This document shows positions 1 through 27,314 of a stretch of DNA of 27,314 nt, piece after piece. The stretch is taken from NCBI GenBank assembly GCA_051530055.1, contig JBMGUZ010000036.1:1-27314 (forward strand). The letters are read 5' to 3'. Within the stretch, counting starts at the first letter, position 1. Each line of letters starts with the position of its first letter. The notes under the pieces are model-generated. The model did no database searches, had not been told where the DNA came from, and saw nothing but the letters and a program-made list of their open reading frames with translations. This stretch comes from Neoechinorhynchus agilis. Its lineage: Eukaryota > Animalia > Acanthocephala. Position numbers and translations under genes: made by a program.

Positions 1-3000
1 TCAAATTGAAATTTCGGTGATTTAGGGAGTTAAAAAGTTCGTGGGAAATTCGATGTTGTGGATTGCTGCCTGTGAAGGAGATGAACAATTACAACCGAAA
101 ATTTTGTGCAAGAGAAAGGGAGCTTTTACCGTTTTAAGAAAAAAAAACCAACAAAAAATTTAAACATTCAAGCCGATTGATACCCAGTATAAACCTCAGA
201 ATGTTTTGAAGAGTTTCAAATTGAAATTTCGGTGATTTAGGGAGTTAAAAAGTTCGTGGGAAATTCGATGTTGTGGATTGCTGCCTGTGAAGGAGATGAA
301 CAATTACTACCGAAAATTTTGTGCAAGAGAAAGGGAACTTTTACCGTTTTAAGAAAAACAAACCAACAAAAAATTTAAACATTCAAGCCGATTGATACCG
401 AGTATAAACCTCAGAATGTTTTGAAGAGTTTCAAATTGAAATTTCGGTGATTTAAGGAGTTAAAAAGTTGGTGGGAAATTCGATGTTGTGGAATGCTGCC
501 TGTGAAGGAGATGAACAATTACTACCGAAAATTTTGTGCAAGAGAAAGGGAACTTTTACCGTTTTAAGAAAAACAAACCAACAAAAAATTTAAACATTCA
601 AGCAAATTAATACCGAGCATAGACTTCAGAATGTTTTGAAGAGTTTAAAATTGAAATTTCGGTGATTTAGGGAGTTAAAAAGTTCGTGGGAAATTCGATG
701 TTGTGGATTGCTGCCTGTGAAGGAGATGAACAATTACTACCGAAAATTTTGTGCAAGAGAAAGGGAACTTTTTCCGTTTTAAGAAAAACAAACCAACAAA
801 AAATTTAAACATTCAAGCTGATTGATACCGAGCATAAACCTCAGAATGTTTTGAAGAGTTTCAAATTGAAATTTCGGTGATTTATGGAGTTAAAAAAGTT
901 CGTGGGAAATTCGATGTTGTGGATTGCTGCCTGTGAAGGAGATGAACAGTTACTACCGAAAATTTTGTGCAAGAGAAAGGGAACTTTTACCGTTTTAAGA
1001 AAAACAAACCAACAAAAAATTTAAACATTCAAGCAAATTGATACCGAGCATAAACCTCAGAATGGTTTGAAGAGTTTCAAATTGAAATTTCGGTCATTTA
1101 GAGAGTTAAAAATTTCGCGGGAAATTCGATGTGGTGGATTGCTGCCTGTGAGGGAGATGAACAATTACTACCGAAAATTTTGTGCAAGAGAAAGGGAACT
1201 TTTACCGTTTTAAGAAAAACAAACCAACAAAAAATTTAAACATTCAAGCAAATTGATACCGAGCATCAACTTCAGAATGTTTTGAAAAGTTTCAAATTGA
1301 AATTTCGGTGATTTATGGAGTTAAAAAGTTGGTGGGAAATTCGATGTTGTGGATTGCGGCCTGTGAAGGAGATGAACAATTACTACCGAAAATTTTGTGC
1401 AAGAGAAAGGGAACTTTTACCGTTTTAAAAAAAACAAACCAACAAAAAATTTAAACATTCAAGAAAATTGATACCGAGCATAAACCTCAGAATGTTTTGA
1501 AGAGTTTCAAATTGAAATTTCGGTGATTTAGGGAGTTAAAAAGTTCGTGGGAAATTCGATGTTGTGGATTGCTGCCTGTGAAGGTGATGAACAATTAATA
1601 CCGAAAATTTTGTGCAAGAGAAAGGGAACTTTTACCGTTTTAAGAAAAACAAACAAACAAAAAATTGAAACATTCAAGCAAATTGATACTGAGCATAAAC
1701 CTCAGAATGTTTTGAAGAGTTTCAAATTGAAATTTCGGTGATTTAGGGAGTTAAAAAGTTCGTGGGAAATTCGATGTTGTGGATTGCTGCCTGTGAAGGA
1801 GATGAACAATTACTACCGAAAATTTTGTGCAAGAGAAAGGGAACTTTTACCGTTTTAAGAAAAACAAACCAACAAAAGATTTAAACATTCAAGCCGATTG
1901 ATACCGAGCACAAACCTCAAAATGTTTTGAAGAGTTTCAAATTGAAATTTCGGTGATTTATGGAGTTAAAAAGTTCGTGGGAAATTCGATGTTGTGGATT
2001 GCGGCCTGTGAAGGAGATGAACAATTACTACCGAAAATTTTGTGCAAGAGAAAGGGAACTTTTACCGTTTTAAGAAAAACAAACCAACAAAAGATTTAAA
2101 CATTCAAGCCGATTGATACCGAGCATAAACCTAAGAATGTTTTGAAGAGTTTCAAATTGAAATTTCGGTGATTTAGGGAGTTAAAAAGTTGGTAGGAAAC
2201 TCGATGTTGTGGATTTCTGCCTGTGAAGGAGATGAACAATTACTACCGAAAATTTTGTGCAAGAGAAAGGGAACTTTTACCGTTTTAAGAAAAAAAAACC
2301 AACAAAAAATTTAAACATTCAAGCCGATTGATACCCAGTATAAACCTCAGAATGTTTTGAAGAGTTTCAAATTGAAATTTCGGTGATTTAGGGAGTTAAA
2401 AAGTTCGAGGGAAATTCGATGTTGTGGATTGCTGCCTGTGAAGGAGATGAACAATTACTACCGAAAATTTTGTGCAAGAGAAAGGGAACTTTTACCGTTT
2501 TAAGAAAAAAAAACCAACAAAAAATTTAAACATTCAAGCCGATTGATACCGAGTATAAACCTCAGAATGTTTTGAAGAGTTCCAAATTGAAATTTCGGTG
2601 ATTTAGGAAGGTAAAAATTTCGTGGGAAATTCGATGTTGTGGATTGCGGCCTGTGAAGGAGATGAACAATTACTACCGAAAATTTTATGCAAGAGAAAGG
2701 GAGCTTTTACCGTTTTAAGAAAAACAAACAAACAAAAAATCTAAACATTCAAGCGAATTGATACCGAGCATAAGCCGAGTCATTTGAAGGTTCCAAATTG
2801 AAATTTCGGTGATTTATGGAGTTAAAAAGTTCGTGGGAAATTCGATGTTGTGGATTGCTGCCTGTGAATGAGATGAACAATTACTACCGAAAATTTTGTG
2901 CAAGAGAAAGGGAACTTTTACCGTTTTAAGAAAAACAAACCAACAAAAGATTTAAACATTCAAGCCGATTGATACCGAGCATAAACCTCAGAATGTTTTG

Positions 3001-6000
3001 AAGACTTTCAAATTGAAATTTCGATGATTTATTTAGTTAAAAAGTTGGTGGGAAATTCGATGTTGTGGATTTCTGCCTGTGAAGGAGATGAACAATTACT
3101 ACCGAAAATTTTGTGCAAGAGAAAGGGAACTTTTACCGTTTTAAGAAAACAAACCAACAAAAGATTTAAACATTCAAGCAAATTGATACCGAGCATAAAC
3201 CTCAGAATGTTTTGAAGAGTTTCAAATTGAAATTTCGGTGATTTATGGAGTTAAAAATTTCGTGGGAAATTCGATGTTGTGGATTGCGGCCTGTGAAGGA
3301 GATGAACAATTACTACCGAAAATTTTGTGCAAAGAGAAAGAGAACTTTTTAGTTTTAAGAAAAACAAACCAACAAAAGATTTAAACATTCAACAAATTGA
3401 TACCGAGCATAAACTTCAGAATGTTTTGAAGAGTTTCAAATTGAAATTTCGGTGATTTATGGAGTTAAAAAGTTCGTGGGAAATTCGATGTTGTGGATTG
3501 CTGCCTGTGAAGGAGATGAACAATTACTACCGAAAATTTTGTGCAAGAGAAAGGGAACTTTTACCGTTTTAAGAAAAACAAACCAACAAAAGATTTAAAC
3601 ATTCAAGCCGATTGATACCGAGCATAAACTTCAGAATGTTTTGAAGAGTTTCAAATTGAAATTTCGGTGATTTAGGGAGTTAAAAAGTTGTTGGGAAATT
3701 CGATGTTGTGGATTGCGGCCTGTGAAGGAGATGAACAATTACTACCGAAAATTTTGTGCAAGAGAAAGGGAACTTTTACCGTTTTAAGAAAAACAAACCA
3801 ACAAAAGATTTAAACATTCAAGCTGATTGATACCGAGCATAAACCTCAGAATGTTTTGAAGAGTTTCAAATTGAAATTTCGGTGATTTAGGGAGTTAAAA
3901 AGTTCGTGGGAAATTCGATGTTGTGAATTGCGGCCTGTGAAGGAGATGAACAATTACTACCGAAAATTTTGTGCAAGAGAAAGGGAACTTTTACCGTTTT
4001 AAGAAAAACAAACCAACAAAAGATTTAAACATTCAAGCAAATTGATACCGAGCATAAACTTCAGAATGTTTTGAAGAGTTTCAAATTGAAATTTCGGTGA
4101 TTTATGGAGTTAAAAAGTTCGTGGGAAATTCGATGTTGTGGATTGCTGCCTCTGAAGGAGATGAACAATTACTACCGAAAATTTTGTGCAAGAGAAAGGG
4201 AACTTTTACCGTTTTAAGAAAAACAAACCAACAAAAGATTTAAACATTCAAGCAAATTGATACCGAGCATAAACTTCAGAATGTTTTGAAGAGTTTCAAA
4301 TTGAAATTTCGGTGATTTATGGAGTTAAAAGTTCGTGGGAAATTCGATGTGGTGGATTGCGGCCTGTGAAGGAGATGAACAATTACTACCGAAAATTTTG
4401 TGCAAGAGAAAGGGAACTTTTACCGTTTTAAGAAAAACAAACCAACAAAAGATTTAAACATTCAAGCTGATTGATACCGAGCATAATCCTCAGAATGTTT
4501 TGAAGAGTTTCAAATTGAAATTTCGGTCATTTAGAGAGTTAAAAATTTCGCGGGAAATTCGATGTGGTGGATTGCTGCCTGTGAAGGAGATGAACAATTA
4601 CTACCGAAAATTTTGTGAAAAAGAAAGGGAACTTTTACCGTTTTAAGAAAAACAAACCAACAAAAAATTTAAACATTCAAGCAAATTAATACCGAGCATA
4701 AACTTCAGAATGTTTTGAAGAGTTTCAAATTGAAATTTCGGTGATTTAGGGAGTTAAAAATTTCGTGGGAAATTCGATGTTGTGGATTGCGGACTGTGAA
4801 GGAGATGAACAATTACTACCGAAAATTTTGTGCAAGAGAAAGGAAACTTTTACCGTTTTAAGAAAAACAAACCAACAAAAGATTTAAACATTCAAGCTGA
4901 TTGATACCGAGCATAAACCTCAGAATGTTTTGAAGAGTTTCAAATTGAAATTTCGGTGATTTATGGAGTTAAAAAAGTTCGTGGGAAATTCGATGTTGTG
5001 GATTGCTGCCTGTGAAGGAGATGAACAATTACTACCGAAAATTTTGTGCAAGAGAAAGGGAACTTTTACCGTTTTAAGAAAAACAAACCAACAAAAGATT
5101 TAAACATTCTAGCCGATTGATACCGGGCGCAAACCTCAGAATGTTTTGAAGAGTTTCAAATTGAAATTTCGGTGATTTATGGAGTTAAAAAGTTCGTGGG
5201 AAATTCGATGTTGTGGATTGCTGCCTGTGAAGGAGATGAACAATTACTACCGAAAATTTTGTGCAAGAGAAAGGGAACTTTTACCGTTTTAAGAAAAACA
5301 AACCAACAAAAAATTTAAACATTCAAGCAAATTGATACCGAGCATCAACTTCTGAATGTTTTGAAGAGTTTCAAATTGAAATTTCGGTGATTTAGGGAGT
5401 TAAAAAGTTCGTGGGAAATTCGATGTTGTGGATTGCGGCCTGTGAAGGAGATGAACAATTACTGCCGAAAATTTTGTGCAAGAGAAAGGGAACTTTTACC
5501 GTTTTAAGAAAAACAAACCAACAAAAAATTTAAACATTCAAGAAAATTGATACCGAGCATAAACCTCAGACTGTTTTGAAAGGGGTTTCAAAAGTTGAAA
5601 TTTCGGTGATTTATGGAGTTAAAGAAGTTCGTGGGAAATTCGATGTTGTGAGATTGCTGCCTGTGAAGGAGATGAACAATTACTACCGAAAATTTTTATT
5701 GCAAGAGAAGAGTTACCATTTTAAGAAAAACAAACCACAAAAAATTTAGACATTCAAGCCGATTGATACCGAGCATAAACCTCAGAATGTTTTGAAGAGT
5801 TTCAAATTGAAATTTCGGTGATTTATGGAGTTAAAAAAGTTCGTGGGAAATTCGATCTGTTGTGGATTGCTGCCTGTAGAGGAGATGAACAATTACTACC
5901 GAAAATTTTGTGCAAGAGAAAGGGAAGTTTTACCGTTTTAAGAAAAACAAACCATCAAAAAATTTAGACATTCAAGCCGATTGATACCGAGCATAAACCT

Positions 6001-7130
6001 CAGAATGTTTTGAAGAGTTTCAAATTGAAATTTCGGTGATTTATGGAGTTAAAAAGTTCGTGGGAAATTCGATGTTGTGGATTGCTACCTGTGAAGGAGA
6101 TGAACAATTACTACCGAAAATTTTGTGCAGAGAAAGGGAACTTTACGTTTAAGAAAAACAAACCAACAAAAAAAATTTTAAACATTAAAACAAATTGATA
6201 CCGAGCATAAACCTCAGAATGTTTTGAAGAGTTTCAAATTGAAATTTCGGTGATTTAGGGAGTTAAAAAGTTGGTGGGAAATTCGATGTTGTGGATTGCT
6301 GCCTGTGAAGGAGATGAACAATTATTACCAAAAATTTTGTGCAAGAGAAAGGGAACTTTTACCGTTTTAAGAAAAACAAACCAACAAAAAATTTAGACAT
6401 TGAAGCAAATTAATACCGAGCATAAACTTCAGAATGTTTTGAAGAGTTTCAAATTGAAATTTCGGTGATTTAGGGAGTTAAAAAGTTTGTGGGAAATTCG
6501 ATGTTGTGGATTGCTGCCTGCGAAGGAGATGAACAATTACTACCGAAAATTTTGTGCAAGAGAAAGGGAAGTTTTACCGTTTTAAGAAAAACAAACCATC
6601 AAAAAATTTAGACATTCAAGCAAATTAATACCGAGCATAAAACTTCAAGAAATGTTTTGAAGAGTTTAAAATTGAAATTTCGGTGATTTGGGAGTTAAAA
6701 AAGTTTACGAATGGGAAATTCGATATTTGTGTGTTGCTGCCTGCAGAAGAGTGAACAAATTGCGAAAATTTTGTGCAAGAGAAAGGGAAGTTTTACCGTT
6801 TTAAGAAAAACAAACCATCAAAAAATTTAGACATTCAAGCAAATTAATACCGAGCATAAACTTCAGAATGTTTTGAAGAGTTTCAAATTGAAATTTCGGT
6901 GATTTAGGGAGTTAAAAAGTTTGTGGGAAATTCGATGTTGTGGATTGCTGCCTGTGAAGGAGATGAACAATTACTACCGAAAATTTTGTGTAAGAGAAAG
7001 GGAACTTTTACCGTTTTAAGAAAAACAAACCAACAAAAGATTTAAACATTGAAGCAAATTGATACCGAGCATAAACCTCAGAATGTTTTGAAGAGTTTCA
7101 AATTGAAATTTCGGTGATTTAGGGAGTTAA
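1..7130 (+). repeat. Tandem satellite array, 215-bp monomer, about 33 copies (runs off the window start)
   Basis: TCAAATTGAAATTTCGG recurs at 1, 216 and 431 (single-base variant at 646), and so on to about 7100. Monomers are highly similar, A-tract rich, and contain the dyad TTTCAA-A-TTGAAA. Indel noise rises at about 5560-6800. Confidence 0.98.
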
Positions 7131-8888
7131 GTTGTACGGTAGGTCGCCTAGGACGGAGTGCACTGGAAGGTCAGGTGATGATCGCCCTCTTTGGGATTTC
7201 CTCTTGGGCGACTGGGATCTGGTGGTAGCCCTTGACCAGGTCGATCTTTGAAAACACCGGGCATCCGTGCAGGTTGGCGACAAAATCGTGGATGTGCGGC
7301 AGGGGGTACCTGTCTGGCTTCTTCGGCCTTGTCGACTTTGTGGAGAGGGCTCGATAACGGACTGCTCGACTTGCCGATGATCTCCATCTGTTCGAGTTTC
7401 CTGAACTCTTCTTTGACCATGTGGAGAATGGCTGGAGCAAGGTGCCTTGCGTGTCGAGGTGGGCTGCGTGTGACGATATGGAGCTGGACCTGATATCGAG
7501 CAGCCGAGTCGAACCTTGGTGTGAGGATGGCCGGGTACTTGGAGAGCAGGGTCTCGAAGTGTTTGCCGGACCTGGTCACGACGCTGTCAAGATTCGTTGA
7601 CCTCGGCGCCTCCAAGGAAATAAAGGTGGTTGGTGAAATGGCGACGAGTCTCTTGGACTGGAGGTCGAACATCAGCCCGACGTTTCGGAGGAACTCGGAA
7701 CTAAGGCTGGCGTGTCTGACGTTGGCAATTATGAAGTTCTACGGGTATCGAGCCCGGCCTGCGAGGTTAAGCGATAGTCTTTTGGTGCCGTAGGTCTGGA
7801 TGGTGCTGTGGTTGGCGGCGATAAGCCGCTTTTTGCTAAGATGGGCTCGATCGTCCCCTGACGGTGGGACGATGCTGATTTGCGCCCCTGTGTCGACGAG
7901 GAAACTTTGACGGGAATTCGCGTCGAAAACAAAAAAGAGGTGACAGCCGGCGAAGGTGTTTCCCGGCCCCATTGGGACCACATTGCTGTTGAAGACGCAG
8001 GGCAGGACGCAGTTCCTACCACGGTCGTTCCACTTGGCATGGAACCAATAGATGCCCGGTACTGTCCTCAGAGTTGGTTTGCCTTTGTGATGTTGTCGTT
8101 CCACGTCTACTTTCGGGCTTGCTTGATCGATCGCGCAGACGGTGGTCTCCGGTTATTGGAAAAAAGAATTTGTCTGCGATTTCGGCCAGGGCGATCAGAT
8201 CGAGAGTATCCAGAGTGGCGACCAGTTAACGGACCTTCATCGACAGCTGGTTGATGAAGTGGTATCGAAACAGGGGATCAGCGGCCGGGTACGAGTTCGA
8301 AGCGTACAGCGCCAGCATGCGCTCCAGGAGGCGCGAGGGGGTGTCGTCATTGATTGCCAGCTTTACGATCATCTGCATCCATTGGAATTCGGGATAACTG
8401 ACGATCTGTATTAGGCGATCTTCAGTGCGTTTTACCAATCGCCGTGCGGTGGTAGGTTTGCAACGAAACTTCATGGTCGACCCAGGATATCGGCGTTCAG
8501 AATTGTGTATGAATAGTCATATTTGTTTTGGTCCTGGGTGATCTCCCGGACCTATGAGAACCACATCGCGGCGTCCTTCGGTTTGAAAGCTGCTAGTTTC
8601 ACCGTAACAGTGCTGATCTGGGCAAGATTGGCCACCGCCTGGTTCATGGATGAAACCGAGGGTGTCGCTCCCGGGTTAGTTCGGGTCTGCCCTGATGTTG
8701 CCTTCGTTTGATGGTTGTTTGTCTTGCGATTTCATCTTTCATCTGAATCACCAATTTCGCGGCGACACGTAATCAAGACGAAGAATTTTATTATTGTCTC
8801 TACGATGGTCAAATATGTGTTGTTCTTCTGTTCGCCGACACAAACTTCCTACGGTTGCACATCGGACATCCGAAAGGAGTCTGCCACA
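7131..8888 (-). mobile_element. Degenerate, 3'-truncated Ty3/Gypsy LTR retrotransposon (gag-protease-partial RT)
   Basis: Gag: VKLAAFKPKDAAMWFS, DDTPSRLLERM...FRYHFINQLSMKVR, WFHAKW...NCVLPC. Protease: FLVDTGAQISIVPP, LIAANHSTIQTYG. RT: EEFRKLEQMEIIGKSSSPLSSPLHKV, DRYPLPHIHDF, VFSKIDLVKGYHQIPV. It has stops, frameshifts and deletions, and ends at the satellite before YxDD. No RNase H, integrase or second LTR. Confidence 0.93.
8743..8888 (-). repeat. Putative short 5' LTR (about 135 bp) with adjacent PBS-like motif
   Basis: The minus strand starts TGTGGCAG at 8888, contains AATAAA (8792-8787), and is followed by TGGTGATTCAG (8753-8743) upstream of gag. The canonical CA end is absent and there is no second LTR to confirm it. 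Confidence 0.45.
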
Positions 8889-9178
8889 AGTTTATTTAAA
8901 ACCCCCCATTAAACACACCTCCCGTCTCATCGTTGCAAATTAATCAATAAACAAAAAACGACAAAAATTCGATACTTTATGGTGTTCTTTCGTATCACGC
9001 GCGCATGATGACGTAATCAAATCCCATCTCTAGTTCAAAAGAACATTATTTTCCGGTAGAACGAGACAATCTGAGTGTGTGCCTTTGAAGATGGCACTTG
9101 AACAAAATCAGAGAATTAATATCATTTTCGTCTAATATCATGACTGCGCTCTCTCGCTTATTTTGAGTTGGAAAACAC

Positions 9179-9910
9179 TTAGTAAGGTAATTCGCGGTCA
9201 TCTTGACGCCGTCTATCATCAAACCGCTTGTTGTTTTGCCCACTTGATCGTCCATCATATCGATTACTATAGAACCGCCGCTGACCTCTTGATCCACGAG
9301 AAGTCCTTCCGTAACCACGACCACTGTTATCATCGTCGTCGTTTTCTTGATAAGCGGCATCTTCATAGCGCATGCCGCGACGATTCCCACCACCACCACT
9401 CTGACGAAATCTCTGTTGAGTGTCGTCATCGTACCGTCGATCCCCACGAGTTTCGTAGCTTCTTCTACTAAATCCACCACCACCACCGCCACCACCGCCG
9501 TAGTTCATATTCCGACGTCGAGTAGCTAATTGAACGCTAACGACTTGACCCATCACCTCTTTACCGTTGAACCATTTAATGGCAGCATCCGCGGAATTTG
9601 GATCTTCATACGTTACAGTAGCCTCTCCTTTCCCTCGACCCGTAACTTTATCCTTATAAATCCAAATCTTTGGTTGACCAGTTCGACGATCCATCTTCAC
9701 CACACCAATGGCACCGAACGCCTGTGCCAAATCCTGTCGTGTGCAATTCTCAGGCAACCGCTGGACGAACACCGTGTCCAATTGGGTCTCCATCTCACCT
9801 TCTCCTGATCTATCGTAATGAGAAACGTTAGCAGACCTGTCGTTAAATGATGACCGGTGTGATGGGTATTCAACGTCATCCCCGCAATATTGCCGCTGAC
9901 GGTCCGACAT
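9179..9910 (-). CDS. FET-family (FUS/EWSR1/TAF15/cabeza-like) RNA-binding protein, 243 aa
   Basis: FET-type RRM (DTVFVQRLP...KMDRRTGQPKIWIYKDKVTGRGKGEATVTYEDPNSADAAIKWFNGK), Gly/Arg-rich tail, and C-terminal PY-NLS (RRQDDRELPY, compare FUS RQDRRERPY). The exact start is uncertain because of an upstream ATG at 9969. Confidence 0.92.
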   Translation of the reverse strand: MSDRQRQYCGDDVEYPSHRSSFNDRSANVSHYDRSGEGEMETQLDTVFVQRLPENCTRQDLAQAFGAIGVVKMDRRTGQPKIWIYKDKVTGRGKGEATVTYEDPNSADAAIKWFNGKEVMGQVVSVQLATRRRNMNYGGGGGGGGGFSRRSYETRGDRRYDDDTQQRFRQSGGGGNRRGMRYEDAAYQENDDDDNSGRGYGRTSRGSRGQRRFYSNRYDGRSSGQNNKRFDDRRRQDDRELPY

Positions 9911-10130
9911 TTAATTGTTATACCAATGTGCCGCCACGCAACCTCGACTCGTTGTGCCTCTTTGCCCATTTAATTTCTTCCGGTGATTTGGCGCTTAAAC
10001 AATCTCTTTAAGGACGTCACTTTTCTTTAACATAGAACACATTTTATGGATTTCTTGGATTGTATTCGAGGGAATCAAAGTATTAATTGTTGTGACTGCA
10101 TGGGATGGAAAATTTTGCGATATTCCCTAG

Positions 10131-10475
10131 ACCTCGCACCTCCCTGTACCTACGCTCCTTTTTCCATGCTACCCAATCTTCTCGGATATCAGAACTTGAA
10201 ATGAAGCCGAGGAAAGACCAACCTTACAAGTGCTCCTGCAAACAATAAACACCAATTCCCACCACAACGGGGACCTTCCAACCCGACAGGATATTCTCAA
10301 ACGAACGGACACATTCTCACCCGAACGAACCTCCCCACGACTGGATAGTTCCCATCCGAATAGGAATCCCTCTGACCAGATATTACCTCCAGAACGGGCA
10401 TCCCTCGATTGGATATTCCCATCCTAACGGATAAGGACCCAAAGGTTCATGGGTCCTCCTAAACCTTAAATCCAT
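10131..10475 (+). mobile_element. Probable solo 3' end of a non-LTR element (or SINE-like tail)
   Basis: 10131-10160 and 10347-10425 match 15824-15930 at the end of the LINE remnant. It contains degenerate GGATATT..C..GAACGG subrepeats and ends in a GGACCCA...TGGGTCC hairpin followed by TAAACCTTAAATCC. Confidence 0.5.
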
Positions 10476-10939
10476 TTATACGAGGGAACGTTCAACTGAA
10501 TCCATTTCGAAATTTTTTTATCCGAGATAATTATCAGTGTTCATTGCCGACGAATTCTGGAAGACACAAAATTCGTTGGGGAAACTTAAAATTTTAAGTG
10601 AAAAAGTATTCATGACTTACTTAATTTTTCAATTAATTTTTGAGTAGCAATGGTGCTCCAAAAATACTCGTTTAAGAATTGACTTGGAGACCAAATTCTC
10701 AAGAAATCATCGTTAAAGTTTTAGGGCCGTTTTACATTTTCAATTTTTTTGATTCGCTTCATGGAGTCATGAGATAGCGAAGTTGAAAAAATCGTTCAAC
10801 CTTTCAGGGTGCAAGGAAGTGAATGTGTTTCATCGTCGTTCTCCTTCCTTGACAAATTCGACGAGCTTCGAAGCACTTTTAAGCGAAAAAATTATTTACC
10901 GGATGTAGACCTTTCAAAAACATTTCCAATCACATATCC

Positions 10940-11069
10940 CCGGTACCTCCTCACATATCGACCTTGCTTAACATGCAAATAATCATTACATTTGCTTTTC
11001 GTTCACAAATTCCTCTTTTTCGTCCAATTCTGCAACTGTCGTCATGATTGTCGATATGTGAGGTACCGG
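10940..11069. repeat. Short inverted repeat (about 20-bp arms, 87-nt spacer)
   Basis: CCGGTACCTC(CTC)ACATATCGAC at 10940-10962 versus GTCGATATGTGAGGTACCGG at 11050-11069. Confidence 0.7.
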
Positions 11070-11618
11070 AGATCCAGGAAGCAGACGGATCGAAATGAGC
11101 TCTACTCTGGATACAACGGTTCATAAAGTGAATGATGCTTTTAGGCTAACCGCGATACCAAGTGACTGCCACTCAGCCAAAATCTTAACATTCGAAAATT
11201 ACATACAGGGAGCATAAAACGAGAATCGATTCCTTTTTCGCCCAAATCACAGTACCGTCTAATATTTTAGAGACAGAATGCATTCGTCGCCCACGCCGGT
11301 TGAAAACATATTCGCAGGCGTTCACTTCAAACTATGGGAAATATGACGAAATCAGCGACGATTCTTCCAGATTCGCGTAATATTTCGTGATTTGTACGTG
11401 GTGCCGCCTCGTGTAAATTAATTGTCAGTCAAGCTAAGAAAAATTCGTTCAAAGATGAGAGCAAATGCCAGGAACCGTTTATATTCTGATCAAATTTTAA
11501 AGAATCGGGACCTAATCTTAAGATTTCGTTGTGTTTAAAACGATCGTTTCAAAGTTAAATTTTAGAACACAAAATACCCGTTCCAAAATTTTTTTTACAA
11601 ATGAATGCCAAAAAACTA

Positions 11619-11624
11619 TTTATT
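11619..11624 (-). terminator. Polyadenylation signal of the secreted-protein gene
   Basis: AATAAA on the minus strand, about 50 nt after the stop codon. Confidence 0.55.
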
Positions 11625-11673
11625 GAAACTATCGACGGATACAGCCATCGAAACTAACTGAGATCTGCCGTTC

Positions 11674-12357
11674 TCAGTATAAGGGTCTTGGAGCCGATTG
11701 CGCCTGTTCCAGTTCTTTCTTCTTCTCCTTCTCTAGCGAATTGATGTGCCCGTTAAGAGCAGACTTAAATTTTGACTCTTCGTACGGAAACTCCGCGCTA
11801 CCATTTGTGATCTCTTTTTGTTCTGCGTATCGTGCTATGTGTACTTTTCCAGCCTTGGATTTGTTGTCCCGTTTCTCCGCGTGAACGTGCTGTTTGTACT
11901 TATCATTACCGGCAACGATTTTTTTGATATCCGTGTAATTTTTATCCGTTTTTGAATCCGGGTCCACATAATACTCCACATCTACGCATCTATCTTCGAA
12001 TAAATCTTTTCCATAATCAAAAAATTCCTGAAATCTTGACTTTTCATATTGTTTCAACTCATATTCTTTGTAGATATGCATTCCACTTACATATATTTCC
12101 ACTCCTCCAGCCTTAGATTTATTTTGATCTTTCACCAGATCAACACAATGTCCTTTATTAAAAGCGTTGATGACTTCTTGAATCTCAGTATAATTTGAAT
12201 CGGTTTCCGTGTCCGATTCCGTATAATAATGCACATCCATCTGTCCAAACAGACCACCTCTTCTCCTCTGTTCCGGCAATGTCGATTCTTGGCGTTTTTG
12301 GTTTCCACTGCTGAAACCAATTGAAATGAAAGCTGTGAAGCAGAGAAGAGCGATCAT
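11674..12357 (-). CDS. Predicted secreted protein, 227 aa, two imperfect about 85-aa repeats, unknown function
   Basis: ATG at 12357 gives a hydrophobic signal-like MIALLCFTAFISIGFS. Repeats: DVHYY..NYTEI..NKSKAGGVEI..YEKSRF and DVEYY..NYTDI..NKSKAGKVHI..YEESKF. An upstream TATA box and a downstream AATAAA flank the ORF. Confidence 0.8.
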   Translation of the reverse strand: MIALLCFTAFISIGFSSGNQKRQESTLPEQRRRGGLFGQMDVHYYTESDTETDSNYTEIQEVINAFNKGHCVDLVKDQNKSKAGGVEIYVSGMHIYKEYELKQYEKSRFQEFFDYGKDLFEDRCVDVEYYVDPDSKTDKNYTDIKKIVAGNDKYKQHVHAEKRDNKSKAGKVHIARYAEQKEITNGSAEFPYEESKFKSALNGHINSLEKEKKKELEQAQSAPRPLY

Positions 12358-12412
12358 TTTAAGGTTCGATGGAGAGAGAGAGAAGTTTGACTTTGGAACG
12401 ATGAATCGCCTC

Positions 12413-12420
12413 TTTTTATA
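12413..12420 (-). promoter_or_regulatory. TATA box of the secreted-protein gene
   Basis: TATAAAAA on the minus strand, about 56 nt upstream of the ATG at 12357. Confidence 0.55.
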
Positions 12421-13279
12421 CTCAAGATGTTTTGACAACAATCGATGACAAACTCAAAAATAGAATAATAATCAACAAGAATCTTTTGGAAAACAAGTAA
12501 TCACTTACCTCGACTAATAAGCGTCTACGAACAATTTTCTCGTTCAATTTAAACTCGTTTTTGTGCTTTAACGTCGATTTTTTGTTGGTTTTCCGAATGC
12601 TTAAACTCGACATTTTCAATCTGATATTTTTATAATATGAAAATAAACTCTTCCACGGGCTATTTTATCAGTTTTTGTTTGGGTACTTCAATCTTCTTCC
12701 ACGATGTGACATTGGTCGTAAAAATTGCAATACAAATTTCGTGGAAGCACCTTTCAACCGTCCAGGATATAAATAGTCTCTCGTCGATAGATGATTCCAG
12801 CGAATCCTAGACCACAAACTGAAACGAACTTTCCATATACTTCAATGTTGCTACTTTAACGCACAAACTTCACATCTTCCTTTCGACTTTGTAGATCGCT
12901 GAGCTTAAGTCTTAAGACGACCAAAGCTTGAGAATAAAGATTTTTCTTTCAACAGCCCGCTCAAGTGTCCATTTTCGAAATTATAAAACTTGAAATTAAA
13001 ATTCTTAAAAAATTCGGTACATCAGTCGTATTTAGCGCGGTTGTTGGTTTTGATTTGGGTCAAAATTTGGCTAGAATTTTACAGCCGGATACCCGTCCTG
13101 GTGCCAACAAAAAAAACCGTGCGCTATTTTTTTTTGTTTAAATTTTGCGCTCTGATAAAATCAAAGAAACAGCCTAGTAAGCAGCCGATATCTTCTCTGA
13201 AAGGTTAGTATATTGGAAGATATGGCCACTACACTTTCCGGTTCAAGTTTTCCTCTGGTTTCGGACGTAGTTATTTCCC

Positions 13280-15930
13280 CCATGTGAAGTTAGGAATGAT
13301 TGTGTCCCAGTTTCGAACATTATTAAACGTCCAACCAAGAAGGATGATTTTGTTGTGAAGATCTCAAAGGAAGCTTTGGGTACCAGATCACCTGCTGAGC
13401 TTACACGAACCTATTTTTCACGTTATTTGGTCCCTGGCGGCAAAGCGTCTCTTGGGCATTTCAACATCAAGAGGTTATTCGCTGCCAAATTTCATATTAT
13501 CTTCTGCTTTTTCGATGCGGAAGGGAGGGACTTATTTTTCAAAATGTTGACGGGCTTGGATATTACGTTTGTTGATCTTTCAAGAAGGGTGACCATTAGA
13601 ATGTTTAATCCGCCTCAAGAACTGGTTGCAGAAGGTTTTCGCTTGGTGGAGAAGGAATTAGGTGTGAAACCGATAAAATACCTATTCAGTCAAAATTCGG
13701 TTTCAGCATATTCACTTCTTTGTTCTGCCCCGGTGGAGACTGCAGACATATTGGTTTCCTCAGGTCGTGTCACACTGGGTGACCTTCTCCAGGTAGTTAA
13801 TTTACGACTTCAACCTGACTGCCAAAAATGCTCTGTATGGGGACATACGGAATCAGTCTGCAAGTCTTCGCCGAGATGCATCTTTTGCGCTGGCTCCCAC
13901 CATAAAAAGGACCGTAAGGCACAGGATAATCCTCTCTGCGCAAATTGTGGAAAGAGACATCCACCAGCCTTTGCTAGGAAGTGCAAGTCTCACACAATCC
14001 TTCATGGATACAGAGAATAGTAAGGGATGGGCTACTTACAATCCTCATCCAGTTCACAGTGCTGACAACACTAAACAATCTGTTCGTAAGAAAGTGAAGC
14101 CTTGTACCTTGGAGGACATTTCACTTTTCCCTACTGACTCTATTACTATATCCCACTCCTCATCCCAAAGGAGTTTAAACTTTGAAAACGAATTCTCTTA
14201 AAATCCATGCTTGCGTGGATTGTTGAGGGACTGACAAATCCGGATTTTGCTTCTCATGCAAATGGACTATCCTTACAAGAAAATACCTCATTTAATAAAA
14301 TTAGGGAAATGATTAATTTCTCTTCTACGAAAAGACAAATCTCACCATACTCTAGAGAATTGGACGAATCAAATCCAAAACGTAACAGATCTTAATATAA
14401 CGGCAGAGCCTCTATGGACCCCTGACTCAAATTTTTCTTTTATAACACATAATGCCTTTGGAGCATATAGGTTCTCTTTTTTCAAGAAACTGGTCCATTT
14501 TTACATCCAATAACTATAAGTGCTTTCTCTTATCTCCACGTTTTACTAATCCCTCATCCAGTATAGGATTTACCGGCGGACTTCAACTTTTTATTCTGGA
14601 TAAGTATGCCCTCAAGCTGCTCTTTCAGGAGAAGAACGAGATCTTTGCGATACAGATCGTGTCTATTAAAAACCCTCTATACGGTTCCTTCTCACCCTCT
14701 AATCCCCTTTTAACGATATGCAATCTCTATATTCAACCCAAGAAAGTTAACTCTTTTACCAAAATGTATATTAACTTCTTATTATTTTGGGATCCCGACT
14801 TTATAGTTTTTTTCTCAGGCCTCAGACCGTTCTTTAAATCTCAAGACTTTTTATTACCTAAATTTCCATCTTTTCATAACTTTAGTTCAATCAGGCACTC
14901 CTTTTTGGATGGTGCAATTCTTAAAAAGAAATTTCTTTTATCCCTCTCATCAATTACAGGTCCAGTATCTCCTGGGACATGGTTTTATTTTATTTCAATC
15001 CAACGGACTCTCACTTAGAGATTTTATTATTTTAAATGACATATCCATACGAAATTTTAATAATGAACTTAGTTCCTTGCTCTCTAAAAGGAACTTGATT
15101 TCTTTTAGCATCTTTAACGACCTCATTTTACTTTCTGTAAAGAAACATCTTATCACTCAATCTTACATTAAGCGTCCTCCTCTATGTAGGACTGCAAATA
15201 TTTTTTGATAAAAAAGAAATCATTGCTAATCTTTTTAATAACAAAACTCTTCATGATTTCTTCATGAAGAAATTTTACACTGAAAAATTCTTCTTTCAGA
15301 TTGAACAGGAGAAGAAAACCCTAGTGAATCTCAAACTTTTTGGCAAAGGTTTTTTGTCGACCATTTTAAACAAAAAACCATCCTGTTGGAGAGCAAAGCT
15401 GCCAATTGGATTGGTTCAATTTCTTATCCCAAGGTGATTGAGGAAATTTTAAATGCGCATACATTCTCGGCTTACGTAAGCCCCTCCTCTTCCCATTTTT
15501 AATAAAAAATTATTCTCTTGGAACTTAGACATTAATTTCCTATTGGAATCGTGCAGATCTCACGGTTCCGTGTCTAATAACTCAATGAGCTGCTCCCCGA
15601 AAATCATCGCTGCTATTAGCGATGAGATTAAATTTTTATTCTTTTCAAAATTAAAATTTACAAAACTAGATTTTGATGATCTTCTTCATATTAATATAGT
15701 GAAGAAAGTCTTTTTACGAAAAACCAAGGGAATTATTTCAAAACCGGCTCATATTCGAGTAATTTCAATTCAGAATCCTATAATCTCTTGCATAGAAAGA
15801 TAAAATGCGATGTTGAAGCAAGCACCTCGCACCTTCCTGTACCTACGCTCCTTAGTTCCTACCCGAATAGGAATCCTTCCGACCAGATATTACCTCCCGA
15901 ACGCACATCCCTCGGCCGCATATATCCATA
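13280..15930 (+). mobile_element. Degenerate APE-type non-LTR retrotransposon (I/Jockey/R1-like): ORF1 gag, endonuclease, RT start, 3' UTR piece
   Basis: ORF1 has three zinc knuckles (CQKCSVWGHTESVC, CIFCAGSHHKKDR, CANCGKRHPPAFARKC). APE-like stretch: GGLQLFI, LTICNLYIQP, SFLDGAI. RT-start-like stretch: KPAHIRVISIQNPIISCIER. Most of the RT is missing and the boundaries are approximate. Confidence 0.72.
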
Positions 15931-16030
15931 TTTACAGATCTTTTCTTTTTTGAACAATTATTAACTTGAGTGCTTATGGGGTTATTCTGAACAATAAACG
16001 TGTTATTAATGTAATGTACATTGATTTAGG

Positions 16031-17402
16031 TTTTTATAGCGAATTATAATAATTGATTTATTTGATAATTTTCGGCCTTTGCGTAGGCCAACGCAAAGGA
16101 GATGTTCTGCAGTGTAGGAGCTACCGCGGCATGAAACTCATGTCTCACACAATGAAACTGTGGTAACGAATGATCGATTACAGGATTAGCGAGGAGATCC
16201 GAATCAGCGAGGACCAACGAGGATTCATGAGCGGCAGAAGCACAATCGACGCAATATTCGTGCTAAGGCAGCTGTATGAGAGGTAGTGTGTTTGTCGATT
16301 TGGATGGGGCGTGCGACACGGTCCCTCGGGATCTAGTGATCCAGTGTGGGCATGGCTCAGTAAAAGGAATTGTCCCGAACACTATGTCGCGGCGATCCAA
16401 GCGATGTATCGAGAGTACTACACCTGCGTGCGATGCCACAGCGGAACCACCGACTATTTCCGAGTCTCCGTGGTTCGGCAACAGGGTTCGGTCCTGAGCC
16501 CATTCTTGTTCACGATCGTGATGGACGTCCTAGGAAATGCGGAAAGAGAAATGAACCCGCCATGGACGACACTATTCGCGGACGATTTGGTGCTTACAGC
16601 TAGGGACGTGGACACGCTCAAGAATTTGCTGTAGAATTGGCGACAGCGATTAGGAAGCAACGGATTGAGAGTGAGCAGGCGCACAACGAAATAAATGGGG
16701 TCGTGTAACCTCGATATGCAAGGAACTTAGATCAAAAAGATCTTCAAATATTTGGGCAGCATGTTGAACATGCAATGTGAGCTCGAACCAGAGATCGGAC
16801 AAAGAGTTCACTGCAGGTGGAACAACTGGAGGAAGACAATAGGCATCCTTTGCGATAAGCTTCTCCCGAAATGGCGGGTGTACAAGGCAGTAGTGAGACC
16901 CGCAATGCTTTACGTAGCAGAGACGTGGGCTACGAAGAAGGAAAACGATCAACGATTAGCCGTCAACGAAATGCGGATGCTGAGATGGTCCGCAGGATTG
17001 ACACGCAAGCATCGAGTGCCCAATGAGGAGGTGCGAAAACTGTTTAATGCCGAGCCGATCGAGGAGGCAATCGCAAAGAGGCGGATGCGATGGTACCTGC
17101 AGGTGACACAAGCAAATGAAGACGCCTGGGTTAAGAGCGCATGGAGAATCGAACTCGAGGGGAAACGAAAAGAGGGAGGCCCAAGAAGAGGTGGGAGGAC
17201 AGTGTGAACGGAGATTTCAAGACGCTGGGAAAGGAGAACAAAGACGAAAGCTGACAATGCTGAAAAGAACGACCTCTCAAGTGAGAGAAAAGTTTAAAGA
17301 AATGTTGTTGCATAGGCCTTCTTCGTCAGTCTATTGTTTGTTAGTAATCGACGCTATGGGCCGAAAATTATCAAATCAATTATTATAATTCGCTTTAAAA
17401 AA
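16031..17402. repeat. About 45-bp inverted repeats (16031-16077 and 17359-17402) flanking the RTE fragment
   Basis: GCGAATTATAATAATTGATTT(ATTT)GATAATTTTCGGCC versus its reverse complement GGCCGAAAATTATCAAATCAATTATTATAATTCGC. Confidence 0.8.
16095..17305 (+). mobile_element. 5'-truncated, degenerate RTE-clade non-LTR retrotransposon (RT and C-terminus)
   Basis: GDVLQCRSYRGMKLMSHTMKLW*RMI, QRGFMSGRSTIDAIFVLRQL, QGSVLSPFLF, LFADDLVL, FKYLGS, YKAVVRPAMLYVAETW, EMRMLRWSAG. Several stops and frameshifts. Confidence 0.93.
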
Positions 17403-18206
17403 GTTAAAATGATGAACATCTTTACAACTTATATCTAGTTCAAAGTCCGCCTCATTCGCCGGTTAACAGCGTGGCGAATAAACGCGTGCGCGATCCCATT
17501 TGGATTCATTTTGCGTCATAATGGTCGCATTGTTGTTAAAAATGGCCAAGTATCGCAGAACTGGCATCGGTGCCTCTGCTCAGAGCGAATATTTGCGTTT
17601 TTTTGTTCTTTTTTTTTCCAAATTGTTTGTTTGGCCTAAGTAGGATTTACTACATTCGGTGCTGCGAATTTTGTAACTTCAGCGACTTAATCCTCCCAAT
17701 TTTATACTTAATTGGTACCATATCCGTCGGCATACTAATCTTCCTGTATAAACAATGGTTGCAAACTCCACTCCTATTACATTCTGATTCTCCGATTCAT
17801 CGCTGGCCATTGAATGTTGCTGTGCTTTGAGAATTCAACATGCTTGAGAACGTCTCTGTGGATTTGTCAGCTAAGATAAATGTATCATCCATGTATCTCT
17901 GTGCCAGAATTCGACACACGCACACGATGGTGGGTTGCAATCCGTAGTTCTTGGGTTCGAAATTGAAATTCGTGTTGCCTAACGGCGGAGATTCGCAACA
18001 CAGAAGAAACAGTCACGCAAATTCTGGAAATGGTAAGATCGTTTTTGGTTTGTTTCATTTTCGCACTACTCCAGTTGCTGCCGCTCATATCAAACTTACG
18101 TGTCGTTCATCTTTTCTCGCCACTATAAGGCGCAAAATAGTCACGATTATGTGAGTGTGAGTTATATTTGCACTCACTGTTGTAGACTCTTCGTCAACTA
18201 CAGAAA

Positions 18207-18836
18207 ATGTCGGTTGCGATGCAAGATCCTCCATTTGTGGTGTTCGTTCTCGGTCGTCCAGGTGCCGGAAAAGGGACTCAATGTGCTTTAATTTCTAAAC
18301 ATTTTAACTATATCCATCTATCGGCTGGAGACCTTCTTCGAAAGGAACGCGCCGAGCCCGGTTCGGAGCATGGAGAATTGATAGAATCGTACATTACGAA
18401 CGGACTTATAGTTCCAGTCGAAATAACGTGTTCATTGATTGAACGAGCGATGAGAGACAGCGGAAAAGATAGATTCGTGATTGATGGATTCCCTCGGAAT
18501 CAAGATAACTTCTGAATCGGGATCGTCGAAAGGGGCCTCGGCGATTCTGATCTTGTAGACGGTTGGCGAAAGCAATTAAGCAACAAAGCCAACGTTAAAT
18601 TCGTCTTGTTTTTTGATGTTTCCGAAGAAACAGGAGTTCAGAGGTGCATTGAACGGGGATGTTCTTCTAATAGAACGGACGACAACAAACAAAGTCTTCT
18701 AAAGCGACTGAGGACTTATAATGAGCAAACAATGCCTATTGTAAAGCATTACCAAGCTCAGAATCTTGTGCGTTTCGTAGACGCCAATAGATCTGTCGAA
18801 GAAATTTTCAACGACGTTAAAAAATTAAATTGGTAA
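18207..18836 (+). CDS. CMPK1: UMP-CMP kinase (adenylate kinase family); predicted exons 18207-18513 and 18559-18836, 194 aa
   Basis: [14 protein letters not shown]-loop, [51 protein letters not shown]. Both halves are in the same frame, separated by a 45-nt segment containing TGA. It could be a pseudogene if that segment is not spliced. Confidence 0.88.
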
Positions 18837-19052
18837 TGTGAAAGCAAGCGATATTATTTGCTAAGAGGGAAGAATCGGGAAATTCAAATTAACAGCCTTT
18901 CCTTTTGAACAATCCTGCCAGTCTGTTCGTTATCTCTTAGAACATTCTAATGGTCCTTCTGTAGCCAGAAAAACAAATCACGATTATTGCGTGTATTATT
19001 ACGTTTGGTTTTCGTACCGTGAGTTTTTCGTTTTCTGACACGTTTACGTTCG

Positions 19053-20147
19053 CCACCAACTTTTTAACTCCATAAATCACCGAAATTTCAATTTGAAACT
19101 CTTCAAAACATTCTGAAGTTTATGCTCGGTATCAATTTGCTTGAATGTTTAAATTTTTTGTTGGTTTGTTTTTCTTAAAACGGTAAAATTTCCCTTTCTC
19201 TTGCACAAAATTTTCGGTAGTAATTGTTCATCTCCTCCACAGGCAGCAATCCACAACATCGAATTTCCCACGAACTTTTTAACTCCATAAATCACCGAAA
19301 TTTCAATTTGAAACTCTTCAAAACATTCTGAGGTTTATGCTCGGTATCAATCGGCTTGAATGTTTAAATCATTTGTTGGTTTGTTTTTCTTAAAACGGTA
19401 AAAGTTCCCTTTCTCTTGCACAAAATTTTCGGTAGTAATTGTTTATCTCCTCCACAGGCAGCAATCCACAACATCGAATTTCCCACGAACTTTTTAACTC
19501 CATAAATCACCGAAATTTCAATTTGAAACTCTTCAAAACATTCTGAGGTTTATGCTCAGTATCAATTTGCTTGCATGTTTAAATTTTTTGTTGGTTTGTT
19601 TTTCTTAAAAACGGTAAAAAAAAGTTTCCCTTTCTCTTGCATAAAATTTTCGGTAGTAATTGTTCATCTCCTTCACAGGCATCAATCCACAACATCGAAT
19701 TTCCCACCAACTTTTTAACTCCCTAAATCACCGAAATTTCAATTTGAAACTCTTCAAAAACATTCTGAAGTTTATGCTCGGTATCAATTTGCTTGAATGT
19801 TTAAATTTTTTGTTGGTTTGTTTTTCTTAAAACGGTAAAAGTTCCCTTTCTCTTGCACAAAATTTTCGGTAGCAATTGTTCATCTCCTTCACAGGCCGCA
19901 ATCCACAACATCGAATTTCCCACGAACTTTTTAACTCCCTAAATCACCGAAATTTCAATTTGAAACTCTTCAAAACATTCTGAAGTTTATGTTCGGTATC
20001 AATTTTCTTGAATGTTTTGATTTTTGTTCCCAAAGTTTTGTTTGGCGATTCTTTATATCCTTCAAAGGCAACAATCAAGAGAATCGAATTCGCCACTAAC
20101 TGTTTAAATCACTGAAATTTCAATTTAAATCCTTCCAAACATTCTGA
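19053..20147 (-). repeat. Second array of the 215-bp satellite, inverted, about 5 monomers, last one degenerate
   Basis: Reverse complement of the 1-7130 monomer, with unit starts near 19053, 19268, 19483, 19703 and 19918. It diverges from about 20010 onward. Confidence 0.96.
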
Positions 20148-20171
20148 TCTTAGCTACCTTTTTTTGAAGAT

Positions 20172-23100
20172 ATGGATAATCGACGAGGTTATTCGTCCGG
20201 TCGACGAGGTGAAAGATATCAACGTCGAGGTGGAGGATATAGTAATCGTAGGCAGCAAAGCGGACGTTTCCAATCTGGACCTGACCGAGGGGGGCATCGT
20301 GGTAGAGGTGAAGACCAGGGATATCATCACCGTGGTGGTCCAGAAGGATTTAGAGGAAGAGGCGATAATCGTGGACGTTTTCATGGTGGTGTTGGTAGTG
20401 GACCAAGAAGACAACAATTCGGTAGTTCAATGGCATCGGGTAATGAGATTTTCAGGTTTACGGAAGGCATTGCAAAACAAGTAATTTTGAATCATACTTT
20501 TAAACAGCCAGATTTTGAGTCATTTGATATATGCCAACTTGGTACCGATAGACAATCGCCAGCATCGATTTCAACAGCCGTAAGAAAAATGGACATTAAA
20601 AAGCCAATAAAGGTGATGATAAATTACTATCCGTTCATTAAGCTTGGTGGTTTCTTCGTTTCTCAGTATGACGTGATTATCGAGGACGCATCTACAAGAA
20701 CAGTTGCTAACGATCCTAACAATTTCAACAAGCTTTCTCCGCTAAGGCAAAGAATGTTGGTTCAAAAAGCATTGCTCAAGATTTCCGAGCACCAGAATCC
20801 TGACTTCAGATACCGCGTTATTTATGATGGTGGCCGTATTGTGTACGCATTGAACGGTTGCCTTAATGGTGAAGACAAAAGGAGTGTATTTATGCAAAAT
20901 AGATATAGAGTGGTTTTTGAGAAAACTGCGGATATCGACATGAAAAGCGATACTCAAATGGTAAAGAATGCTGATCGGAAAATTGCTTTGTTACGGCCTC
21001 AATTGGCAGTTATCGACACGATCACAAAAACAGCACTTTCATGTCTTCTAGAAAGTTTTGGAAGATCGTTTTTTCCCATAAATGAACCACCCGTTCATCG
21101 ACTTGATCCATTGATGGGTCTTTTTAAAGGAATATTTGCCAGTGCTGTGGTCGCTTTCGATGCGTTGGCTTTAAATGTAGATGTTGCGAATGCTGTTCTT
21201 GCTCCGGAGATCTCGCTACTTGAGTATTTTAGGATTAAGGGATATTCGGACGCCGATGTTATGTGTGATAGTACGAATTCAAGAACTCTTGAACGTATGA
21301 GTGATTTAGTGTTTAAAGAAAGGAAAAAGGTTGTTATAAAATACAATGCAGAAGGAACGCACAAACGATTCGGTACATTTCATTCTCTTAATATAAAGTC
21401 GCCATATCAATACGAGTTTTCTTTGGACAAAGATGATAATGAGAGTAAAAAAGTCACCGTTGCACAATATTTCAAAAAGCAATACAATTACGATTGTTCG
21501 CGTCAATATGTGAGCGTGGCAACCGGGGGAGACGGACACGCAATCGTGCCGATTGAGCTTGTTTATTTGGCATCACGAAAAGTCCCAAACGAAGAATTAA
21601 GAAATTATATGGCTGATGTAATCAAGAAAACAGCGCTTCCTCCATGCCAAAGAATGAATGAAATTAATTCTAAAAATGAATATTTCCGATCAAAAATGAG
21701 CGAAAACAGTGATTGTGGCAAGTACCTACGGGCGTGGAATATTGAGGTATCCGATCGAATGGCTGTTGTAAAAGCTGGCATTCTGCCGATACCTCAGTTA
21801 TTCCACCAAAATGGTCAGATTTCTTACCCTCGAGCAACGGGATCCTGGTACGGTGGTCAAAACTTCTCCTATTTTCCGGGGACATTGACTACCAATGAAG
21901 TAACTTGGTCGTATTATATATTCCCAGGAGACAGATTTATAAATGATGACACCGTTCAAAGATTCCTATACTCGTTAACGGACATGGCTAGGAAATGTGG
22001 GATTCGTCTTGCCCAAAATGGACATTGCCATCAATGGCCGTTGGCTGAATTCAATGTCGAGTTCCCTCGGTACATTTTATCGGGACATGCAACGAAGTTA
22101 ACGTTTTTCTTCTCAAGACAAAACAGCATGCAATACCAAGGAGTGAAGGCTGCCGCGGAACTGGTCGGCGGTGTGGTCACTCAATTCATTACAGACAAAG
22201 CTTTAAACAAAAGAGATCGAAGTGGTGGACCTGATGGCCAGGTAATCGCAAATATATGCCACAAGTTATGTGCTAAGCTCGGCGGTATCAACTTGAGTCT
22301 TAATCGAGCCCCAGCGTCTACTACATTTTCTCCAAATACCGGGAATTACGGACGGACCATGTTTATCGGTCTCGATGTTACCCATCATGCTCTAAAAAGC
22401 AAAGGACTCACTAGTCGAGTATCAATCGCTGCTGTTGTAGCTTCAGTCGATTTCGTTCCTCATTCCTACATTACCGAGATTTCCCTTCAGAAAAATCCTC
22501 GGTATTCACGAGAAAGTGTTGAAATTGTTTATAACATGCAAACAATAATGCGACGGATATTGGTAAAGTATCGAGAGCGAAACAACTGTTTGCCAGATCG
22601 AATAATTGTGTACAGAGACGGTGTATCCGATGGTCAACTTGGCCTTGTCAATCGATTTGAAGTCAATGGCATAATAGAAGCCTGTCGAAAAGAAGGGATG
22701 CAGAATAATGTATTCCTTTCGGTTATTGTCGTCCAGAAACGGCATCATCTCCGAATGTTTCCAGTGGATCGAAACGATGCGGATCGCAATGGTAACCCGC
22801 TTCCGGGTACAGTTTACGCTCAAGAAATCTGCATGGATTCGAAAATAGACGCATTTCTGGTGAGCCACGCTGGAATCCAAGGAACATCGAGACCAACGCG
22901 GTACAGATTAATCTATGATTCCATTGGATTTAGTGAGAACGATCTTATGCAATTGACTTTTAATTTGTGCCATTTATACGCCAAATGCTTTCGCTCAGTC
23001 TCAATCCCGGCACCTTGCTATTATGCCCACCACGTCGCTTTCCGAGCGAGACACTATGTGGAATTTGCGCAAATTTGCGATCAGCGAATATGGGACTATC

Positions 23101-23231
23101 TTTACGAAGATGCTTTACAAACCAAACCCTGCGAAATGAAGAAAAAAGAAGGAAGTCCGGTCGATAGAAAATTGAAATTCTTGGTGTTGTCTCTCAATGA
23201 CCGTTTAAGTGGAAAACTGTACTTTTGCTAA
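20172..23231 (+). CDS. Argonaute protein (AGO-clade-like, divergent), 1019 aa, intronless, intact DEDH tetrad
   Basis: RG-rich N-terminus. PAZ: KKVTVAQYFKKQY, VPIELVYL. MID pocket: YQGVK, VTQF, CHKLCAKLGGIN. PIWI: FIGLDVTH, VEIV, YRDGVSDGQ, SHAGIQGTSRPTRY, SVSIPAPCYYAHHVAFRAR. C-terminus KLYFC. Confidence 0.98.
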   Translation: MDNRRGYSSGRRGERYQRRGGGYSNRRQQSGRFQSGPDRGGHRGRGEDQGYHHRGGPEGFRGRGDNRGRFHGGVGSGPRRQQFGSSMASGNEIFRFTEGIAKQVILNHTFKQPDFESFDICQLGTDRQSPASISTAVRKMDIKKPIKVMINYYPFIKLGGFFVSQYDVIIEDASTRTVANDPNNFNKLSPLRQRMLVQKALLKISEHQNPDFRYRVIYDGGRIVYALNGCLNGEDKRSVFMQNRYRVVFEKTADIDMKSDTQMVKNADRKIALLRPQLAVIDTITKTALSCLLESFGRSFFPINEPPVHRLDPLMGLFKGIFASAVVAFDALALNVDVANAVLAPEISLLEYFRIKGYSDADVMCDSTNSRTLERMSDLVFKERKKVVIKYNAEGTHKRFGTFHSLNIKSPYQYEFSLDKDDNESKKVTVAQYFKKQYNYDCSRQYVSVATGGDGHAIVPIELVYLASRKVPNEELRNYMADVIKKTALPPCQRMNEINSKNEYFRSKMSENSDCGKYLRAWNIEVSDRMAVVKAGILPIPQLFHQNGQISYPRATGSWYGGQNFSYFPGTLTTNEVTWSYYIFPGDRFINDDTVQRFLYSLTDMARKCGIRLAQNGHCHQWPLAEFNVEFPRYILSGHATKLTFFFSRQNSMQYQGVKAAAELVGGVVTQFITDKALNKRDRSGGPDGQVIANICHKLCAKLGGINLSLNRAPASTTFSPNTGNYGRTMFIGLDVTHHALKSKGLTSRVSIAAVVASVDFVPHSYITEISLQKNPRYSRESVEIVYNMQTIMRRILVKYRERNNCLPDRIIVYRDGVSDGQLGLVNRFEVNGIIEACRKEGMQNNVFLSVIVVQKRHHLRMFPVDRNDADRNGNPLPGTVYAQEICMDSKIDAFLVSHAGIQGTSRPTRYRLIYDSIGFSENDLMQLTFNLCHLYAKCFRSVSIPAPCYYAHHVAFRARHYVEFAQICDQRIWDYLYEDALQTKPCEMKKKEGSPVDRKLKFLVLSLNDRLSGKLYFC

Positions 23232-23555
23232 TGAGCAAAATGGTGCCAAAGTTGTGTTACGGATGAACAACATAAGTTAAAAAAATAGTTCAGCAAAAGA
23301 GATATTGAGGCGAGAAAAAATGAACAGTACACCGATTAAACAAACTTAATTTGAAACTTGCTTTTAAATTTCACAGTTCATGGTAAGGATTAATGTTCAC
23401 CTTTAGAGCAAATTTTGCACTGCAACTTGTTGAGGAAAGACTCGGTAAATTGTCTTCTTACCCTACTTTTAAAGTCAGTATTCTCTTTTGAACCTTGAAT
23501 TGGTATACAGGCAATCCATAGTTCACATGTCCGAATTTTTGCAATACAGAACTTT

Positions 23556-23871
23556 ATAGTATAGAGAAAGTAAAGCAGACATTTTGTGCATAGATACTTT
23601 AGTTGTGTAGATATTCATTTAGGAATTAATTATGATGGTGAACTGAAGGAAAAAAAATTATATATTAATCAGAATTTTCGACCAATGCGTTGGTCTTCTT
23701 CAGTGATTGTAAAATAGTATAGAGAAAGTAAAGCAGACATTTTGTGCATAGATACTTTAGTTGTGTAGATATTCATTTAGGAATTAATTATGATGGTGAA
23801 CTGAAGGAAAAAAAATTATATATTAGTCAGAATTTTCGACCAATGCGTTGGTCTTCTTCAGTGATTGTAAA
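23556..23871 (+). repeat. Direct tandem duplication of 158 bp
   Basis: ATAGTATAGAGAAAGTAAAGCAGAC...CAGTGATTGTAAA starts at 23556 and at 23714. The copies are near-identical. Confidence 0.95.
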
Positions 23872-24618
23872 TTAATCGCCTAGTTGTGAACCTGAGTGTG
23901 TCTCGCGATCTCGACCGCGTTTTGATTTCGAAAGGAATGCATTCGCAGTACCGAGAGCTGATGATCACACAGAGAGAAAATTGTTGATGTTGCGATAGGG
24001 CATAGAAAACTTGACGGATCGTTATATGGATTACCGCTCGAAACCGAATCTTCCGTTGAGTGAACGACGAGCACTGAGGTCTCTGAAAGAGAAAGTGCAA
24101 AAGAAGGAGATGAGGATAACAGTGAGCGATAATGCAGGTGATCTCGTGGCGATGGAAAGCAGCGTGGAAAGTGCGATGATGGGGACGTTATTGGGTCACA
24201 CTGATACATATACAATGGCGACAAAAGACGAATGTGAGCAACAGCGCAAGGAGTTGAATGCTGCTCTTCGAAAAGTGATATCGGCTCGAGAGTTGAAAGG
24301 GATGAGCAGTTTCACACACGGTCCATTACGTACGCCGGTGATGTACGGATTGGTCAAGACACACAAGATGCCTATTGGTCCGATTACACCGCAAGCAGCC
24401 TCATTGCTGAAATGCAGACCAATCATATCTGCGGTTAATGGACCAGCGTACCGTGTTTCTCGTTTCCTGGCTTCGGCTATCGGTCCATTGCTACGGAGGA
24501 CACGGGCATGTGATTGTAAATTAATCTAATCGAACAATCACTGAAGAAGACCAACGCATTGGTCGAAAATTCTGATTAATATATAATTTTTTTTCCTTCG
24601 GTTCACCATCATAATTAA
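23784..24618. repeat. 85-bp inverted repeat (23784-23868 and 24534-24618), fold-back or MITE-like
   Basis: TTAATTATGATGGTGAA...CTTCAGTGATTGT versus ACAATCACTGAAG...TTCACCATCATAATTAA, with 1-2 mismatches. Confidence 0.92.
23878..24509 (+). mobile_element. Internal fragment of a Penelope-like element (N-terminal part of RT), flanked by a 17-bp direct repeat
   Basis: VVNLS...LISKG, PNLPLSERRALRSL, ITVSDNAG, PVMYGLVKTHK, CRPIISAVNGPAYRVSRFLA. GTGATTGTAAATTAATC occurs at 23861-23877 and 24510-24526. Confidence 0.88.
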
Positions 24619-25568
24619 GATACATTTGTGATGTTGGACTACGAAAACCATGCTTATAAACTATATATAAAGTGAAATTCCTGCTCTAGTTTCTCACGAC
24701 CAAAAAAGCTCTGTCATAGCTTCTCGCTCATTGATTTTTACCTTTAGTATAAGTATTTTTTAAATTTCGTTGAGAATAACTTTCGGTGCGAATTTAACTT
24801 CTTTTTCGGGTGACTATCGCTCCGAGAAAAATTAACATTTATTCCATTAATATTTCGAGACCTCAGTCCCCTCATCAGAATGTAGTTTTTTTTCACAATA
24901 AATGTCAATAAGATTCCATTTACACCGAATTGTAATGTTGTCTAGTATACGAATCACAGCGATTAAATCCCTATTTTTAGAAGAAAAGAGAGAGAAATTT
25001 AAGCTTCCCATAGACATGGATTTATTTCTTGTTATCGCTGGAGACCTTACAGGAAAAGATCGGACGGAACATCAACAGTTCCGTGGGAAACTGTCTCCTT
25101 GGGACTTCGCCTTCCCAAATACGATTGCGGAGAGCAACTTGTCCCTTTTACAGTTCTAAGAACCGGTGAAGTGACGAAAAGGGCACACAAAAAAGAAGTA
25201 TAAACGCCTCAAGCAGTCACTTTAATTTTTGAAAAACCTCGCGTTGCTGAGAAACTTGGTGCCGTCGGACCAAACATCGCTGAATTTTTAACCTTGGAAA
25301 CTGATTGGTCGCAGTAACGCCAACTTTTTTATCAGAGAATCAGCGATTCAGAACAAGAATTGCTGGGTAATGGAGCAGAAAGATGTTCCTTCATTTCCAT
25401 GTGAACTTTGAGCGCTTAGGTATTTGAAAGAATAGATCGCACGTCCGAATTTTATTGTATTTTCATTTAAAAAGGAGAAAAAATCGTTTTGGGATCGATC
25501 TACTGCTTCATTGGTCAGGAATCAAAAAATATATTTACTTTTTAAGGGAATTCTGCGTCCTCGAGGCA

Positions 25569-26261
25569 ATGGAGGCGATAAAGATGTTTCTTTATAAAAA
25601 TTACACAGGTGAATACTGGTGATATAATTCGGGATTTGAACAAATAAAATGTAAAATATGTTTTCTATTTGTTGGGATTTTATGATTTCTGGTCATGAAT
25701 AAAGTGAAACCTGATCCGCGTTTTTGAACACTTAATTTCAGACACACAAACATTGCGGCAAAAAATTAAAATGTTCGATAAAATAGTAGCAGTAATGAGT
25801 GGCAAAGGTGGAGTCGGTAAATCTACAATATCTGTTGGATTATCTCTAGCCTTATCGCACTCAGGATATCGTATTGGTCTTCTAGACGCTGATGTATATG
25901 GATGTTCAATTCCTCGGCTCCTTTCAGTGTCTCAAAAGGACTTAATCGAAACAATTCAAGTTAACTCTCTCCCCGTAGCACTAGTTAAGAACACAAACAT
26001 TCAATGTGCATCCTTAAGGCTTTTATCGTCAAAAGACAGCCCTTTGGCATGGCGTGGTTTGATAAATAAACGACTTGAATTTAACACTTGTTCTTGTGCG
26101 GCTGCATATGGAGTTGCAACCAACAAGAGATCGGTAATTGAAAGACGTTCTTTAAGTGTTAAAATCACATCACCTGTTCCTGGGGGACAGTCCACCACCA
26201 AGTAGTCCAGTGGTCGTTGCCATTCAGATTGAAATATCAATTGATTCAGTGCTTTTGTTGC
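25569..26261 (+). pseudogene. NUBPL: Rearranged and truncated NUBPL/Ind1 (Mrp/NBP35-family Fe-S scaffold ATPase)
   Basis: Probable exon 1 at 25569-25608 and a GT-AG intron at 25609-25741 (CAG|GTGAAT...TTTCAG). Then VAVMSGKGGVGKST, GLLDADVYGCSIP, AWRGLI to 26064. The continuation (ATKALNQL...LDYLVVDCPPGTGD...VATP) is on the minus strand at 26261-26065. The C-terminal part is absent. Confidence 0.88.
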
Positions 26262-26311
26262 TATCAAACCACGCCATGCCAAAGGGCTGTCTTTTGACGA
26301 TAAAAGCCTTA
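26015..26311. repeat. Perfect 50-bp inverted repeat of NUBPL coding sequence (26015-26064 and 26262-26311)
   Basis: TAAGGCTTTTATCGTCAAAAGACAGCCCTTTGGCATGGCGTGGTTTGATA and its exact reverse complement. Confidence 0.96.
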
Positions 26312-26941
26312 TTCAAAACTTCCGCTACTACATGGGTGCTTCGACCGGAGTATTTGTAGCGTCTCGCTGTCTCCTTTTGCGAAACTGTCGGAGGATGACA
26401 ATAACCGAACAGCCCCCCGAACATCTCCGTCCACAAGCTTCGAAGAAACACGTTCAGTCAGTGATAGCTTTGAAAAACGGCAGCGAAACTCTTCCTTCGT
26501 GCGTCCCTTACGAACCTCGCGGAGATTCCTTTCAAAATCGTTAAATATTTGTTCAAAGGAGGCTAACCTTTCCTTGATTGTTGATGTCAAAGACACCCCA
26601 GAATCACCGCTGGTGCAGAGGACTAAGCGCGGGAAAGCGAAGAGCCGTGTCCATGATGGCGCACAGTTCGTTTGAAGGCAATCGTTGACCAATCCCGTAA
26701 ATGCTTTTGCGACCTGATATCGTACGCCCTTTGGGATCCGTTTCAGGACGTTTCTGGGCAGAACCCGCACGATATCAGGTATCGAAATAGAGTCCGTGGT
26801 GATCTGAGGGGTCTCATGCACGAAAGGTTCGGTTAATTGTGGTGGAGAACCAGACCCACTACAGCGGAGATCGAGGGGACTATGGGCAAACAAAACCCCC
26901 AGATTAATTAATTTAAAAGACTTACCGCAAACCGGACACAA
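26312..26941 (-). mobile_element. Fragment of a CRE-like (RLE-type) non-LTR retrotransposon, truncated before the RT core
   Basis: CPVCGKSF...HSPLDLRCSGS, VLKRIPKGVRYQVAKAF...WTRLFAFPRLVL, KLVDGDVRGAVRLLSS, ETLQILRSKHP. These motifs precede the RT in animal CRE elements, as recalled rather than searched. Confidence 0.75.
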
Positions 26942-27267
26942 ACCAGTAGAGACGCGTGGGAGCCCGGCAGCGTTGGTCTTCTCAGGTTTGGCACGTTCAA
27001 ATTATCTGCGTCAGCAGCGTCGATTGTAGGCGATTTGAACACATTGTGACGTAATTTGGAATTTCGACAAAACCTATCCGATGCTGAGATCGTCCTGAGC
27101 CTTCTTGGAGGTATAGGGCTGGGAGGAGAATCTGATCCGTCGCAATATCCATCGTCTGATTTCCTCATATTCGTTTTTGGTTGTTTGCAAATGTTTACGA
27201 AGTTTGGCAATCCACTAAGTAGATCCTTCATCAAAAATCTCTCATCGATTACTTGATCGTTACTCAT
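26908..27267 (-). other. Unassigned 119-aa ORF: either the frameshifted 5' part of the CRE element or the first exon of a host gene
   Basis: ATG-started ORF with a phase-0 GCG|GTAAGT donor-like site near 26922, but it overlaps the CRE CPVC motif in another frame. No recognisable domain. Confidence 0.25.
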
Positions 27268-27314
27268 AATGTATGAAATGAGTGAAATTTCATTGTTTGC
27301 AAGTGTTTACGGCT

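Follow-up and report, generated by a model that had tools for sequence, protein, structure and literature searches.

The window, 27,314 nt long, is an entire unplaced 27-kb contig of the Neoechinorhynchus agilis assembly, which represents a compact genome (46.2 Mb, 13,655 genes; PMC12690905). It carries an array of a 215-bp satellite and, further along, a nucleotide kinase gene of the ADK/CMPK type that lies upstream of an Argonaute gene on the same strand, with a second and much shorter block of the satellite between the two genes (Table 1). The kinase gene is interrupted by an in-frame TGA (18513-15) and, given this stop, may be a pseudogene.

Table 1. Features of the window around the Argonaute gene and its satellite block
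Feature	Coordinates	Strand	Basis or description
Main 215-bp satellite array	1-7130	-	TRF; 33.2 copies, runs off the contig start
ADK/CMPK-type nucleotide kinase gene	18207-18836	+	Pfam ADK, E=6e-27; direct sequence reading
Unique spacer with a candidate Argonaute promoter and non-coding exon 1 (inferred)	18837-19018	+	Without satellite homology
GTGAGT, consensus 5' splice-donor-like hexamer	19019-19024	+	25 nt before the satellite block
Inverted block, homogeneous part	19049-20025	+	4.5 monomers; full monomers (n=4) 96.7-98.6% identical to the big-array consensus
Inverted block, degenerate relic	20026-20149	+	Remainder of monomer 5 and part of monomer 6; identity to the consensus ~75-78%
3' splice-site-like segment (CTGAT, CTACC-T7, GAAG)	20144-20169	+	Sequence; motif frequency
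Intronless Argonaute coding sequence	20172-23231	+	1019 aa; RGG-rich N-terminus; ArgoN/L1/PAZ/L2/Piwi; DEDH

The Argonaute reading frame is uninterrupted and its ATG stands 22 nt past the end of the satellite block. Pfam detected the Piwi domain (7.6e-80) and, with weaker scores, ArgoL1, ArgoN, PAZ and ArgoL2. Using PDB, we found matches to human AGO1-4 at E values of about 1e-67 (about 231-234 bits), compared with 3.5e-35 (125 bits) for the best chain of the PIWI clade, and we assign the predicted protein to the AGO clade and not to the PIWI clade. The alignment to human AGO3, which spans residues 280-963, pairs D735 (GLDVTH), E784 (VEIVYN), D816 (YRDGVS) and H953 (YYAHHV) with the human tetrad, and the MID 5'-phosphate pocket Y-K-Q-K-K is intact (smqYqgvKaaaelvggvvtQ and ichKlcaKlggin). 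The first-pass annotation had called the protein slicer-competent. The intact tetrad, a necessary but not sufficient feature, supports a slicer-type Argonaute with predicted cleavage activity; human AGO3 also carries DEDH but cleaves poorly with most guides.

N. agilis paralogues are 61% and 55% identical to the protein, the P. laevis homologue 36% and canonical AGOs about 30%. The protein shares with the siRNA-type, Ago2-like Argonautes of the AGO clade the full ArgoN/L1/PAZ/L2/Piwi set, the DEDH tetrad and the MID pocket, but its nearest relatives are acanthocephalan only and its N-terminus is RGG-rich. Compared with the 61%-identical paralogue, dN/dS is about 0.17; the gene is intact and under purifying selection. 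It is predicted to encode a functional, divergent AGO-clade Argonaute belonging to an acanthocephalan lineage with RGG-rich N-termini. No other copies of the protein, and none derived from transcripts, were found in a collection of 5.8 billion clusters. The supplements of the transcriptome paper hold nothing on Argonaute, and the PIWI sheet of the small-RNA paper gives BLAST matches to Drosophila Piwi only.

The 215-bp repeat has the organisation of satellite DNA, with monomers of constant length repeated head to tail over long arrays. It had been proposed that about 1.1 kb of it ends just before the Argonaute ATG, inverted relative to the big array, and both points were confirmed. TRF identified the repeat at 19053-20025 (4.5 copies, 93% matches) with the same unit as the 1-7130 array. 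By BLAST and a monomer profile the block spans 19049-20149 and is oriented against the big array, with about 0.8 degenerate copies following the 4.5 homogeneous ones. Monomer 5 turns degenerate at about 20026, with a 42-nt deletion and ~75% identity, and the last partial copy (20098-20149) retains ~78% identity (nhmmer E=1e-6). From there up to and including the ATG, satellite homology is not significant (87% of shuffles score equally well). The description of the entire upstream region as satellite thus holds for the 1.1-kb block and fails beyond it, where 212 nt of unique DNA (18837-19048) lead back to the kinase stop. We found no private variants, subfamily structure or signs of selection in the monomers of the small block. 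Rfam searches of the whole window at gathering thresholds and of 18800-20200 at E<=10 returned nothing meaningful, so by these tests the satellite is not an SL-RNA, snRNA or 5S gene array. A search for known RNA genes found no tRNA genes, and the predicted folding of 19925-20200 is not unusual (z = -0.72).

The hybrid MaSuRCA/Flye assembly could in principle have created the satellite-gene junction or the number of monomers seen in the block. The contig is small, unplaced and repeat-rich, its first position falls inside the satellite array, that array gives way abruptly to a truncated retrotransposon at its inner edge (7130/7131), and the assembly may have collapsed homogeneous monomers. We nevertheless regard an artefact as highly unlikely: the Argonaute-side end of the block is graded, decaying to ~75-78%, and the variant TTCGCCAC occurs at both block edges (19049 and 20089) but in 0 of 33 big-array monomers. 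A near-identical source is also absent from the big array, where the best match to any part of the block reaches 95.6% and single monomers reach at most 97.7%. Overall, the block and the big array are 93.7% identical, about equal to the mean pairwise identity of 93.0% among the monomers within the big array. The block looks like an independent genomic copy in situ and not like a fold-back or chimeric join. A simple inversion that split one array was considered and rejected, as the monomer phases do not fit (7130 = 7, 19049 = 208, 20147 = 59); a search for inverted repeats at the two inner edges found nothing besides the satellite itself.

The analysis covered about 100 kb of N. agilis DNA. Within it, the 215-bp satellite was not found in the contig segments examined at two paralogue loci (L001 and L003), and their 5' flanks are unrelated to the window by blastn and tblastx. 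These contigs carry satellites of 205 bp and 214 bp that are unrelated to the 215-bp unit, and the upstream neighbour of the paralogues is a TUDOR-domain gene. The P. laevis homologue is split into at least 7 exons, in contrast to the intronless N. agilis gene, and no comparable satellite is present in the first ~11 kb of its locus among the TRF matches listed. The satellite-beside-Argonaute arrangement is therefore not conserved among the paralogue loci, and from the paralogue flank, which has neither satellite nor similarity, we infer that the satellite came after the duplication, beside an already working gene. We also considered a GTGAGT about 1.2 kb upstream of the paralogue ATG as a parallel to the one in the window; it was dropped and given no weight because that flank contains several other donor-like GTAAGT/GTAAA sites.

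The inverted block is bracketed by splice-like signals. Upstream, GTGAGT is the sole GTRAGT in the 212-nt unique DNA (background 0.38/kb/strand; P(>=1) = 0.077). Downstream, the spacer reads TCTTAGCTACC-TTTTTTT (20159-20165)-GAAG (20166-20169)-AT-ATG, with an in-frame TAG at 20151-53, before the Argonaute ATG. The T7...AG lies 20 nt past the block and ends 2 nt before the ATG. Sites of this type occur at 0.6-0.8/kb/strand, which puts the probability that one ends no more than 10 nt from any particular ATG at roughly 1%, and the acceptor-like appearance noted earlier is thus rarer than expected by chance. The branch-like motif CTGAT (20144-20148, A at 20147) is found 22 nt upstream of the AG. 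At the motif level, donor, branch site, pyrimidine tract and AG follow each other in the correct order and spacing, and excising 19049-20149 leaves 30 + 20 = 50 nt, near the 48 nt of an intron annotated nearby (25817-25864). The earlier proposal that the satellite forms part of the primary transcript is plausible because of the adjacency in situ, the acceptor-like T7...AG and the CTGAT. The claim that there is no room for a promoter applies to the 22-nt gap only, as 182 nt of unique DNA are available before the GTGAGT at 19019.

Our best reading, with a probability of about 0.4, is that the 215-bp satellite expanded inside a mini-intron of the Argonaute 5' UTR. A short block of the locally abundant satellite would have been seeded and later expanded within the 5' leader of the gene, most likely at the site of a former ~50-nt 5'-UTR intron. 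Transcription would begin in the 182-nt unique DNA right after the kinase stop and produce a short non-coding exon ending at the GTGAGT donor. The intron 19019-20169 (1151 nt, about 95% satellite) would be removed at the T7-GAAG acceptor, and the second exon of the mature mRNA would start 2 nt before the ATG. The satellite would then be a tolerated intron passenger, present in the pre-mRNA and absent from the mRNA, and a regulatory role would be unneeded. A promoter, a non-coding exon 1 and a satellite-filled intron would require no special mechanism. Drosophila heterochromatic genes, including AGO3, and Y-linked genes have introns filled with satellites and other repeats. They likewise are functional genes in satellite- and transposon-rich DNA that tolerate repeats in their non-coding parts, but their repeats extend over tens of kb to Mb, compared with 1.1 kb here, and the N. 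agilis intron is predicted from motifs.

Several observations count against a mini-intron. The arguments from the donor and the acceptor were made after the fact and each is weak by itself, and the paralogue's AT-rich flank is rich in GTRAGT sites. The acceptor is AAG and not YAG; AAG acceptors are present in annotated introns of other N. agilis gene models. An intron of 1.15 kb would be long for this genome, and the Argonaute coding sequence and 6 of the 13 neighbouring gene models are intronless. The TTTAAAT motifs in the relic (20103 and 20124, i.e. 48-69 nt before the ATG) might just as well serve as a TATA-like element with a start at about 20155, in which case the RNA would contain no satellite.

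These two motifs are also the starting point for a satellite-derived promoter, a possible reading that we tend to doubt. The relic and the 22-nt spacer (20026-20171) would provide the core promoter, followed by a very short 5' UTR, transcription would start at about 20150-20165, mRNA and pre-mRNA would contain no or almost no satellite, and the homogeneous monomers upstream would be merely neighbouring DNA. TATA-like A/T motifs lie 20-45 nt before the ATGs of other annotated N. agilis genes, suggesting very short leaders, and the compactness of the genome is consistent with this. The relic is older and more diverged than the rest of the block and would have had time for co-option. On the other hand, TTTAAAT occurs once in each ordinary 215-bp monomer and is common in 66% A+T DNA, the satellite would need to have replaced a former promoter without killing the gene, and the bracketing donor and acceptor are left unexplained. 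Trans-splicing, put forward in the first-pass annotation, is an improbable alternative in which read-through from the kinase gene, or a start within the satellite, yields an outron and a spliced leader (SL) is joined at the T7-GAAG site. The acceptor-like site adjoins the ATG, as in trans-spliced nematode genes, and neither AATAAA nor ATTAAA is present on the + strand in the 1335 nt from the kinase stop to the ATG. Acceptor-like sites lie within 15 nt of 4 of the 14 annotated starts in the N. agilis DNA analysed, compared with 8.4% of all ATGs (p=0.025), but this sample is small and some of the starts may be internal exons. Bdelloid rotifers, relatives of the acanthocephalans, are known to use SL trans-splicing, but no SL turned up in the monogonont Brachionus (PMC1925144), and operons are unreported in rotifers (PMC7986045). 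In the literature searched we found no report of SL trans-splicing for Acanthocephala, and there was no match to an SL-RNA family in the window, and the kinase gene that would supply the read-through has the in-frame stop of a possible pseudogene.

The first-pass annotation had gone further and proposed a satellite-sensing feedback loop, in which satellite small RNAs or heterochromatin control Argonaute through the satellite in its promoter or pre-mRNA. Such a loop fits any model with a transcribed block, and transcripts running in the same direction through the block and the inverted 7-kb array would be complementary. In addition, the piRNAs of N. agilis show a ping-pong signature and the species has no RdRP (PMC12256650), and analogous circuits are known. 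In the ROS1 rheostat of Arabidopsis, a silencing gene likewise has a 5' repeat targeted by its own pathway, which makes its expression a readout of how active that pathway is, but ROS1 relies on RdDM and DNA methylation of transposon-derived sequence (PMC4380477). N. agilis, where adjacency is what we observe, lacks Dnmt1/3 as well as RdRP (PMC12256650). Short blocks of the TCAST1 satellite lie near or within genes of Tribolium castaneum (PMC4537270; PMC11610590), and their monomers, as in our case, resemble the main array as closely as its own monomers resemble one another. Modulation of neighbouring genes by siRNA and H3K9me3 after heat stress was shown experimentally in Tribolium, whereas the N. 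agilis case is known from DNA sequence alone and its neighbouring gene is itself an Argonaute. We consider the feedback loop very improbable. The sequence provides no supporting evidence for it, the two paralogous loci lack the 215-bp satellite, which is thus not a family trait, and the monomers show no private variants, signs of selection, unusual structure or known RNA. Every copy found of this Argonaute sits in a repeat-rich unplaced contig, so that a satellite neighbour is expected from location alone. In a specific form of the loop, to which we give only a slender chance, the inverted block, transcribed as intron or outron, would pair with RNA of the 7-kb array into about 1 kb of dsRNA without RdRP, and the resulting satellite siRNAs would be loaded by the RGG-tailed Argonaute and act on its own transcript or locus. 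If so, the amount of Argonaute would be tied to satellite transcription.

The locus is an ordinary kind of arrangement that adjoins an interesting gene. Public RNA-seq and small-RNA data exist for N. agilis and bear on satellite in the pre-mRNA, on trans-splicing and on satellite small RNAs. If the mini-intron reading is right, the locus would join other examples of satellites that have spread into a non-coding part of a gene. It would then serve to correct the annotation, where a 5' exon of the Argonaute is probably missing and the intron given for the paralogue is spurious. The interest lies in the gene itself, a predicted slicer-type Argonaute of a poorly known, acanthocephalan-specific lineage whose copies reside in repeat-rich unplaced contigs.

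The Argonaute gene directly follows an inverted block of the 215-bp satellite. TRF detected 33.2 copies of the unit at 1-7130 (the big array) and 4.5 copies at 19053-20025, and BLAST, a register-aware alignment and an nhmmer monomer profile set the bounds of the small block at 19049-20149, on the strand opposite to the big array. The coordinates and description of this satellite-Argonaute pairing in the first-pass annotation are borne out by TRF, BLAST, nhmmer and the ORF position. Its statement that the entire upstream region is satellite goes too far: 212 nt of unique DNA precede the block, and before these comes the stop codon of a kinase gene on the same strand. The block contains four full monomers with 96.7-98.6% identity to the big-array consensus; the fifth turns degenerate abruptly at ~20026, with a 42-nt deletion and ~75% identity. 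It closes with a partial copy (20098-20149, ~78%, E=1e-6), and satellite similarity past 20149 is no better than that of shuffled sequence. Directly 5' of the ATG at 20172 we found TCTTAGCTACC-T7-GAAG-AT, and an in-frame TAG is present at 20151-53.

Both edges of the small block carry the octamer TTCGCCAC, at 19049 and at 20089; it is absent from all 33 monomers of the big array, where TTTCCCAC stands instead. The best big-array stretch is at most 95.6% identical to the small block, and monomer pairs reach at most 97.7%. Average similarity is comparable throughout (94.5% among small-block monomers, 93.0% among big-array monomers and 93.7% between the two), and the monomer comparison with the big array revealed no private variants in the small block, the inner monomers of which are ordinary family members. 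The Argonaute-side end, graded as natural edges are, the TTCGCCAC octamer at the edges and the lack of a near-identical source speak against the junction being a chimera or a fold-back. The picture that these sequences suggest is an old short relic beside the gene, the middle of which would later have expanded or become homogenised to the wider satellite pool. The copy number of the block could still be collapsed.

The Argonaute itself matches Piwi (7.6e-80) in Pfam, with weaker matches to ArgoN, L1, PAZ and L2. Among solved structures it comes closest to human AGO1-4 (~233 bits) and Arabidopsis AGO10, and PIWI-clade proteins score ~125 bits or less. Identity to canonical Argonautes is ~30%; the close relatives are two more copies in N. 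agilis, one protein from Pomphorhynchus laevis (36% identical) and one UniParc entry (41%). The catalytic tetrad positions (D735, E784, D816 and H953) and the MID Y-K-Q-K-K pocket are intact. Since the tetrad is necessary but not sufficient for slicing, the label "slicer-competent" used in the first-pass annotation is plausible rather than proven.

The paralogue on contig 13 (L001) is, like the window gene, a single uninterrupted ORF (980 aa). Its annotation (ACOME3_010471, L001 10001-12943, 940 aa) includes a spurious 120-nt intron in this continuous ORF, and the 40 codons skipped hold the catalytic histidine motif YYAHHVAFRAR. The window Argonaute and this paralogue share 61% identity with a dN/dS of ~0.17 (from pN/pS, dS being saturated), and selection has maintained both. 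Contig 28 (L003) holds the third copy, a truncated, rearranged duplicate of the contig 13 TUDOR-Argonaute cassette (97-98% identical), and at both loci a TUDOR-domain gene is located 5' of the Argonaute. The P. laevis homologue (L004, contig WNNJ02000350.1, 999-30352) has at least seven exons over 16 kb and also starts with RGG repeats; it carries an N-terminal RSGGGYQD repeat. The RGG-rich N-termini of these Argonautes and the TUDOR neighbour hint at an arginine-methyl/Tudor partnership in this branch of the AGO clade. The P. laevis annotation, probably a merger of gene models, joins the Argonaute to a DHX37_C domain, and an intron of the gene holds a 12-bp microsatellite of ~105 copies (10149-11415).

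The N. agilis assembly (hybrid MaSuRCA/Flye with Hi-C scaffolding) totals 46.2 Mb; 94% of this lies in three of its 102 contigs, and BRAKER, run with RNA-seq, called 13,655 genes (PMC12690905). The window is the whole of contig JBMGUZ010000036.1 (contig 36; 27,314 bp; assembly GCA_051530055.1), the one public record with the 1019-aa Argonaute ORF, and by these figures it is among ~99 small contigs left unplaced in a genome that is very compact. All three N. agilis Argonaute copies are on such contigs (27 kb for the window, 59 kb for L001 and 34 kb for L003), and unplaced sequence makes up <6% of the assembly. The family therefore seems restricted to a compartment rich in repeats, be it pericentromeric, sex-linked or of another kind, where a satellite neighbour is unremarkable. 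The satellites on the paralogue contigs are unrelated to the 215-bp unit; three different satellites with units of ~205-215 bp occur across the window and these contigs. The 5' flank of the contig 13 paralogue has nothing in common with the window flank and contains no satellite, which argues that the satellite came beside an already working gene.

The window contig mixes genes with decayed repeats (see the table). The Ty3/gypsy-like fragment meets the big array abruptly at 7130/7131. The RRM-domain ORF sits in the GC-rich region beside this fragment and is missing from the gene list, which covered part of the contig, and the second reverse transcriptase (RT) fragment lies between 47-nt inverted repeats (16031-16077 and 17359-17401). 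Located 3' of the Argonaute are two copies of a 158-bp unit (23556-23871, 99% identity) and a 90-nt element (23952-24041) that matches sequence 3' of the contig 13 paralogue (L001 14723-14809) at 91% identity and may be a small mobile element.

Features of the window contig and of the two contigs carrying Argonaute paralogues
Feature	Contig	Position	Strand	Details
Truncated Ty3/gypsy-like pol	window	7131-8104	-	GC-rich; aspartyl protease, then RT start with DLVKGYHQIPV
RRM-domain ORF	window	9179-9910	-	243 aa; RRM E=3e-14
Second RT fragment	window	16311-16634	+	
ADK/CMPK-type kinase gene	window	18207-18836	+	stop codon 18834-36
NUBP/ParA-type gene	window			
28-bp satellite	L001	1-510		18 copies
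TUDOR-domain gene	L001	2699-3871		
205-bp satellite	L001	5238-5737		2.4 copies
TUDOR-domain gene	L003	3843-5252		
452-bp satellite	L003	9417-10552		2.5 copies
214-bp satellite	L003	11292-14468		14.8 copies

The 22 nt between satellite and ATG are too short for a core promoter and a leader, which gives two options: a promoter within the relic, or a promoter upstream with the block removed from the RNA. We favour the latter, at a probability of about 0.4, in which the promoter would lie upstream of the small block and the block would be taken out of the RNA as a 5'-UTR intron. This option calls for nothing new and agrees with the sequence. The 212-nt spacer has a single GTRAGT, the GTGAGT at 19019, which lies 25 nt from the block (background 0.38 per kb per strand, P ~0.08 for the spacer). 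A T7...AG ends 2 nt 5' of the ATG; T5+...AG sites occur at 0.6-0.8 per kb per strand (~1% chance per given 10-nt window). CTGAT is found 22 nt 5' of this putative acceptor, and AAG acceptors are also present in other N. agilis gene models. Minus its satellite, 19019-20169 amounts to 50 nt, and the annotated intron of the NUBP gene is 48 nt. These donor and acceptor arguments are post hoc and made at the level of motifs. It is possible, if rather doubtful, that the relic (20026-20149) now supplies the core promoter: it contains TTTAAAT at 20103 and 20124, and TATA-like motifs lie 20-45 nt 5' of the ATG in other N. agilis genes, but TTTAAAT is frequent in A+T-rich DNA such as this.

It is improbable that the Argonaute transcript receives a spliced leader (SL) by trans-splicing or is co-transcribed with the kinase gene. 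SL trans-splicing is present in bdelloids but was not found in Brachionus (PMC1925144), we found no published report of it in Acanthocephala, and rotifer operons are unreported (PMC7986045). The 1335 nt separating the kinase and Argonaute genes contain neither AATAAA nor ATTAAA, and acceptor-like sites are weakly enriched at annotated starts (4/14 vs 8.4%, p=0.025), but the kinase gene carries an in-frame TGA. This TGA (18513-15), where the BRAKER model halts (102 aa), is inside a 48-nt in-frame segment (18510-18557) missing from other CMP kinases; the segment starts with TT rather than GT and ends with TTGTAG, and a non-canonical mini-intron, a pseudogene or an erroneous base may account for it. 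The 11-mer ATTCTGATCTT has only two copies in ~68 kb of N. agilis DNA, both on the + strand (18544-18554 and 20141-20151) and each just before an AG preceding coding sequence, at the end of the kinase segment and at the relic end before the Argonaute ATG; it may reflect a shared branch/acceptor context, or chance. A satellite-sensing feedback loop on the Argonaute, as the first-pass annotation had proposed, is very improbable. N. agilis has PIWI genes and expresses piRNAs with a ping-pong signature, and is without RdRP and Dnmt1/3 (PMC12256650). Because the small block and the 7-kb array lie in opposite orientations, same-direction transcripts of the two would be complementary and thus would offer a dsRNA route without RdRP, and precedents for repeat sensing exist in the ROS1 rheostat (PMC4380477) and the TCAST1 satellites near genes (PMC4537270). 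However, no sequence feature or private variant singles out the small block, it has no match to a known RNA family and no special fold, and the satellite arrangement is not conserved at the paralogue loci.

Overall, what the first-pass annotation observed is confirmed and its interpretation partly supported. The arrangement is of an ordinary class, in which a gene within repeat-rich DNA has a satellite block in its 5' non-coding portion; here the gene beside the block is an interesting one.
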